Positions 1 to 64,000 of a stretch of 64,000 nucleotides of DNA are shown here, piece by piece. Numbering within the stretch: position 1 is the first letter of the stretch; each line of letters starts with the position of its first letter. Position numbers and translations under genes: made by a program. The stretch covers positions 2,924 through 66,923 of the forward strand of contig CAYTRW010000003.1 in NCBI GenBank assembly GCA_964440325.1, in the 5' to 3' direction. The stretch is from an uncultured Pseudomonadota bacterium (GTDB lineage: Bacteria; Babelota; Babeliae; Babelales; Vermiphilaceae). The notes under the pieces are model-generated. The model saw only the letters and a list, made by a program, of their open reading frames with translations. It searched no databases and was not told where the DNA came from.

Positions 1-3
1 GTT

Positions 4-1020
4 TTATTTGCTTTCAAACAATTTTTGGATGGTTGAAAGCGATCCAGCAAGAGATGTTGCTTCATAAGGAATAACAACAGTTTTGCCTTCTTTACCTTCT
101 GTTATTAAAGGCAATGTTTTTATATATTGCATGCCAATCATATACGATACAAGTTGTTCTTGTGGGACAGCTTGTTTTATTAACTCAATTGCTTTGAGCT
201 CTGCTGTTGCAGTGTTTAGTTTTGCTGTTGCTTCACCTTCTGAGCGAATAACGCGTGATTCAGCTTCACCTTTGGCGCGCAAAATTTGAGATTCTTGTTC
301 ACCTTCTGCTTCAAGAATAGCAGCTTGTTTTGCACCTTCAGAAAGAAGAATTTTTTCGCGACGTTCTCGCTCTGCACGCATCTGTTTTTCCATAGCATGT
401 CTGATGTCAGCAGGTGGGTTTACTTCTTGCAGTTCAACGCGATTAACTTTTACTCCCCATTTATCGGTTGCCTGATCAAGAATGATGCAAAGACGAGTGT
501 TGATGTCGTCTCGAGAAACAAGTGTTTCATCAAGATCCATTGATCCAATTACATTTCGCAACGTTGTTTGTGTAAGTTTTTCTATTGCCTCAGGAAGATT
601 AAATACTTCATAAATAGCAAAATGAGGATTGCTTATTTGGTAATACAAAAGCGCATTGATTTCCATTGTCACGTTATCTTTAGTAATAACGTTTTGCTTG
701 GGAAAGTCATATACTGCTTCTCGCAAATCTATGCGGTAGAGCTGTTTTTCATAGCGAACATAATGATTTCTTTTTTCTTCTTTAACAAAGGTCCACGTAA
801 CCGATCGTGGTTTTTCTATAAAAGGAGCGATCCAGTGTAGTCCAGGCTGTAAAATTCTATTAAATTTCCCAAATCGCTCAATGATTACGACTTCTGCTTG
901 ATGAACAAGCAAACAAGTTTTTGAAAAAAAATAAAATAAAAACCATAGTATAAAAAAGATTCCTACAGTAAGAATTTTAAATAATGCAAAAGTGTCTAGT
1001 GTGTGAAAGAGTGTGAACAT
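4..1020 (-). CDS. SPFH/band-7 (stomatin/paraslipin-like) membrane protein; C-terminus runs to the window edge (no stop seen)
   Basis: N-terminal TM helix followed by an SPFH core (EVVIIERFGKF..., ...NRVELQEVNPPADI...) and a Glu/Ala-rich coiled-coil tail typical of stomatin/HflC-like proteins. No stop codon lies before position 1. Confidence 0.8.
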   Translation of the reverse strand: MFTLFHTLDTFALFKILTVGIFFILWFLFYFFSKTCLLVHQAEVVIIERFGKFNRILQPGLHWIAPFIEKPRSVTWTFVKEEKRNHYVRYEKQLYRIDLREAVYDFPKQNVITKDNVTMEINALLYYQISNPHFAIYEVFNLPEAIEKLTQTTLRNVIGSMDLDETLVSRDDINTRLCIILDQATDKWGVKVNRVELQEVNPPADIRHAMEKQMRAERERREKILLSEGAKQAAILEAEGEQESQILRAKGEAESRVIRSEGEATAKLNTATAELKAIELIKQAVPQEQLVSYMIGMQYIKTLPLITEGKEGKTVVIPYEATSLAGSLSTIQKLFESK

Positions 1021-1072
1021 AATTGCCCCTCTAATATTTAAATCGTGTTGTTACAACGCTATTAGTATGAGT

Positions 1073-2386
1073 TTAAGGGTTTGTTCCTTTGTGTGAGAGA
1101 TACGCAGAGAAAAGTATAACAATAAAGATAAACCATTGATAGTGCAAATAAGGAAGGATGGCGATAGGGGAAATTTGCGCCAAAGAGCTAGCAAGAAGCA
1201 GTTGTGGTGCATAAGGAAGAATTCCTTGGCAGATACAAGCAGCAATATCAAGAAGAGAAGCTGCGCGTTGAGGGGGTATTTTTGTTTTATGTGCAAGCTG
1301 TTTTACAATCGGTCCTGCAACAAGAATGGTGATTGTATTAATTGCAATAAAGCTATTTATAAGCATGGTCATGCCTATAATAAATAGCTCCGCTGAGCGC
1401 GAAGAACGTATTTTAGTTGTTGAAATGGCAAGAAGATATTCGATTCCTCCATTTTGCTCAACAAGATGAGAAAGTCCGCCAATCAAAAATACAAGCACAA
1501 AAACTTCTTGCATGCCTCTGTCTTTAAAAAAACCTTCAAAAAAAAGGCTTGTTGCTTCAAATGGCGTAAATGTTCCCAGAGCAATGCCAATAATTAGTCC
1601 TGCAATGATCCCGATAAGGAGCAAAGATAAGACTTCAGCTCCACAGATTGCAAAAAATAAGAGCAAGATATAGGGCAAAATAGTGATAGGGTGATGCGCC
1701 AGAGGATACTGCGTAAGCTCGATTGCTTGAGGCACTATAAGGGTGTTATTAAAATATAATAATACCAAAATTGTCGCGATGAATGCAGGAAGCACCAAGA
1801 AAATATTTGTTTTAAATTTATCACGAGCACGCGCTCCAAGCATTTGTGTTGCTGCGATCGTAGTATCAGAGATAATAGATAAATTGTCACCAAGCATTGC
1901 GCCACTTACAACAATTCCTGCAAATAGTGCAGAATTTGCCTGTAGCATTTGTGCCATTTTAAACCCAATAGGCATAAATGCGGCAATCGCACTCATTGAT
2001 GATCCAACCGCTGTTGCAAATAAGCTTACAATGGTAAAAAACCCGGGCAAAAGCCACGCAGATGGCATAAAGGTGAGCCCCCATAAAACGGCTGCGTCAG
2101 TTCCTCCAATAAGTGAAAGAATGTGAGTAAATGCAGTGCTTAAGATAAAAATATATCCCATTGCGATAATGGTAGGCTGGGCGCTTCCTTGAATAAAGAG
2201 GTCAATACGTTTATTAAAAGGAATCGAGGAAGGGCATGTAGCTATAGCGTATAAACTTGCTAAAAGACATAAAAAAAGAGGAGATAAAGGATTTTTTAAA
2301 AAAACTGAAGAAAAAACAAAGAGTCCAATAAAGAGAAAAAATGGAATCAATGACGAAAGTGATTTCTTTTGACACGTAAAAAACAT
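1073..2386 (-). CDS. Polytopic membrane transporter, NhaC-family Na+/H+ antiporter-like
   Basis: About 12 predicted TM segments over 437 aa, with a GDNLSIISDTTI motif like NhaC-type antiporters. Family assignment is by motif recall only. Confidence 0.55.
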   Translation of the reverse strand: MFFTCQKKSLSSLIPFFLFIGLFVFSSVFLKNPLSPLFLCLLASLYAIATCPSSIPFNKRIDLFIQGSAQPTIIAMGYIFILSTAFTHILSLIGGTDAAVLWGLTFMPSAWLLPGFFTIVSLFATAVGSSMSAIAAFMPIGFKMAQMLQANSALFAGIVVSGAMLGDNLSIISDTTIAATQMLGARARDKFKTNIFLVLPAFIATILVLLYFNNTLIVPQAIELTQYPLAHHPITILPYILLLFFAICGAEVLSLLLIGIIAGLIIGIALGTFTPFEATSLFFEGFFKDRGMQEVFVLVFLIGGLSHLVEQNGGIEYLLAISTTKIRSSRSAELFIIGMTMLINSFIAINTITILVAGPIVKQLAHKTKIPPQRAASLLDIAACICQGILPYAPQLLLASSLAQISPIAILPYLHYQWFIFIVILFSAYLSHKGTNP

Positions 2387-2580
2387 ACTTTTTGACTTTT
2401 AAGGGTAAGGCATATGTGTTTAGTGTAAACGTCAAAGATTACCTGTCAATGAATATCAATTGTTTAATCTGGTTTTAAGGCGCTATCTGATAGTCAACAT
2501 GGTTTATGTTGCAACAAACAGCGCCTGTGTACTATCTTTTTTAGCAATATGTCTTTTTAATTTAAAAAAGGAGATTCTGT

Positions 2581-2787
2581 ATGGAAAAGTTTATACAAGC
2601 TTTGGATCCTTTTTACAAAGGGGTTGCTATGATTCTTGCAGGAAGCATGCTTTTATTGCATACACTTGGCTTTTTAGAAAAGGGGCTAGGGTTTGTTTTA
2701 GCAGGCTTTTCTTTGTATCTCATTATTCAAGGGATGCGTATTTCTGGATTATATACCAAAATTCAAAACATGCTTTCAAAACCATAG
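2581..2787 (+). CDS. Small hypothetical membrane protein (68 aa, two hydrophobic helices)
   Basis: ORF with two hydrophobic stretches, convergent with the MscK-like gene. No recognisable homology. Confidence 0.25.
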   Translation: MEKFIQALDPFYKGVAMILAGSMLLLHTLGFLEKGLGFVLAGFSLYLIIQGMRISGLYTKIQNMLSKP

Positions 2788-2795
2788 GTTACGAA

Positions 2796-5700
2796 TCATT
2801 GTTCAGGTTCAATAATGTCTTGTACATCCTCAAGCCCATCTTTTAAAACAACGCGGAAAGGAAGTGCAAGACGAATATTTTTTGATTGTAATGATCGAGC
2901 GATATTCATTCGTACGTCACTTGCAATATTCCACATTTCAAGCGTATACACTGAGCTTATAAATCCTCGAACCATAAAGCGATATCCTTGTGTTTCAAAC
3001 TTTTCAAGGCGAACGATAGGTTTTGGATTTCTGAGCACTTGTGGGTGTGATGCAACGGCTTGATATAAAAGATCGCGTACGACATCTGCATTTTCTTTGT
3101 AATCAATAAAGACATCAATGTCATCAAATGCGATAAAATTACGTACATAGTTCCAGTTGATGATTGAGCGTGCAATTATTTGTGAGTTTGGAATAACAAT
3201 GGTGGTACTGTTTTTGCGACGGATAATAACACAGCGTGCAGTAATGCGTTGCACAACACCCTGGGTTTCTTCTTCAAGACGAATATAATCGCCTATTTTT
3301 ATAGGACGTTGAATCAAAATAATAAAGTATGCAATAAAGTCGCCAAGAGGTTCTCTTATATTCCAACCAAGTCCAAGTAATGCAGCACCAATTACCCAAA
3401 CAATAAAATCGCCAAGTCCAACGTTTCTAAATCCAATAGCGATAGTAATGAGTACTAAAAAGTATTGAATAAGTCTTACCGTTGCATGTTGAACACCGGA
3501 GTCAATCAAAAGGAGATCAAAAATTTTATCCAAAACAAATCGATTTATCGCATATGCGGCAATAAATCCTCCAAGGACAAATCCTATAATTTCTAGCAAT
3601 GAAGCAAGAGAAATAGGCGTTGTCGTTTGCTCTAAGATAATTGGTTTATTGAGGAGCGTTACAAAATCTTTAATGGCAATTGGCCAGCCCCAAATTTTTG
3701 CTCCAACCATAATGCCTAAAAAGCTGAGCATCAAAAATGAAGTAATTATCAAAAGTCCAAACCATGTGCGTGCATGAGAAAAGCGTTCGCGAATGATATC
3801 TTCTCCTGAAAAGAAAAAGATATATGAAGATGTTTTTTTGACCTTACCATGAATCCAGATAAGAAATTTAAAGAGAACAACCGTGTAAAAAATATTGGAA
3901 AGCATGTATAAAACAAGTTGCCCAAACCCAATATAAGGATTACTTAAAATAATAATTGTTATTGCAATAAGAAGAATGAGATAAAAGTAGGTTTCTACTT
4001 GAGTTCTAATCCAAAGCCATCCTACATTTTTTGAAGGGATAATGCTTATAATTTGTTCTTTTGAGATAAGAAAGATTAATGAAATCTGGAAGATAATAAA
4101 GTTTATAGCTAATAAAATGGTTGGAAGTTCGGAGTGATAATGGCTTGCAAGAATAAAGGCTTGTCGTAAAAAGAATATAATAATCGTTGCATGCGCTAAC
4201 GTTGCCATCAAAATGATAAATCTATTTTGGAAGTCCGCAGATAAAAGAGCATAGTCCGATTGCACATTAAACTGTAAAAAAGCTTTTGTAAAACGGTATG
4301 TAAGATATGAAAGATACGGGATAGAAAAGAGATAGAAAAATACAAAAGAGTATGTGTCTGGTGCAAATTGATAGAGAAGGAAAAGGAGAAAAATCCAAAA
4401 ATGTATCGCTCCAAAATTGCGCGAAGTAAATTGGCAAAAAAGTGCAATAATAGTTGAAAGGTATCTAATAAAACCAGTATATTTTTTCCCAAATCCCAAG
4501 AAGAATCGTGCTAAAAAAGAAGCATATTGCCGTATTAAGAAGAATATGAATAGCAATAAAAAGAGTTTTGATAAGAAGAAAATAAATGAAAAGCGATTAT
4601 GAATGAGCTCTTTTACACGCTTGACGAGCGTTTTTGATTCAAATCGTGTTGCATGAGAATATGCATCCACAAAAAAGAGAGAAAGATCGGTGACAATTGA
4701 TTGAATACCATGAAGTGTTATTGCGTATTCAGGGCGATACCACATTGTTTTTGATTGAAGTTCACTTACAATAAAATCTATTAATCGAATGGTATTTGTT
4801 GTTTCCGCAATAGATCCAGAATATGCTGCAGTAAGTTGCCCAAGAATATCAATCTTTTTTTGCACATCAAGGTGAGCTTGCTCTGTTAGACTTAAAAGTT
4901 GAGTAAGTAATTCGGCATTTTGTTTAAAGATGCCATTTTTTTGTCGGGAAATAAGTTCTTCCCATGCATGAATATTGTCAAGAACCTTTTTTTGTTGCCC
5001 AAGTTGTTCAGCAACAGCGTTCATCTTTTCTTTAAGTTGTGCGATGGTGCCTAAGCATTCCGTTTTTTGTAATTTATATGAATCAAGTTCTTGAGTAATG
5101 TTTTCTTCAGAAAAAAACTTGTGTTCTATCATGCGATAGTACGATTCTTTTGCCTTGAGTTGTACATTTGCAAAATTAAATTTTTCATCTTCAAGAGCAA
5201 TAAGGGCTTGAAGCCGCTCAATTTCTTTTTTGATAAGTGAAATATGGGCATTTAGGGTTGAGATGCGGGTAACACCAGCATATGATCCTATTGTGTGGCG
5301 CGTATCGCTGGACCAATCATCAATTTCTTTTCCAAGCGAAATTCCTTCCTCCTTGCATAGATGTTCAAGAAGAAGCTCCTGCTCTTTAAGAGACGTTAAA
5401 AGTTTGTTGCGCTCTTCTTGATAAGTTTCTTTTTTGGCTAAATATTCTTTTTTTATCTGAGCAACGCTTTCTTTTTCTGCAATAACATCTATTTCTCCAA
5501 TGCGAATACTGTTTTTTATGAGGCGAAACATCTTTTGCATGGTGTCAAGACGCATTTTTTCAACAAACGTTTTTGTTTGTGAAAAAGTGATACGCTGCTT
5601 CATTTCTGTGGTTCTGAGCTCTTCCCATTCTTTGCGCGCAGCTGAAAGTTGATCAAGATAACGAATCGCTTCTTCTACGCGTTTTTTATCTAATGAATGT

Positions 5701-6353
5701 GTTGACGAAGCAACAAAAAGAGATTCCAGTTCATTTAGAGCTCGAGTATGTTCTTCTTGAGATGCTTGTGTTGCAGCTTTGCGATTGCTTTTTTCTGTTT
5801 GAAGATTTTTTTCTTGTTCAGCTAATTGAGCAATCAGAGCTTCTTGCCCAATAATTTGATTGTATACTTTGTATTCATCTTCAAAGGTATAATAAGAGCG
5901 TTCCTTGGCTGTGTATTCACGTTTAAATGATTCAAATTCTGCATCATCAAGGTATATGCGCAAATAGCGTATAAATTCTTGCAGCAAGATACGCAAATTC
6001 CCTCGCACTTGGAGCATTTCTTTAAGAGTTAAGACAGTTTCTTTTAAGAAAGAAAGAGATTTGCTCAAAATAACATTGTTTTTATTTACAGAAAGTTCTT
6101 CTTCAAGGGCATCTATATGATTATTGGTAGATTCTATGGCAACGCTGATTTTTTTTACAACGTCAGGTTCGTCTTTTTCAAGCTTGGAAAGAGCGTCAAG
6201 AGCGGTACGCAGCAGAGTTCTTTTTTCATCAGTAGCGCTTACAAATAGATTTTCAGGAGCTTGAGGTTTTAGCAGGTTGGTTAGCGTATTGGAAGCAAGA
6301 AGTGGAGAAAAATTTGTTCCAAGGAGCAACAAAAAAAAACACAACAAAAACAC
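2796..6353 (-). CDS. MscK/KefA-family mechanosensitive channel (signal peptide, long periplasmic coiled-coil domain, 11-12 TM, C-terminal MscS domain)
   Basis: N-terminal signal peptide, about 480 aa of coiled-coil-rich sequence, a multi-TM block, then an MscS-type beta domain (IGDYIRLEEETQGVVQRITARCVIIRRKNSTTIVIPNSQI...). The 1185 aa length is typical of MscK/MscM. Confidence 0.8.
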   Translation of the reverse strand: MFLLCFFLLLLGTNFSPLLASNTLTNLLKPQAPENLFVSATDEKRTLLRTALDALSKLEKDEPDVVKKISVAIESTNNHIDALEEELSVNKNNVILSKSLSFLKETVLTLKEMLQVRGNLRILLQEFIRYLRIYLDDAEFESFKREYTAKERSYYTFEDEYKVYNQIIGQEALIAQLAEQEKNLQTEKSNRKAATQASQEEHTRALNELESLFVASSTHSLDKKRVEEAIRYLDQLSAARKEWEELRTTEMKQRITFSQTKTFVEKMRLDTMQKMFRLIKNSIRIGEIDVIAEKESVAQIKKEYLAKKETYQEERNKLLTSLKEQELLLEHLCKEEGISLGKEIDDWSSDTRHTIGSYAGVTRISTLNAHISLIKKEIERLQALIALEDEKFNFANVQLKAKESYYRMIEHKFFSEENITQELDSYKLQKTECLGTIAQLKEKMNAVAEQLGQQKKVLDNIHAWEELISRQKNGIFKQNAELLTQLLSLTEQAHLDVQKKIDILGQLTAAYSGSIAETTNTIRLIDFIVSELQSKTMWYRPEYAITLHGIQSIVTDLSLFFVDAYSHATRFESKTLVKRVKELIHNRFSFIFFLSKLFLLLFIFFLIRQYASFLARFFLGFGKKYTGFIRYLSTIIALFCQFTSRNFGAIHFWIFLLFLLYQFAPDTYSFVFFYLFSIPYLSYLTYRFTKAFLQFNVQSDYALLSADFQNRFIILMATLAHATIIIFFLRQAFILASHYHSELPTILLAINFIIFQISLIFLISKEQIISIIPSKNVGWLWIRTQVETYFYLILLIAITIIILSNPYIGFGQLVLYMLSNIFYTVVLFKFLIWIHGKVKKTSSYIFFFSGEDIIRERFSHARTWFGLLIITSFLMLSFLGIMVGAKIWGWPIAIKDFVTLLNKPIILEQTTTPISLASLLEIIGFVLGGFIAAYAINRFVLDKIFDLLLIDSGVQHATVRLIQYFLVLITIAIGFRNVGLGDFIVWVIGAALLGLGWNIREPLGDFIAYFIILIQRPIKIGDYIRLEEETQGVVQRITARCVIIRRKNSTTIVIPNSQIIARSIINWNYVRNFIAFDDIDVFIDYKENADVVRDLLYQAVASHPQVLRNPKPIVRLEKFETQGYRFMVRGFISSVYTLEMWNIASDVRMNIARSLQSKNIRLALPFRVVLKDGLEDVQDIIEPEQ

Positions 6354-6364
6354 TCTTTTCCTTC

Positions 6365-6994
6365 TCAGATTAAATTATGAATGTGTAAAAATTGTCTTGT
6401 TTTAAATCCATTGATAGTGAAATGTTCTTGCACGCATGCTTTAAGCCACTCATCAATAATGTATTCATCAGCTAAATGTAAAGACTCTTTGCGTATCATG
6501 TCAATAGGATGAGTAGAAAGCTGCATTATTTTTTTATGTATTCCAAATGGGATGAAGCCAGAAATATAAAAAAGAAGACATAAAAATGTTTTTTTTTCTA
6601 ATGCTGAAAGATTTTGTTTCTTGAAAAGATGCAGGCATAAGTCAAAAATAGTTTTATCGTTCATGCCAATTGGTAAAAGATAGGTAATTAATTCAAATAC
6701 ATGGTGGACAAAAAGAATGTCTTGTTGCGCCATATAAAGAGGCAGATCTAATAATGTAATAGAAGAAAGAGATGTTCTATTGTTTATCGTAGTGTATTCA
6801 AAAGAAATAAGAGCACCGGTTGAAATAAGAATATTTTGATTGTATATTGCGTCGACTCGTCCAAGCATGTTCCCAAGTAAAGATATCTTTTGTTTATGAA
6901 GATGTTTTTTTAAGACAATTGCGATGTGCATGCTCGTACATATATTTTTAAATTTGATATAAAAATGACACTTTACTGTAACATAAAGTGTCAT
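6365..6994 (-). CDS. Hypothetical protein; the true start is probably the internal Met (MHIAIVL..., about 6931), because the annotated N-terminus is a translated hairpin
   Basis: Long ORF with no recognisable motifs. Its first about 20 codons coincide with a perfect 14-bp inverted repeat at 6962-6997. There is a weak resemblance to a RecO-like N-terminal region. Confidence 0.35.
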   Translation of the reverse strand: MTLYVTVKCHFYIKFKNICTSMHIAIVLKKHLHKQKISLLGNMLGRVDAIYNQNILISTGALISFEYTTINNRTSLSSITLLDLPLYMAQQDILFVHHVFELITYLLPIGMNDKTIFDLCLHLFKKQNLSALEKKTFLCLLFYISGFIPFGIHKKIMQLSTHPIDMIRKESLHLADEYIIDEWLKACVQEHFTINGFKTRQFLHIHNLI

Positions 6995-6997
6995 TTT
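6962..6997. promoter_or_regulatory. Perfect 14-bp inverted repeat (AAAATGACACTTTA-N8-TAAAGTGTCATTTT): hairpin or palindromic operator
   Basis: Seen directly in sequence: the left arm at 6962-6975 is the reverse complement of the right arm at 6984-6997. It lies immediately 5' of the minus-strand hypothetical gene and 3' of a possible unannotated small ORF (7021-7182, -). Confidence 0.4.
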
Positions 6998-7020
6998 TAT
7001 ACAAAATGATTCTCTTTTTA

Positions 7021-7182
7021 TGGTCGATTATTTACACCTCTTAGGACTGTAAATTTTCGAGCGGGTGTTACAAAGTATTGTTGATTGGTTTGTGTAAATA
7101 CAATTTGTTGATGATTAGTATTTGGTTGTTGAACGCCGAATAATGAAAGAAATGAGACAATAAAAGCTTGTATTGTTTGCAT
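7021..7182 (-). CDS. Possible unannotated small ORF (54 aa, MQTIQAFIVSFLSLFGVQQPNTNHQQ...) with a hydrophobic N-terminus
   Basis: Hand-translated ATG..TAA ORF on the minus strand inside the long 6995-7410 intergenic region. Same orientation as the neighbouring small secreted-protein genes. No obvious SD. Confidence 0.15.
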
Positions 7183-7410
7183 AAAAATAAAGATTAAAAA
7201 TGTTTTATAAATGATAGGTTATGATACGTATTGATTTTTTTTGAATATGCAGCTATATCAACTGATTTTTGCATGATGAGCTGCGTAAACATATATTATG
7301 GAGCAATCAAATTTTTATTTTTTTTACTCCATAATATCCAATTGCCCCCATTCTTTAAAAGAGCAAAAGTTGGTTGCTATATTATAAAAGCATAGCTTAA
7401 ATAATATATT

Positions 7411-7665
7411 TTAGGGTTCTTCTCTTCTTCGCTTTATCCCCTCGTTCCCGTCGTGATCTTCTGAACGTGGGTTTTTTTGAGAAATTTTTTGTCGTGCTTC
7501 AGTTCTACTATTTTTTTCGCCAAACATATCCTGGGAGGACTTTTTTGGGGGAGTAGGGACTGTATATACAAGATTGTTAAATGCATTTCTAGGCGGAGTC
7601 ATAGGTCTATGGGCTGCTTGTAACGTTGAAGCAAGGACAACAATGCATAAAAATAGTTTTTTCAT
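7411..7665 (-). CDS. Small secreted basic/Pro-rich protein (family member A)
   Basis: Signal peptide MKKLFLCIVVLASTLQA followed by HRPMTPPRNAF... Its start overlaps the stop of member B in the ATGA style. Confidence 0.5.
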   Translation of the reverse strand: MKKLFLCIVVLASTLQAAHRPMTPPRNAFNNLVYTVPTPPKKSSQDMFGEKNSRTEARQKISQKNPRSEDHDGNEGIKRRREEP

Positions 7666-8000
7666 GACAATGTTCCAAAAAGTTTGCGAGAGGCAGGTGA
7701 GAGTGAAATTTCATCTTTCTTTTCTTTTTTGTATCCGGCAAGAAAAGCTCTTACTTTTCCTTCTTCTTTTAAACCAGGAAGCCATTGACGATAGGCTGCA
7801 TATTGTTCTTCGGCTTCTTCTAAAAATTTTTCAGCCTTTTTTTCAGCCTTTTTTTGAGGATTAAAACTGTTTACAGGATTTAATCTTTTTCTCTTTGGAG
7901 TGTTTAGTGGCCATTCTAGAGGGTTAGGTTGTCTTTGCCCAGAAAAAGCAGATATCCCAAATAAGGAAGTAAGAATTGCAAGTGTCCATTTGTTGCGCAT
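7662..8000 (-). CDS. Small secreted basic/Pro-rich protein (family member B)
   Basis: Signal peptide MRNKWTLAILTSLFGISAFSG followed by QRQPNPLEWPLNTPKRKR..., then a Lys/Glu-rich tail. Confidence 0.5.
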   Translation of the reverse strand: MRNKWTLAILTSLFGISAFSGQRQPNPLEWPLNTPKRKRLNPVNSFNPQKKAEKKAEKFLEEAEEQYAAYRQWLPGLKEEGKVRAFLAGYKKEKKDEISLSPASRKLFGTLS

Positions 8001-8149
8001 ATGTTTTTTCTTTTTTTTAAAAGATTTTTTGTTTTATAAATACAAAAGGATAATAGATGTCAAAAACAAAATGTAGCAAAAGTAAAACCAAAAGCAACTA
8101 AAATAGAATTGTTAGGCAAAAAAGATTGATTTGTATTCAAAAAATAAAA

Positions 8150-8201
8150 AAAGATTCAGAGGAGAGATGAGAGTATAATTTTTTATACTCTCATCTCTCC
8201 T
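8150..8201 (-). terminator. Intrinsic terminator after small-protein gene C: perfect 17-bp stem, 7-nt loop, then a T-run on the minus strand
   Basis: GGAGAGATGAGAGTATA (8161-8177) is the exact reverse complement of TATACTCTCATCTCTCC (8185-8201). On the minus strand it is followed by TCTGAATC then TTTTTTTATTTTTT. Confidence 0.7.
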
Positions 8202-8204
8202 ATC

Positions 8205-8453
8205 TTAGTTTTGGTTATTATTGCGTTGGATGTTTAAGTCTGTGTTATTTTGATCTTCACGCAATTCCATGTTCGCTATTTGCTCAATTATACCAGCAAG
8301 AGATCTTTTAGCATTTCTGTTGCTGTTGTTAATATTTAAAAACTCTTGCGAAGGAGCTTTTTTTGGCGCAGGAGGACAAGTGGGTCTTTGTGCGCCTGAT
8401 ACAATATGTGTGAATCCAAGAAATGTAATACAGCATAATAGTTTTTTAAGCAT
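8205..8453 (-). CDS. Small secreted basic/Pro-rich protein (family member C)
   Basis: Signal peptide MLKKLLCCITFLGFTHIVSGA followed by QRPTCPPAPKKAP... Confidence 0.5.
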   Translation of the reverse strand: MLKKLLCCITFLGFTHIVSGAQRPTCPPAPKKAPSQEFLNINNSNRNAKRSLAGIIEQIANMELREDQNNTDLNIQRNNNQN

Positions 8454-8481
8454 AAAATTCCATTTACTTTTGTGTGAGTTT

Positions 8482-8847
8482 TTAGCGTCTTTGCCTTTTT
8501 GCGACTTGTATTTCTGCGGGATACTCTCTCTCTCTTATTCTTGAAGTAACCCCTTCATTTATTAGCCCTATTGCAGGTAAAGTTGTAAAAGAGGGTGCAT
8601 ATGTTCCAGTAATAGGTGGAACTACGGGGGCTATTGTAGGTGGAATTGTAAAGTTGAGTACGTGTGGAATTAATACGGCATAAATTTGATTTGGAAAAGC
8701 ATAGAGGTCCTCATCTCTTTTTGTTTTTCTCTGTGGAGCCTGATTGGATGGATAGGTTCGGGCTCTAGGAGGAGTGGTGTATCCTGCTGCATGTACTATG
8801 TTTGTAAATAGTATGACGCCTGTAAAAAACAATATTTTTTTAGTCAT
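8482..8847 (-). CDS. Small secreted Pro-rich protein (family member D)
   Basis: Signal peptide MTKKILFFTGVILFTNIVHAA followed by GYTTPPRARTYPSNQAPQRKTKR... and a Pro-rich middle (TIPPTIAPVVPPITGTYAPS). Confidence 0.5.
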   Translation of the reverse strand: MTKKILFFTGVILFTNIVHAAGYTTPPRARTYPSNQAPQRKTKRDEDLYAFPNQIYAVLIPHVLNFTIPPTIAPVVPPITGTYAPSFTTLPAIGLINEGVTSRIREREYPAEIQVAKRQRR

Positions 8848-8934
8848 GTTGTAACTCCATGTAGTAATAGAACAAGTAGGAATAAAAAATAAGCGGACAA
8901 AATTCTTTATCTGCTTATGGGGTTTTTAGAAAAA

Positions 8935-11028
8935 TTATAGTCCCATGCTTTTAAAAAAAGCATCACTTTCTGGGGTTCTTCCCAAAAAATTAATAAGAAG
9001 GTCAGTTGGGTCACACGTTCCACCTTTTGCCAGTATGCATGTAGCGTATTTTGAGCCAATTTCTGGATTTAAAAGTCCATAGATTTTTATTTGATCAAAA
9101 ATATCCAGCGCAAATACTTTTGACCACATATAACCATAATATTTTGCATCATATCCACAGAGATGTCCAAAGTTGGCGTACATGTGATTTTCTTCATCAA
9201 ACCGTGAAGTGCTGATAAATGTTTCATATGCCTCTTTAAACAATCGGTAAATATCAACAGAGTCATCTTTTTGGTGTAAATTAAGAGAAACAAATGATAA
9301 CCATACTTGTCGCTGCAAAAAACTTCCAGATCCATCGTTTTTGAGTGCGATTATGGTATCAATAGTTTGATCATCAAGAGTTTCTCCGGTCTTGTAATGG
9401 CAACTAAGCATTTTTAAAATATCTTTATTATCAATCCATTCTTCAAGCATTTGAGATGGAAGTTCTACAAAATCTCTTTTTACATTGGTACCTGAAAGAC
9501 AAGCGATTGTTGTTGCTCCAAACAATGCATGCAGCGCGTGGCCAAATTCATGAAAGAATGTACTTACATCTGAGCGCTTTAAAAGAGCAGGGGAATCACT
9601 TGTTGCTCTGGGGAAGTTTGCCATAACAACAACGGCTCCAGGATGCAATGTGTTTTCTTCTGTTAAAAAAGCAGGAATAAAACTTGCTTTTGCAGCATGA
9701 GAAAATTTGCCTTCACGAGGGAAAAGATCAAGAAAAATAGACCCATATAATATTTTTTCATCATTGTCATAAAGTTGAATACAGAGTACATCCTGATGCC
9801 AAGATTTAGTGAGGGGACAACTTTTGAGCTTTATATTAAAAAAAGACTCATAAATTGAAAAAAGGCCTTTTATAGTATGATCTAGAGGAAAGTATTCTGC
9901 TATTTTTTGTTCATCAAGATTAAAATGATTTTTTTTGTATTGAGTTTGTAAAAAAATACCATTCCATGGATCAATCTTCCCATCATCGTAGAAGGATACC
10001 GATTCAGGAAGGTTTTGTGTCCAGGTTGCAAGTTCTTGTTTTGCTTTTATTTGTGCTTTTTCAAGTAATTCATTTAAAAAACTTTTTACTGTTTCAGGAT
10101 CTTTTGCCATTTGATCTGCTAGGTCAAAGTGTGCGTATGTTTTAAACCCAAGAAGTTGGGCAAGCTTATTTCGCTTGATAAGGATCTCTTGCAGCAGGAC
10201 TTCATTCATTGGATATGCACGATTATTAAATGCACGAGAAAGGCGCTTGCGCGTATCTTCTACGATACAATTTTCCATAATGGTATAAAATGTTGGGTAA
10301 TCAACGCCAACAATATATTTTCCTGATGAATCTTTTGGGAGCCTTTGCACAAATGCATCGTCAACTCCTGCAAGATCTTCTTTGGTTGCTTGAATAGAGC
10401 TGCAGTCTTCTGCAATATTCCGTTCAAATTGTACAGAAAGAGATGCGATTTCTTTTTTAAGATTGGAGACTTGTTCAAGAAGTTCATCAGGAAGATTGAG
10501 CCCTTGCCGTTCGTAATCAGCTATTGTTTCAGCAATAAAATACTGCTGTTCAGGTGAAAGAGAGGTATTATTTTTATTATTAACAGCAAAAATTTTGAGT
10601 GATTTATAAAGGGCTTTATTGCTTCCAAGTTTATCAACATAAAATGACTGTAAGAGGATTATTGCTTCATGAGCTGCATCACGAACTTCTTTTCGAGGGC
10701 TTACTGATTCAAGAATAGAGCACAGATTAGAAAAGAGTGCAAGATTTGATTTTGCGCATAAATTATCAAAGGCCTTAAAGCTATTTTGATATGTTTGTTT
10801 ATCTGCAGAAATAGTAAGAATATGTGCAATTTCTTGTTCTGCTTGGGCCATAAACATATGGGCTTTGTTTTTTATTTCTTCTGGTTCAAGTAAAAAACAT
10901 TGAGTGAGTGTATTAATATTGTATGAACTATTTAGCATATCGATGTCCCGAGAGCAAAATCCAAGGCGTACTACACAGAGGGTAAGTATGCAAAGGGTTG
11001 TCAAAATTCCTATTTTTATCGCATTCAT
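8935..11028 (-). CDS. M3-family zinc metallo-oligopeptidase (oligopeptidase A/thimet/Dcp-like) with an N-terminal signal peptide
   Basis: HEXXH zinc motif in FFHEFGHALHALFG and overall M3 architecture at 697 aa. Hydrophobic N-terminus MNAIKIGILTTLCILTLCVV. The start overlaps the uvrB stop (ATGA coupling), which supports the long N-terminus. Confidence 0.85.
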   Translation of the reverse strand: MNAIKIGILTTLCILTLCVVRLGFCSRDIDMLNSSYNINTLTQCFLLEPEEIKNKAHMFMAQAEQEIAHILTISADKQTYQNSFKAFDNLCAKSNLALFSNLCSILESVSPRKEVRDAAHEAIILLQSFYVDKLGSNKALYKSLKIFAVNNKNNTSLSPEQQYFIAETIADYERQGLNLPDELLEQVSNLKKEIASLSVQFERNIAEDCSSIQATKEDLAGVDDAFVQRLPKDSSGKYIVGVDYPTFYTIMENCIVEDTRKRLSRAFNNRAYPMNEVLLQEILIKRNKLAQLLGFKTYAHFDLADQMAKDPETVKSFLNELLEKAQIKAKQELATWTQNLPESVSFYDDGKIDPWNGIFLQTQYKKNHFNLDEQKIAEYFPLDHTIKGLFSIYESFFNIKLKSCPLTKSWHQDVLCIQLYDNDEKILYGSIFLDLFPREGKFSHAAKASFIPAFLTEENTLHPGAVVVMANFPRATSDSPALLKRSDVSTFFHEFGHALHALFGATTIACLSGTNVKRDFVELPSQMLEEWIDNKDILKMLSCHYKTGETLDDQTIDTIIALKNDGSGSFLQRQVWLSFVSLNLHQKDDSVDIYRLFKEAYETFISTSRFDEENHMYANFGHLCGYDAKYYGYMWSKVFALDIFDQIKIYGLLNPEIGSKYATCILAKGGTCDPTDLLINFLGRTPESDAFFKSMGL

Positions 11029-13022
11029 TTTTTTTTCTCATTTTTTTGGGGCAATTCAATTTGTTGATTTAATGCAATCCATTCTTCTCGTAATGTGATC
11101 GCTGTTTCAAAATCTAGCTTTTCAGCAGCGCGTTGCATTTGTGCTTCAAGAGCAATAAGTCTTGCATGAATCGCTTCTGGGCTTGTAGCGTCTTTTTGTT
11201 TTTCTTCTTTTTTACGTTGTTTGCTGGCTTGTGCAATTGCATGTTGGATGCCAGAGATTGATTTAGTGACTTCACGCATGACTGTTGAAGGAGTAATGTT
11301 ATGTTTTTTGTTATAATCTTGTTGTAGTTGTCTTCTGCGCGCAGTTTCATGCATGGCAGATTCCATAGACTTTGTAATGGTATCTGCATATAAAATAACG
11401 TGAGAATCTGCATTGCGTGCAGCTCGCCCAATAATCTGGATTAATGAACGTTTGTCTCGCAAAAAACTTTCGATATCTGCATCCATAATTGCAACAAGTG
11501 CAACTTCTGGTAAATCAATTCCTTCGCGTAGCAGGTTTACACCTACTAGACAATCAAATTCTCCTGCGCGCAACTTTAAAAGCAACTCTGTTCGTTGTGG
11601 TGTTTTTAGTTCGCTGTGCAAATAACATACTTTTATGCCACGATCTTCAAGGTATTGTGCAAGCTCTTCAGCAAGTCGCTTGGTCATAACCATAACCAAA
11701 GACCGGTAACCTTTTTTGGTAGTTTCTTGAATCTGTTTTTGCAGATGTGTTAATTGGTTTTCACGCGGATGGATGGTTATTGGTGGATCTATCAGTCCTG
11801 TTGGGCGAATAATTTGCTCAACAGCTTTTTGTGAATGTGAAAGTTCATATTCACTTGGTGTTGCAGAGACAAAAATTGTGTCTTTAAAATATTTTTCTAT
11901 TTCTTCAAATTTAAGAGGACGATTGTCGTAGCTTGATGGCAATCTAAAGCCAAATTCGATTAGTGCTTTTTTGCGTGCACGATCGCCTGCATACATACCA
12001 CGAAGTTGAGGAATTGTAATATGAGATTCATCAATAATTAACAAAAAATCATCGGGGAAAAAATCAAATAAGCAAAAGGGAGGCTCTCCCGTTTTTCTGC
12101 CATCAAAATAGGATGAATAGTTTTCGATACCTGAGCAAAAACCGGTTTCTTTGATCATTTCTATATCGTGAGACACGCGTTGTTTTACTCGTTCTTGATA
12201 TACTTGATTTTCAAGTTGTGGCCACCAATCATCAAGATCGCGCTTGATCATAGAAAGAGCTGTTTCTTTTTTTTCTTCTGTTGTAACAAAGTGCTTGGCC
12301 GGTAAAACGATAGCATTATCAAGGCTCAAAAGAACAGTGTTTTGTTGTCTATTAACCCATTGCATTCGTTCAATACTAGATCCAAAAAGTTCAATGCGAA
12401 GTTTTTCTTTTTGGTATGGCAATATAATCTCAATAGAATTTCCTATTACTTGAAAAGTTCCTGGATCACGAGAGACGTCATTGCGTTTGTATTGAATAAA
12501 AATGAGTGCGTGAATAAGTTCATTTCGATTTATTTTTTGTCCAACATGAAGTTGCAAAGAAAGCTCTTTATAATCAGTTGGATTTCCCAATGAATAAATA
12601 CATGATACTGATGAAACAACAATTGTATCAGAACGATTAATTAAAGAAGCAGTAGCTTCTATGCGGAGTCTTTCAATTTCGCTATTAATGAGAGTTTCTT
12701 TGGGAATATACATATCTTGTGCAGGAAGATATGATTCAGGCTGATAATAATCATAATAACTTACAAAATAACAGACTTTGTTTTGAGGGAAAAAAAGAGA
12801 AAACTCCTCATATAATTGAGCAGCAAGCGTTTTGTTAGGAGCAAGGATTAGTGTAGGCTTTTGTGTGTGTGCAATAACATTGGCAAGAGTAAATGTCTTA
12901 CCAGATCCTGTTACTCCCACAAGCGTGGAAATACTTGGTCGTTGTGTGATAAGCTCTGCAATAGCGGCAGGTTGTCCCCCAGCAGGTTTAAACGGAGAAT
13001 GAAGTATGAATTTTTTTTCCAT
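11025..13022 (-). CDS. uvrB: Excinuclease ABC subunit B
   Basis: Walker A GVTGSGKTFT, full-length UvrB architecture, and the C-terminal UvrB/UvrC interaction motif (LDFETAITLREE). Confidence 0.95.
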   Translation of the reverse strand: MEKKFILHSPFKPAGGQPAAIAELITQRPSISTLVGVTGSGKTFTLANVIAHTQKPTLILAPNKTLAAQLYEEFSLFFPQNKVCYFVSYYDYYQPESYLPAQDMYIPKETLINSEIERLRIEATASLINRSDTIVVSSVSCIYSLGNPTDYKELSLQLHVGQKINRNELIHALIFIQYKRNDVSRDPGTFQVIGNSIEIILPYQKEKLRIELFGSSIERMQWVNRQQNTVLLSLDNAIVLPAKHFVTTEEKKETALSMIKRDLDDWWPQLENQVYQERVKQRVSHDIEMIKETGFCSGIENYSSYFDGRKTGEPPFCLFDFFPDDFLLIIDESHITIPQLRGMYAGDRARKKALIEFGFRLPSSYDNRPLKFEEIEKYFKDTIFVSATPSEYELSHSQKAVEQIIRPTGLIDPPITIHPRENQLTHLQKQIQETTKKGYRSLVMVMTKRLAEELAQYLEDRGIKVCYLHSELKTPQRTELLLKLRAGEFDCLVGVNLLREGIDLPEVALVAIMDADIESFLRDKRSLIQIIGRAARNADSHVILYADTITKSMESAMHETARRRQLQQDYNKKHNITPSTVMREVTKSISGIQHAIAQASKQRKKEEKQKDATSPEAIHARLIALEAQMQRAAEKLDFETAITLREEWIALNQQIELPQKNEKKK

Positions 13023-13083
13023 CTTCTTATTTTTTAAACAAAATATGCGTGTTTTTTTTACAAGAGTATCATGGTTTCTTTGT

Positions 13084-14004
13084 ATGAAAAAACAAATTAT
13101 TGTAATTCTGGCGCTTTTATTTAATATTCCTAGTTTTGGGCTGCAGATTTTTTGGAATGCTCTAAAGAAAAGTATGTTTCCTCAAAAAAGCGAGGAGCAA
13201 CTTTTTAATGAGGCGCTTAATCAAACATATCGATCAAAATATACGCAGTTTGCGCGTTTTTTAGAAAAGCATCCGTTGTGGGTTTTTAAAATTGATTCAT
13301 ATATGCAGTCTGTGTATATGAATGATGTTGTTGAGAAAAAAGATCATGCCAATATTGTACGATTTATTAATGCAGGAATTTCTCCAGATATTCTAGATTA
13401 TTATGGATGCCCATTGCTTGCGCGTGCTATTTTAAGCCATGCAACAGAAACAGTTAAAGTGTTATTGCAGTGTGGATCAGACCCTGAAAAATGTGATAAA
13501 AATCATTTGTCTCCATTGTATTATGCGTGTGTTTTAAAAAAAAAAGAAATGATTAAGTTGTTGGTAAGTGCAGGCGCATCTTTAGATAGGTATATGTTTG
13601 GTAAATTATTATCTGCTGGTACGCATAATGATATTGTTTCGTATGTATGGCAGTTGGTAGATGAAAACCCTGTGTTAGCAGCATCAGAAGGATCTTTGTA
13701 TACCAATAATTTTTCAAGACCTATAGATTTTGCGGTATGTTATTCTCGTTCAGTTACCGGTAAAATAACGCCATTACATGCTCTTTTAAAAAATAAACAT
13801 TTTGATGCAGCATTGACTATCTTTAAGAGCCTTATTGATGAAATTGAAAAGGATCCAAGCAATAAAAGAGCTGCAATTGCAGCTCTTGTTATTTTAAAGC
13901 ATCCTATGCATGATGATAGAACAAAAGCAATTTTAGGGAGAACGTTAATATTTGATTCTAATGGTCGGGTACGAGATTCTTTTATGGAAAAGCTTATGCA
14001 ATAA
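13084..14004 (+). CDS. Secreted ankyrin-repeat protein
   Basis: Signal peptide MKKQIIVILALLFNIPSFG. Ankyrin-type repeats follow (GCPLLARAILSHATETVKVLLQCGSDPEKCDKNHLSPLYYACVLKKKEMIKLLVSAGASLD). Start placed at the internal ATG 13084, since the longer ORF would overlap the divergent uvrB. Confidence 0.7.
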   Translation: MKKQIIVILALLFNIPSFGLQIFWNALKKSMFPQKSEEQLFNEALNQTYRSKYTQFARFLEKHPLWVFKIDSYMQSVYMNDVVEKKDHANIVRFINAGISPDILDYYGCPLLARAILSHATETVKVLLQCGSDPEKCDKNHLSPLYYACVLKKKEMIKLLVSAGASLDRYMFGKLLSAGTHNDIVSYVWQLVDENPVLAASEGSLYTNNFSRPIDFAVCYSRSVTGKITPLHALLKNKHFDAALTIFKSLIDEIEKDPSNKRAAIAALVILKHPMHDDRTKAILGRTLIFDSNGRVRDSFMEKLMQ

Positions 14005-14005
14005 A

Positions 14006-15178
14006 TTATAAAACCGTTCCATAAAATTCTGTTAAACGATCTCCCATTACCTGAGGCATGTAAAAGCGTGAAGTGCGCCATGCATATTCTTGGAGTAGCA
14101 TGTGCAAGTCTTTATCCTGTCTAATTTGCATGATGACTTCTGCCATTTCTTGGGGTGTTTTTACCAAGAAACCATTCATTCCATTTCTGATAATATCACG
14201 TTGCCCTGGGCCGTCTACTGATACAACAGGGGTTCCGCAAGCCATTGATTCAGCAAGAACAATCCCCTGAGTATCTGTTGTTGAAGGAAATAAAAAGAGG
14301 TCCGATCCTTTATAAAACTCAACTAATTCAAGGCCTTTTGATTCTTTGATAAAAAGTACACTTGCGCGGGGTAATCGTAAGCGATCATAGGCATACGATA
14401 CAATGTTTTTGTATTCATCACCGTTTCCAATAACAATGAGTTTAAAATCATTAGGGAGGAGTTTAAATGCTTCAAGCGCAAATAGTATATTTTTTTCTTT
14501 TACCATGCGGCTTACTAGTAAAAGTCTAAATAATTCAAGGCGATGCTTTTGCTTGCAAGGACGGTTTTCATGAATAAAAAAAGATTGTAAAGCGCTTGGT
14601 ATAACTGTAGTTGGCGTAGAGACGCCTTGCTTTATAATATGTTCTTTTACTGCTGTACTTGGAACAATGACAGCATCAACAGCATTGCAATATTGTGTTG
14701 CATATCGTTTTGCAAACCATTGAGCTATTTTTTGAGGGCAGTGAAAATAGTGAGCATAATATTCATAGAGTGTATGATAGGTAAATACAATAGGAATAGA
14801 AAGTTTGCGAGCAACAGCAAGAGCTGCTTTCCCTAATAAAAAAGGATGATGAGTATGAATAATGTCTGGTTTTAGTTCAGAAATAATAGCGGAGAGTTCT
14901 TTTTGTGGGAAAAAGGGAATAGCAATATGTTTTTCTTTGTAAGTAAAGTGTATTGGACATGTAATCCGAAATACATAAGGAGGATCTTGGGGTCGATTAG
15001 GTGCTTTTTTGCTTAAAAAATCAGGAGCAGCAATAAATACTTCATGTCCTGCTAAAGAAAGGGCTTCTGTTGCAGCATTGATTGAGCTTACGACTCCTGC
15101 AGAATAAGGAGTGTAGTTATTAGTAACAAAGAGAATGCGTAGCTTTTTTGATTGTTTCATAATTGTATGATGGTTCAA
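14006..15178 (-). CDS. Glycosyltransferase family 4 (GT-B, group 1)
   Basis: N-terminal RILFVTNNYTPYSAGVVSSINAATEALSLAGHEV and a C-terminal GT1 domain with the E-x7-E region. Confidence 0.8.
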   Translation of the reverse strand: MNHHTIMKQSKKLRILFVTNNYTPYSAGVVSSINAATEALSLAGHEVFIAAPDFLSKKAPNRPQDPPYVFRITCPIHFTYKEKHIAIPFFPQKELSAIISELKPDIIHTHHPFLLGKAALAVARKLSIPIVFTYHTLYEYYAHYFHCPQKIAQWFAKRYATQYCNAVDAVIVPSTAVKEHIIKQGVSTPTTVIPSALQSFFIHENRPCKQKHRLELFRLLLVSRMVKEKNILFALEAFKLLPNDFKLIVIGNGDEYKNIVSYAYDRLRLPRASVLFIKESKGLELVEFYKGSDLFLFPSTTDTQGIVLAESMACGTPVVSVDGPGQRDIIRNGMNGFLVKTPQEMAEVIMQIRQDKDLHMLLQEYAWRTSRFYMPQVMGDRLTEFYGTVL

Positions 15179-15188
15179 TATGTAAAAA

Positions 15189-15632
15189 TTAACACCACAT
15201 CTTTGATATCAGATAATCAAGAGAAAAGCGACCAGATCCTGAAATTGAAAGTGAAATAAGGGCGATAAAAAGAGTTATAGGTAAAGCAATGGCATTAGTT
15301 TTAGTATCCTTTCTTTTATGTACATCAATTGCTACCAACATGACGCACGCTATTAAAAGAGCAGCAAGTCTCATTTTTAATCCGATAATGCAAAGCAACC
15401 CTCCACATGTTTGGATTAGTGATGCAAAAATGCCCCAAAGCGTGGGAGTAAAGGTGATACCAAAAGATGCAAGTTGAGAACCCATCCATTCCCACTCAGC
15501 CTTTCCTTTTTTCAGATGCTCAAATCCATAATGAAAAAAAAGAGCGCCAACTCCTATCCGTAGAATCAAGATACCAAGATCTTTTGAAAAAACTGTTCCC
15601 GCTGATGAAATAAACGAAAGAAAGTTTATCAT
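15189..15632 (-). CDS. DoxX-family membrane protein
   Basis: About 145 aa and 4 TM; DoxX signature LILRIGVGALFFHYGFEHL. Confidence 0.7.
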   Translation of the reverse strand: MINFLSFISSAGTVFSKDLGILILRIGVGALFFHYGFEHLKKGKAEWEWMGSQLASFGITFTPTLWGIFASLIQTCGGLLCIIGLKMRLAALLIACVMLVAIDVHKRKDTKTNAIALPITLFIALISLSISGSGRFSLDYLISKMWC

Positions 15633-15644
15633 AAATACTCCTTT

Positions 15645-16037
15645 TTATATCAAATGATAACTTGTAATAAGCAACAGGATATTAATGATATATATGCTTG
15701 TACAGAGCAGGCATGCAGTGCGAATGATAAAATATAAAATACTCGCAAGAACTATTGCCCCTCCAAAGCCAAATATACTTAATGCAAAAACTGTTTTATA
15801 TAAATCAAAGAATGATGCAGTAATAATTGCACTATAAAAAATAATGCCCCAGACACTGTTTGAAATCGCAAAAAAAGTAGCATATTTGCTTGTAATTACT
15901 TTTGAGCACGAAACTTTATCAGAAATATCACAAAAGGGAACATAGTTTTTATTTGTTTTAATTTTTTGCTCAAGAAAATATGCGTAAGCGGATACGCATA
16001 TGCCAAAAATGGCTAAAATGCTGGTAGATACAATCAT
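15645..16037 (-). CDS. VKOR (vitamin K epoxide reductase)-like membrane thiol oxidoreductase, a DsbB analogue
   Basis: Loop Cys pair (FCDISDKVSCSKV) and a CxxC at the start of the last TM (ACLLCTSIY). Start set at the internal ATG 16037, because the longer ORF would overlap the transaldolase gene by 100 nt. Confidence 0.6.
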   Translation of the reverse strand: MIVSTSILAIFGICVSAYAYFLEQKIKTNKNYVPFCDISDKVSCSKVITSKYATFFAISNSVWGIIFYSAIITASFFDLYKTVFALSIFGFGGAIVLASILYFIIRTACLLCTSIYIINILLLITSYHLI

Positions 16038-16062
16038 CAAAATGCTCCTTTTTTTGCAATGA

Positions 16063-16722
16063 TTATGGGAATTGAGTGGTGTTTGTTTTTGCCCAATCTG
16101 TGTTAAATTGTTGAATTCCGTGGTCTGTAAGTGGGTGTGCCATAATTTTTTCAAAAAGTGCACCCGGAATTGTTATAGCATCTGCCCCTGCCAAAAGTGA
16201 TTCATGTACATGTCGTACGTGACGGATTGAGGCAGCAAGAATTTTTGTTTTAAATCCGTAGGTATCTATTATCATACGCAACTCGCGAATTACCTGAGTG
16301 CCATCAATGTCTATATCATCCCATCGTCCAATAAAAGGAGAAATATAATCTACGCCAAGTTTTGCCATTAATAATCCTTGAATTGCACTAAAAACAAGGG
16401 TGATATTTAGGGGAATATTTTCTTTTTTAAGTTGATGAATAATAGGGTAATAGTTTTTGTGGCATGGGATCTTCACCAAAATATGTGGAGAGATTGCTGC
16501 TATTTTTTTTGCTTGCAGGTATGCCTTTTGGGGATCGTCTTCCGTTATTTCAACACTTATTATCCCTTCTTTAAAAAGAGATAAAATGTCTAGAATGTTT
16601 TGCTTTGGGTTAGTTCCATTTTGAGCAAGCAAAGAAGGGTTTGTAGTAACCCCATCGATTAATCCTGTAGGGATATATTTTTGTATAATATTTATATCTG
16701 CGGTATCAAGAAAAAGCTTCAT
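16063..16722 (-). CDS. Short-type transaldolase / fructose-6-phosphate aldolase (Tal/Fsa family)
   Basis: MKLFLDTADI... with TGLIDGVTTNPSL; the 219 aa length matches the short transaldolase class. Confidence 0.85.
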   Translation of the reverse strand: MKLFLDTADINIIQKYIPTGLIDGVTTNPSLLAQNGTNPKQNILDILSLFKEGIISVEITEDDPQKAYLQAKKIAAISPHILVKIPCHKNYYPIIHQLKKENIPLNITLVFSAIQGLLMAKLGVDYISPFIGRWDDIDIDGTQVIRELRMIIDTYGFKTKILAASIRHVRHVHESLLAGADAITIPGALFEKIMAHPLTDHGIQQFNTDWAKTNTTQFP

Positions 16723-16734
16723 AATAATCCTTTT

Positions 16735-17046
16735 TTACTGATTTTTAATGACCCATTTTTTTCTTGCAAACGGTTGTTTAGCCGGTAAAGGGGTTTCTTT
16801 TTTAGGGGATACTGCTTTAGTGTTGCAAGGAGGAATGTAATTGTCTATAACAATGCAAAAAAAACGGCAAGAAGAGTATGGTTCATGACGATAGCGATCA
16901 GAGCATAAAGAGCTGTGCAAAGATGATGAAATGGTAAGACAAAAAAGTACAAAAGAAAAAGAATTAAAAAAAATAGACATATGATTAAAAAAGTAAAAAA
17001 TAAAAATGATTTGTTTTAGTAAAACAAAAAAAGGGGGGAAGGGCAA
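16735..17046 (-). CDS. Small cysteine-containing secreted protein; probable start at internal Met MSIFFNSFSFVLFCLTISSSLHSS...
   Basis: Hydrophobic signal-like segment, then LCSDRYRHEPYSSCRFFCIVIDNYIPPCNTK... with 4 or more Cys. Tightly packed in the minus-strand operon with VKOR and DoxX. Confidence 0.35.
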   Translation of the reverse strand: MPFPPFFVLLKQIIFIFYFFNHMSIFFNSFSFVLFCLTISSSLHSSLCSDRYRHEPYSSCRFFCIVIDNYIPPCNTKAVSPKKETPLPAKQPFARKKWVIKNQ

Positions 17047-17052
17047 TCCATT

Positions 17053-17691
17053 CTATGCTTTTTTGATTTGTTCCATAGTTCGATGTGTTAGTGCTGAATG
17101 CAAAATGGCTTTAGCAGGTTTTTTGGTAGTAGATGCATATGCATCACCCATTTTTATTAAAAGCCATTGATCTTCATGGGTATGAATAAGAGAAAAAGCT
17201 CCCTGCAATACGTTTCCGGATAGTATTATTTTAATGTGTCCTTTTTTAAGTTGTTCTTTTAAGGAAGGAGTTTTTTTGTTGGGGAGAATATACGGTTCAA
17301 AGGTGCCGTAATCCCAAATCATTACGGTTCCTGCTCCATAATTATCTTTTGGAATTACGCCTTCAAATTGTGCGTATTCAAGAGAATGGTCATCTGTTCT
17401 TATTGCAAGACGTTTATTTTTTGGATTTAATGAAGGACCTTTTGGAATGGCCCATGAGACAAGCACTCCTCCAATTTCAAGGCGAAAGTCAAAATGCTTG
17501 TGAGAAGAGTCATGCTTTTGAATAACAAAAATTGGCTTTTTCTTTTTTCGATTTATTTTTTTTGTGGAAGAAGATTCGGAAGATTTTTTAAAAGAGCGAT
17601 GTGCAGAATAGGTATTGAGTGAATGATCTTTTTTCATAGCATTTGCACAAAAATTAAAACATAACATAAAAAAGCAAAACAAAATAAGCAC
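17053..17691 (-). CDS. Stand-alone LigD-type 3'-phosphoesterase (PE) domain protein with a hydrophobic N-terminus and a Lys/Arg-rich linker
   Basis: Core FVIQKHDSSHKHFDFRLEIGGVLVSWAIPKGPSLNPKNKRLAIRTDDHSLEYAQFEGVIPKDNYGAGTVMIWDYGTF matches the LigD phosphoesterase signature (H-x-H, RLE, WAVPKGPS, D-H-P-L-DY, GGG-TVM-WD). No ligase, polymerase or Ku in the window. The first codon is GTG; alternative ATG starts at 17667 and 17637. Confidence 0.7.
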   Translation of the reverse strand: MLILFCFFMLCFNFCANAMKKDHSLNTYSAHRSFKKSSESSSTKKINRKKKKPIFVIQKHDSSHKHFDFRLEIGGVLVSWAIPKGPSLNPKNKRLAIRTDDHSLEYAQFEGVIPKDNYGAGTVMIWDYGTFEPYILPNKKTPSLKEQLKKGHIKIILSGNVLQGAFSLIHTHEDQWLLIKMGDAYASTTKKPAKAILHSALTHRTMEQIKKA

Positions 17692-17826
17692 AAGCGTCTG
17701 CCATGGTAATAACTTTTTATGTACTATACTGACTTACAAATACGTGATGCAAGAGTTTATTATTTTTAGTGACGAGCAAGAGATCAGGCGATATACTCAA
17801 AAAAACAGTGACCGTGAAAGGGAATC

Positions 17827-18414
17827 ATGCTTGCATATATAACAGGGACTGTGAGCTTTACGCAAGAATCTTCATTAATTCTTCAAGCAGCAGGATTTGG
17901 ATTTTTGATTTTTACGCCAGAAGGGTATTTTTTTGCTCAAAATCAGACAGTAACATTGTATGTGTATTTGCATTGGCAACAAGATCAAGCGCCAACGGTG
18001 TATGGGTTTAAAACAGAAGCAGAAAAAACGATTTTTTGTTTATTGCTTGAATGTTCTGGGATTGGTCCAAAAGTTGCACTTGCCGTGTTATCAAAATTAG
18101 GGATTGAGCAAATTGTGCATGCCATTCATCAAGAAGATGCCCGAATTTTGAGTAGTGCTCCTGGTGTAGGTATAAAAAAAGCAGAGCAGATGATTTTGCA
18201 TCTCAAGCATAAGGTAGATAAAATTGCAGGGCTTACGTATCAAGCAAGTGAATCTTCAAGTGCGCTACACGATGTTATTCAGGCACTTAATGCATTAAAT
18301 TATTCAAAAGCAGAAATTAGTTTTGCAATTAATCAGCTTAAACATGATGAGAGTGTACAGAATAAAACATTTGATTATATGCTAAAAAAAGCGCTCGCTC
18401 ATTTGGCAAAGTAG
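17827..18414 (+). CDS. ruvA: Holliday junction branch-migration complex subunit RuvA
   Basis: MLAYITGTV... OB-fold N-terminus, HhH region (GIGPKVALAVLS), C-terminal domain III. 195 aa. Confidence 0.9.
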   Translation: MLAYITGTVSFTQESSLILQAAGFGFLIFTPEGYFFAQNQTVTLYVYLHWQQDQAPTVYGFKTEAEKTIFCLLLECSGIGPKVALAVLSKLGIEQIVHAIHQEDARILSSAPGVGIKKAEQMILHLKHKVDKIAGLTYQASESSSALHDVIQALNALNYSKAEISFAINQLKHDESVQNKTFDYMLKKALAHLAK

Positions 18415-18514
18415 CATTATTTTTAGTATTTTTTAAATTGTAAGTTCAAGGATTTGGTATTCTGAAGTTAAGAAGGTTGATGCCTTCTTGTGATGAGAAA
18501 GTTGAAATAACAAA

Positions 18515-18844
18515 TTAATTTGTTATTTCAAAAATATCTTTAGCTGCAAAGCCATAAAAAATAGTTGCAGGCAAAAGTGCTAAGGCGCGATTTGCAGTTG
18601 AAGAATCAGGGTTGTTTTGAGCATACTTTAATCTGGCAATCATACAGGCTGTAGTTAACCCAACTTTAACTGCAAAAAGCTTACCATTAAAGGGATTCCT
18701 TTGATTTAGGGGACTTTGATTCAGATCAACAGGATTGTTGTAGGTTGGAGTTCCTTGCAAAGAGTAAGATAGTCCTAAAAAAATAGGTAGGGTAACAAGG
18801 TTTAATAGCCTCTTCTTCTGAATATTTAGCATAACAACCTCCAA
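18515..18844 (-). CDS. Hypothetical small membrane/secreted protein
   Basis: ORF with hydrophobic segments; no homology recognised. Confidence 0.3.
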   Translation of the reverse strand: MEVVMLNIQKKRLLNLVTLPIFLGLSYSLQGTPTYNNPVDLNQSPLNQRNPFNGKLFAVKVGLTTACMIARLKYAQNNPDSSTANRALALLPATIFYGFAAKDIFEITN

Positions 18845-18995
18845 TATGCTTTTATGATTATATCTATTTTTAATTATATAGCCATAATTCTATCTGTAAA
18901 GCGCTAATTGGAAGAGGCATCTTGAGTATCAAAAAGGGCTAAAAGGCTTACTGTAAAGGGAATGGCTTTATTGCGTGATTGGTATTATTTCACGT

Positions 18996-19400
18996 CTAAT
19001 CTGTATGTAGCGGGTTGTTCTTGATGCTATTTATAATATAATCTTTATTGCGTATAACAAGATTCAAGCATGAAATGGCGACAAACATTTTTGCCATTTG
19101 AGAGCTATTCATGCCATTGGGCTCTTTATTTGCAAAAGATTGGCTTACATGCATAGCGACTCCCAGGCTTCCTGTTATTAATCCATTTTCAAGCATAAAA
19201 TCTATGCAAGAAAAAGGAGGGGTATCATTTTTGCGTGGTTCTTGATCAACCTTATGAAGATATCGAGAAACTTCATGTATTACAAGTTGGTCATTAAATC
19301 TAACTTTTTTAGTAGGAGAGGGAGGAGTAGAGGTTAAGCATGAGAATGTTGGAATATGAGTACAAAATAAAAGTCCAAAAAAAAGTATCAACATATACAA
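18996..19400 (-). CDS. Hypothetical secreted protein
   Basis: N-terminal hydrophobic signal-like segment; no homology recognised. Confidence 0.3.
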   Translation of the reverse strand: MYMLILFFGLLFCTHIPTFSCLTSTPPSPTKKVRFNDQLVIHEVSRYLHKVDQEPRKNDTPPFSCIDFMLENGLITGSLGVAMHVSQSFANKEPNGMNSSQMAKMFVAISCLNLVIRNKDYIINSIKNNPLHTD

Positions 19401-19608
19401 TAAGGTAATAATAAAAAATACAAATACAATCTTGGATGATTAGTGTTATCGTTTTTTATTTTTTGTCTAGGTGTATTTTTAACGTAAAGAGCCTAGCGAA
19501 AAGAGATGAAATAAAAATTAGTGTCCGTTGAAGACAATTTTTTTTTACTTCTTTATACTCGCTGTAGAGCTCCTATATTTTATTTTTATTGCTATGAAAG
19601 GACCTTGC

Positions 19609-20916
19609 ATGAATGTACTTTCTTTTTTTGCATGGCTTAACAACGATATTCTTGCTTTGCCAACGGTAATACTTTTTTTGGGAGCAGCACTGTATTTTAG
19701 TGTTATATCGCGATTTGTGCAGATTCGTGCATTCAAAAGACTTTTTTTGCTTGTTACGCAAGGGATAAAAAAAACGGTAAAAAAAGATGATCAAGGCGAG
19801 GTTGCCACGATAAGTGGATTACATGCATTGTGTACGGCAATGGCAACAGCAATTGGGACAGGGAGTGTTGTGGGGCCGTCATTAGCAATTATAACGGGTG
19901 GTCCTGGTGCATTATTTTGGCTTGTGATGTATCTTGTTTTTGGATCTGTTACCAAGTTTACAGAAATTATGTTTGCTATTCAGACGCGCCAAACAACCGA
20001 ACACAAAAAAATTCTTGGTGGACCGATGCAATATTTAGCATATGTCTCCCCATATCTTGCTTCTTGGTATGGAGTACTACTTATAATTTTAATTTCTGGG
20101 TGGAATATGGCGCAAGCGAGTAACTTGGCAGCTATTTGCGCTTTAGAGTCAGTGCCTGAATGGGTAGTAGGAGGCTTTCTTGCAGGGATGCTTATTCTTG
20201 CACTTTCTGGTGGAGCACAGCGGGTAAGTTCAATTGCAAGTAAATTAGTTCCTATTATGTTTACCCTGTATGTAAGCTTTGCTTTGTATATTATTTTGCA
20301 TGATCTTTATGCGTTCAAACAGGCTTTGTATTTGGTATTACATGATGTTTTTTCATGGAAAGCGTTTTCAATAGCAACATTGTTGCATGCTATGCATGCG
20401 GGAATTTATAAAGCTATTTTTATTTGTGAAGCGGGGCTTGGTACTTCAGCAATTCCGCATGCTCTTGCAGATACAAAAGATCCTCGCGATCAAGCAATTC
20501 TTGGGATGTATGCAACCATTGCAGATATCATTCTTTCTGTTATTTCAGGGCTTCTTGTCTTGGTAACAGGATTGTGGAACGTTGGTAATTTTAGAAGCAC
20601 ATTGATTTATGAAGCATTTAAAATGCAAGCTCCTGGGTTTGGGCAATGGGTTTTGCTTTTTAGTATTTTGCTTTTTGTTCTTACAACGGTCATAGGTAAT
20701 GGGTTTAATGGAATGCAAACCTTTGCAACGTTTTCACAGTATCGCTTTTTAAAGCTTTTTAGCATTATTGCAGCATGCATTGTTTTTGTAGGCGCAATTT
20801 TACCGGTTCCACTCGTTTGGGAAATTATGAATACTATTTTGGCAGCAGCAGCAATTCCGCATGTTATTGGGTTGCTTATTCTTTCATACAAAAAACCAGA
20901 TTTGTTGCGGTATTAA
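19609..20916 (+). CDS. Sodium:alanine (amino-acid) symporter, AGCS family
   Basis: N-terminal LALPTVILFLGAALYFSVISRFVQIRAFKRLF is the AgcS signature, with about 11 TM. Start placed at ATG 19609 (MNVLSFF). Confidence 0.8.
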   Translation: MNVLSFFAWLNNDILALPTVILFLGAALYFSVISRFVQIRAFKRLFLLVTQGIKKTVKKDDQGEVATISGLHALCTAMATAIGTGSVVGPSLAIITGGPGALFWLVMYLVFGSVTKFTEIMFAIQTRQTTEHKKILGGPMQYLAYVSPYLASWYGVLLIILISGWNMAQASNLAAICALESVPEWVVGGFLAGMLILALSGGAQRVSSIASKLVPIMFTLYVSFALYIILHDLYAFKQALYLVLHDVFSWKAFSIATLLHAMHAGIYKAIFICEAGLGTSAIPHALADTKDPRDQAILGMYATIADIILSVISGLLVLVTGLWNVGNFRSTLIYEAFKMQAPGFGQWVLLFSILLFVLTTVIGNGFNGMQTFATFSQYRFLKLFSIIAACIVFVGAILPVPLVWEIMNTILAAAAIPHVIGLLILSYKKPDLLRY

Positions 20917-20924
20917 TGGGTTTG

Positions 20925-23117
20925 TTAGCGACAGGACAAGTCAGAAGTCAGGTATTCTTTTAAAAGAGTAAGGCGTTCTGTTTTGTTACAGTTTTTTATT
21001 GCCATAGCCAAAGCGCGTGCTTGTCCTACGATGATACATAATTTTTTGGCACGGGTAACAGCGGTGTACAGTAAATTCCGCTGGAGCATCATAAAGTGCC
21101 CCATAAAAAGAGGGATTATGACAGCTTGATATTCCGATCCCTGACTTTTATGGATAGAGATTGCATATGCAAGAACGAGTTCATCAAGCTCTGATTGTTC
21201 ATAGGGTACTGTGCGGTCGGGATATCGTACATGCATACGGTGATCTGATGTATCAATAGTTTGTACAATGCCAATATCACCATTAAAAACATTTTTATCA
21301 TAATTATTTTTGATATGCATTACACGATCACCTTCACGATAGGTGTATCCACCATACGTTAAAGATGACTTTTGTTCTGCAGTGTTCAAAAATGTTTGCA
21401 TAGTATGATTGAGAGCATATGTTCCGGTGATGCCACGATTCATGGGAGAAAGCACCATGGTTTCATCAAAAGGGATATGAGCGGCGCGAAGTTTTTTTGC
21501 TAACAATTCTTTTAAGATGTCAGCAAAACCTGCAGGATCATCTTGCTTGATAAATAAAAAATCTTTTTTTGATTCAGAAGATATTTGAGGGACAGGAAAT
21601 TCTCCATTGTTAATACGGTGAGCATTAACAATGATCATGCTGTCTTGTGCTTGTCTAAAAATTTGTGTTAATCGAATGGTAGGTATTTTTTGTGTTGCAA
21701 TTAGATCATTTAAGACATTTCCTGCTCCAACAGAAGGAAGTTGGTCGACATCTCCTATAAAAATGACATGTGCATAACGAGGAACAGCTTTTAAAAGAGA
21801 AGATGCCAAAAAGATATCGATCATTGATGCTTCATCAAGGATAAGAAAATCAAGAGCAAGCGCATTTGACTCGTTGCGCGTAAAGCGCATGGTAGCAGGG
21901 TCAAACTCCAGAAGCCGATGAATGGTTACGGCTTCTTTTTTTGTACTTTCTGTAATGCGTTTTGCAGCACGTCCTGTTGGAGCAGCAAGACGATATGCTA
22001 TTTTATGAGCATCAAGAATGGTCAAAAGTTGCTTGATAAGCGTAGTTTTCCCTGTTCCTGGGCCACCCGTTATGATAGTTATTTTTTCTTGTAGGCAGGT
22101 CAATATACCTTTTTGTTGATCTTCATTTAATGCGATATTCTCATTTTGTGTGCGTAATTGGGTGTAAACATGCTCAATATCAATAGGGTGTCGAGTTGCG
22201 CATGCACGTATGTGGTCTATGCAAAGAGCAATATTCTTTTCATTCCAGTAGTTGCTATTTGTTGTCACAAAATGTTCATTTTGTTTACTGATAAGTTTTA
22301 TTTTTTCATCATTATAAAGAGCATGAAACGCTGTTTTTATAATATGAGCATGATCGGGGAGTGAAATCTCAAGAAGCTCAGCAGTTTTTGTTTTAAGGGC
22401 ATTAAGTTCAACATAAACATGTCCAAATCCAATATCAGTTGCTAAGACGTGCAGTATGCCTGCTCTGCATCTTTTGGGAGAATCATGGCGCATTCCCATG
22501 TTTTGAGCAATATCATCAGCCATTTTAAAACCGATTCCCCAAATATCTTCTGCAAGTCGATAGGGGTTTTCAATAATCAAATCAATTGCACGTGTTCCAT
22601 ATTGTTTAAAAATTTTGACGGCATATGTTGTAGAGATGCCTTTTTCTTGTAAAAAAAGCATAATATGAGAGATTTCACGTTGATCAATCCATGCATCGAT
22701 AATTGTTTCAGCGCGCTTTTGTCCAATGCCAGGAACTTCTTTGAGTCTTTGTGGCTCTTTATCAATAATATCAAGAACCGCCTTGCCAAAATAGGTAACG
22801 AGTTTTTCTGCGTATGCAGGACCAATTCCTTTTATAAGTCCAGATCCTAAGTATGCAATGAGACCTTTAGTGCTTGTAGGCCGTTCAACAGTGCATGATA
22901 TTGCTTCAAATTGTTTGCCAAATTTAGGGTGAACAACCCATGATCCGCTAATTAAAATATGTTCACCCGGTTGAATATTTGGGATAATGCCGCGTGCAGT
23001 TACTTCATGCTTAGTAGAAAGTGACAGCACAAAAACAGCATATCCATTTTCTTGATTGCGATATACAATCTTTAAAACGGATCCAGATAGTTTTTCAGTG
23101 TGATTTTCTAAACTCAT
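20925..23117 (-). CDS. RecD2-type SF1 5'-3' DNA helicase (RecD/TraA family)
   Basis: N-terminal OB/HhH region, Walker A ITGGPGTGKTT, and SF1 helicase motifs (DEASM, QLPSVGAGN, ...AISIHKSQGSEY). 730 aa. Confidence 0.85.
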   Translation of the reverse strand: MSLENHTEKLSGSVLKIVYRNQENGYAVFVLSLSTKHEVTARGIIPNIQPGEHILISGSWVVHPKFGKQFEAISCTVERPTSTKGLIAYLGSGLIKGIGPAYAEKLVTYFGKAVLDIIDKEPQRLKEVPGIGQKRAETIIDAWIDQREISHIMLFLQEKGISTTYAVKIFKQYGTRAIDLIIENPYRLAEDIWGIGFKMADDIAQNMGMRHDSPKRCRAGILHVLATDIGFGHVYVELNALKTKTAELLEISLPDHAHIIKTAFHALYNDEKIKLISKQNEHFVTTNSNYWNEKNIALCIDHIRACATRHPIDIEHVYTQLRTQNENIALNEDQQKGILTCLQEKITIITGGPGTGKTTLIKQLLTILDAHKIAYRLAAPTGRAAKRITESTKKEAVTIHRLLEFDPATMRFTRNESNALALDFLILDEASMIDIFLASSLLKAVPRYAHVIFIGDVDQLPSVGAGNVLNDLIATQKIPTIRLTQIFRQAQDSMIIVNAHRINNGEFPVPQISSESKKDFLFIKQDDPAGFADILKELLAKKLRAAHIPFDETMVLSPMNRGITGTYALNHTMQTFLNTAEQKSSLTYGGYTYREGDRVMHIKNNYDKNVFNGDIGIVQTIDTSDHRMHVRYPDRTVPYEQSELDELVLAYAISIHKSQGSEYQAVIIPLFMGHFMMLQRNLLYTAVTRAKKLCIIVGQARALAMAIKNCNKTERLTLLKEYLTSDLSCR

Positions 23118-23835
23118 TCCAGAGCTCTTTGACCGTTTCTATAGAAATAGCAGTAAGCTTTTCTGTTAAATGATGTTTGACTACGTAGGCAATAAAGCGT
23201 TTTTCTTCTTGTGGTGATACAGTTGCTATTTTTGGAAGAAGATCATGAATAACGTGAAGCCTTTCCATGCGTTGCTTAAAGAGCGCATGTGCCTTTGGAC
23301 AACTGTTAATAATATCACTTAAAAAGGTTAAAAGATCAAGGCAGAACTCATTAAATTTTTCAAATGTTGTGATAGTTTTATTAAAGTGTTCATGCTCTTC
23401 TTGTTCTTCTACTTCAGCCCATCGCAAAAGGAGACTAAATGGTTTTGTGTGAATGCGTGCCCATTCTCTGATGAGTGGAATAAATTGTGCTTTTGATCCA
23501 TGAGCTGCAGCCATGCATTGAGCACTTACTTCAAGAAAAGAAGCTTTAAGTTCTTTTAAAAGAGCATTCTTTTTTTCAATCAGTATGCTGCCTTTTTGTT
23601 CTAAAGAGATTAAATCTTGTATAGAAAGAGATTCTTGTGTGTGTGGTCCCTTTAAAAGATGTTCAACTTTTGTTCCAAGTTGATACATATGTCCGATGTC
23701 ATTTTCTTTAATAAGAAGTCCATCAAGTGCAGCAGCTGTTGGCAGGATATCATGAGAAGATTCTGATGTTTTTGCATACATTGATGAAACGGTGAGTGCA
23801 CACAAGTATCCGATATAAAAAATCTTTTTGTTCAT
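23095..23835 (-). CDS. Hypothetical secreted protein (246 aa)
   Basis: Signal peptide MNKKIFYIGYLCALTVSSMYA. Its 3' end overlaps the recD2 start by 23 nt, so it is probably co-transcribed. Confidence 0.4.
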   Translation of the reverse strand: MNKKIFYIGYLCALTVSSMYAKTSESSHDILPTAAALDGLLIKENDIGHMYQLGTKVEHLLKGPHTQESLSIQDLISLEQKGSILIEKKNALLKELKASFLEVSAQCMAAAHGSKAQFIPLIREWARIHTKPFSLLLRWAEVEEQEEHEHFNKTITTFEKFNEFCLDLLTFLSDIINSCPKAHALFKQRMERLHVIHDLLPKIATVSPQEEKRFIAYVVKHHLTEKLTAISIETVKELWNEFRKSH

Positions 23836-23879
23836 GTAAATTCCTTTTTAAAGGTGATTGTACGATATGGTTTATCTAA

Positions 23880-25556
23880 TCAAAATAATCGCTCAATGCC
23901 AAATGCAAGCCCCCATAATTTTCCAATTCCTTTTTTAAAAAGAGTATAGTCTCCGCTAATAGTGAAGAGCCATCCTTTATGATTATCGCCACTATTGTAT
24001 GAAATGCTTCCAAAGAGATCTATTTGATATGCAATAGGAGGATATACTTTTGAAAAGCATACTTGATCTTGAATGGATTGATAATTTATAGGGGATATTC
24101 CATTTACACCTTGCAACCATGAGTCCAGTCCTGCTGTTGCGACAAGAGCATCGCCAAGATAGGATATTTTGCTTATATATCTAAATATAGGACGCGGATG
24201 AATGCTCACTGAAAAAGCTCGTAAATAAAGACGCTGTACAAATTCACTTTCTAAAAAGGCGAGATTTTTTGCCGCTTTAATAGGGTCTATAACAGGAGAA
24301 AGAGGATTTATAAAGAGACTTGGATCAAAAAGTTTAGGATTGATCTTGTTGGTAAAAAAGCGCTTTTCTGTGTTTGGGAAATAATATTCAAGACTTATGC
24401 GATTTTCAAAAATTGTATTATGTGCATTGAGCCCTTCAAACCAGCGACTAAATGGAATATCGAGAGTTAGATATCCACCAATTCCAAGATGCCCACCATT
24501 TCCCAAAGAAGTATCAAGCAAATTTGCTGCCATGCGGTCAACAGCGCCCAGCAAAAAATCACTTAAAATGGTAAATGCTTTTTCTTGATTTGCGGGAGTT
24601 GGATTAAGGGCAAGATCAAAAAGTTCTGTAAAACTGAATGAGGGGAATGTGCATGGTTTTGGAAAAGAGCGCCCAAGCATTCCTTGGTTAATTGCAAATG
24701 CAGTGGGAAGTGTTGTAAAAACACCACCATACAATGTGGAGTATTCTTTGTTAACAAGGCAGGTATCAAATTGAATGCGCATGTCGCCAAAGCCAACTTT
24801 GTCGCTTATCATATGATTTTTTTGGAACTCTTCTTGCTCCTTTGGTCCAAGCTTGCCAAATTCGGCTTCTACAAGAAGACGTTCTTCATCGGTTAATGAA
24901 AAGTTGCGTTCAAAATAATAAAATGGAATTTGAATCATAAGTCGATTGTTATCCCAATATTTTCCTCCAAAAAGCATTGCTCCGCCGGCGCGTTCTTGCA
25001 CAGTCATTGGTTTGAAAAGGCCTAAGAGACGTGTAATATCAATATTATCTGCAGGGTTTGCAAAAAGTGGTTTAAGTTTTGCGACAACGTCTTCTAGTTT
25101 TGTAATCAAAGAAGGCTCTTGGAGTGCAAGGTAAGAATCCATATCTGTGCTATTTTTGGTAAAATTCCCTCGAGACATCATAGATGCAAAAAGCTGCATT
25201 CCTACAAATCCTGCCTCGCAAATATATACACGCACAAAGTCCTCAAACATAGGTCTATCAAGAAGTGGTCGTTTGTTGAGGGTATTGGTGTGTAAAAAAA
25301 GACTTTCTTGTAAAATTTGAAGGATGTCGGCTTGAGCAATTAAGATAGGAACAATAACATCAGGCCCAACGCTTCGTGTTTGCATGATTCCTGTGTCAAA
25401 AAGCTCCAGCTCAAAAGGATCAAAAAAATCTTCTTGGCCAATGGAATCAAAAAAACCAAAATCTTGTGATCGGGATTGAATCTCAAAGGCTATGCTAGAA
25501 AAGACCGTTTGGAAAAGCAGCGTAGAAAAAGCTAAAAGATGCCAGCAAGGAAACAT
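23880..25556 (-). CDS. Putative outer-membrane beta-barrel protein (signal peptide; C-terminal ...FGIERLF)
   Basis: Signal peptide, alternating amphipathic strands toward the C-terminus, terminal Phe. No specific family recognised. Confidence 0.4.
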   Translation of the reverse strand: MFPCWHLLAFSTLLFQTVFSSIAFEIQSRSQDFGFFDSIGQEDFFDPFELELFDTGIMQTRSVGPDVIVPILIAQADILQILQESLFLHTNTLNKRPLLDRPMFEDFVRVYICEAGFVGMQLFASMMSRGNFTKNSTDMDSYLALQEPSLITKLEDVVAKLKPLFANPADNIDITRLLGLFKPMTVQERAGGAMLFGGKYWDNNRLMIQIPFYYFERNFSLTDEERLLVEAEFGKLGPKEQEEFQKNHMISDKVGFGDMRIQFDTCLVNKEYSTLYGGVFTTLPTAFAINQGMLGRSFPKPCTFPSFSFTELFDLALNPTPANQEKAFTILSDFLLGAVDRMAANLLDTSLGNGGHLGIGGYLTLDIPFSRWFEGLNAHNTIFENRISLEYYFPNTEKRFFTNKINPKLFDPSLFINPLSPVIDPIKAAKNLAFLESEFVQRLYLRAFSVSIHPRPIFRYISKISYLGDALVATAGLDSWLQGVNGISPINYQSIQDQVCFSKVYPPIAYQIDLFGSISYNSGDNHKGWLFTISGDYTLFKKGIGKLWGLAFGIERLF

Positions 25557-25680
25557 GATTACTCTCTTTTAAAGATATAAAGGTATATCGTATAGTTAGT
25601 GCGAGTTTGAGTATAAAAAATAATGGATGCTTTCGCGAGTACTCTTTTTATGAATTTAACCGTAAAAAATAATTTTCCTC

Positions 25681-25710
25681 TTGTCATGTTTCGGTAAAAA
25701 GATCTAAACT
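25681..25710 (+). promoter_or_regulatory. Putative sigma70-like promoter for the atp operon (TTGTCA-18-TAAACT)
   Basis: Hexamers read by eye upstream of atpE, with a GAAAGGAAG Shine-Dalgarno before the ATG at 25763. Confidence 0.25.
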
Positions 25711-25762
25711 ACATAAAAAGGCCATACAACAACGCATTGTAACTGTGTCAGAAAGGAAGACT

Positions 25763-26029
25763 ATGATATCTGATGGAATTTGGTATGCAAAAGCAGCCGC
25801 ATTTTTGGGAGCTGCGTTTGCAATGGGAGTTGGAAGTATTGGGCCGGCTTTGGGTCAAGGATTGATTGGCATGAAAGCGTGTGAAAATATTGGTAAAAAT
25901 CCTGAAAGTGCAAATAAGTTGCGAACAGCAATGATGATTGCAATGGGGTTGGTTGAAACCTCTGCAATTTATGCATTGATGATTGCAGCGTGGCTTATTA
26001 TTGTAGGGACAGGATTGTCAGCTGTATAG
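25763..26029 (+). CDS. atpE: F0F1 ATP synthase subunit c
   Basis: Two-helix proteolipid with the GxGxGxG hinge (GSIGPALGQG) and the conserved carboxylate helix (LVETSAIYALMIA). Confidence 0.85.
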   Translation: MISDGIWYAKAAAFLGAAFAMGVGSIGPALGQGLIGMKACENIGKNPESANKLRTAMMIAMGLVETSAIYALMIAAWLIIVGTGLSAV

Positions 26030-26051
26030 TATGCTGTGCCCAAAAGCGTAG

Positions 26052-26441
26052 GTGATATCTATGATGAGTGTAAATGGGACTCTTTTTGTTCAAATGCTTC
26101 ATTTTTCAGTAGCGTATTGGGTATTGAAGCAGTTTCTTTTTGCACCCGTTGTGCGGGTGATTTTGCATGAACAAGAGCTTGCAGATAAGTTGCAAGTGTC
26201 TATTCAAGAACTACAAGGATCTCTTGAGAGCAATGAACGTGCTTTGCTAGAGCAATGGATGGAGTGTCGAGAATATCTTTTGCTAAAGAACATAGAGCAG
26301 GCAGATGATGTATACACCGTAGCAAAAAAAGAGTTCAGTCTTCATGGTCTGACAGCACAAGAAGTTGCGTTTTCTAGGGATGAAGTCTTTGATAGTGCTC
26401 AGGCGCTTGCTGTTAAAATAGCACAAAAGGACAGTGCATGA
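26052..26441 (+). CDS. atpF: F0F1 ATP synthase subunit b-type (first of two)
   Basis: Single N-terminal TM, then the LKQFLFAPVVRVILHEQE b-subunit motif and a charged helical stalk. Confidence 0.5.
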   Translation: MISMMSVNGTLFVQMLHFSVAYWVLKQFLFAPVVRVILHEQELADKLQVSIQELQGSLESNERALLEQWMECREYLLLKNIEQADDVYTVAKKEFSLHGLTAQEVAFSRDEVFDSAQALAVKIAQKDSA

Positions 26442-26920
26442 GTGTTCTGGTGTTTTTTTTTAAAATATATCTTTTTTTTATTCTTGTCGGTATTGTTTTT
26501 TATTTCTTTAAAAAATATGGTCGCCCCTTTTTTATACAAGATCTTGTAATAAAAGAAGAATTGCATCATGAAACGGTATCTCGTTTAGCTGTTTTGACGG
26601 CACAGGTTGTAGAGCAAGAAAAAAATATTACGCAACAACAGCATGAAATTGGGGTACTTAAAAAAAAAATAGATGTATGGGTGCTTGAGTGTAATCAAAA
26701 AAAGATTCGACAGCAAGAAGAGCAAGAGCAGCATCTTGCGTCTATTGAACGGCGTTTTGAGGTTCAACAAACCTACTATCAATCATACAAAAAAGAGCAA
26801 AAACGTATCCCTGCTATTTTAGAATTAACCAGTAATATTCTTGAGCAAAAAATGGCGGGAGAAGAAGGTAAAATGTGGATTGATTCGTTAATAGATGGTC
26901 TTGAAAAGGACAAAAAATGA
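26438..26920 (+). CDS. F0F1 ATP synthase subunit b'-type (second b-like stalk subunit)
   Basis: N-terminal TM plus a long charged coiled-coil stalk. Start overlaps the preceding gene (ATGA). Confidence 0.45.
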   Translation: MSVLVFFFKIYLFFILVGIVFYFFKKYGRPFFIQDLVIKEELHHETVSRLAVLTAQVVEQEKNITQQQHEIGVLKKKIDVWVLECNQKKIRQQEEQEQHLASIERRFEVQQTYYQSYKKEQKRIPAILELTSNILEQKMAGEEGKMWIDSLIDGLEKDKK

Positions 26921-27468
26921 AGCTAATAGGGAAATCAGCGGCAATAGCAAAAAAATATGCTAAAGCATTTATGCAGGTTGCTGGGTCTCGCTTTACGCTT
27001 GAAGATTATCATGCGCTGGGGAAGTTTGAAGATTTTTTGCAGAAAAATCCCCATATCATGTTGGTTTTTAGAGTACCGCTTTTTGAGGATGCCAAAAAAG
27101 CAAAGTTTTTACGGCTGTTGCTTGAACGGTTTGCTCTTCCTGGGCACATGCAAGCATTATGTAATATGCTTTTAGTACATGATCGAATTATGCTTATGGG
27201 CCGTGTTTTTTATATGATTCGGAAGCTCTATCAAGAAGAACATAATATGATGTTCTTTACGATTACCACGTCACACCAGCTAGAAGGGAAAAAGCTTGAA
27301 AAAATACAAAATTTCCTTGCACACAAAACGGGACGTACTATCCTCTATACATATATGGTAGATAATAAATTAATAAGTGGCGTCCGAGCACAAAGTGATA
27401 CCTTGTTGTGGGAGTGTTCGATTCGCCGACGCCTTCGCATTGCTCGCCATGCTTTGGTACCTGTTTGA
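26917..27468 (+). CDS. atpH: F0F1 ATP synthase subunit delta (OSCP)
   Basis: N-terminal IAKKYAKAFMQVAG, typical of delta/OSCP. 183 aa, translationally coupled to the flanking atp genes. Confidence 0.6.
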   Translation: MKLIGKSAAIAKKYAKAFMQVAGSRFTLEDYHALGKFEDFLQKNPHIMLVFRVPLFEDAKKAKFLRLLLERFALPGHMQALCNMLLVHDRIMLMGRVFYMIRKLYQEEHNMMFFTITTSHQLEGKKLEKIQNFLAHKTGRTILYTYMVDNKLISGVRAQSDTLLWECSIRRRLRIARHALVPV

Positions 27469-27481
27469 AAAGGTTTTTTAG

Positions 27482-37090: not shown

Positions 37091-37933
37091 ATGATGCATA
37101 CAAATACACGATTATTATTAAGCCTTTTGTATATCGGAATGTCAGTTGCTCCATTTGCACGTGCTGCGCAAGAAATTCCAGGTTCTTTGCACGATGAACA
37201 AGTTGAACTTGATCATCAAGAGTATGAATATGTTGATGGTGTAAAATGTCCATGCAATAAGCCAAAGCCAAAAAGAAAACTTCTTATTTCTGCTGCTCCC
37301 CGTTCTGGAGAAGAGTTGGTCAAAACAGTTGTTGATGAGCTTGTAAAGCCAACATGGGTTGCCGTTGATGAAGCGGATACTGATTTGTCAGAAGATGTAT
37401 TGCATAAATTAACACGTGATAATAAAGCTGCAGTAACACATATTTGTGCAACTGATAAAACAGTGCGTCTTGCGCAAGAACAACAATTAAATGTTTTATA
37501 TGTGGTTAAAGATCCACGCGATTATGTGTATGCAACCGCACAATGGATAAAAAATGTTGCACATAAAGATGGTGTATCTGCAAAATCGATACATGACCTT
37601 GTTGTTGATTTGATTAAAGATGTTGATTTTGTATATCGTTCATATACTCCGTGGATGAGCTATAAAAATACGCTTGTTGTTCGATCTGAAAGCTTGGCTG
37701 GTAAAGAAGAAGAACAAGTGGAAGAAATCTTAAAACTTGCGCGTCATCTTGGTGTTCCTGCAGATAGACAAAAAGCTCATCGTATTGCATTGCTTTGTCA
37801 AAAAGAAGAAGAAACATATAAAAGCAGTGGTACATGGAAACAAGAATTTACACAAGAACATAAAGAACTATTTAAAGATGTAGCAGGGCAGTTGCTTATT
37901 GATTTAGGATACGAAAAAGATCTTAACTGGTAA
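37091..37933 (+). CDS. Secreted PAPS-dependent sulfotransferase-domain protein
   Basis: AAGGAG RBS 7 nt before ATG 37091. Signal peptide MMHTNTRLLLSLLYIGMSVAPFARA. 5'-PSB-like LLISAAPRSGEELV, 3'-PB-like VVKDPRDYVYATAQW, and the C-terminal GTWKQEFTQEHKELFKDVAGQLLIDLGY typical of sulfotransferase C-termini. Confidence 0.6.
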   Translation: MMHTNTRLLLSLLYIGMSVAPFARAAQEIPGSLHDEQVELDHQEYEYVDGVKCPCNKPKPKRKLLISAAPRSGEELVKTVVDELVKPTWVAVDEADTDLSEDVLHKLTRDNKAAVTHICATDKTVRLAQEQQLNVLYVVKDPRDYVYATAQWIKNVAHKDGVSAKSIHDLVVDLIKDVDFVYRSYTPWMSYKNTLVVRSESLAGKEEEQVEEILKLARHLGVPADRQKAHRIALLCQKEEETYKSSGTWKQEFTQEHKELFKDVAGQLLIDLGYEKDLNW

Positions 37934-37959
37934 TTGTTATTGCACAGAAACTGTTAAAA

Positions 37960-37990
37960 AAAGAAGGGCTAAAAGCCCTTCTTTTTTTAT
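37960..37990. terminator. Bidirectional intrinsic terminator between the sulfotransferase gene and the convergent GT2 gene
   Basis: AAAAAAGAAGGGC-TAAAA-GCCCTTCTTTTTTT. Confidence 0.75.
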
Positions 37991-37995
37991 GGTTT

Positions 37996-38736
37996 TTAAT
38001 TATTGTTATTGTTATAAAAAAAAGAAGGGAATCGTATTTTAAAGAGTGCTTTTAGCATATAAAATCCTGCAGATAGTTTTAATTTGCTGCCTGCTTGATC
38101 ATACCAGGTTGTTGGTATTTCTTTTATAACAAAGTGTTCCTTCTTGCACAAATATAAAAGTTCAACATCAAAAGCCCATTGCGTAACGGTTAGCTGAGGC
38201 GCAATATGTTTGATACAGCGTTGCGTAAAAAGCTTTGCTCCGCACTGATAATCATAATAAGACATGCCAAAAAGAAGGCGAATAAGTGATTCAAAAATAA
38301 GCTTGCTTCCCAATCGCTTGATAAGAGGTCGTGGTGGATAAACGTGAGCTTCAGGCATATATCTGCTTGCAATAATTCCATCAAAACCATTTATATTGTT
38401 GATAAGATCATAATAATAAAGTGGTTCTGTAGCCATATCTGCATCAACAAATCCAATTAAGTCAAAAGTATTTTTTTTGATAGCTTGTAAAAAACCATAT
38501 TTTACGGCAAGTCCTTTCCCTGATTCTTTAAGATTAAACATAAAGATTGTGTCAGGATATTTTTTTTGTAAGCGCGTTATTACAAATTCAGTGTTGTCGG
38601 TACATCCATTTAAAACAACGAAAAAAGTTACGTTTACATGGTCTGATTTTTTTTGAAAAAAAGAACAATATGCAGACAACATTTTTTCTATGCGATTTTC
38701 TTCATTATGCGCGGGAATTATAAGTGCAACGTTCAT
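37996..38736 (-). CDS. Glycosyltransferase family 2 (dolichyl-/polyprenyl-phosphate sugar transferase-like)
   Basis: MNVALIIPAHNEENRIEKML..., DxD-like VDADMA, GT-A fold length. Confidence 0.8.
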   Translation of the reverse strand: MNVALIIPAHNEENRIEKMLSAYCSFFQKKSDHVNVTFFVVLNGCTDNTEFVITRLQKKYPDTIFMFNLKESGKGLAVKYGFLQAIKKNTFDLIGFVDADMATEPLYYYDLINNINGFDGIIASRYMPEAHVYPPRPLIKRLGSKLIFESLIRLLFGMSYYDYQCGAKLFTQRCIKHIAPQLTVTQWAFDVELLYLCKKEHFVIKEIPTTWYDQAGSKLKLSAGFYMLKALFKIRFPSFFYNNNNN

Positions 38737-39079
38737 TTTTGTGCCGATATTAATTTTATTGCAAAGGTTGTAATAATGATTTTTGTTTTACAAAAAAGAT
38801 ATCGATTTTTATGTTTTTAATCTACTACTTGGGATTTTTGATCTCTATTTTTTCGTGCCTTCTTTTTAATGAGGTTTAATTATGTGCCGTCAATGTGTTG
38901 AAAATTTTTAATGTGAATTAATTAATTTTCCAAAGCGAGTAAATAAATGTTGTATGCCTTTTGTATGAACAAAGAGTTGATTGCCCTTTTTTTATATTTT
39001 TTTAAGTCTTGTTGATTAAAGTATTTCAGTTTGATATTTTTGTCAGTGGTAGAGTTATCATAAAAAGAGGATTTCCTGT

Positions 39080-39481
39080 ATGAAGATATCAAAGATAGGA
39101 TTGGCGTGGATTGCAGTTCATGATATTGAGCGAGCAACACATTTTTTATCTGATGTGGTTGGGCTTACTGTTTTAAACATGCTTAAAGAACAGGGATGGG
39201 CAGAGCTTGTTGCTTTGCGTGGAGATATTGTTCTTGGAGTAGGACAAGTATCGGATCATCAAGGGGTTGATCCTGAGAATGGCTCACCTATTAAACCGGG
39301 CCAAAATGCGGTTATTACATTGACTGTTGATAATATAGTATCTGCAAAGGCTGAGCTTGAGCAAAAAGGAGTCTCTTTTGTAGGAGATATTATTGAAGTT
39401 CCTGGCCATGTAAAATTAGTGACCTTTACCGATCCAGATGGTAATTTTTTTCAGCTTGTAGAAGAAGCTGCTGGAGCATGA
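39080..39481 (+). CDS. VOC/glyoxalase-bleomycin-resistance family protein
   Basis: Two beta-alpha-beta-beta-beta modules (LAWIAVHDIERATHFLSDVVGLTV; HVKLVTFTDPDGNFFQLVE). Confidence 0.7.
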   Translation: MKISKIGLAWIAVHDIERATHFLSDVVGLTVLNMLKEQGWAELVALRGDIVLGVGQVSDHQGVDPENGSPIKPGQNAVITLTVDNIVSAKAELEQKGVSFVGDIIEVPGHVKLVTFTDPDGNFFQLVEEAAGA

Positions 39482-39486
39482 TTTAG

Positions 39487-39810
39487 TTAGCCATCATAAA
39501 GATCAGATATTTGTGATTTTAGATTCTCGTTTATTGCGGTAAGCGCATCAACCTCTTTTTGCAAAAGTGTTTTTTCTTTTTTAATCGTATCCATTTCTTT
39601 TTGGAGCCGTTTTATAATGGAGTTTGATTCATTTAGGATTTGTGTTTTATGGGTAATATTTTCTGAAAGCATGGTTATTTCATCTTTTAGTATTTTCATT
39701 TCTTCAGTTTGAGCTTCATGTTCTAATTTTTTAAAATAGCTTTTTGTTGATTGAGCGCATGACAAGGTAATGCTGTAGCAATAAATATATAAAAATAGGT
39801 ATTTTTTCAT
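39487..39810 (-). CDS. Small secreted coiled-coil protein
   Basis: Signal-like N-terminus, then heptad-rich sequence (EMKILKDEITMLSENITHKTQILNESNSIIKRLQKEMDTIKKEKTLLQKEVDALTAINENLKSQISDL). Confidence 0.35.
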   Translation of the reverse strand: MKKYLFLYIYCYSITLSCAQSTKSYFKKLEHEAQTEEMKILKDEITMLSENITHKTQILNESNSIIKRLQKEMDTIKKEKTLLQKEVDALTAINENLKSQISDLYDG

Positions 39811-39819
39811 GCATGTTCC

Positions 39820-40104
39820 TTAGGTGGGGAGCTCTAGCGGTTTTTTAAAACATAAAGGACATGGTTTTTGAAGTTCAAGACATTGATCAAGAAGAGCCTT
39901 TTTATCTGAAGAGGAAAGATTTTCTTTTTTTAATCTAACCAGAAGAGCTTGATTTTTTATGCAAAGAAGACAGGGTTTTTTAATAATGGGGCAAAGCGTA
40001 TCTTTTTGAGTCTGAAAAGTTGGGACAGGGGTGTCTTTATGTGCCCCTTTTATAATATGACTTACGGTTATTATTATATAAAAAAAAGAATGTATTCTTC
40101 TCAT
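39820..40104 (-). CDS. Small secreted Cys-rich protein with a duplicated KPCxLC motif
   Basis: Probable start MRRIHSFFYIIITVSHIIKGA (signal peptide). Two CP..KKPCLLC / KPCPLCFKKP motifs. Confidence 0.3.
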   Translation of the reverse strand: MRRIHSFFYIIITVSHIIKGAHKDTPVPTFQTQKDTLCPIIKKPCLLCIKNQALLVRLKKENLSSSDKKALLDQCLELQKPCPLCFKKPLELPT

Positions 40105-40258
40105 ATAAAACCTTTTTCTAAAACATGGCAAATATTCTCATATGGCAACACTAGTATAAAAATTATTTTTATATCAACTATTTGAATAAAACCGTTGAGT
40201 TCTTTTAAAAAGAATCAGTAGGATAAAAAAGATAGGAATAGATAAAAAAAGGATTGTT

Positions 40259-41245
40259 ATGTATTCAAGAAAAATATTATCTGTTTTTTGCGTACTGTTT
40301 ACGTTTCTTTTTATACATGTTGGTGCGCTAGATAATAAAAAAGTTCTTGAGGGCCCATTTCTTCCTGAAAATACACAGCTTCAGTTTGATATTGATGAGA
40401 CGATTGTTATAAAAAATCGTTTTCAACTGTGGATTGATTTGATAAAAGATTTACATTATAGGGTTGATTTATTGTTCCCATTATTATTTACCAATGCGGA
40501 TCCCAATTATATTAATTGTGCAATTGGGCATCCATGGAACTTATATTATCAAGCGATAAATAGGCCTGAGTTGCGTCCATATGTTGACCAATTTATGAAG
40601 AGAGTTGCGTCTTCTCATCATCTGATTCCTGGGGTTATAGATATTTTGGTTCGTTTAAAACAAAAAGGATATTCCATTGTGTATGCGACCAATAAGGATC
40701 GTGTATCATATGATTATACGGTAAATACTTTAAAAGAGCCGTTTTCTTCTTTACCCGATGCTGTTTTGGTTTATTTTAGAAAAACAACTGATCCTGTTAT
40801 GAATGCAATTAAACACTTTATTGATACGGCAGGAGAGCAAGAAAAAGAGTTTGCTGATATGATGCGTGATGTATATGACCAAAAGGATACAACGCTTATT
40901 AAGCATTCTTTTGTCATGAAGCCATCTCAAGAATATGTATTAAAACAGCGAGAGATTGCAGGAGATAAAAAAATTATCTTTTTTGATGACCTTGCCAAAA
41001 ATGTTGAAGCGATGTCTTTTGATCAAAATAGTATTGGGATCCAGGTATTTGCTTCAGCAGAATCTATTCTCAACCCCCTTTTCCAGTTGGGAATTTTTTC
41101 TCATGATGATCCAAGTGATGAGGCATTATATATTCGATTGAGCGAGTATCATAATTCCGGTATACTCACAAAGGTTGGCAAATGGTGGCTTGCATTTAAA
41201 CGGTGGTTATGGCCACCAGTCTCTGTGCGCATGCCTGTGCATTAA
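40259..41245 (+). CDS. Secreted HAD-superfamily hydrolase-like protein
   Basis: Signal peptide. HAD motif I FDIDETIVIK (DxDxT) and an FFDDLAKNVEA (DD) motif IV-like segment. Confidence 0.5.
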   Translation: MYSRKILSVFCVLFTFLFIHVGALDNKKVLEGPFLPENTQLQFDIDETIVIKNRFQLWIDLIKDLHYRVDLLFPLLFTNADPNYINCAIGHPWNLYYQAINRPELRPYVDQFMKRVASSHHLIPGVIDILVRLKQKGYSIVYATNKDRVSYDYTVNTLKEPFSSLPDAVLVYFRKTTDPVMNAIKHFIDTAGEQEKEFADMMRDVYDQKDTTLIKHSFVMKPSQEYVLKQREIAGDKKIIFFDDLAKNVEAMSFDQNSIGIQVFASAESILNPLFQLGIFSHDDPSDEALYIRLSEYHNSGILTKVGKWWLAFKRWLWPPVSVRMPVH

Positions 41246-41260
41246 AAGAAAGCGTAATTT

Positions 41261-42157
41261 ATGATAGATATGATAGGGTTGCAGGCCCTATATAGCGTTT
41301 CAGCGATTATTAATAAACAATTAGTGGTGCTTGCGCATCCTTTGGTTGTTGTGGTTGCGCGGATGTTTATTGTTGGCGTATTATTGTATGCCTACGAATG
41401 GTATAAAGAAAAAAGGCCTCCATTATTGCAAAAACGGCATATTTTTTATTTTTTATACATAGCTTGTTGTGGAATGCTGCTCAGAAAGTTCTTTTATTAT
41501 TGGGCTCTTTCATATACGCCTGTTACCAAAGTTTCTTTAATTTTAAATTGTACGCCCTTTTGTATTGGCTTAATTGCACATTGTTGGCAAAAAAAAACCT
41601 TAACGCGCTTGCAGTGGGTTTCTTTATTGATAGCTTTTTTGGGGACAGCACCTATTTTATTTGTTGATGCATGCGCAGAAACAGTGATTAAAGGACTTTT
41701 TATTACGTGGACAGATCTGGCATTAATAGCGGGAATTTTTTTGTATAGCGTCAGTGTGCTTTTAATGCAGCATCTTATTATAGAGCATAAATATCCTTCT
41801 TCTGTAGTATATGCACTTTCAGCTCTTGGATGTGGGTTTTTTGGTATAACCATGCTTTCAGTAACCAAGTATGGTTCTCAGCTTGAGTATACTAGTTTTA
41901 TGTTGGGACTATTCTGTTGCCTTGTTTTAATAAATTTTTTGTGTGGTAATGCGTATTATCGTCTTTTGCAAACGCATTCGGCAACATTATTGGCGCTGAC
42001 TGATTGTTTGGGGCCAATTTTTGTAGCGGGTTATTCAGCGTTTTTATTTGGAGACCATTTTACCTGGCATTATTATGCATCTGCTTTTTTAGTAAGTTTG
42101 GCGCTTTATTTTTTTTATCGAGACGAATTGTTGCAAAAAAATATGCGCACTCAATAA
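41261..42157 (+). CDS. DMT-superfamily (EamA-like) 10-TM transporter
   Basis: Two 5-TM halves at 298 aa; no catalytic motifs. Confidence 0.55.
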   Translation: MIDMIGLQALYSVSAIINKQLVVLAHPLVVVVARMFIVGVLLYAYEWYKEKRPPLLQKRHIFYFLYIACCGMLLRKFFYYWALSYTPVTKVSLILNCTPFCIGLIAHCWQKKTLTRLQWVSLLIAFLGTAPILFVDACAETVIKGLFITWTDLALIAGIFLYSVSVLLMQHLIIEHKYPSSVVYALSALGCGFFGITMLSVTKYGSQLEYTSFMLGLFCCLVLINFLCGNAYYRLLQTHSATLLALTDCLGPIFVAGYSAFLFGDHFTWHYYASAFLVSLALYFFYRDELLQKNMRTQ

Positions 42158-42194
42158 ATCTGAATGCGCATAAAAAGTTTTTATAAGTGTAGGG

Positions 42195-44036
42195 CTATAA
42201 GTAAAAACTTGAGCCTACGATATATTCTTTTTCATCTTTTATTGTTTTTTCTACATGCGCAACGGCAATACGTTTATTAAGCGTAAAATATACTTTTGCA
42301 GGACCATGTTCAACCGCGCTTATCATAGTTTGAATAAAAGTTCTTTCTTCATCATCTTGCCAGTTTTTTAAGTTTTTCCATGGCTTTTTCATGTCATCAC
42401 CCCACACGTAGCACATGCCCTCAGTATCAAGTACAAATACTCCCAATTCTCCGCGTATAAATGCTCCGGTAGGAGATGAAAACTGTTTAAAAGCAAAGGC
42501 TCGATCATTTTCTTGAAAAAATTCTAGTGCACTTTTTGATAAAAGCATCATTGTTTCACGTTTGGTGAGTGGATAGATTCCTGATCCAATAACAAAGGTT
42601 TGATTTCCCATTTTTACTTTTTCAACATAAATTGATTGGAATGCATTTTTAAAGCGATGATTTATCCAGATACTATTGTTTTCTGAATCATTTTTCATGA
42701 GTGTATTGATTAGTTCTTTTATGTAAAGATCACCTTCATCGTCTTTTGCTTCTATTTGATTGCGCCCAACAAATTCATCATTTGCGCCGTGTGCAATAAC
42801 TTTGCCGGTTAGATCGTATACAAAGAGGTATAGGTCTCCATATCTAAAATCATCTGTTTGGCGGCTACTAAATTCTTCAGCGGCTGCTGATATGCCATGA
42901 GATTTCATGTATTGATAACCCCGAGCCACAAGGTCAGTCATTTTTTCTTTATCAGCATCGGGATAAAATCCGCAGGCAATAAAGTAGTTTTTACCTTTTG
43001 TGTCAGTAACTTGCATTGCGTATGTTTGTTTTGGAGCGCGTTTTGAAAGGTATTCTATCCAAATACCTTCTTCTCCTTTATTTTCTTTTAATTTTTTTAC
43101 AATTTCTTTGTTTATATATACACCGTTTGCATCTTTATAGTCTCCCGCATTATTTCCAATAAGTCCGGGACGATCTCCTTGTGCAACAATATTATAGTCA
43201 AAATCAAGCGCATATAAATACAGATCACCTATTGCAAAGCGTCCACTGAGTGGGTAACTAAATGTGCTAAAGATGTCTTCAACGGGTCTGTTATTTTTTT
43301 GTTCTGCATTAAAAAAAGCGACAGCGCCATGAACAAGTCCTTTTACAAGGTCGCTTTTGCTGTGTGCATAAAAACCGCAGCCAATAACATATGAAACGCC
43401 ATCTTTTTCTACTAATTTTACGTATGATGATTTAACGCTGTCTTTAAATTCATACGTAGTCCATCCCCCGCCACTTTGAGCTTTTTTGATGATTTCTTTT
43501 AAATAAAAAGATCCAAATTGATCTTTTTCTTCATACCAATTTTTCCAAATATTTTGTTCTTTTTGTCCATAGGCGTAAATGGTTCCTTTGGTATCAACAA
43601 CAAAGATATAAAGTTCTCCCAGTAAAAAATCTTTTGAATGAGTAAATGCGTCACACGCAACAGCAAGATCATGGGTATTTAAATAGTTCAATGCTTTATT
43701 TACAAGGGAAATAGCATCTCTTTTTTTTGCTTCTTTATTAAACCCTTTTTCAAATAACATCTCAGCTTTGTCTGTTTCTTCTCCTTCTTGCTGGGAAGAG
43801 ATAACATTTTTTGATTCTTTTTTTAAAAGAGGAGTTTCAGGTTGATCGGATTGATCTTTTTGTTCTTTTTTTTTGCGTAATCTTTGTGATCGAGAAGACT
43901 GTTTTTTTTGTTGCGATGTTTCAAAGTTATTAGTAAGATCCGACGCTGCTTTTAATACAGTATCGCTATAAAGAAGCATGCATGAGGTAATTATAGTACG
44001 CAACATAACCATATCTCTAGAGAATATATTTTTCAT
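42195..44036 (-). CDS. Secreted protein of four tandem sCache_2-like ligand-binding modules, with no output domain
   Basis: Four repeats of about 100 aa each: [FY]..G[DE]LY[IL][FY]V.D..G..[IY]A[HY]G-...-K[DE]..G..YI.E...-...W..Y......-........Y[VF]IG[CS]GFY. Signal peptide at the N-terminus. No TM or kinase/MCP/GGDEF region. Confidence 0.6.
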   Translation of the reverse strand: MKNIFSRDMVMLRTIITSCMLLYSDTVLKAASDLTNNFETSQQKKQSSRSQRLRKKKEQKDQSDQPETPLLKKESKNVISSQQEGEETDKAEMLFEKGFNKEAKKRDAISLVNKALNYLNTHDLAVACDAFTHSKDFLLGELYIFVVDTKGTIYAYGQKEQNIWKNWYEEKDQFGSFYLKEIIKKAQSGGGWTTYEFKDSVKSSYVKLVEKDGVSYVIGCGFYAHSKSDLVKGLVHGAVAFFNAEQKNNRPVEDIFSTFSYPLSGRFAIGDLYLYALDFDYNIVAQGDRPGLIGNNAGDYKDANGVYINKEIVKKLKENKGEEGIWIEYLSKRAPKQTYAMQVTDTKGKNYFIACGFYPDADKEKMTDLVARGYQYMKSHGISAAAEEFSSRQTDDFRYGDLYLFVYDLTGKVIAHGANDEFVGRNQIEAKDDEGDLYIKELINTLMKNDSENNSIWINHRFKNAFQSIYVEKVKMGNQTFVIGSGIYPLTKRETMMLLSKSALEFFQENDRAFAFKQFSSPTGAFIRGELGVFVLDTEGMCYVWGDDMKKPWKNLKNWQDDEERTFIQTMISAVEHGPAKVYFTLNKRIAVAHVEKTIKDEKEYIVGSSFYL

Positions 44037-44070
44037 AGCATGCTCCTTTACAACTCATTTATTTTTTTTA

Positions 44071-44769
44071 TTAGTCTCGCTTTTTGCCCATAAATCTAAG
44101 AAGAAAAAGAAACAGATTGATAAAGTCTAAATATAGTGTAAGAGCACACAATATTGTAACTTTTGCCATTTCTTGTGTTCCGCCGAGTAATTGGCTACCG
44201 ATCATTTTTATCTTTTGTACGTCATACGCTGTTAATAATGCAAAGATAATTACACCAATTCCTGAAAGAACCATATCAAACGCAGGGCTTTGAAGAAAGA
44301 TATTTACAAACATTCCGATAATGAGGCCAAAAAGAACCATCAATCCCATGCTTCCAATAGATGTAAGATCTGCTTTGGTTACATATCCGTATAAGGCCAT
44401 TGCGCCAAACATTCCAGCACAGGTAACAAATGTTGCTCCAATTGAGGCAGTAGTATAGATATAAAAAATTGAAGACAGCGTTACACCCATTGAAGCTGCA
44501 TAAAGAGCATAAAGACCGATTGCTGCAGTAAATGAAAGGCGCGGTAAAAGAGCAGTGAGTGATGTTACAAGGGCTATTTGTGCAAAAAATATGCCAAATA
44601 AAAGCAGTGGACTTGTATGGAGAGTGTATATAAAGCGAGGAGAGAGTGCTACTGCATATGCAATGTATGCAGTGAGAGTGAGAGCTCCTGACATCCAGCC
44701 ATATACTCCCCACATAAATGAGCTTATTTGTTTTTCATACTGATGATTACGAGATTCTGTATAAAACAT
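44071..44769 (-). CDS. Bax-inhibitor-1/YccA-family membrane protein
   Basis: 7-TM, 232 aa, and a charged C-terminal tail (GKKRD) typical of BI-1/YccA. Confidence 0.75.
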   Translation of the reverse strand: MFYTESRNHQYEKQISSFMWGVYGWMSGALTLTAYIAYAVALSPRFIYTLHTSPLLLFGIFFAQIALVTSLTALLPRLSFTAAIGLYALYAASMGVTLSSIFYIYTTASIGATFVTCAGMFGAMALYGYVTKADLTSIGSMGLMVLFGLIIGMFVNIFLQSPAFDMVLSGIGVIIFALLTAYDVQKIKMIGSQLLGGTQEMAKVTILCALTLYLDFINLFLFLLRFMGKKRD

Positions 44770-45045
44770 AGGCTACCTCTTTGTATAAGGGGGTTTATTT
44801 CTTTTGTTAGCCTACTTTTTTTTCTTATGAATGCAATAATTTGCTCTTGAATTCAGAAAGTTGATTTTTTCTTACTCATTTTATGAAAGGGTCGACTTTT
44901 TGGGTATTAAAAGAAAAGAATTATTTTTAAAAATAACCCTAAGATATTGAAAAAAAGCTTTTATTTGTACTATCTTTAAAATAATACCACGGTATGTATC
45001 TTTGCAAAATAAAGGTATATGCTCCGTAAAAAGGAGATCAAAGAG

Positions 45046-46032
45046 ATGAAAAGTATAAAAAATCTATTGCTTGTAATGGGGGGTATATCCTCTATTCTTA
45101 TTCTTGCCAATTGGGGAGCTCAGACCTCCCAATCAGGTCGGCCAAAGCCTGCAGTTAACTTTGAAGGATTATTAACCACGGAGCAAGAAGAAGCGTTGAG
45201 GGTTGAAAATATTACCTTTGATGGCAAGTATAAGCAAATCCCCATGTATGATGCCCCTTCTGGAGCAAAAGCGTTAGAAAAAGAAAAATCTGCGGCACTT
45301 AATGAAAAAACGGGGCATAAAGAGGTATTATTAAGAAAACACCCTAAAAATAATTTTGTGCTTACAAAAATTGATTTATCTGAAGTTTCAAAAATAAGTG
45401 TGATGTCTGACCCTCTTTATGTACATGAAGATAAAGAAAAGAAAAGACGAACGGTTTTTTTAAAGATAACTGTTGTTTTGCATGATCAAAAGAAAACCCC
45501 AAAAAGTTATCTTGTTGAAGATGGGCACAAATTGTTTTGTGATGAAAAAAATGAAGCCGGTCCTCTAGAAAAAGAAGTTCCACTGTCTGCAATCAAAGAA
45601 CTTATTATTTCTGGATTTCATGAGCAAGAAGTAGAAGTGCGAGTAAAATCATCAGAAGAATCAGAAGAACCTATTGATGATAAAAATGCAGAAAAAAAAC
45701 AACAAAAAAGAAAGAAAAATGGCGTTCGTTCAAAAAAGAAAGAAGAACCAGAAGCTTTAGAGCAAATATCTACCTCTAATGAGACAGAATCTTCTGAAAT
45801 GCAAAAAAAAGAGCAAAAACAATCTCCAGCTCCTGTTCAAGCAATGCCTGTTGCGACTTCAGTTGCAGTTCCTGTAGTAACTCCAGATAAAAAAGTAGTG
45901 CCATCAAGTCAGCCTGCTCAAGGTGTGGTAGCACCATCTGTAGCGGTACCTGTTCTGCCTCAAGCTCAGGGAGCAGTCAAGTCTGCAGTTACAGTTCCTG
46001 TTGCAGTTCCCGTTTTGCCGACTGCAAAATAA
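45046..46032 (+). CDS. Secreted Lys/Glu-rich protein with a C-terminal A-V-P-V repeat region
   Basis: AAGGAG upstream. Signal peptide MKSIKNLLLVMGGISSILILANWGAQT. KKQQKRKKNGVRSKKKEEPE. Tail PVATSVAVPVVTPDKKVVP...VAVPVLPQAQGAVKSAVTVPVAVPVLPTAK. Confidence 0.4.
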   Translation: MKSIKNLLLVMGGISSILILANWGAQTSQSGRPKPAVNFEGLLTTEQEEALRVENITFDGKYKQIPMYDAPSGAKALEKEKSAALNEKTGHKEVLLRKHPKNNFVLTKIDLSEVSKISVMSDPLYVHEDKEKKRRTVFLKITVVLHDQKKTPKSYLVEDGHKLFCDEKNEAGPLEKEVPLSAIKELIISGFHEQEVEVRVKSSEESEEPIDDKNAEKKQQKRKKNGVRSKKKEEPEALEQISTSNETESSEMQKKEQKQSPAPVQAMPVATSVAVPVVTPDKKVVPSSQPAQGVVAPSVAVPVLPQAQGAVKSAVTVPVAVPVLPTAK

Positions 46033-46112
46033 ATTTATATTTTAGTAAATTGAATGCTTTTATACTTTTGCTATCCTAAAGAAATAGTTGCACATATAGC
46101 GTAAGGAACAAT

Positions 46113-46430
46113 ATGCCTTTGATTATAAAAAATGAAACGTTGGAACAAGTAAAGCAGTCTAAAAAGCCAGTGGTAATTGATGTGCATGCTCCATGGTGTG
46201 GACCATGCCAACAAATGGCGCCTCTTTTTGAAGAGCTAGAAAAAGAGCTTGGAGATACTTATCTTTTTGCATCATTAAATGTTGAAGATGCACGAGAAAT
46301 TGCCATTTCATATGGCGTATCATCGATTCCTACTTTTTTGTTTATAAAAGATGGTCAATTAAAAGGAAAAGTAACGGGATACATGTCAAAAGAAGATCTT
46401 AAAGAGCAGATCATATCGCATTTGGGTTAA
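46113..46430 (+). CDS. trxA: Thioredoxin
   Basis: WCGPCQ active site; 105 aa. Confidence 0.9.
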   Translation: MPLIIKNETLEQVKQSKKPVVIDVHAPWCGPCQQMAPLFEELEKELGDTYLFASLNVEDAREIAISYGVSSIPTFLFIKDGQLKGKVTGYMSKEDLKEQIISHLG

Positions 46431-46447
46431 TAAAATAGTTAATAGAG

Positions 46448-46490
46448 GAAAAGAAGCTCTATAGTTTTTGTTAAGCTTCTTTTCTTTTAC
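46448..46490 (+). terminator. Hairpin (11-bp stem GAAAAGAAGCT/AGCTTCTTTTC) with trailing Ts after trxA
   Basis: Seen directly. The right arm overlaps the stop codon of the convergent minus-strand gene. Confidence 0.45.
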
Positions 46491-47103
46491 TATACGGCGT
46501 ATACAACATCATAAGCGTCCAGGTATTAATACTCTTAAAGGGATCCTCGCAAAGATGCGAACACTCCAAATTACAAGAACGATCGCACTGATCAGTAATA
46601 AGTAAAGTCGAAGAATGAGGACAATCTATAACTTTTACTTTCCCTTTGAGAGTACAATCAATCATATGGTTAGTTCTTTTGGTTATAGTCGGTATATCAT
46701 AAGAAAACCAATTGCCAGGATTTTCAGGTTTAAATGAAGATGGTTCTGAGTTAAAATCTTCTTGGCGAAGCGCATTAAGCTTTTTTTTAATGGGTACACT
46801 CAGAAACGCTTGATTTAGATAAAACACAGCTGACAAGATGCTAGCAGAAATTAAAAGTTTGCTGCTTTTTTGTAATGCAGAATTTTTAAAAAAAGATGCT
46901 GCAGAAAAAGTTGACGCTCCCAAAAGCATGGTAGCTAAAGAGGCATTTTTAAAACGGTTTGCTGATTTACGTGCTTTGGTGTAGATAATGCATTCTTTGA
47001 CAGCGGTACAGAAATTGCTAGGCGCATCAAATGCTACTGTTGTTTGAGAGCATGCAGCCAAAAGGGCAAGAATGGTTATTTTTATCTTCATGCAAACTTT
47101 CAT
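46471..47103 (-). CDS. Hypothetical secreted Cys-rich protein (210 aa)
   Basis: Signal peptide MKVCMKIKITILALLAACSQTTVA; multiple Cys in the C-terminal third. Confidence 0.35.
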   Translation of the reverse strand: MKVCMKIKITILALLAACSQTTVAFDAPSNFCTAVKECIIYTKARKSANRFKNASLATMLLGASTFSAASFFKNSALQKSSKLLISASILSAVFYLNQAFLSVPIKKKLNALRQEDFNSEPSSFKPENPGNWFSYDIPTITKRTNHMIDCTLKGKVKVIDCPHSSTLLITDQCDRSCNLECSHLCEDPFKSINTWTLMMLYTPYSKRKEA

Positions 47104-47220
47104 TTTTCAACTTTTTATAAAAAACATATATACAATAATACAATATCTCGTTTTTGTCTATTTGTCAAATAAGGTTGTTTTAAAAAGAGGCCTGTTCCCG
47201 TAGGGGTTTTTGCGCTAAAT

Positions 47221-47571
47221 TTAAGATACGGGGGTTTGAGTGAGGATTTTTTTGTGTAATAAATGCAAGAAACAGGGATTTTGGCAGGTTGTATGATAGG
47301 TTGCCATAGCACAAACCGTCTCAGTTGCTCTTTGTTTGTATTCTTGCGAGGAGCGGTTACTTTTTAGTTGAGTAAAAAAAGAGGCCAGAGAGATTGTAAG
47401 CAATGCACTTTGGCAAGGTATTTTTGAGCCATCAATATTATGGGTTAATACATAAGCATCTCTTTGTGGGCCAAAAGGAACCTCAGAGAGGTTTGTCGAT
47501 TGCATGCTTTTTATTGTGCACGCAACTATGCAGAGTAAAAAATATGTTTTAAAAAAAATATGTTTTTTCAC
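47221..47571 (-). CDS. Hypothetical secreted protein (116 aa)
   Basis: Signal peptide; immediately downstream of cysS. Confidence 0.3.
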   Translation of the reverse strand: MKKHIFFKTYFLLCIVACTIKSMQSTNLSEVPFGPQRDAYVLTHNIDGSKIPCQSALLTISLASFFTQLKSNRSSQEYKQRATETVCAMATYHTTCQNPCFLHLLHKKILTQTPVS

Positions 47572-47573
47572 GG

Positions 47574-48908
47574 TTAAACCTTTTTATCTTGAACAGGGAT
47601 TCCCATTTTGATCAATTGATCTCTCAACTCATCAGCGCGCTTCCAGTCTTTTTGTGCGCGAGCATGTTCTCGCTCATCAAGAAGCGCTTGAATTTCTGGT
47701 GTGATTTCAATCTTTTTTTGTTCAAGAGGATGGAGAGTAAGTCCCAAAATTTTGGTTAAGATATATTTTACTCGTGCGGCTTCATGTTCATGCTTTTTGA
47801 GACGATCAAGTGATTCAAATAATACGCCAAACATTCCTGGGGTGTTTAAATCATCACAGAGCAATGAAAGCATATGATCAATGACTGGGACATCTTGTGC
47901 TTGCTTAAGAGATACGGGAACTTCTTGTACATCCAAAAAAGCATTGCAAAGACGTTCATAGCTTTTTTCTAAGCCGCGAATAGTTTGCTCTGAAAAATCT
48001 ATAGGCATGCGATATTGATGTGAAAGATAATAGTATCTCAAAATCATTGGATCTATCTCTTTAAAGAGCGTATCAAGATTAATTACATTTCCGAGTGATT
48101 TTGACATTTTTTCATTGTTAACTTGTACAAATCCATTGTGAAGCCAAAAACGTGCAAATGAGCCATTAAATCGTGCTTCAGATTGGGCGATTTCATTTTC
48201 ATGGTGAGGAAATGTAAGATCAAGGCCTCCCCCATGAATATCAATATGCTCTCCAAGGTATGTGTATGCAAGAGCAGAGCATTCAATATGCCATCCTGGT
48301 CTTCCGTTTCCCCAGGGGCTTTGCCAAAATGTTATTTCTGGTTCATGTTTCCACAATGCAAAATCAAGAGGGTCTTTTTTTTCTTCACGAATATCAACGC
48401 GTTCTCCTGCGCGCATATCATCAAGTTTGCGTTTTGAAAGTTTTCCATATCCAGGAAACTCGCGTACTGCAAAATACACATCGCCGTTTGATTGGTATGC
48501 TATGCCTTTTTGGATAAGATTTTGAATAAAAGAAATGATTTCTGGAATGTGTGCTGTTACGCGAGGTTCATGCGTTGGGGTTAAACAGTTAAGTTGCTTC
48601 ATATCGGTGCGATATTCTGCTATATATCGATCTGCAACTACGGTAAATTTTTTTGCATCACCAAATTCATCAATCGCTTTTTTTAATAACTTGTCATCAA
48701 TGTCTGTAATATTTCGACAGTAATCAACTTGATATCCCAAAAAAGTTAATAATCTAAAGACAAGATCAAAGGTAACATAACATCGCCCGTGCCCAATATG
48801 CGCTGGTGCATATGGGGTAATCCCGCAGACATACATGCGAACCTTTGGTGGATTACTTGGAGTAAAAAGCTCTTTTTTTTTGGTAAGGCTGTTTGTAAAT
48901 GTTAACAT
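47574..48908 (-). CDS. cysS: Cysteine--tRNA ligase
   Basis: HIGHGR (HIGH) and KMSKSLGN (KMSKS) motifs; 444 aa. Confidence 0.95.
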   Translation of the reverse strand: MLTFTNSLTKKKELFTPSNPPKVRMYVCGITPYAPAHIGHGRCYVTFDLVFRLLTFLGYQVDYCRNITDIDDKLLKKAIDEFGDAKKFTVVADRYIAEYRTDMKQLNCLTPTHEPRVTAHIPEIISFIQNLIQKGIAYQSNGDVYFAVREFPGYGKLSKRKLDDMRAGERVDIREEKKDPLDFALWKHEPEITFWQSPWGNGRPGWHIECSALAYTYLGEHIDIHGGGLDLTFPHHENEIAQSEARFNGSFARFWLHNGFVQVNNEKMSKSLGNVINLDTLFKEIDPMILRYYYLSHQYRMPIDFSEQTIRGLEKSYERLCNAFLDVQEVPVSLKQAQDVPVIDHMLSLLCDDLNTPGMFGVLFESLDRLKKHEHEAARVKYILTKILGLTLHPLEQKKIEITPEIQALLDEREHARAQKDWKRADELRDQLIKMGIPVQDKKV

Positions 48909-49040
48909 TTGTTGAACTCTTGTTTAAAATCATCTTTTTGTAAGAATCAGTGTAGCCAAAAAAGGGGGTATGCTCTAGTCAATTTCAAAAAAAATAGTAG
49001 TATGTCTCCTGGTATCCTTCCGTAACTGGATCAAACCTTA

Positions 49041-51698
49041 TTGAGCATAAGAGACATGACACGCAAACGTACTGCATCGCCACGCATTCTTTTTTTAAGT
49101 ATTTTTATTGCTGCAACTTTGCCTTTTTATGGAAAAGCATCGCATCTTCCGAGTGATATTGATGAATATGCTATCACTAATCCTTATGAACAGGATGAAC
49201 AAGCCCCTGAAGTAGAATCAATAGACTTGGATGAAGATGAATCAAAAGAGGATGAAGATGAGCTTTTTGATTCTCAAGATAATGTGCAAGAATCATCTGA
49301 TCCGTGCGCTCAGCAACCTGTTTCGCAATCAGAGATTCGCATTAATGATATTATAGTTTCTGGAAATAGGTTTACCTCAAAAGAATCTATTTTGAGTTAT
49401 GTTACATACAAAATAGGAGAGCCGTTTGATCCTATAAAAACGGGGCAATTGATTCGTTCAATTTATTTTGGCATAAAAAGGTTTCGTAACATAAAAGTAA
49501 AAGCGGAAAAAATTGCTCCGCGTTTGATTAATTTGCATATTCAGGTGGAAGAAAAGGTCCCGTTAAAAGGAGTAACTTTTCATGGGAATTCAAATCTTTC
49601 AGAAAAAGATATTAATAAAAAAATAGATTTTGCAAATTTGTATGCGATTGATCCTGAAGAGCTGGGACAGTTAGCGTTGCAGTTAAAAAAATTGTATATA
49701 GAAAAAGGATTTAACCATGTTTCTATTGATTCTTCATTAACAATAGATGATGACGGAAGAGCAGTTGCCTGCTTTCAGATAAAAGAAGGTAAAAAATCCG
49801 TAGTAAAACAGGTGCACTTTAAAGGGAATTGCCATATAAGCAGAAAAGAATTGCGTGATGCTCTTCTTACCAGAGAGGATTGGCTTCTTGGTTTTATGGA
49901 TAGATCTGGAACGTATCATCCAGAAATGGTTGAGTATGGAGACAGGCAAGCTCTTGAGCATTATTATCAAAATAAAGGTTTTTTGTATGGACGAGTCACC
50001 AACATTATTACTGATGTGCATCCAAAAACAAAAAATATTTCTCTTACGTATGAAATAGAAGAAGGAGAGCAATACGTTATTAGCAGTGTGCAGGCTCCTG
50101 GAAATTCTATTTTGCCAGAAGGGTTTTTGTTGCATTCAATTCCATTGCGTCCTGGCATGTTATATTCCCGAGAAATGATTGCAAATTCAATGAAAAAAAT
50201 TGAACGTTTGTGGGGGAATTTAGGATATATTTTTGCTCATGTTGAACCTTCTATTATTCCCGATGATGATGCAAAAACGGTAAAAGTAATCTTTAAATCA
50301 GAAATTGGAAATAAAGTGATGCTAAACAGAATAACGATTAGAGGGAATAAAAAAACCCGAGATAAAGTTATTCGAAGAAAAATTGTCATGCAAGAAGGTG
50401 ATCCTCTTACGCAGGATGGCATGGATACTTCCAAAAGAAATGTCGAATCATTGGGTTATTTTGATCCAAAAGAAGGAGTAAATTGGAAGATAAAACGACT
50501 TGATGAAGAAACAGCAAATCTTGATTTGTTTGTAAAGGAAGCAAAAACGGGGAACTTTGGCTTAAAGTTTAATTTTGGTGGGTCTGGTACGGATATACAA
50601 TCTCCTGCGGCTGATCTTTCTGTTGCTCTTGAGCTTACAGATACCAATCTTTTTGGGAGTGGCGTTCATTTAAATACGAATGCAAGTTGGGCAAAAGCAG
50701 AGCAGTCATTTCTTTTCCATCTTGCGCAACCATGGATGTTTGATAAACCTATTCTTGGCGCGCTTGACATTTATCATAAGCGTCCTGTGTATGATGAATT
50801 GCGAAATGTTCGTGCAGGGAGATCAAATGCAGTTCATGAAAAATTAACCGGTGCTTCAGTGACCGGTGGATTTATTTGTAGATCTGATTGGGAACTGTTT
50901 CACGATATGAATGTTTTGGGAAATATTGGTATTGATAGTATTCAATATCAAGGACCTGTGATTGCAACAATTTATAATGTTCCACCATCAACAAATCTTG
51001 ATTACCAAGCAATGCTTGATAAGCTTTTTACGGCAGGTGAATTTGCATGGCTTACGGTAGGCATGGAGCAAGATACTCGTAATCATCCAATTCATACAAG
51101 TCGTGGGCATAGATGGCGGTTTAATGCACGTCTTGCTGTTCCATCTTTTTGTAAAAATATTTCATTTTACAAGGTATCGCTTGATGCTGGATGGTTTACG
51201 CCGCTCATAAATGAGTACGACTTAGTACTTAAATTGCATGGGTATTTTGGTATTACACAGCCAATTAAAAATTATATTGTTCCATTTGGTGAATTGTATC
51301 ACATTGGTGGGCCGACAAGCGTGAGAGGATTTCTCTTTGGTCAGATTGGTCCTAAATATGCCGGGGATTCTATCGGTGGACAAAAAGCATTTTTTGTTAA
51401 CGCAGAGTTGATTTTCCCTATTGCGCCAGATATGTCTATTAAGGGAATCGTTTTTTATGATGGTGGTGCTGGTTGGGATAATCCGTATACAGATAGTATT
51501 TCTCCAGAGAACATGCTATATTTGCGCGACAATAGTTTTACGTACCGGCATTCTATAGGTGCTGGGTTACGTTTGCTCAAACCAATGCCTATCAGGATAG
51601 ATTGGGGCTTTAAAATAGATCCGCGTCGCAATAAACAAGATCCAGGTAAATCAGAAACTCCTTATGAAGTGCATTTTGGAATGTCGTACGATTGGTAG
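49041..51698 (+). CDS. bamA: Outer-membrane protein assembly factor BamA (Omp85), with an acidic low-complexity N-terminal insert
   Basis: Signal peptide, POTRA repeats, and a C-terminal 16-strand barrel region with the conserved RGF/Y motif (VRGFLFGQIGP). D/E-rich stretch (DEDESKEDEDELFDSQD) before POTRA1. Confidence 0.85.
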   Translation: MSIRDMTRKRTASPRILFLSIFIAATLPFYGKASHLPSDIDEYAITNPYEQDEQAPEVESIDLDEDESKEDEDELFDSQDNVQESSDPCAQQPVSQSEIRINDIIVSGNRFTSKESILSYVTYKIGEPFDPIKTGQLIRSIYFGIKRFRNIKVKAEKIAPRLINLHIQVEEKVPLKGVTFHGNSNLSEKDINKKIDFANLYAIDPEELGQLALQLKKLYIEKGFNHVSIDSSLTIDDDGRAVACFQIKEGKKSVVKQVHFKGNCHISRKELRDALLTREDWLLGFMDRSGTYHPEMVEYGDRQALEHYYQNKGFLYGRVTNIITDVHPKTKNISLTYEIEEGEQYVISSVQAPGNSILPEGFLLHSIPLRPGMLYSREMIANSMKKIERLWGNLGYIFAHVEPSIIPDDDAKTVKVIFKSEIGNKVMLNRITIRGNKKTRDKVIRRKIVMQEGDPLTQDGMDTSKRNVESLGYFDPKEGVNWKIKRLDEETANLDLFVKEAKTGNFGLKFNFGGSGTDIQSPAADLSVALELTDTNLFGSGVHLNTNASWAKAEQSFLFHLAQPWMFDKPILGALDIYHKRPVYDELRNVRAGRSNAVHEKLTGASVTGGFICRSDWELFHDMNVLGNIGIDSIQYQGPVIATIYNVPPSTNLDYQAMLDKLFTAGEFAWLTVGMEQDTRNHPIHTSRGHRWRFNARLAVPSFCKNISFYKVSLDAGWFTPLINEYDLVLKLHGYFGITQPIKNYIVPFGELYHIGGPTSVRGFLFGQIGPKYAGDSIGGQKAFFVNAELIFPIAPDMSIKGIVFYDGGAGWDNPYTDSISPENMLYLRDNSFTYRHSIGAGLRLLKPMPIRIDWGFKIDPRRNKQDPGKSETPYEVHFGMSYDW

Positions 51699-51786
51699 TA
51701 TTATTTTTTGTTTTACTGTGATGGTAATGTTTTCTTCTGCACAAAATAGTGTTGGGATGATGACAAATAAATGGAGGAGGTTCCTT

Positions 51787-52464
51787 ATGTCAGCAAGATA
51801 TACGGTCACTATTGATGGTCCTGCCGCAACAGGAAAATCGACTGCAGGAAAAGAGATTGCAGCAATTTGTGGTTTGCCATACGTGTACACAGGCCTTTTC
51901 TTTAGAGCATTTGCATGGGCATTAAAAAATAAAAAAGATGAAAAAATAATAAAGAGAATAACGCAGTCATTTGTTGACGATCTTTTTGGTAAAATTGAGT
52001 ATCAGTATGATCATGTAAAAGGATGTGCGATTTTTTTTGACGGTTGTGATATTACGTCTTTACTAAAATGTCCAGAGATAGATCACCTTGCGCCAATTGT
52101 TGCAAACAATGTATTGGTGAGGCATGCGGTGTTGCAAAAAGAGCGTTTTTTGGCTCGAGAAGGTGGTGTTATTGATAGTCGAGATGCAGGAACGGTGGTT
52201 TTCCCTGATGCAGAATATAAGTTTTTTTTTACAGCATCACTGGTGGTACGTGCGCAGCGAGTGTATCAGGATTGGCAAAAAAAAGAGATTAAAGGAACGC
52301 TTGATGATGCAATAAGGCATATAAAAGAACGGGATGATTCTGATGCAACGCGTGGATATTTTAAACTTGTTATTCCTGAAAAAGTTATTCAAATAGATAC
52401 AAGCACTTTGTCAAGACAACAAGTTCTTGATCAAATGATTTTAGCTCTTGATTTTTTACATTAA
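51787..52464 (+). CDS. cmk: Cytidylate kinase
   Basis: GGAGG SD before ATG 51787. VTIDGPAATGKST P-loop. The longer ORF start overlapping bamA is rejected. Confidence 0.9.
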   Translation: MSARYTVTIDGPAATGKSTAGKEIAAICGLPYVYTGLFFRAFAWALKNKKDEKIIKRITQSFVDDLFGKIEYQYDHVKGCAIFFDGCDITSLLKCPEIDHLAPIVANNVLVRHAVLQKERFLAREGGVIDSRDAGTVVFPDAEYKFFFTASLVVRAQRVYQDWQKKEIKGTLDDAIRHIKERDDSDATRGYFKLVIPEKVIQIDTSTLSRQQVLDQMILALDFLH

Positions 52465-52558
52465 ACAATTCTTTTACTTGATACATAAAAACTAGGATTT
52501 GTCTCTTTTTTTGATATAGGATTTAGAGTGTATTAATCCTTTGCAAAAGAGAGTTTTT

Positions 52559-52858
52559 ATGAAGCATAAAAAAGGTTTTAAAAGTATATCTTCTGTTAAA
52601 ATTCTTCTTGGGGTAAGTCTTTTTTTTGCGGCGTTTCATATTTATCAGTATACCCTTTTTGTGCAAGCATCATATCAAAAGCAGCAAGCAGAAAGGCATC
52701 TTGTAGCATTGCAAGAAAAAAAAATGCATCGCATGCAAGAGATTGAAGAGATGAAATCGCGTACATTGATTCGACATTATGCAGCAAAAGAACTAGGAAT
52801 GAAAGTATTAAGCTTGCGACAAGTTAAACGCTTATCTTGTCAACAAGGTTCGGCATGA
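52559..52858 (+). CDS. FtsB/DivIC/FtsL-like septum-formation initiator (single TM plus coiled coil)
   Basis: N-in TM (ILLGVSLFFAAFHIYQY), a coiled coil, and C-terminal ...IRHYAAKELGMKV resembling the FtsB/DivIC signature. Translationally coupled (ATGA) to ftsI. Confidence 0.5.
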   Translation: MKHKKGFKSISSVKILLGVSLFFAAFHIYQYTLFVQASYQKQQAERHLVALQEKKMHRMQEIEEMKSRTLIRHYAAKELGMKVLSLRQVKRLSCQQGSA

Positions 52859-54516
52859 AAATGGTATATGGATCTGAAGAAAGAATCAGGATAGGGATCC
52901 TTTTTTGTTTTTTTTTGTGTGGATATGGAGGCATAATTGTTCGGCTTTTGTATGTGCAAATTGTTCATGAATCATTCTATACATCCTATGCTGAGCGACA
53001 ATATTATGGATCTGTAATGCAGTGTCCACCGCGAGCAACTATTTTTGATCGCAATGGTGCATATTTAGCAATGAATAAAGAATCTCTTTCAGCATTTATT
53101 ATTCCTCCATTAGTGCAAGAATGGGAGCAACTTCTTTCTTTTGTTAAAACGTATTTTCCTGAACAATATGATCGAATTGGGGCGAGTAAAGATAAAAAAT
53201 TTATTTATCTTAAACGTAGGATTAGTATTCAAGAAAGTGAATATATAAAAAAATATGCACCGCAGGATACGGTTCGATTGTTGTGTGAGCCGGGAAGATT
53301 TTATCCTGTTTCAAGCGCGAGTAGCCTTATTGGAATTACAGATATTGATAACAATGGAATTATGGGAATGGAGTTGTGGTTACAAGATATTATTGCGGGT
53401 AAGCCAACATGGTATGAGTTAGAAAAAGATGCACGCATTGATGGATTTTGTATAGCAAAAAAAAAGACAGAAGAGGGTATTGATGCTCATCCGGTTGTAT
53501 TGACAATAGATAGAGATTTGCAATTTTTAGTGCATCAAGAGCTTGAAGAAGCAGTTGCGGCATTTCAAGCAAAAGAGGGTGCAGTGTTAGTTATGAACCC
53601 TGATAATGGGGATATTCTTGCAGTAACGTGTATTCCGCAGTTTAATGCAAATGAAGTATCGCAGATTGATGTTTCAACGACAAAGCTTCGTCCATTTACA
53701 GAAAGTTATGAATTGGGATCTGTTATAAAAGTGTGTGCAACACTTGCAGCGCTAGAAGAAGGTGTTGTTGATTTTGATGAATTAATTGATTGTCAAAATA
53801 CAAAAACTGCGGTTATTGAGGGTCGTAAAATTAATACCCCGTATGCAAATGGAGTAATCCCTTTTTGGCAAGTGATTGCAAGTTCAAATAATATTGGAAT
53901 GGCTATTGTTGCAAAGCGAGTAGGGCGTTCTTTGTATGAACATTATAGACGAATGGGGTTTGGGACAAAAACGGGAATATCTTTTCCTGGAGAAGCCGTA
54001 GGATTTGTAAATCCTCCGTATAAATGGTCAAAGCAATCTATTATTTCACTCTGTTATGGATATGAAATTACCGCATCGCTTTTACAATTGGCTTTGTTTT
54101 TTTGCATGATTGCACGAGATGGATATGCGATAAAACCACGATTAATTTTATCCCCTGACAATAAAAATGAACGTGTTAATCCTGTTCGTCTTTATTCAGA
54201 ACATGCGGTGTTTCAGCTTAAAAAAATTTTGGAACAAACAACGTTGCAAGGAACGGCAAAGAGAGCAGGTATTAAGGGTTATTGCATTATGAGTAAAACA
54301 GGAACAGCCAATATGGTTGTTAACGGAGCATATGATGTTACTAAAAATGTATACACGTGTGCTGGAATCATTCAAAAAGACTCGTATCAAAGAGTTGTTG
54401 TTACTTTTATTAAAGAAGCAAATCGTTCTGATCTTTTTGCAAGCACTGTTGCAGCTCCTTTGCTTGAGCGCATTGCTGAATGTTTATTGATTCATGATCG
54501 TATTATTAATGATTGA
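52855..54516 (+). CDS. ftsI: Penicillin-binding protein, class B transpeptidase (FtsI/PBP3-like)
   Basis: N-terminal TM; SxxK (GSVIKV), SxN (SSNIG) and KTG (SKTGTA) motifs. Confidence 0.85.
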   Translation: MKMVYGSEERIRIGILFCFFLCGYGGIIVRLLYVQIVHESFYTSYAERQYYGSVMQCPPRATIFDRNGAYLAMNKESLSAFIIPPLVQEWEQLLSFVKTYFPEQYDRIGASKDKKFIYLKRRISIQESEYIKKYAPQDTVRLLCEPGRFYPVSSASSLIGITDIDNNGIMGMELWLQDIIAGKPTWYELEKDARIDGFCIAKKKTEEGIDAHPVVLTIDRDLQFLVHQELEEAVAAFQAKEGAVLVMNPDNGDILAVTCIPQFNANEVSQIDVSTTKLRPFTESYELGSVIKVCATLAALEEGVVDFDELIDCQNTKTAVIEGRKINTPYANGVIPFWQVIASSNNIGMAIVAKRVGRSLYEHYRRMGFGTKTGISFPGEAVGFVNPPYKWSKQSIISLCYGYEITASLLQLALFFCMIARDGYAIKPRLILSPDNKNERVNPVRLYSEHAVFQLKKILEQTTLQGTAKRAGIKGYCIMSKTGTANMVVNGAYDVTKNVYTCAGIIQKDSYQRVVVTFIKEANRSDLFASTVAAPLLERIAECLLIHDRIIND

Positions 54517-54537
54517 TTTTTATAAAATAAGGAGAGC

Positions 54538-55377
54538 ATGATGCATCAAACAGATATCCCTTTAGATGTTCCAAAAAATTGTGTAGAACATTTTATAAGT
54601 AATTACACATTGCTAACACGAAAAACAGAAAATCTTTTTTTTGCAGTGTTTGACCATGGGATTGAGCATTTGGATGGAACTGATCCTGAAATTGTATTTA
54701 AGCTTGCATCACAAAATGTTGGAGCGCTTGTAGCACCTTTTGGTTTGATTGCAAAATATGCTCATGGATATCGTTCAGTTCCGTATGTTGTTAAAATTAC
54801 GGGAAAAACAAATCTTATTCCTACTGCTGAGCAGGATCCGTATAGTACAGTATTGCAATCAGTTTCTGATGTTGTGCGTTTTAAACAAGAATCACAGCTA
54901 CTTATATGCGGAGTAGCAGTAACTATTTATCCAGGAAGTATTTTTGAGTCAAAAATGCTGCAAAATGCTGCACGGGCTATTTTTGAAGCGCATCAAAATG
55001 GATTACTTGCAGGATTATGGGTATATCCGCGAGGCCATTTAATTACGGATGAATTAAACCCAGAATTGCTTGCTGGAGCCGTTTCTCTTGCCAATAATTT
55101 GGGAGCAGATTTTGTAAAAATAAAGCTACCTGTTGTGCGCGAACAACATTTTTTTGTTGATGAATGTAAAAAAATTATAGCAGCAGCCGGTAAAACAAAA
55201 GTTGTTTTTGCAGGTGGAGAATTTGTATCAAAAGAACAGTTTCTTGTTACGCTTCAAAAAACAAAAGAAGCAGGATTTTCTGGAGTGGCAGTTGGCAGAA
55301 ACCTTTTTTTTAGGCCATTGTGTGAAGCGCAAGAAATATGTTCAGCAATAGCGCAACTGATATACCATGAACAATAA
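54538..55377 (+). CDS. Class I aldolase of the DeoC/FbaB (DhnA) family
   Basis: LGADFVKIKLP, with the Schiff-base Lys in the GADFVK motif. 279 aa TIM-barrel length. Confidence 0.55.
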   Translation: MMHQTDIPLDVPKNCVEHFISNYTLLTRKTENLFFAVFDHGIEHLDGTDPEIVFKLASQNVGALVAPFGLIAKYAHGYRSVPYVVKITGKTNLIPTAEQDPYSTVLQSVSDVVRFKQESQLLICGVAVTIYPGSIFESKMLQNAARAIFEAHQNGLLAGLWVYPRGHLITDELNPELLAGAVSLANNLGADFVKIKLPVVREQHFFVDECKKIIAAAGKTKVVFAGGEFVSKEQFLVTLQKTKEAGFSGVAVGRNLFFRPLCEAQEICSAIAQLIYHEQ

Positions 55378-55465
55378 ATCGATTGATTTGTTAATAATTC
55401 CCTCTTGTGTTTATCAAGAAGCTTTCTTAAGCTTATGAGGCAGCATAGAAAGGAATAGATAGATA

Positions 55466-56974
55466 ATGAACAAAAAGATTGTACGTGTTATTTTTTTTCT
55501 CAGCCTCCTTGTAGACTGGTTAGCACGCGCGCAAGTGATTTTACAGGAAGATTCTACAGATCATGAAGTATTTGGAAGATCTTTCATGTGGCCACGGCCA
55601 GGCTATCAGCATATTTCAACATATAATCAGTTGTGGGATGAGGTTATTTATACAAAATGTGGGAAAGTGCGCGGAGCATTTCAACTCATTCCATTTATTC
55701 AAAAGTCTTCTCCATTAGAAAAAAATTCGCGTTATTTTTTGATTAATGGATTGGATCAATTGCTTGTTTCAGGTGATGCAAATGTGCGCGATACGTATAC
55801 GCGTTCTGTTCGTGCGGAATGGTTAGGATTGCCAGCAGATTTTAGAGGTAATATGACTATGCGTCCTGAGCAGTTTCAAGCAGGTTTTATTTTTGCATAT
55901 GATCAAGACTTGGGTGCATGGTTTGATATTCCCTTTGTTAAAGATTGGCAACTAACGATAGAAATTCCCTTGCAACTTGTTGAAAATACGCTTAATTTGA
56001 CCCAATTTGATGTAATTAATCAGGGTAATGGAACAACAACGCAACGTAATATTTTGACTGCATTTGATCAATCTGCGTGGCATTACTCAAAGATACAAGG
56101 AAAGCAGCGTGCATTTGGGATTGCAGAGTTTCGCTTTTTATTGCAAAGTACGTATATGGTGGGCGATCATTTTTTGATTGAGTATCATGGAATACTCTCA
56201 TTGCCAGCTGCTCCTACTCAAAATGCAAAATTTCTTTTTGATCCTTTTTTGGGGAATAATCAACATGCGGGGATAGGTGGTGGAGCGCATTTTCAATTTC
56301 CGTTAAATCGTGATACAGATACCTATGCTTTTTGTTTTTTTGCAGCGTTGGATAGCTTATTTCTTATTCGTAACAAGCAGTATCGTACGTTTGATTTAAA
56401 ATCAACGCTTACTGCTAATATTGAAGGAACACTGGGAACAAATCCATGGAGCAGATTTTTGTTATTTAATAAAAAAAATGGACCTCCTAATCAAAATATT
56501 CCTGGCGTTAATATTTTAACGCTTAAAGCTCTTATTCGTCCGTATGGTATTTTTGATTTTACGACTGGATGGCGGATAGAAGCAGAGTGTTTTTCTTGTG
56601 AAGTAGGGTTTAATATTTGGGGCCATGATCATGAAAAAATTCAAAGTATAAAAGAGCCCTTTCCGTCTATTTATGGAATTGCTGCGGTTCAACCAGATAC
56701 TGATATTCAAGCAAAAACAGCAAGTAATAGTACTATATCAACACTTGCGGCAACTGATGCAGAGTTTACAACTATTGATATTACTGATATTGATCTTGAG
56801 TCTGCTGAAGGCGGTAGTGCTATTAACTTTAAAGCGCATCTTGCCTTTGGATTTAAAAATCTTGATCCAAAAGGAGCAGGGTTTTTTGGTTTTGGGATCT
56901 TTATTGATGTGCCAGAAAAGAATGCAGCATTAAAAAACTGGGGTGGATGGGCAAAAGTTGGAGCAACATTCTAA
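55466..56974 (+). CDS. Putative major outer-membrane beta-barrel protein (signal peptide; C-terminal ...VGATF)
   Basis: Signal peptide MNKKIVRVIFFLSLLVDWLARAQ, Gly/aromatic-rich amphipathic strands, terminal Phe. Confidence 0.4.
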   Translation: MNKKIVRVIFFLSLLVDWLARAQVILQEDSTDHEVFGRSFMWPRPGYQHISTYNQLWDEVIYTKCGKVRGAFQLIPFIQKSSPLEKNSRYFLINGLDQLLVSGDANVRDTYTRSVRAEWLGLPADFRGNMTMRPEQFQAGFIFAYDQDLGAWFDIPFVKDWQLTIEIPLQLVENTLNLTQFDVINQGNGTTTQRNILTAFDQSAWHYSKIQGKQRAFGIAEFRFLLQSTYMVGDHFLIEYHGILSLPAAPTQNAKFLFDPFLGNNQHAGIGGGAHFQFPLNRDTDTYAFCFFAALDSLFLIRNKQYRTFDLKSTLTANIEGTLGTNPWSRFLLFNKKNGPPNQNIPGVNILTLKALIRPYGIFDFTTGWRIEAECFSCEVGFNIWGHDHEKIQSIKEPFPSIYGIAAVQPDTDIQAKTASNSTISTLAATDAEFTTIDITDIDLESAEGGSAINFKAHLAFGFKNLDPKGAGFFGFGIFIDVPEKNAALKNWGGWAKVGATF

Positions 56975-57120
56975 CAAAAAGAACTATATGCTCATTGGGT
57001 CGATAAATCAGTCGACTTAGAATTCAATCTGAATGTTTTTCTTTTTTTATTCTTTCTTTTTAATTGTTTGTTTAGTTACAATTGTACATATAGAATTGTG
57101 AGTCTAAATAAAGATTTTTT

Positions 57121-64000: not shown

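Follow-up and report, generated by a model that had tools for sequence, protein, structure and literature searches.

Gene content of the locus

The window analysed here is a stretch of 64,000 nucleotides (GCA_964440325.1 CAYTRW010000003.1:2924-66923). Its source is Candidatus Dependentiae (TM6/Babeliales): the closest named homologs of its M3 peptidase and all top genome loci come from Dependentiae, Babeliales or TM6. Members of this phylum are intracellular parasites of protists. Between the uvrB-M3 gene pair and a gene that we call Y190 lie five small minus-strand ORFs, here named D, C, B, A and E (Table 1). The original prediction of four consecutive genes with signal-like N-termini (A to D) was confirmed, as were their arrangement in tight pairs (D-C and B-A), a fifth small ORF downstream of A, and the ATGA coupling of the M3 gene to uvrB.

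Table 1. Genes and structured elements of the locus, in window coordinates (arrows mark predicted cleavage sites)
Feature	Position	Strand	Description
Giant MscS-family channel	2796-6353	-	1185 aa; PF00924 and PF21082; conserved downstream block
Y190	6365-6931	-	~190 aa; downstream border of the slot; always directly before the giant MscS-like gene
Hairpin between E and Y190	6952-7007		24-nt arms, 92% complementary; -24.1 kcal/mol, z -6.1
E	7018-7182	-	54 aa; hydrophobic N-terminus without basic n-region, then VQQP...PARK
Imperfect 19-nt inverted repeat	7293-7337		structured spacer after A; fold of 7270-7410, z -4.1
A	7411-7665	-	84 aa; signal-bearing ORFan, LQA↓AHRPMTPPR...KRRREEP; start overlaps B stop (ATGA)
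B	7662-8000	-	112 aa; signal-bearing ORFan, AFS↓GQRQPNPLEWPLNTPKRKR...
Perfect hairpin between C and B	8160-8201		19-bp stem, 4-nt loop; -32.4 kcal/mol, z -6.8
C	8205-8453	-	82 aa; signal-bearing ORFan, VSG↓AQRPTCPPAPKK...; probable paralog of A
D	8482-8847	-	121 aa; signal-bearing ORFan, VHA↓AGYTTPPRARTYP...; 28-nt gap to C
Terminator-like hairpin with U-run	8878-8918	-	directly after M3 stop; RNA fold of 8848-8934, -14 kcal/mol, z -2.8
M3 zinc oligopeptidase	8935-11028	-	697 aa; PF01432 E=3.4e-110, profile positions 2-457 of 457
uvrB	11025-13022	-	665 aa; stop overlaps M3 start (ATGA)

In the N-termini of A to D, a basic n-region (KK, K or R.K) precedes a hydrophobic core free of charges, positions -3 and -1 hold small residues, and cleavage is predicted before Ala in A, C and D and before Gly in B. 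All four pass a rule that demands a basic n-region, an uncharged h-region of 9 or more residues, small -3/-1 residues and a polar mature start, a crude rule that 19% of the spurious shadow ORFs in this AT-rich DNA satisfy too. By a rule-based test, 23 of the 47 window ORFs of at least 150 aa look signal-bearing as well. A search for the lipobox [LVI][ASTVI][GAS]C in A to E revealed no Cys at the cleavage region. As had been predicted, a short basic, Pro-rich segment follows the signal, with P, R or K at 7-10 of the first 22 mature positions. The mature A to D proteins measure 62-101 aa, with 8-14% Pro and 7-12% Arg. For B, an AF2 model (mean pLDDT 65) places helices at 48-76 and 79-97, and its mature N-terminus is predicted to be disordered and followed by a helical hairpin.

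Given this Pro/Arg/Lys-rich segment right after the signal, and a weak PhrK match on A (E=0.7), the products could be read as Pro-rich antimicrobial-like (PrAMP-like) or signalling (Phr-like) peptides, a possibility that we find scarcely credible. The composition of A to D does not support the antimicrobial-like character once proposed for them, as PrAMPs are shorter than ~40 aa, contain at least ~25% Pro and are rich in Arg throughout. Furthermore, the PhrK match covers signal-peptide residues 1-13 and scores 10 bits against a 35-bit cutoff. The only other genes within ~5 kb are uvrB, M3, Y190 and those for the MscS channel, for an ankyrin protein and for a glycosyltransferase. This neighbourhood holds no Opp system or ABC exporter, no adjacent TPR receptor (Rap, NprR or PlcR) such as would accompany Phr/RRNPP propeptides, and no modification enzyme, dedicated exporter or protease of a RiPP cluster. 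The phylum, whose members are intracellular, is also reported to lack quorum-sensing systems (PMC6561590).

Coding signal and evolutionary rate

The ORFs of A to E are intact in two near-identical strains (L001 and L007), where the coding parts are 96.5-98.8% identical versus 94% for the spacer; A in L001, for example, differs at 2 of 84 residues (~98% identical). In A, B, C and E, codon usage points to the annotated frame; the preference is marginal in D, and opposite-strand shadow ORFs score negative. Orthologs of D and E are present in relatives whose M3 proteins are 85% and 78% identical to that of the window, and these have been kept open at dS ~0.65-1.6. The dN/dS values of A to D range from 0.48 to 0.83 (0.76-0.83 for B and C), figures that derive from few substitutions and are compatible with near-neutral evolution. 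Between relatives L002 and L004, the 75-aa D orthologs (the X pair) yield 0.48 and the E orthologs 0.77. The neighbours UvrB, M3 and Y190 have values of 0.05-0.17 (0.11-0.14 for M3 alone). A to D are real genes that evolve fast compared with their slow neighbours.

Homologs are scarce. An exhaustive HMMER search of 1.84e9 representative proteins with B matched B alone, and the sole match of D among 5.8e9 proteins was its own 93% variant, as was the sole match of C in a database search. No small gene has a match in Pfam, NCBIfam, PHROG or PDB.

It is appropriate to ask whether some or all of these ORFs are non-functional, or proto-genes, carried as neutral junk in a recombination-prone AT-rich spacer. 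We consider this unlikely but not negligible. The absence of homologs past the near strains, the marginal codon signal of D, the dN/dS values of B, C and the E orthologs and the permissiveness of the signal-peptide rule all fit such an origin, and AT-rich intergenic DNA is prone to ORFs whose hydrophobic N-termini look like signals. However, the long-term retention of D and E, the lower dN/dS of the X pair, the intact ORFs with coding parts more conserved than spacer in near strains, and the codon usage of A, B, C and E all speak for genes, as do canonical n-h-c signals, tight spacing or overlap, and hairpins placed exactly between units.

Relatedness among the small genes

A and C are reciprocal best matches among 770 ORFs (E 0.003-0.03). 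By shuffling, their similarity reaches z 8.7 over the full length and z 3.0 (p 0.011) for the mature parts only, and their DNA is 62% identical across 93 nt. An HMM built from the 75-aa genes of relatives (X2 and X4) finds D with E=0.0014, or 0.0029 when mature parts only are used, and Smith-Waterman shuffles of the mature parts give z 4.9-6.95 for D against these genes. DNA similarity is also evident at the gene start. On these sequence comparisons, D is the positional ortholog of the 75-aa gene located after M3 in the closest relatives. The ortholog of E is a 66/67-aa gene in L002 and L004, whose alignment includes invariant QQP and ARK.

The resemblance between D and B reaches p=0.013 by shuffling and P=0.28 by hhalign. 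Because hhalign comparisons between subgroup profiles were not significant (A-C versus D-X, P=0.37; B versus D-X, P=0.28; B versus A-C, P=0.27), one four-member family is undemonstrated, and we recognize two related pairs, A-C and D-X. The proposal of four paralogs therefore survives for A and C, whereas D belongs with the 75-aa gene of relatives and B is an orphan.

Hairpins and transcription units

A perfect hairpin does separate the two gene pairs, as first described, although its stem comprises 19 bp rather than 17. A minus-strand U-run begins 7 nt past the stem, and the hairpin, which occurs once within the window, is kept in near strain L001. It is likely the terminator of the D-C unit. 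A 14-bp palindrome noted earlier at 6962-6997 is likewise present but belongs to the larger structure between E and Y190. Directly after the M3 stop, a stem of AUAAGC.GAUAAA/UUUGUC.GCUUAU is followed by UUUUUUAUU. The positions of these hairpins suggest that D-C, B-A and E are probably transcribed as units of their own, apart from M3.

A variable slot beside a conserved peptidase gene

The order uvrB-M3-gap-Y190-giant MscS is conserved in 16 related genomes, with a gap of 14 bp to ~5 kb. By genome, the gap measures 14 bp (L008), 34 bp (L032), ~200 bp (L011, L042, L048), 0.7 kb (L002, L004, L014), 1.4 kb (L017, L029), 1.9 kb (the window) and 3.2-5 kb (L010, L024, L020, L025, L058). At five of the 16 syntenic loci, the distance from M3 to Y190 (14-206 bp) is too short for a gene. 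Elsewhere each genome has contents of its own, on one strand or the other and mostly with signals, and independent tandem paralogs occupy the slots of L010 and L024. In the closest relatives, the slot holds one D ortholog and one E ortholog. Because the flanking order is constant while gap size and content vary, M3 is conserved with or without small genes; across the 16 loci, the small genes show no conserved neighbourhood with M3.

Y190 homologs begin MxxHIALVLKK, which makes the Met at 6931 the probable true start of Y190 instead of 6994. Y190 has no Pfam or PHROG match, and RecO_C is matched weakly by 2 of 14 homologs (E 0.0014). On the other border, orthologs in L002 and L004 carry the UvrB Pfam domains, and uvrB lies upstream of M3 in at least 20 Dependentiae loci.

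The M3 zinc site consists of H493-E494-F-G-H497 (HEFGH) and Glu522, 25 residues past the second His, all invariant in 12 homologs. M3 homologs of ~700 aa number in the thousands, and M3 occurs in hundreds of Dependentiae genomes. The signal-like segment predicted at its N-terminus is borne out by a hydrophobic stretch conserved across Babeliales homologs, with the start fixed by the uvrB overlap. This stretch ends in a conserved Cys (..VVRLGFC|SRD) that is preceded at -1 by Phe or Tyr (LGFC, LSYC or FGFC), and thus is not a canonical lipobox. Such a signal had been called unusual for the family, but secreted M3 proteinases and abundant signal-bearing ORFans have already been reported for the phylum (PMC6561590).

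The adjoining positions of M3 and the small genes on the same strand, and the export-type N-termini of both, had led to the proposal of a propeptide and processing-protease module. In that scheme, M3 would reach the compartment of the four small proteins and there trim or activate them, or else they would serve M3 as dedicated substrates or inhibitors. The Pro-rich N-terminal segments do resemble peptides that M3 enzymes typically cleave, for instance those of the bradykinin type. In addition, a link to signal peptides is known for OpdA/PrlC of E. coli (PMC8076867). Synteny nonetheless largely refutes the module, given that nothing is encoded in the slot at five of 16 loci and unrelated genes occupy it at others, and a terminator-like hairpin with a U-run immediately follows M3. 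M3 oligopeptidases (thimet oligopeptidase, neurolysin and OpdA) take only short peptides, up to about 20 residues long, which makes the mature small proteins too long to be direct substrates. Furthermore, M3 evolves slowly while the small genes turn over. We therefore judge a functional module to be very improbable. We instead read M3 as an exported housekeeping enzyme that the phylum conserves, and its position beside the small genes as coincidental.

Interpretation and comparison with known systems

We favour, with moderate confidence, the view that the tandem cluster D-C-B-A-E is specific to this lineage and consists of small exported orphan genes that evolve fast, lying in a variable slot between the conserved blocks uvrB-M3 and Y190-MscS. 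To our knowledge, no tandem small-gene array in a defined variable slot beside M3 has been described before. Three more genes would have been added in the window lineage, at least partly via local duplication. The kinship of A and C and the weak resemblance of D and B fit a duplication of the D-C pair into B-A, which we offer tentatively. The products would be exported via Sec, with signal peptidase I cutting after LQA, AFS, VSG or VHA. The polypeptides released should be 38-101 aa long, basic (pI 9-10), Cys-poor and largely disordered, with a short Pro/Arg/Lys-rich N-terminus.

The Dependentiae cell plan includes a periplasm and an outer membrane, and outer-membrane vesicles have been described (PMC6561590). 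A Sec signal alone therefore cannot bring a protein to the host. Most likely, the products would act in the envelope or, after leaving the periplasm in outer-membrane vesicles for example, in the host. Interaction with the host is thus a possible role, and the earlier suggestion of secreted effectors is possible as judged from sequence features.

A more specific version holds that these are mini-effectors targeted to the nucleus of the protist host, as is phytoplasma SAP11, with basic clusters serving as nuclear localization signals. Such clusters occur in B (PKRKR), A (KRRR) and D (KRQRR), and K[KR]x[KR] motifs reach 1.24 per 100 aa versus 0.11 in large window proteins. However, this 11-fold enrichment comprises four motifs noticed post hoc, and C and E have no clusters. 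Effectors typically evolve fast and are confined to a lineage, and Dependentiae live inside cells, but a route across the outer membrane of these diderms is only hypothetical. On balance, we find nuclear targeting rather improbable.

Several known systems share features with this locus. The M3 protein resembles the M3A family (E. coli OpdA/PrlC, Dcp and thimet oligopeptidase) in its end-to-end Peptidase_M3 match and intact HEXXH...E. It differs from cytoplasmic OpdA in having a ~30-aa N-terminal hydrophobic extension with a conserved Cys, and the NCBIfam OpdA model scores it far under equivalog cutoffs (E=8e-89; 299 versus 927 bits). Bacillus Phr export-import propeptides are comparably small, with a Sec signal and a basic mature N-terminus, but the window genes adjoin no Rap-type receptor or Opp, and the lone sub-threshold match falls on a signal peptide.

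Phytoplasma SAPs likewise have mature proteins of ~60-100 aa preceded by a cleavable Sec signal, evolve fast in a lineage-specific manner and come from bacteria that live inside cells and have reduced genomes. SAP11 has a signal peptide, an N-terminal NLS, a coiled coil and a 90-aa mature protein (PMC4235307), a layout that B parallels in architecture with its predicted signal, N-terminal basic cluster, predicted helical hairpin and 92-aa mature form. A to E have no sequence similarity to SAPs and lie outside any mobile-unit (PMU) context. Phytoplasmas lack an outer membrane, and therefore Sec export reaches their host directly, in contrast to Dependentiae with their periplasm.

Finally, the products probably belong to the large signal-bearing ORFan repertoire that is typical of the phylum. 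In Chromulinavorax destructans, 44% of CDS carry signal peptides and ORFans are enriched among these (PMC6561590). Unlike that broad repertoire, the A to E sequences have no detectable relatives beyond a narrow lineage. They nevertheless match these ORFans in phylum, small size, unassigned function, Sec-type signals and lack of database homologs, and in both cases the genome also encodes an M3 peptidase with a signal.

Gene organization and predicted transcription units

The ORF list and the minus-strand sequence uphold the expected layout, in which uvrB, the M3 peptidase gene (a 697-aa zinc oligopeptidase) and the small orphan ORFs D, C, B, A and E follow one another on the minus strand. The proposed ATGA coupling of M3 to uvrB is present, and the fifth small ORF anticipated downstream of A is E.

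Features of the uvrB to Y190 interval (window positions)
Feature	Position	Strand	Remark
uvrB	11025-13022	-	ORF list
M3 peptidase	8935-11028	-	ATG overlaps uvrB stop (ATGA)
D, 121 aa	8482-8847	-	ORF list
C, 82 aa	8205-8453	-	28-nt gap after D
Hairpin in C-B spacer	8160-8201		-32.4 kcal/mol, z -6.8 (RNA fold)
B, 112 aa	7662-8000	-	204-nt spacer after C
A, 84 aa	7411-7665	-	ATGA overlap with B
E, 54 aa	7018-7182	-	ORF list
Hairpin after E	6952-7007		24-nt arms, z -6.1
Y190 (conserved ~190-aa gene)	6365-6931 (ORF listed 6365-6994)	-	always directly upstream of giant MscS-like gene, across Dependentiae

The hairpin between the D-C and B-A pairs does have a perfect stem, but of 19 bp rather than the 17 bp first described. 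It is retained in the near-identical strain L001 and is single copy within the window, and on the latter ground a repeated element or MITE at this site was rejected. Similarly, the palindrome noted at 6962-6997 exists but is larger than the 14 bp assigned to it. RNA folding also reveals a stem followed by a U-run on the 3' side of M3 (z -2.8) and a hairpin after A (z -4.1). An Rfam scan of the whole window gave no match. Given the hairpins after M3, C, A and E, the likely transcription units, judging purely from structure, are uvrB-M3, D-C, B-A and E.

A variable slot between conserved gene blocks

When UvrB, M3, Y190 and the giant MscS-like channel were placed by tblastn on the contigs of M3 homologs, the order uvrB-M3-gap-Y190-MscS was found to be kept in 16 loci. 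The gap, or slot, measures 14 bp in L008, 34 bp in L032, ~200 bp in L011, L042 and L048, ~0.7 kb in L002, L004 and L014, 1.9 kb in the window, ~1.4 kb in L017 and L029, and 3.2-5 kb in L010, L024, L020, L025 and L058. Its contents differ in every lineage, lie on either strand and mostly carry signal-like N-termini; examples include an alanine racemase, Gly/Arg-rich proteins, and proteins of 150 aa or 500-600 aa. In L002 and L004, the closest relatives, the slot holds just two small genes, the 75-aa gene X (X2 and X4, respectively) and a 66/67-aa gene. Independent tandem arrays of signal-bearing genes occur in L010 (8438-10054; paralogs including a 143/154-aa pair, z 16.6) and L024 (8113-11596; a 599/519-aa pair with identical N-termini). 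M3 is thus conserved with or without the small genes, which we regard as accessory fill of the slot. The mildly new point is that orphans fill a syntenically anchored slot, and do so differently in each lineage.

The mature part of most slot proteins starts with Q-x-P or QQP no more than three residues from the predicted cleavage site (AQRP, GQRQP, TQAP, NQVP, VQQP, SQQP). Carriers include E (7021-7140), its orthologs (L002 10481-10681, L004 10501-10704), C, B, X2 and X4. These starts may be inherited from a common ancestor, or they may serve processing, for example to N-terminal pyroglutamate. Signal-bearing Arg/Gly-repeat proteins occupy the slots of L014 (8142-8507, minus strand; RGGGGGGMRGGGM...) and L025 (8089-8742, minus strand; GRGGRAGGGHGRGAQG...), and these repeats are reminiscent of eukaryotic RGG motifs.

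At the far border of the slot, Met 6931 is the probable true start of Y190. Of 14 Y190 homologs, two match Pfam RecO_C weakly (E 0.0014), and searches of Y190 against PDB and NCBIfam yielded no match. Its predicted layout of N-terminal strands followed by helices would fit a divergent RecO, but the AF2 model is too poor to be of use (pLDDT 44).

Coding status and predicted export of the small proteins

Near strains keep these ORFs intact, and identity to them is 96.5-98.8% in the coding parts versus 94% in the spacer. Both D and E have orthologs in relatives with M3 identities of 85% and 78% (L002 and L004), that of E being the 66/67-aa gene. Furthermore, codon usage favours the annotated frame in A, B, C and E and marginally in D, whereas opposite-strand shadow ORFs score negatively. 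These observations lend independent, sequence-based support to coding.

The signal-like N-termini ascribed to the four genes A-D are present as judged by a simple rule-based test. In each, a basic n-region precedes a hydrophobic core free of charged residues, and positions -3/-1 hold small residues (cleavage at the slash: A LQA/A, B AFS/G, C VSG/A, D VHA/A). This rule is weak on its own because it also accepts spurious shadow ORFs (31 of 163) in this DNA of 35% GC. The basic, proline-rich segment expected after the signal is likewise found, with P, R and K supplying 7-10 of the first 22 mature residues. The mature products are basic (pI 9.2-10.1), contain 8-14% Pro and are almost Cys-free. K[KR]x[KR] reaches a density of 1.24 per 100 aa versus 0.11 in large window proteins, and dense basic clusters occur as PKRKR in B and as C-terminal KRRR and KRQRR in A and D. 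AlphaFold predicts, at low to modest confidence (pLDDT 65), that the N-terminus of B is disordered and leads into a helical hairpin. A lipoprotein reading was dismissed for want of a lipobox, as were type IV pilin-like leaders for want of a G/F..E motif.

Relatedness among the small proteins

Searches of A-E against Pfam, NCBIfam, PHROGs and PDB sequences produced nothing significant. Matches to RXLR (E 0.06) and PhrK (E 0.7) fell far under the cutoff and were discarded, and a phage origin was set aside without a PHROG match. A word-indexed search of 5.8e9 clusters with C and D returned only 93% strain variants, and an exhaustive HMMER search of 1.84e9 representatives with B returned only B itself. 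In these searches, nothing related to the small proteins was detected outside this narrow lineage.

The original prediction treated A-D as one paralogous family of four. Among 770 six-frame ORFs, an HMM of X2 and X4 retrieves D (E=0.0014, or 0.0029 when restricted to mature parts), A and C each pick the other as best match (E 0.003-0.03), and B as query finds no match. Shuffling of mature parts gave significant scores for D-X2 (z 6.95, p <0.001), D-X4 (z 4.9, p 0.001), A-C (z 3.0, p 0.011) and D-B (z 2.9, p 0.013), and non-significant ones for the remaining pairs among A-D and X2/X4. When every ORF of 40 aa or longer from the window and from six loci was scanned, T[TCP]PP?R proved to be confined to A, D, X2, X4 and one L010 slot protein. 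The third L010 slot protein carries TTTPPRRTRVYP, which resembles TTPPRARTYP of D. Weak DNA similarity also exists at the gene starts of D/X, A/X4 and A/C. We accept A and C as paralogs and D and X as orthologs, and the shuffling, motif and DNA patterns would be consistent with B-A having arisen as a copy of a D-C pair. Profile-profile comparison of the mature parts by hhalign, however, left the subgroups unlinked (P 0.27-0.37), so that a single family of four is no longer claimed.

Other small ORFs (103-134 aa) with signal-like N-termini lie at 18515-19400, 39487-40131, 47221-47571 and 62723-63085, two of these being adjacent pairs. One (18996-19400) has a Pro-rich TSTPPSPTKK directly after its signal. 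Searches of the ORF database brought out no significant similarity between any of them and A-D.

Evolutionary rates

Compared with near strains, the window shows dN/dS values of 0.48 for D, 0.76 for C, 0.83 for B and 0.5 for A (3-12 substitutions each), versus 0.12 for M3. Between L002 and L004, the values are 0.48 for X and 0.77 for the E ortholog, versus 0.135 for M3, 0.16 for Y190 and 0.05 for UvrB. The small genes are thus weakly constrained or fast-evolving. High dN/dS is typical of host-interaction proteins, and also of young genes with marginal function. In the comparison of D with L007 (1997-2362), dS is 0.046 (4 changes), much lower than the 0.186 of the adjoining M3. Recombination, or a sweep that recently affected the small-gene cluster, might explain the low value, although the numbers are small.

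The M3 peptidase and its genomic setting

By profile (PF01432, E=3e-110) and by zinc-site residues (HEFGH493-497 and Glu522, invariant in its homologs), the peptidase is assigned as a bona fide M3 enzyme. It had been suggested that this enzyme processes the neighbouring small proteins as part of an exported propeptide module. This link, which had made the cluster seem special, does not hold: M3 and the small genes are not co-conserved, a terminator-like hairpin lies directly after M3, and M3 oligopeptidases of the thimet/neurolysin/OpdA family accept substrates of limited size. The known connection between Escherichia coli OpdA/PrlC and signal peptides has to do with cleaved leaders as a class rather than with adjacent genes (PMC8076867).

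The N-terminal hydrophobic segment of Babeliales M3 proteins (10950-11028; homologs P0014-P0099) ends in a conserved Cys after an aromatic residue (LGFC/S, LSYC/S, FGFC/S, MKFC/S). This site resembles a lipobox, except that a non-canonical Phe/Tyr occupies -1; a canonical LAAC/S occurs in another window protein (46471-47103).

Named M3 homologs come from 'Candidatus Babeliales', 'Dependentiae' or 'TM6' MAGs, as do the best genome loci. The nearest species representative has an M3 identity of only 47%. A genome-contig scan with the M3 alignment found relatives at no more than 47% identity, the same scan with M3 as a lone protein found no match, and a metagenome scan found nothing closer than the 47% relatives. 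The window shows phylum-typical traits, namely low GC, an ankyrin-repeat gene beside uvrB and many signal-bearing ORFs (by rule, 23 of 47 of at least 150 aa). In the cultured Chromulinavorax destructans (Deeg et al.), 44% of CDS have signal peptides, with ORFans overrepresented in this set, and M3 is among the secreted proteinases (PMC6561590). The signal on M3 had been called unusual, but in this light neither it nor a run of small signal-bearing unknowns is out of the ordinary here.

The ankyrin-repeat protein (13006-14004, plus strand) has a signal-like segment, MKKQIIVILALLFNIPS/F, if started at an internal Met; this would agree with C. destructans, in which most ankyrin proteins are reported to have signal peptides. 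The uvrB-ankyrin arrangement is kept in L002, L004 and L010.

Function and comparison with known systems

The original prediction is confirmed as an observation and partly supported in its interpretation. As parasites of protists, Dependentiae occur widely but have scarcely been brought into culture. The data show the gene layout, taxon, slot variability, partial paralogy, orphan status and fast evolution; the mode of action is inferred. The small genes are probably transcribed independently of M3, and Sec export with signal peptidase I cleavage would release basic, largely disordered polypeptides whose role is probably in the envelope or directed at the host. Since Dependentiae possess a periplasm and an outer membrane (PMC6561590), a further release step would be needed, for example through vesicles. 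A far bolder proposal, which we consider quite improbable, is that the slot is a phylum-wide 'nursery' in which secreted host-interaction proteins are generated and duplicated time and again, represented here by SAP11-like mini-effectors A, B and D whose basic clusters would direct them to the protist nucleus after bacterial release.

Because its signal-bearing orphan genes differ from lineage to lineage, the slot lends itself to studies of how such a repertoire originates and turns over, and A, B and D provide a short list of small candidates for localisation studies. Phytoplasma SAP11 has a signal peptide, an NLS, a coiled coil and a mature protein of 90 aa (PMC4235307), and the layout of B resembles it, an analogy noticed after the fact. 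A-E add new orphan sequences to a class described before, the signal-bearing ORFans of Dependentiae, and their cluster exemplifies, at one locus, a trait reported earlier for this phylum.

Follow-up and report, generated by a model that had tools for sequence, protein, structure and literature searches.

A free-standing LigD-type 3'-phosphoesterase with a recurrent hydrophobic 5' extension in a Dependentiae-type genome

What might a LigD-type 3'-phosphoesterase (PE) be doing on its own in the chromosome of a Dependentiae-type bacterium, and why does its reading frame open with a hydrophobic, signal-like segment that runs into a strongly basic one? The gene lies on the minus strand of the 64,000-nucleotide stretch of DNA analysed here (the window), and its longest frame, which begins at GTG 17691, also holds TTG 17682, ATG 17667 and ATG 17637 as in-frame candidate starts. 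The parts of the gene are as follows.

17053..17691, minus strand: the PE gene's longest open reading frame, which begins at GTG 17691 and encodes 212 aa, the stop codon being counted in the coordinates; matched by PF13298 and TIGR02777
17638..17691, minus strand: in-frame hydrophobic 5' extension, residues 1-18, (M)LILFCFFMLCFNFCANA; an anchor or signal if translated, with an AF2 helix at residues 2-17
17053..17637, minus strand: canonical PE coding sequence, 194 aa, MKKDHS..., from ATG 17637, the start of the NCBI protein P0001
17533..17637, minus strand: PE N-peptide, residues 19-53, including the basic "NLS-like" KKSSESSSTKKINRKKKKP, from profile alignment and the AF2 model
17185..17520, minus strand: PE beta-barrel catalytic core, residues 58-169, holding H60, H66, D68, R70, H102 and Y106
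17056..17142, minus strand: C-peptide, residues 184-212, with a conserved S-x-L-T-x-R-T-M-x-Q-I, aligning to the 5dmp C-terminus and to NF004628

The ORF encodes an intact LigD-type 3'-phosphoesterase. Pfam LigD_N (PF13298), the search that an earlier note on this DNA had named as the check on its call of a LigD phosphoesterase, matches residues 58-169 with an E-value of 1.2e-40 and 138.4 bits, well above the cut-off of 31.1, and the call is further upheld by TIGR02777 (LigD_PE_dom), which spans residues 25-183 with 187.3 bits (cut-off 144). The NCBI protein P0001 is identical to the window protein over 194 aa (100%). The best solved relative by sequence is PDB 5dmp (E 6.5e-46, aligned over residues 51-211), the stand-alone NHEJ PE of Methanocella paludicola, which is the best match in fold as well (TM-score 0.89, 48% identity); both proteins are full-length PEs with an N-peptide, a beta-barrel and a C-peptide. 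In the AF2 model (pLDDT 87), the N-terminal helix is followed by a disordered stretch at residues 20-43 (pLDDT below 50) and a beta-barrel at residues 54-180 that has the eight-stranded PE fold. With this model as the query, Foldseek returned the PE structures 5DMP, 3N9B, 3P43, 3P4H and 2LJ6 (E 4e-17 to 2e-10; target-normalised TM-scores of 0.89 for 5DMP and 0.90 for 3N9B), and the next match after these stands at E 0.03. The fold is the same as that of the Pseudomonas aeruginosa LigD PE (PaePE; 3N9B and 2LJ6; TM-score 0.90, rmsd 1.2 A), with which the window protein has in common both the six active-site residues, three His, an Asp, an Arg and a Tyr that are essential in PaePE, and a disordered basic N-peptide (PMC3082917). 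The corresponding window residues, H60, H66, D68, R70, H102 and Y106, are invariant in an alignment of 46 sequences. In PaePE these positions are His42, His48, Asp50, Arg52, His84 and Tyr88. Across the catalytic core, dN/dS is 0.10-0.12 against two sister contigs at dS up to 1.0, and the enzyme is therefore under purifying selection. The gene itself is ordinary, as stand-alone PE enzymes are already well known, having long been recorded in bacteria, archaea and eukaryotes (PMC3082917).

The basic segment has a similarly familiar explanation. A K-rich stretch is present at residues 35-53 as the earlier note described, but its resemblance to a eukaryotic monopartite NLS does not survive comparison with the family. 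The profile alignments begin at residue 25 for TIGR02777 and at residue 22 for NF004628 (a LigD model), which places the basic stretch inside the PE domain envelope. The window stretch starting SLNTYSAHRSFKKSSESSSTKK aligns to the PaePE N-peptide PLAEYARKRDFRQTPEPSGRKPRK, and the PaePE segment YARKRDFRQTPEPSGRKPRK is the counterpart of the basic linker; in PaePE, this N-peptide is disordered, protease-sensitive and important for 3'-phosphatase activity (PMC3082917). Among 119 close homologs, the 13 residues before FVIQKH hold a median of 5 K/R (the window, with 7 of 13, is at the high end), K[KR]x[KR] is matched in 58, and 19 carry at least four consecutive K/R. The segment is basic across phyla: some free-living mycobacteria match K[KR]x[KR] too, and free-living Mycobacterium PEs have RRRRR runs. 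KKINRKKKKP is, on these alignments, the normal disordered, DNA-end-binding N-peptide of a PE; its basic character belongs to the family, and no module for nuclear targeting has been added. The N-peptide is degenerate in the window's subclade when set against PaePE: of the three PaePE residues that matter for 3'-phosphatase activity, Arg14 and Glu21 are retained as R32 and E39, but Asp15 has become S33, HRSF stands for KRDF and SSESSS for TPEPxG, and dN/dS within the subclade is 0.6-0.7.

The surroundings of the gene comprise the following features.

17827..18414, plus strand: ruvA, the divergent neighbour (Pfam RuvA_N, HHH_5 and RuvA_C), syntenic in L081 and L082
17692..17826, no strand assigned: intergenic region between PE and ruvA, with presumed promoters; conserved with L081 and L082
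16735..17046, minus strand: small ORF in the gap between PE and the transaldolase gene, with no Pfam or NCBIfam match; a doubtful gene
14006..16722, minus strand: downstream same-strand block (Pfam), syntenic in L081-L083 and, in part, also in L091 and L167
16063..16722, minus strand: transaldolase (TAL; Pfam)
about 15645..16037, minus strand: VKOR (Pfam)
15189..15632, minus strand: DoxX (Pfam)
14006..15178, minus strand: GT4 (Pfam)
11025..13022, minus strand: uvrB, excision repair, near PE also in L081, L083, L091 and L167

The window is ordinary chromosome of about 35% GC that also carries ribosomal protein S1, BamA, GroEL, ATP synthase alpha, PBP2, RecD2, UvrB and RuvA, and its nearest proteins and loci come from Dependentiae/Babeliales MAGs; no more than 6 kb separates the PE gene from ruvA, recD2 or uvrB. 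Three sister contigs (L081-L083, at 86%, 71% and 57% protein identity to the window) have the order ruvA (divergent), PE, gap, TAL, VKOR, DoxX, GT4, Ank and UvrB, the most distant of them (57%) beginning at PE, with the ruvA position outside that contig, and a further locus (L167) shows a PE..TAL..GT4..UvrB arrangement. The earlier proposal of a tight operon headed by PE can be retained in part: TAL, VKOR, DoxX and GT4 lie on the same strand and are syntenic in relatives, but the PE-TAL junction is a gap of 330 nt. A consensus scan of this gap gave no terminator-like site and no convincing promoter, and it gave no minus-strand promoter upstream of PE (17692..17826); promoter-like sites in the region are no commoner than in shuffled sequence. 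The small ORF within the gap, which had been taken for a Cys-rich secreted protein, is doubtful as a gene. Its frame is open in L081 and L082, yet gene callers leave it uncalled in both, the cysteines are lost in relatives, and its divergence far outpaces that of PE, with identity dropping to 35% where PE stays at 71%.

Partners were sought with HMMs for LigD Prim-Pol (primase-polymerase), ATP-dependent ligase, Ku and Fpg, which were derived from gene clusters in other fetched loci and whose identities were verified by Pfam. They were searched against all six-frame ORFs of at least 60 aa in the 64 kb; at E<1e-5, none of the four had a match in the window or in L081-L083. The PE is stand-alone here, as had been claimed, and no Ku, ligase or polymerase accompanies it in the window. 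However, the wider statement that it lacks NHEJ partners is specific to this lineage, as eight other Dependentiae-type loci have a Prim-Pol and one more has a fusion. A LigD_Prim-Pol gene lies directly 3' of PE, overlapping it or spaced by a few bases, in L001, L003, L004, L009, L011 and L165; in L018 the two are 245 nt apart, and in L014 an MBL-fold gene stands between them. In L091, a 560-aa PE-PrimPol fusion is followed by VKOR, TAL, GT4 and UvrB, which is the neighbourhood of the window, and this fusion bears the same kind of hydrophobic N-terminus as PE, whereas the downstream Prim-Pols of the eight loci have no hydrophobic N-terminus in any case. The Dependentiae Prim-Pols are 45-49% identical to stand-alone Prim-Pols, versus 35-41% to LigD-fused Pol domains. 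Ku (PF02735) and ligase were absent from every Dependentiae-type locus examined (10-kb flanks), and no ATP-dependent ligase or Fpg adjoins PE among the Dependentiae loci examined. Since Prim-Pol adjoins or is fused to PE in relatives and is missing here, the window locus looks like a version of the Dependentiae PE(-PrimPol) repair locus that is without the polymerase. The 330-nt gap and its small ORF were also considered as a Prim-Pol remnant and rejected, as hmmsearch --max gave E of at least 2 and tblastn with the L091 fusion gave noise.

Comparison with known systems places this locus closest to Ku-independent repair. The archaeal 5DMP enzyme has Ku, Pol and Lig as separate partner proteins, none of which is visible in the window, and lacks the hydrophobic N-terminal extension that the window PE possesses. 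PaePE forms the N-terminal part of a PE-Lig-Pol fusion protein, with Ku as its partner, whereas the window protein is free-standing. A Ku-LigD NHEJ assignment would call for Ku in the genome, usually adjacent, and for an ATP-dependent ligase and a Pol fused or adjacent to PE; neither the window nor L081-L083 has a match for any of these. In mycobacteria, LigC/Prim-PolC consists of stand-alone LigD-like parts that carry out Ku-free repair of gaps and single-strand breaks (PMC5663958), and the mycobacterial loci fetched here, with PE-Lig-PrimPol-Fpg near uvrB, are in line with that report. The PE of Dependentiae, with or without Prim-Pol, is likewise found near uvrB. However, the mycobacterial module has both a ligase and a Prim-Pol, the Dependentiae relatives have only the Prim-Pol, and the window has neither, so the likeness is one of working in a similar way and not of membership in the LigC module. 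A literature search returned nothing on NHEJ or LigD in Dependentiae.

The signal-like N-terminus pointed out earlier is present as the hydrophobic residues 1-18, and it is recurrent: a hydrophobic N-terminal segment occurs in 66 of 121 close homologs, and L081, L082 and L083 all keep this frame open and hydrophobic. Upstream of the canonical start, 11 of 17 independent low-GC loci have a frame without a stop for at least 27 codons, against 2 of 34 control frames taken from the other two frames (Fisher p=1.5e-5), and Shine-Dalgarno (SD) motifs precede the upstream starts of L009, L011, L024 and L164-L166. The extension is therefore real, under selection and, in many relatives, probably translated. 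Conservation is seen at the canonical start as well. A Met occupies this position in 53 of the 64 extended homologs, where about 17% would be expected; several of the extended homologs without this Met have Val in its place, which in L167 is a GTG with an SD; an SD precedes the canonical start in L011, L024, L083, L164, L165, L166 and L167; homologs that are not extended begin at this position; and NCBI likewise starts the window protein (P0001) at ATG 17637. This conservation argues that a soluble 194-aa enzyme is probably made from ATG 17637. In the window itself, no SD precedes any candidate start, though 22 of 43 window genes have one, and where the sister contigs have their upstream ATG the window has ACG, so that GTG 17691, without an SD, is left as the upstream candidate. 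The form beginning at GTG 17691 has no basic n-region, and A-N-A immediately precedes Met19, whereas relatives often show a basic n-region, a hydrophobic stretch and a small-residue c-region, a few of them with perfect lipoboxes such as LIAGC or LAGC. For the extension, dN/dS is 1.49 and 0.27 in two comparisons on 17 codons, which are too short to inform.

Such an extension fits the signal-rich habit of Dependentiae as seen in Chromulinavorax destructans, in which signal peptides are predicted on 44% of CDS and the proteins predicted to be secreted include nucleases (PMC6561590), although that paper makes no mention of PE or NHEJ parts. What differs here is that the PE extension is followed by an internal start that is conserved and by a segment that is strongly basic. 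A search of the literature for signal peptides on PE returned nothing.

Taken together, these data incline us, without great assurance, towards a functional stand-alone PE that acts in the cytoplasm as a 3'-end-healing enzyme of Ku-independent repair. Judging from the family, its His/Asp/Arg/Tyr manganese site would clear nicks, gaps or breaks of 3'-phosphates and 3'-terminal ribonucleotides, and would thereby regenerate 3'-OH ends for a polymerase and a ligase within a pathway of Ku-independent excision or gap repair that may be analogous to mycobacterial LigC/Prim-PolC. Many Dependentiae have the PE gene coupled in translation to a gene for a LigD-type primase-polymerase, or fused to it; the window lineage lacks this polymerase neighbour, and its PE is set between ruvA and the TAL-VKOR-DoxX-GT4...uvrB block. 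Should a long form be made from GTG 17691, a membrane tether that leaves the enzyme in the cytoplasm would be likelier than an export signal. The charge of the protein points in this direction. Over the 18 residues that follow the hydrophobic stretch, the net charge is +4 in the window and has a median of +4 in the family, versus a median of +1 in 27 other signal-bearing ORFs from Dependentiae loci that served as controls (Mann-Whitney p=1e-9 for extended PEs against controls). Membrane proteins follow the positive-inside rule, and Sec export is intolerant of a basic early mature region; a basic flank of this kind thus favours a cytoplasmic catalytic domain. A cytoplasmic location is favoured also by the coupling or fusion of PE to a signal-less primase-polymerase.

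It is possible, though improbable in our estimation, that the PE is instead exported. On this account, translation would start at GTG 17691, a Sec or lipoprotein signal would carry the enzyme to the periplasm, the cell surface or the host, and its substrates would be host or incoming nucleic acids, whose 3'-phosphate or 3'-ribonucleotide ends it would trim, for example for nucleotide scavenging or as a nucleomodulin. The recurrence of a signal-like extension whose frame is kept open, the A-N-A before Met19, the lipobox-like motifs in P0008, P0017, P0082 and L018, the SD motifs at upstream starts of several relatives, and the signal-rich proteomes of Dependentiae with their nucleases (PMC6561590) are all consistent with export. 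However, an early mature region compatible with translocation would be neutral or acidic, and the window has +4 there; the supposed NLS is the canonical N-peptide and is present in free-living bacteria; and the GTG-initiated window protein has no basic n-region. In addition, the partner Prim-Pol is translationally coupled to PE and carries no signal, and in L091 it is fused behind a similar hydrophobic N-terminus, an arrangement in which export would place an NTP-dependent polymerase where it has no obvious role. The secreted or host-targeted enzyme that was originally suggested is accordingly disfavoured, by this signal-less partner, by the basic flank and by the conservation of the canonical cytoplasmic start.

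We regard a membrane-tethered or dual-isoform enzyme as a tentative and rather unlikely alternative. The N-terminus would face outwards and the catalytic domain would remain in the cytoplasm, the internal start would add a soluble isoform, and in relatives the coupled polymerase would also be held at the inner membrane. Such an arrangement would account for an upstream frame that is open and has an SD while the canonical Met or GTG is kept with an SD of its own, for a charge bias that favours a C-terminus inside, for the AF2 helix at residues 2-17 with its disordered basic linker, and for the hydrophobic N-terminus of the L091 PE-PrimPol fusion. The length of the uncharged stretch has no discriminating power, its median of 17 residues in PE being no longer than the 18 of the putative secreted controls, and the dN/dS of the extension is uninformative. 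The window, moreover, with ACG for the ATG of its sister contigs, would have to initiate such a form at a GTG that has no SD, and we know of no membrane-bound LigD component. More broadly, Dependentiae might produce two PE isoforms from two in-frame starts that each have an SD, although we consider this rather doubtful; the short form would then serve soluble repair and the long form, by way of an anchor or signal, would place the enzyme at the membrane or outside the cytoplasm, a division that we likewise think unlikely and that, with no greater likelihood, would extend in some genomes to the PE-primase-polymerase fusion. Far less probable than any of these is a decaying relic, in which the PE would be drifting towards loss after the loss of Prim-Pol and would have no current role. 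The lack of Prim-Pol, ligase and Ku in the window and sister contigs could be read in this way, as could the relaxed N-peptide with its dN/dS of 0.6-0.7 and its change of the PaePE Asp15 to Ser, but the frame is intact, all catalytic residues are kept, the core remains constrained over dS up to 1.0, and the gene has been retained in four diverged contigs.

What is mildly new is that obligate intracellular Dependentiae widely keep a module of PE and primase-polymerase while the loci examined show neither Ku nor an ATP-dependent ligase within 10 kb, which points to Ku-independent end-healing and gap-filling in reduced genomes. It is also mildly new that a conserved hydrophobic N-terminal extension is present on over half of these PEs, ahead of a canonical start that is itself still conserved. 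If the long form is real, the question becomes why a DNA-end enzyme goes to the membrane; if it is not, the extension serves as a warning on start-site calls and signal-peptide counts in the phylum. A membrane-bound or exported long isoform, if true, would be the first such member of the NHEJ-type toolkit and might act on incoming or host nucleic acids. On an NJ tree, the extension clusters weakly (34 changes vs 45.7 in shuffles), and this clustering may partly reflect the start choices of gene callers. A scan of metagenomes with the window PE recovered mostly soil PEs, at no more than 52% identity among the matches listed.

The stand-alone LigD-type 3'-phosphoesterase (PE) seems to have a recurrent partner that has not been described before, an MBL-fold hydrolase. 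The hydrolase gene, assigned to Pfam Lactamase_B_2, is found at four of the PE homolog loci:

L164:10645-11373, MBL-fold hydrolase gene
L166:10651-11373, MBL-fold hydrolase gene
L014:9760-10467, MBL-fold hydrolase gene
L085:3-230, MBL gene, partial

In two Babeliales loci (L164 and L166) this gene overlaps the 3' end of the PE gene, and in L165 the syntenic position is occupied by a LigD-type primase-polymerase (Prim-Pol). PE, MBL and Prim-Pol are consecutive, in that order, in L014, while Fpg, PE and Pol adjoin the partial MBL gene in L085. Both L002 and L164 lie on JBFXEV010000001.1 (Babeliales), a single genome with two PE paralogs ~180 kb apart, of which P0024 carries the hydrophobic N-terminal extension and the MBL partner, and P0098 has neither extension nor partner.

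In Mycobacterium/Actinomycetota loci (L008, L013, L015-L017, L026-L028 and others), a stand-alone PE opens an array that continues with an ATP-dependent ligase, Prim-Pol and Fpg/Nei, and uvrB lies a few kb off. Dependentiae likewise place PE, with or without Prim-Pol, near uvrB (the window, its sister contigs L081 and L083, L091 and L167). L091 joins the two domains:

L091:5420-7099, PE-PrimPol fusion, 560 aa

The N-terminus of this fusion is hydrophobic and lipobox-like (MKKIHVFFILFMIMGC), and VKOR, transaldolase, GT4 and UvrB follow 3' of it, as in the neighbourhood of the window.

The basic N-terminal PE segment (N-peptide) is degenerate throughout the window subclade, both in the window and in the homologous segments of the PE proteins P0002 and P0003:

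17533-17637, minus strand, degenerate PE N-peptide

The family KRDF and TPEPxG are replaced by HRSF and SSESSS or, in P0003, by IQNF and NPNEIF. Within the window subclade the dN/dS of this segment is 0.6-0.7, and every member of the subclade lacks an adjacent Prim-Pol.

Two further window frames lie downstream of PE:

16735-17046, minus strand, small hydrophobic ORF between PE and transaldolase
15645-16163, minus strand, longest VKOR ORF, 172 aa from GTG 16163

The small ORF is skipped by gene callers; its frame is open in the sister contigs L081 (71% identity) and L082 (35%), where its cysteines vary, and L083 has an unrelated 135-aa ORF in the equivalent place. The longest VKOR ORF overlaps the transaldolase end by 100 nt, and because VKOR is called as 130 aa in relatives, its true start probably lies near 16037.

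The PE extension may not be restricted to Dependentiae. In a Chlamydiae MAG (L067:9860-10001), 48 open codons precede PE in frame and contain the hydrophobic stretch WLKIFIISTLIL, with only GTG or TTG available as starts. Signal-like N-termini also occur on many window proteins, e.g., 8935-11028 (minus strand), 13006-14004 (plus) and 23095-23835 (minus); a homolog of M3 oligopeptidase and a protein with ankyrin repeats are among those that carry them. This agrees with the abundance of signals reported in Dependentiae proteomes (Chromulinavorax report, PMC6561590).

Follow-up and report, generated by a model that had tools for sequence, protein, structure and literature searches.

A signal-peptide-bearing member of a bacterial SULT-like sulfotransferase family with a remodelled cofactor site in a probable Dependentiae parasite

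The window analysed here is a 64-kb stretch of DNA whose source organism is probably an intracellular parasite of protists from the Dependentiae/Babeliales; among the best 120 matches to its SHMT (glyA) product, all named proteins belong to this group. The ORF at 37091-37933 (+) is a real, monocistronic gene of the sulfotransferase family, and its coordinates are the same as those given by an earlier annotation made from the DNA letters only (the sequence-only reading). The gene and its surroundings comprise the following features:

36919..36949, + strand: intrinsic terminator, 13-bp stem and T-run, belonging to the glyA (SHMT) gene upstream
37013..37090, + strand: conserved non-coding leader, with a promoter-like pair followed by the RBS
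37091-37933, + strand: sulfotransferase-family gene, 280 aa, start ATGATG at 37091
37091..37165, + strand: predicted signal peptide of the Sec/SPase I type, aa 1-25, MMHTNTR / LLLSLLYIGMSVAPF / ARA, with predicted cleavage between ARA and A, before A26
37166..37276, + strand: disordered linker, aa 26-62 (37 residues), acidic DEQVELDHQEYEYVDG, then CPC, then basic NKPKPKRK
37277..37930, + strand: SULT-type sulfotransferase-fold domain, aa 63-280 (PF00685, AF2, Foldseek)
37298..37318, + strand: equivalent of the 5'-phosphosulfate-binding (PSB) loop, PRSGEEL (PKSGTHL in the family), with K to R, T to E and H to E
37439..37441, + strand: His117, equivalent of the SULT catalytic base, kept in all three orthologues
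37508..37534, + strand: equivalent of the 3'-phosphate-binding motif, KDPRDYVYA, aa 140-148 (RDPRDQxxS in the family), with R to K and S to A
37814..37840, + strand: equivalent of region IV, the GxxGxxK loop, TYKSSGTWK (TFRxGxIGxWK in the family), with R to K, Gly to Ser and a loop shorter by two residues
37883..37930, + strand: AGQLLIDLGYEKDLNW, the C-terminal tail typical of the family, which forms the final helix of the fold and is identical to the family consensus
37955..37989, both strands: bidirectional intrinsic terminator shared by the sulfotransferase gene and the convergent GT2 gene, 16-bp stem between an A-run and a T-run
37996..38736, - strand: convergent GT2 glycosyltransferase, 246 aa, resembling polyprenyl/dolichyl-phosphate mannose synthase

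The start of the gene is marked by the RBS AAGGAG (37079-37084), located 6 nt upstream of ATGATG, which bears out the strong RBS reported earlier. The leader also contains the promoter-like hexamers TTGCAA (37022-37027) and TAGGAT (37045-37050), which are separated by a 17-nt spacer and conserved as a pair; it is 93-96% identical in loci L002 and L003, and this conservation begins abruptly at 37013. No significant RNA structure was detected in the conserved leader (z -0.33), and no Rfam match was found anywhere in the 64-kb window. A database call places the start at 36992 instead, producing a 313-aa ORF with two hydrophobic segments. This longer form was rejected, because its start codon is not conserved and lacks an RBS, the promoter-like hexamers fall inside the extension, and the upstream in-frame 78 nt have no third-position bias in two orthologues (3/2/1 differences per codon position, versus 29/13/72 in the coding part). 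The true start is 37091, with gene callers mistaking the leader for an N-terminal extension.

The glyA terminator shields the sulfotransferase gene from transcription entering from that side, and the terminator at 37955-37989 lies between the gene and the convergent GT2, as the sequence-only reading had it. The GT2 has no signal peptide, matches the Dol-P-Man synthase 5mlz (E 3.2e-6), and is predicted to be a cytoplasmic Dol-P-Man-synthase-like enzyme; it is not co-transcribed with the sulfotransferase gene. Being set off by the terminator, it is only weakly linked to that gene. The adjacency of the two genes is conserved at the orthologous locus L002, and an analogous convergent pair is present at L021 in another Babeliales genome. 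This single DPM-like GT2 is the only glycan-cluster context within the window, where no further glycan genes were found; tblastn and HMM searches of the 64 kb revealed no PAPS synthase, APS kinase or canonical paralogue. The lack of a PAPS synthase or APS kinase in the window speaks against an exported active enzyme, and having a single, separately transcribed GT2 as neighbour speaks against a glycan acceptor.

The signal-peptide call is based on the classical rules for n-, h- and c-regions, and all of the expected features of a Sec/SPase I substrate are present. The n-region (MMHTNTR) is positive, the h-region has 15 residues (the accepted range is 7-15) with a mean KD of 1.95, Pro is found at -5 and A-x-A at -3/-1, and no early positive charges follow, as the first 25 predicted mature residues carry a net charge of -8. 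There is no lipobox in the signal peptide. These features are kept in the three orthologues, in which the +1 residue varies (A/T/E), and the classic signal peptide proposed before is upheld by these rules. The linker is likewise conserved in the three orthologues, including the motifs DHQEYEYVDG and PKPKRKL, and is absent from other family members; in the AF2 model its pLDDT is below 50 for aa 21-42.

Together with their cluster mates at ≥90% identity, the three known orthologues (P0001-3) make up a divergent clade, of which a metagenome scan returned no further members. Comparison of the orthologues yields dN/dS values of 0.14-0.19, indicating purifying selection, which applies both to the signal peptide plus linker (0.08-0.17) and to the sulfotransferase domain (0.15-0.20).

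The assignment to the sulfotransferases, also made from the bare sequence, is supported by profile and structure. Pfam PF00685 (Sulfotransfer_1) matches aa 62-260 on profile positions 2-242 of 255 with 26.1 bits, above the cut-off of 22 (E 6.7e-6), and the AF2 model, with a pLDDT of 85.7 overall and mostly above 90 in the domain (pTM 0.77), adopts a SULT fold. The best 50 fold matches in the PDB are all sulfotransferases (probability 1.00), headed by SULT1C1, SULT2A1 and SULT7A1 and also including Teg12/14 and SULT4A1; their TM scores of 0.5-0.6 are normalised on the full 280 aa, of which 60 are disordered. Of the two profiles suggested earlier for an HMM search, Sulfotransfer_1 is the one that matches, and neither Sulfotransfer_3 nor Sulfotransfer_2 is found even at E<=1. 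Membership of the TPST/RaxST group was rejected on the lack of such a TPST-type profile match, as only the Arg of PRSG resembles TPSTs. Kinship with giant-virus or phage sulfotransferases was also discarded, since these are weak fold matches with 9-14% identity.

The protein belongs to a family of ~8,900 representatives (50%-identity clusters) from Babeliales, Anaerolineae and others, which are annotated solely as 'sulfotransferase domain-containing protein' and share 28-31% domain identity with it. A first-round, 5-mer-seeded search returned 85 homologues, nearly all with PF00685 and including named Babeliales proteins, and every one of them terminates in GQLLIDLGYEKDLNW. This apparent invariance results from the ascertainment bias of the seeded search: with a tail-less profile and no word seeding, the exact GQLLIDLGY was present in only 33 of 135 new matches. 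The tail is thus an ordinary family motif, and the idea of a hyper-conserved C-terminus was abandoned.

The sequence-only reading had recognised the sulfotransferase motifs PRSG (aa 70-73), KDPRDYVYA and GTWKQEF (aa 247-253) followed by the C-terminal LGYEKDLNW. All of these are present, but they deviate from the consensus at every PAPS-contact position. Where the family has PK[SCA]GT[HN] / RDPRDQxxS / TFRxGxIGxWK, the clade of this protein has PRSGEE / KDPRDYVYA / TYKSS--GTWK, which corresponds to the substitutions K71R, T74E, H75E, R140K, S148A, R244K and G246S and to a GxxG loop that has lost two residues. The canonical PSB loop, PKSGT(T/H) with its catalytic Lys and phosphate-binding Thr, is therefore missing; the family has K in 96% and T in 87% of its members. 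The canonical 3'-phosphate motif (Arg130 ... Ser138 equivalents) is missing as well: the Arg, 100% conserved in the family, and the Ser, 99% conserved, are replaced by Lys140 and Ala148, and among 132 unbiased family matches with the motif 130 have R..S and none has K..A. In region IV, the first Gly, 100% conserved elsewhere, is replaced by Ser, while the second Gly, the Trp and the Lys are kept, so that the usual RKG loop is not found. By contrast, region II is intact, since His117 aligns with a 95%-conserved family His and with the His of the THL motif of SULT7A1. This His is the catalytic base in SULTs (PMC4199319).

All 6 conserved cofactor-contact positions have changed, compared with 4 of the 43 conserved positions elsewhere (p=1.5e-5), and the three basic cofactor contacts remain basic (K to R, R to K and R to K). 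This pattern suggests that the cofactor-site changes are targeted rather than random decay. Given these departures from the motifs, PAPS dependence cannot be assumed. Other sulfotransferase families, for example the TPST-type enzymes, are known to have Arg in place of the Lys of the PSB loop, whereas we know of no active PAPS sulfotransferase in which the Thr of this loop is replaced by an acidic residue. The two Glu in the PSB loop count against an active enzyme, as does the fact that Ser148 to Ala, Gly246 to Ser and the 2-residue deletion all fall at the 3'-phosphate site. In the orthologue P0003 the loop reads HHSGEEL, and the HH in place of PR suggests weak constraint there.

Among characterised enzymes, the cytosolic SULTs (mouse SULT7A1 5x2b, human SULT1C1 3bfx and SULT2A1) share the fold (Foldseek E 2.7e-7 to 1e-5), and the family profile aligns with SULT7A1 motif for motif (E 1e-25), including the catalytic His. 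Identity to them is ~15%, however, and the protein differs in its PSB, 3'PB and region IV motifs, the last being 2 residues shorter, and in its signal peptide, as SULTs are cytosolic. The closest relatives are the family members with the AGxLLIxLGYExDxNW tail, which is identical to that of this protein; their canonical members keep the cofactor motifs and sit in clusters, whereas the clade studied here has altered motifs, the 37-residue linker and a solitary gene. The glycopeptide-antibiotic sulfotransferases Teg12, Teg14 and StaL belong to the same fold class with weak profile matches (Teg14 E 1e-5, StaL 3.6e-5), and the rhizobial Nod-factor sulfotransferase NoeE matches in its C-terminal region (E 0.016; model score 13.9 against a cut-off of 500 bits). 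Unlike this protein, all four are cytoplasmic, with canonical PAPS sites and no signal peptide. The type II membrane sulfotransferases of the Golgi, such as HS 3-OST (1t8t), have an analogous topology, with an N-terminal hydrophobic signal, a non-cytosolic catalytic domain and glycan acceptors; HS 3-OST is a weak profile match (E 3.6e-3) and far more distant than the cytosolic SULTs. Golgi enzymes depend on a PAPS transporter into the lumen and use Glu, not His, as the base.

Signal-like N-termini are common in this lineage. In Chromulinavorax, a cultured member of the Dependentiae which replicates in the cytoplasm of its host and has no complete metabolic pathways, 44% of CDS have such N-termini, and many putative effectors with signal peptides are secreted by Dependentiae (PMC6561590). 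Within our window, approximately 24-27 of the 56 ORFs (about 45%) begin with a signal- or anchor-like segment. In the sulfotransferase family itself, N-terminal hydrophobic stretches occur in 127 of 195 members, with a median of 16 uncharged residues and an n-region charge of +1.8, and the signal-like segment is common to most AT-rich, Dependentiae-type members; the present protein combines it with the family tail, as do the sulfotransferases of Dependentiae glycan clusters. With this length and charge the family N-termini are signal-peptide-like rather than TM-like. In 33 of the 127 the uncharged stretch reaches at least 20 residues; 72 cases have an n-region more positive than the C-flank, versus 28 with the reverse.

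Canonical family members are often arranged in tandem inside glycosyltransferase clusters, and in related Dependentiae every enzyme of these glycan clusters has a signal-like N-terminus, including PAPS synthase, UDP-Glc dehydrogenase, GDP-Man-dehydratase-like enzymes and GT1/GT2. In a Dependentiae SAG, a signal-bearing bifunctional PAPS synthase lies directly upstream of a sulfotransferase family member, and 47 of the best 120 homologues of this synthase share the signal-like N-terminus. A CPT-like kinase beside the L052 sulfotransferases was considered as a cryptic APS kinase and rejected, since it belongs to the CPT family and its APS_kinase match (E 0.006) is below the cut-off. It had been regarded as a paradox that a PAPS enzyme should be exported. 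While export is still predicted, the paradox is weakened by the signal-bearing state of ~45% of the window ORFs and of the relatives' glycan enzymes, among which nucleotide-cofactor enzymes with signal-like N-termini are unexceptional. Our literature search found no paper linking Dependentiae with a sulfotransferase and no description of secreted sulfotransferase effectors in intracellular bacteria.

The reading that we prefer, with a probability of roughly 0.5, is that this protein derives from a large bacterial family of SULT-like sulfotransferases, is exported, still binds an anion and acts outside the bacterial cytoplasm. Sec would translocate it, with cleavage following Ala25, and it may then act in the periplasm, on the cell surface or, if released, in the cytoplasm of the host, in which Dependentiae replicate. 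The remodelled pocket would bind PAPS or a similar anionic nucleotide, for example APS, as the donor, and His117 would serve as the base for sulfate transfer. The donor would be provided by the host, whose small nucleotides must already enter the periplasm of an energy parasite that imports ATP. Another source could be an exported PAPS synthase of the kind that related Dependentiae encode next to canonical family members. The acceptor would most likely be a glycan of the bacterial envelope or the host, as judged solely from the relatives and their place in glycosyltransferase clusters.

A serious rival, possible if somewhat doubtful, is that the protein is an exported pseudo-sulfotransferase that kept the fold, and perhaps an acceptor- or sulfate-binding groove, and neither binds PAPS nor transfers sulfate. 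In the periplasm or the host it might serve as a binding or scaffolding protein, for instance with sulfated or anionic glycans as ligands. The replacement of all six conserved cofactor contacts fits such a loss, together with the two Glu in the phosphate-binding loop, the shortened 3'-phosphate loop and HHSGEE in P0003; so do the solitary gene in a window with neither PAPS synthase nor canonical paralogue and the precedent of SULT4A1, a SULT-fold protein without demonstrated activity. However, the catalytic His was kept over a long branch on which ~70% of the residues changed, and the conservative swaps of the three basic contacts are unlikely without selection for an anionic ligand. The domain dN/dS of 0.15-0.20 indicates function, but it does not discriminate between an enzyme and a pseudoenzyme.

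A broader and more speculative proposal, which we consider unlikely, is that Dependentiae and some amoeba-associated Chlamydiae carry out nucleotide-dependent glycan sulfation outside their own cytoplasm, and that this protein is a neofunctionalised, host-directed offshoot of that system. The pathway would be located either in the host cytosol or in a periplasm that receives ATP and nucleotides from the host, and would consist of sulfotransferases and glycosyltransferases together with the signal-bearing PAPS synthase, UDP-Glc dehydrogenase and GDP-Man-dehydratase-like enzymes. The donor pocket would have been re-engineered, possibly for APS or another donor, and the linker with its acidic EYEY and basic PKPKRKL would mark a secreted effector directed at the host.

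It is improbable that the protein is a conventional enzyme facing the cytoplasm, held by an uncleaved N-terminal tether (N-out/C-in or monotopic) and sulfating a lipid-linked glycan with bacterial PAPS prior to its export. If all were tethered to the membrane in this way, it would explain economically why the relatives' cluster enzymes, which are normally cytoplasmic (GT1/GT2, nucleotide-sugar enzymes and PAPS synthase), all have similar N-termini, and the 33 of 127 family N-termini with long uncharged stretches are compatible with it. Here, however, the h-region is only 15 residues long, Pro stands at -5 and A-x-A at -3/-1, and a positive n-region followed by a net charge of -8 over 25 residues is the opposite of a C-in arrangement under the positive-inside rule, in line with the 72-to-28 charge bias of the family. 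The uncleaved anchor named in the sequence-only reading as an alternative is therefore disfavoured by both charge distribution and h-region length. More unlikely still is a secreted effector acting on host proteins in the manner of a tyrosine sulfotransferase, with EYEY as an auto- or pseudo-substrate and PKPKRKL as a host-targeting signal: the Arg of the PSB loop is as in TPST-type enzymes, DHQEYEYVDG and PKPKRKL are conserved in a linker under purifying selection, and Dependentiae secrete many signal-bearing putative effectors (PMC6561590), but no Sulfotransfer_3/2 match exists at E<=1, the family is SULT-like and associated with glycan clusters, and the motif likenesses are short and set in a Lys/Glu-rich proteome.

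To conclude, the protein appears to be an exported and unusual branch of an enzyme family that is ordinary in other respects, and its donor site seems to have been rebuilt rather than degraded. Sulfation normally takes place in the compartment that makes or imports PAPS, and the Dependentiae are, to our knowledge, a phylum with almost no experimental biochemistry. The protein could be the first effector or envelope-modifying enzyme of the exported bacterial sulfotransferase type in Dependentiae, or it could show, as a clean example from nature, how a sulfotransferase becomes a pseudoenzyme. Furthermore, the signal-bearing PAPS synthases and nucleotide-sugar enzymes beside canonical members raise the question whether ATP- and nucleotide-dependent biosynthesis takes place in the periplasm or the host cytosol. 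If this were true, it would offer a new view of the Dependentiae "secretome" (~44% of genes) and of how these bacteria remodel their own surface or that of their host.

The gene under study (37091-37933 (+)) encodes a protein whose family and fold are already known and whose family annotation is generic. A Pfam Sulfotransfer_1 match (26.1 bits, cut-off 22) confirms the family assignment made in the sequence-only reading, and a word-seeded search recovered 85 homologues, nearly all with PF00685. An AF2 model from an alignment of 78 sequences is confident over residues 62-280 (mean pLDDT 85.7), with residues 21-42 disordered, and its top-ranking PDB structures are cytosolic SULTs (SULT1C1, 2A1, 7A1, 4A1) and Teg12/14. 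Each motif of the family profile has its counterpart in mouse SULT7A1 (alignment E 1e-25), where PKSGTH, THL, RNPKDTAVS and FRKGVVGDW correspond to the family's PKSGTH, sHl, RDPRDqvvS and FreGkiGsW. A tail-less version of this profile gave 8,889 matches at E<=1e-3, including 1,711 at E<=1e-30, among 1.84 billion representatives; the tail family forms a large bacterial branch within the SULT superfamily, so far uncharacterised. It is common to Dependentiae and a Parachlamydiaceae MAG (L017, JANWJE010000096), and also occurs in many Anaerolineae/Chloroflexi, Planctomycetota and deltaproteobacterial MAGs (L023-L050), non-parasites in which the N-terminal hydrophobic segment is mostly absent and some members are APS kinase fusions (L036, L039). 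All 85 word-seeded homologues (P0001-P0085), including APS-kinase+sulfotransferase fusions (P0078-83), share the identical terminal 15-mer GQLLIDLGYEKDLNW (window equivalent 37883-37930); this invariance was rejected as an ascertainment artefact on the evidence of the unseeded, tail-less search, which returns an ordinary family motif, AGxLLIxLGYExDxNW.

The main new result is the remodelling of the cofactor site, seen when the protein was compared by column with 75 family members outside its own clade. SULT residues were mapped via the SULT7A1 profile alignment, and residue roles were taken from PMC4199319.

Cofactor-site residues of the protein and their family counterparts
Arg71: family Lys (96%), PSB loop
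Glu74: family Thr (87%), PSB loop
Glu75: family His (76%), PSB loop
Lys140: family Arg (100%), 3'-phosphate motif
Ala148: family Ser (99%), 3'-phosphate motif
Lys244: family Arg (81%), region IV
Ser246: family Gly (100%), region IV, GxxG loop with a 2-residue deletion

Among the 49 columns that are >=80% conserved, the protein deviates at 6/6 cofactor positions vs 4/43 others (Fisher p=1.5e-5). Across 135 unbiased family hits, PSB loops are PK[SCA]GT[HN] with few exceptions; the 3' motif reads R..S in 130 of them and R..A in 2, and K..A does not occur. The clade is rare, comprising three orthologues to which a metagenome scan added no further members, and it is set apart by this rebuilt site and an added linker. 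Its branch length is ordinary (root-to-tip 0.40 vs a median of 0.39) and purifying selection acts on it (dN/dS 0.14-0.19); the change at the cofactor site is therefore targeted and not decay. Canonical PAPS use is argued against by the two Glu residues in the phosphate-binding loop, by a 3'-phosphate site that has lost a hydroxyl and a glycine and has a shortened loop, and by the PSB loop HHSGEE of one orthologue, a real change at the codon level (CCC CGT to CAT CAC). The catalytic His117, which is kept, and the three basic contacts, all of which stay basic despite substitution (K to R, R to K, R to K), speak for catalysis and for binding of an anion or nucleotide still being in place. An exported pseudoenzyme or binding protein is a less probable but serious rival. 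The preferred interpretation, to which we assign a probability of about one half, is a sulfotransferase derivative, exported by Sec and still able to bind anions, that would act outside the bacterial cytoplasm, probably on a glycan acceptor, with a donor that would be supplied by the host or by an exported PAPS synthase.

The database version of the ORF (P0001) is longer, with 313 aa beginning at 36992. This version was rejected, as the ATG at 36992 is unconserved in the orthologous loci L002 (85% aa identity) and L003 (83%) and the upstream block shows no coding-type substitution pattern. The sequence-only reading had the ORF right, with an ATGATG start at 37091, a stop at 37931-37933 and an RBS (AAGGAG, 37079-37084, 6 nt 5' of the start). 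Conservation of the 78-nt block 37013-37090 (93-96% among orthologues) exceeds that of the coding sequence, with substitutions by codon position of 3/2/1 vs 29/13/72 in the coding part, an abrupt onset, and invariant TTGCAA-17nt-TAGGAT hexamers and the RBS inside; it is a non-coding promoter plus leader, in which no significant RNA structure was found. Because the leader is in frame with the gene, gene callers lengthen the ORF by 25-33 codons. Two intrinsic terminators flank the gene, which is therefore monocistronic:

36919-36949, intrinsic terminator 3' of the upstream glyA/SHMT gene
37955-37989, intrinsic terminator, an A-run/stem/T-run hairpin common to the sulfotransferase gene and the convergent GT2 (37996-38736(-)), as previously proposed

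The protein begins MMHTNTR, LLLSLLYIGMSVAPF and ARA, followed by AQEIPG.... Its n-region is positive, its 15-residue h-region is below TM-helix length, Pro occupies -5, and Ala both -3 and -1. All three orthologues share ARA but differ in the +1 residue (A/T/E). The signal-plus-linker region has a dN/dS of 0.08-0.17. By a rule-based call, these features favour the signal peptide already suspected, a cleaved Sec signal with the sulfotransferase domain outside. A conventional enzyme anchored facing the cytoplasm is improbable, since with a net charge of -8 over the first 25 mature residues the charge distribution is opposite to what a C-in anchor requires. The linker (37166-37276), kept in the three orthologues under purifying selection, contains DHQEYEYVDG, a CPC pair and PKPKRKL. 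We take the acidic Tyr motif to be reminiscent of tyrosine-sulfation sites such as those of PSGL-1, and PKPKRKL presumably resembles the SV40 NLS PKKKRKV. An effector directed at host proteins, e.g. TPST-like, is least likely of all; nothing but the PSB Arg and these two motifs points to it, and profile searches lend it no support.

An exported sulfotransferase is less exceptional here than the sequence-only reading took it to be: an N-terminal hydrophobic stretch occurs in 127/195 family members examined (median 16 uncharged residues, mean n-region charge +1.8). About 24-27 of the 56 window ORFs (about 45%) have signal/anchor-like N-termini, in agreement with the 44% of Chromulinavorax destructans, a cultured Dependentiae member that multiplies within the cytoplasm of its host and whose metabolic pathways are not complete (PMC6561590). 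They include two normally cytosolic-type enzymes, an alpha/beta-hydrolase/lipase-like protein (33639-34433 (+), MIKKQLIWIVFFSIECFAARV...) and a HAD-superfamily hydrolase (40259-41245 (+), MYSRKILSVFCVLFTFLFIHVGALD...). The window has a GC content of about 36%; of the top 120 relatives of the adjoining SHMT, those that carry a name are all "Candidatus Dependentiae" or "Candidatus Babeliales", and named sulfotransferase homologues include Babeliales proteins. An origin in a Babeliales/Dependentiae genome is thus very probable. In the 64 kb, no PAPS synthase, APS kinase or sulfotransferase paralogue was found, and no Rfam family, tRNA included, reached gathering score. The convergent GT2 lacks a signal peptide and is similar to archaeal Dol-P-Man synthase (5mlz, E 3.2e-6); the adjacency is kept in L002, and a Babeliales locus (L021) has an analogous sulfotransferase converging on a methyltransferase-GT2 pair. 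This pairing, which is not co-transcribed, weakly suggests a link to polyprenyl-phosphate-sugar-dependent (extracytoplasmic) glycosylation. The literature searched held no paper linking Dependentiae with sulfotransferases and no description of secreted bacterial sulfotransferase effectors.

Canonical Babeliales members are frequently tandem and embedded in glycan clusters. In MAG_BO39 (L053:1-16780, JARLHJ010000022), two sulfotransferases accompany six GT1s, a GT2, an RXYLT1-like protein, UDP-glucose dehydrogenase and two GDP-mannose-dehydratase-like enzymes, and nearly all, soluble NAD(P)/nucleotide-sugar enzymes included, have an added signal-like hydrophobic N-terminus. In a Dependentiae single-cell genome (L014, SAG AM-311-O15, JBHPCA010000001) the order is GT2-GT6-GT2-PAPS synthase-sulfotransferase-GT32/TcdA-like. 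Its bifunctional PAPS synthase (L014:4227-5906; PUA_2, ATP-sulfurylase and APS_kinase domains, E 5e-84 / 3e-58) lies immediately upstream of the signal-bearing sulfotransferase and itself has an added signal-peptide-like N-terminus (MRQFKNIVLLFFIFIFYGNSFG...). Such an N-terminus occurs in 47 of its 120 closest homologues (P0352-P0471), including one named Parachlamydia sp., whereas canonical cytosolic homologues of free-living bacteria (Rhodothermales and others) begin MPTTTLIEPHGG... without it. The same stretch (L014:473-7860) holds eukaryote-typical glycosyltransferase families, a GT6 (ABO/alpha-1,3-Gal-transferase family, Pfam E 4.5e-47) and a GT32/TcdA-TcdB-like DXD glycosyltransferase, all with signal-like N-termini. 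Elsewhere, in Babeliales MFD03323.bin.2.33 (L051:1208-7895), seven similar-sized ORFs (279-296 aa, no Pfam match) adjoin an ankyrin-repeat protein upstream of a canonical sulfotransferase and may be an expanded family of secreted proteins.

Either the entire pathway runs outside the cytoplasm or every one of these N-termini is a tether facing the cytoplasm, and charge statistics appear to favour the former. For the former case, host nucleotides must already be present in the periplasm of a parasite that imports ATP and lives in host cytoplasm. The more striking lead is found in related loci and not in this window, namely the PAPS synthases and nucleotide-sugar enzymes that bear such signals; judged from their predicted N-termini, in the Dependentiae/Babeliales lineage a donor-generating enzyme can share its targeting signal with the transferase.
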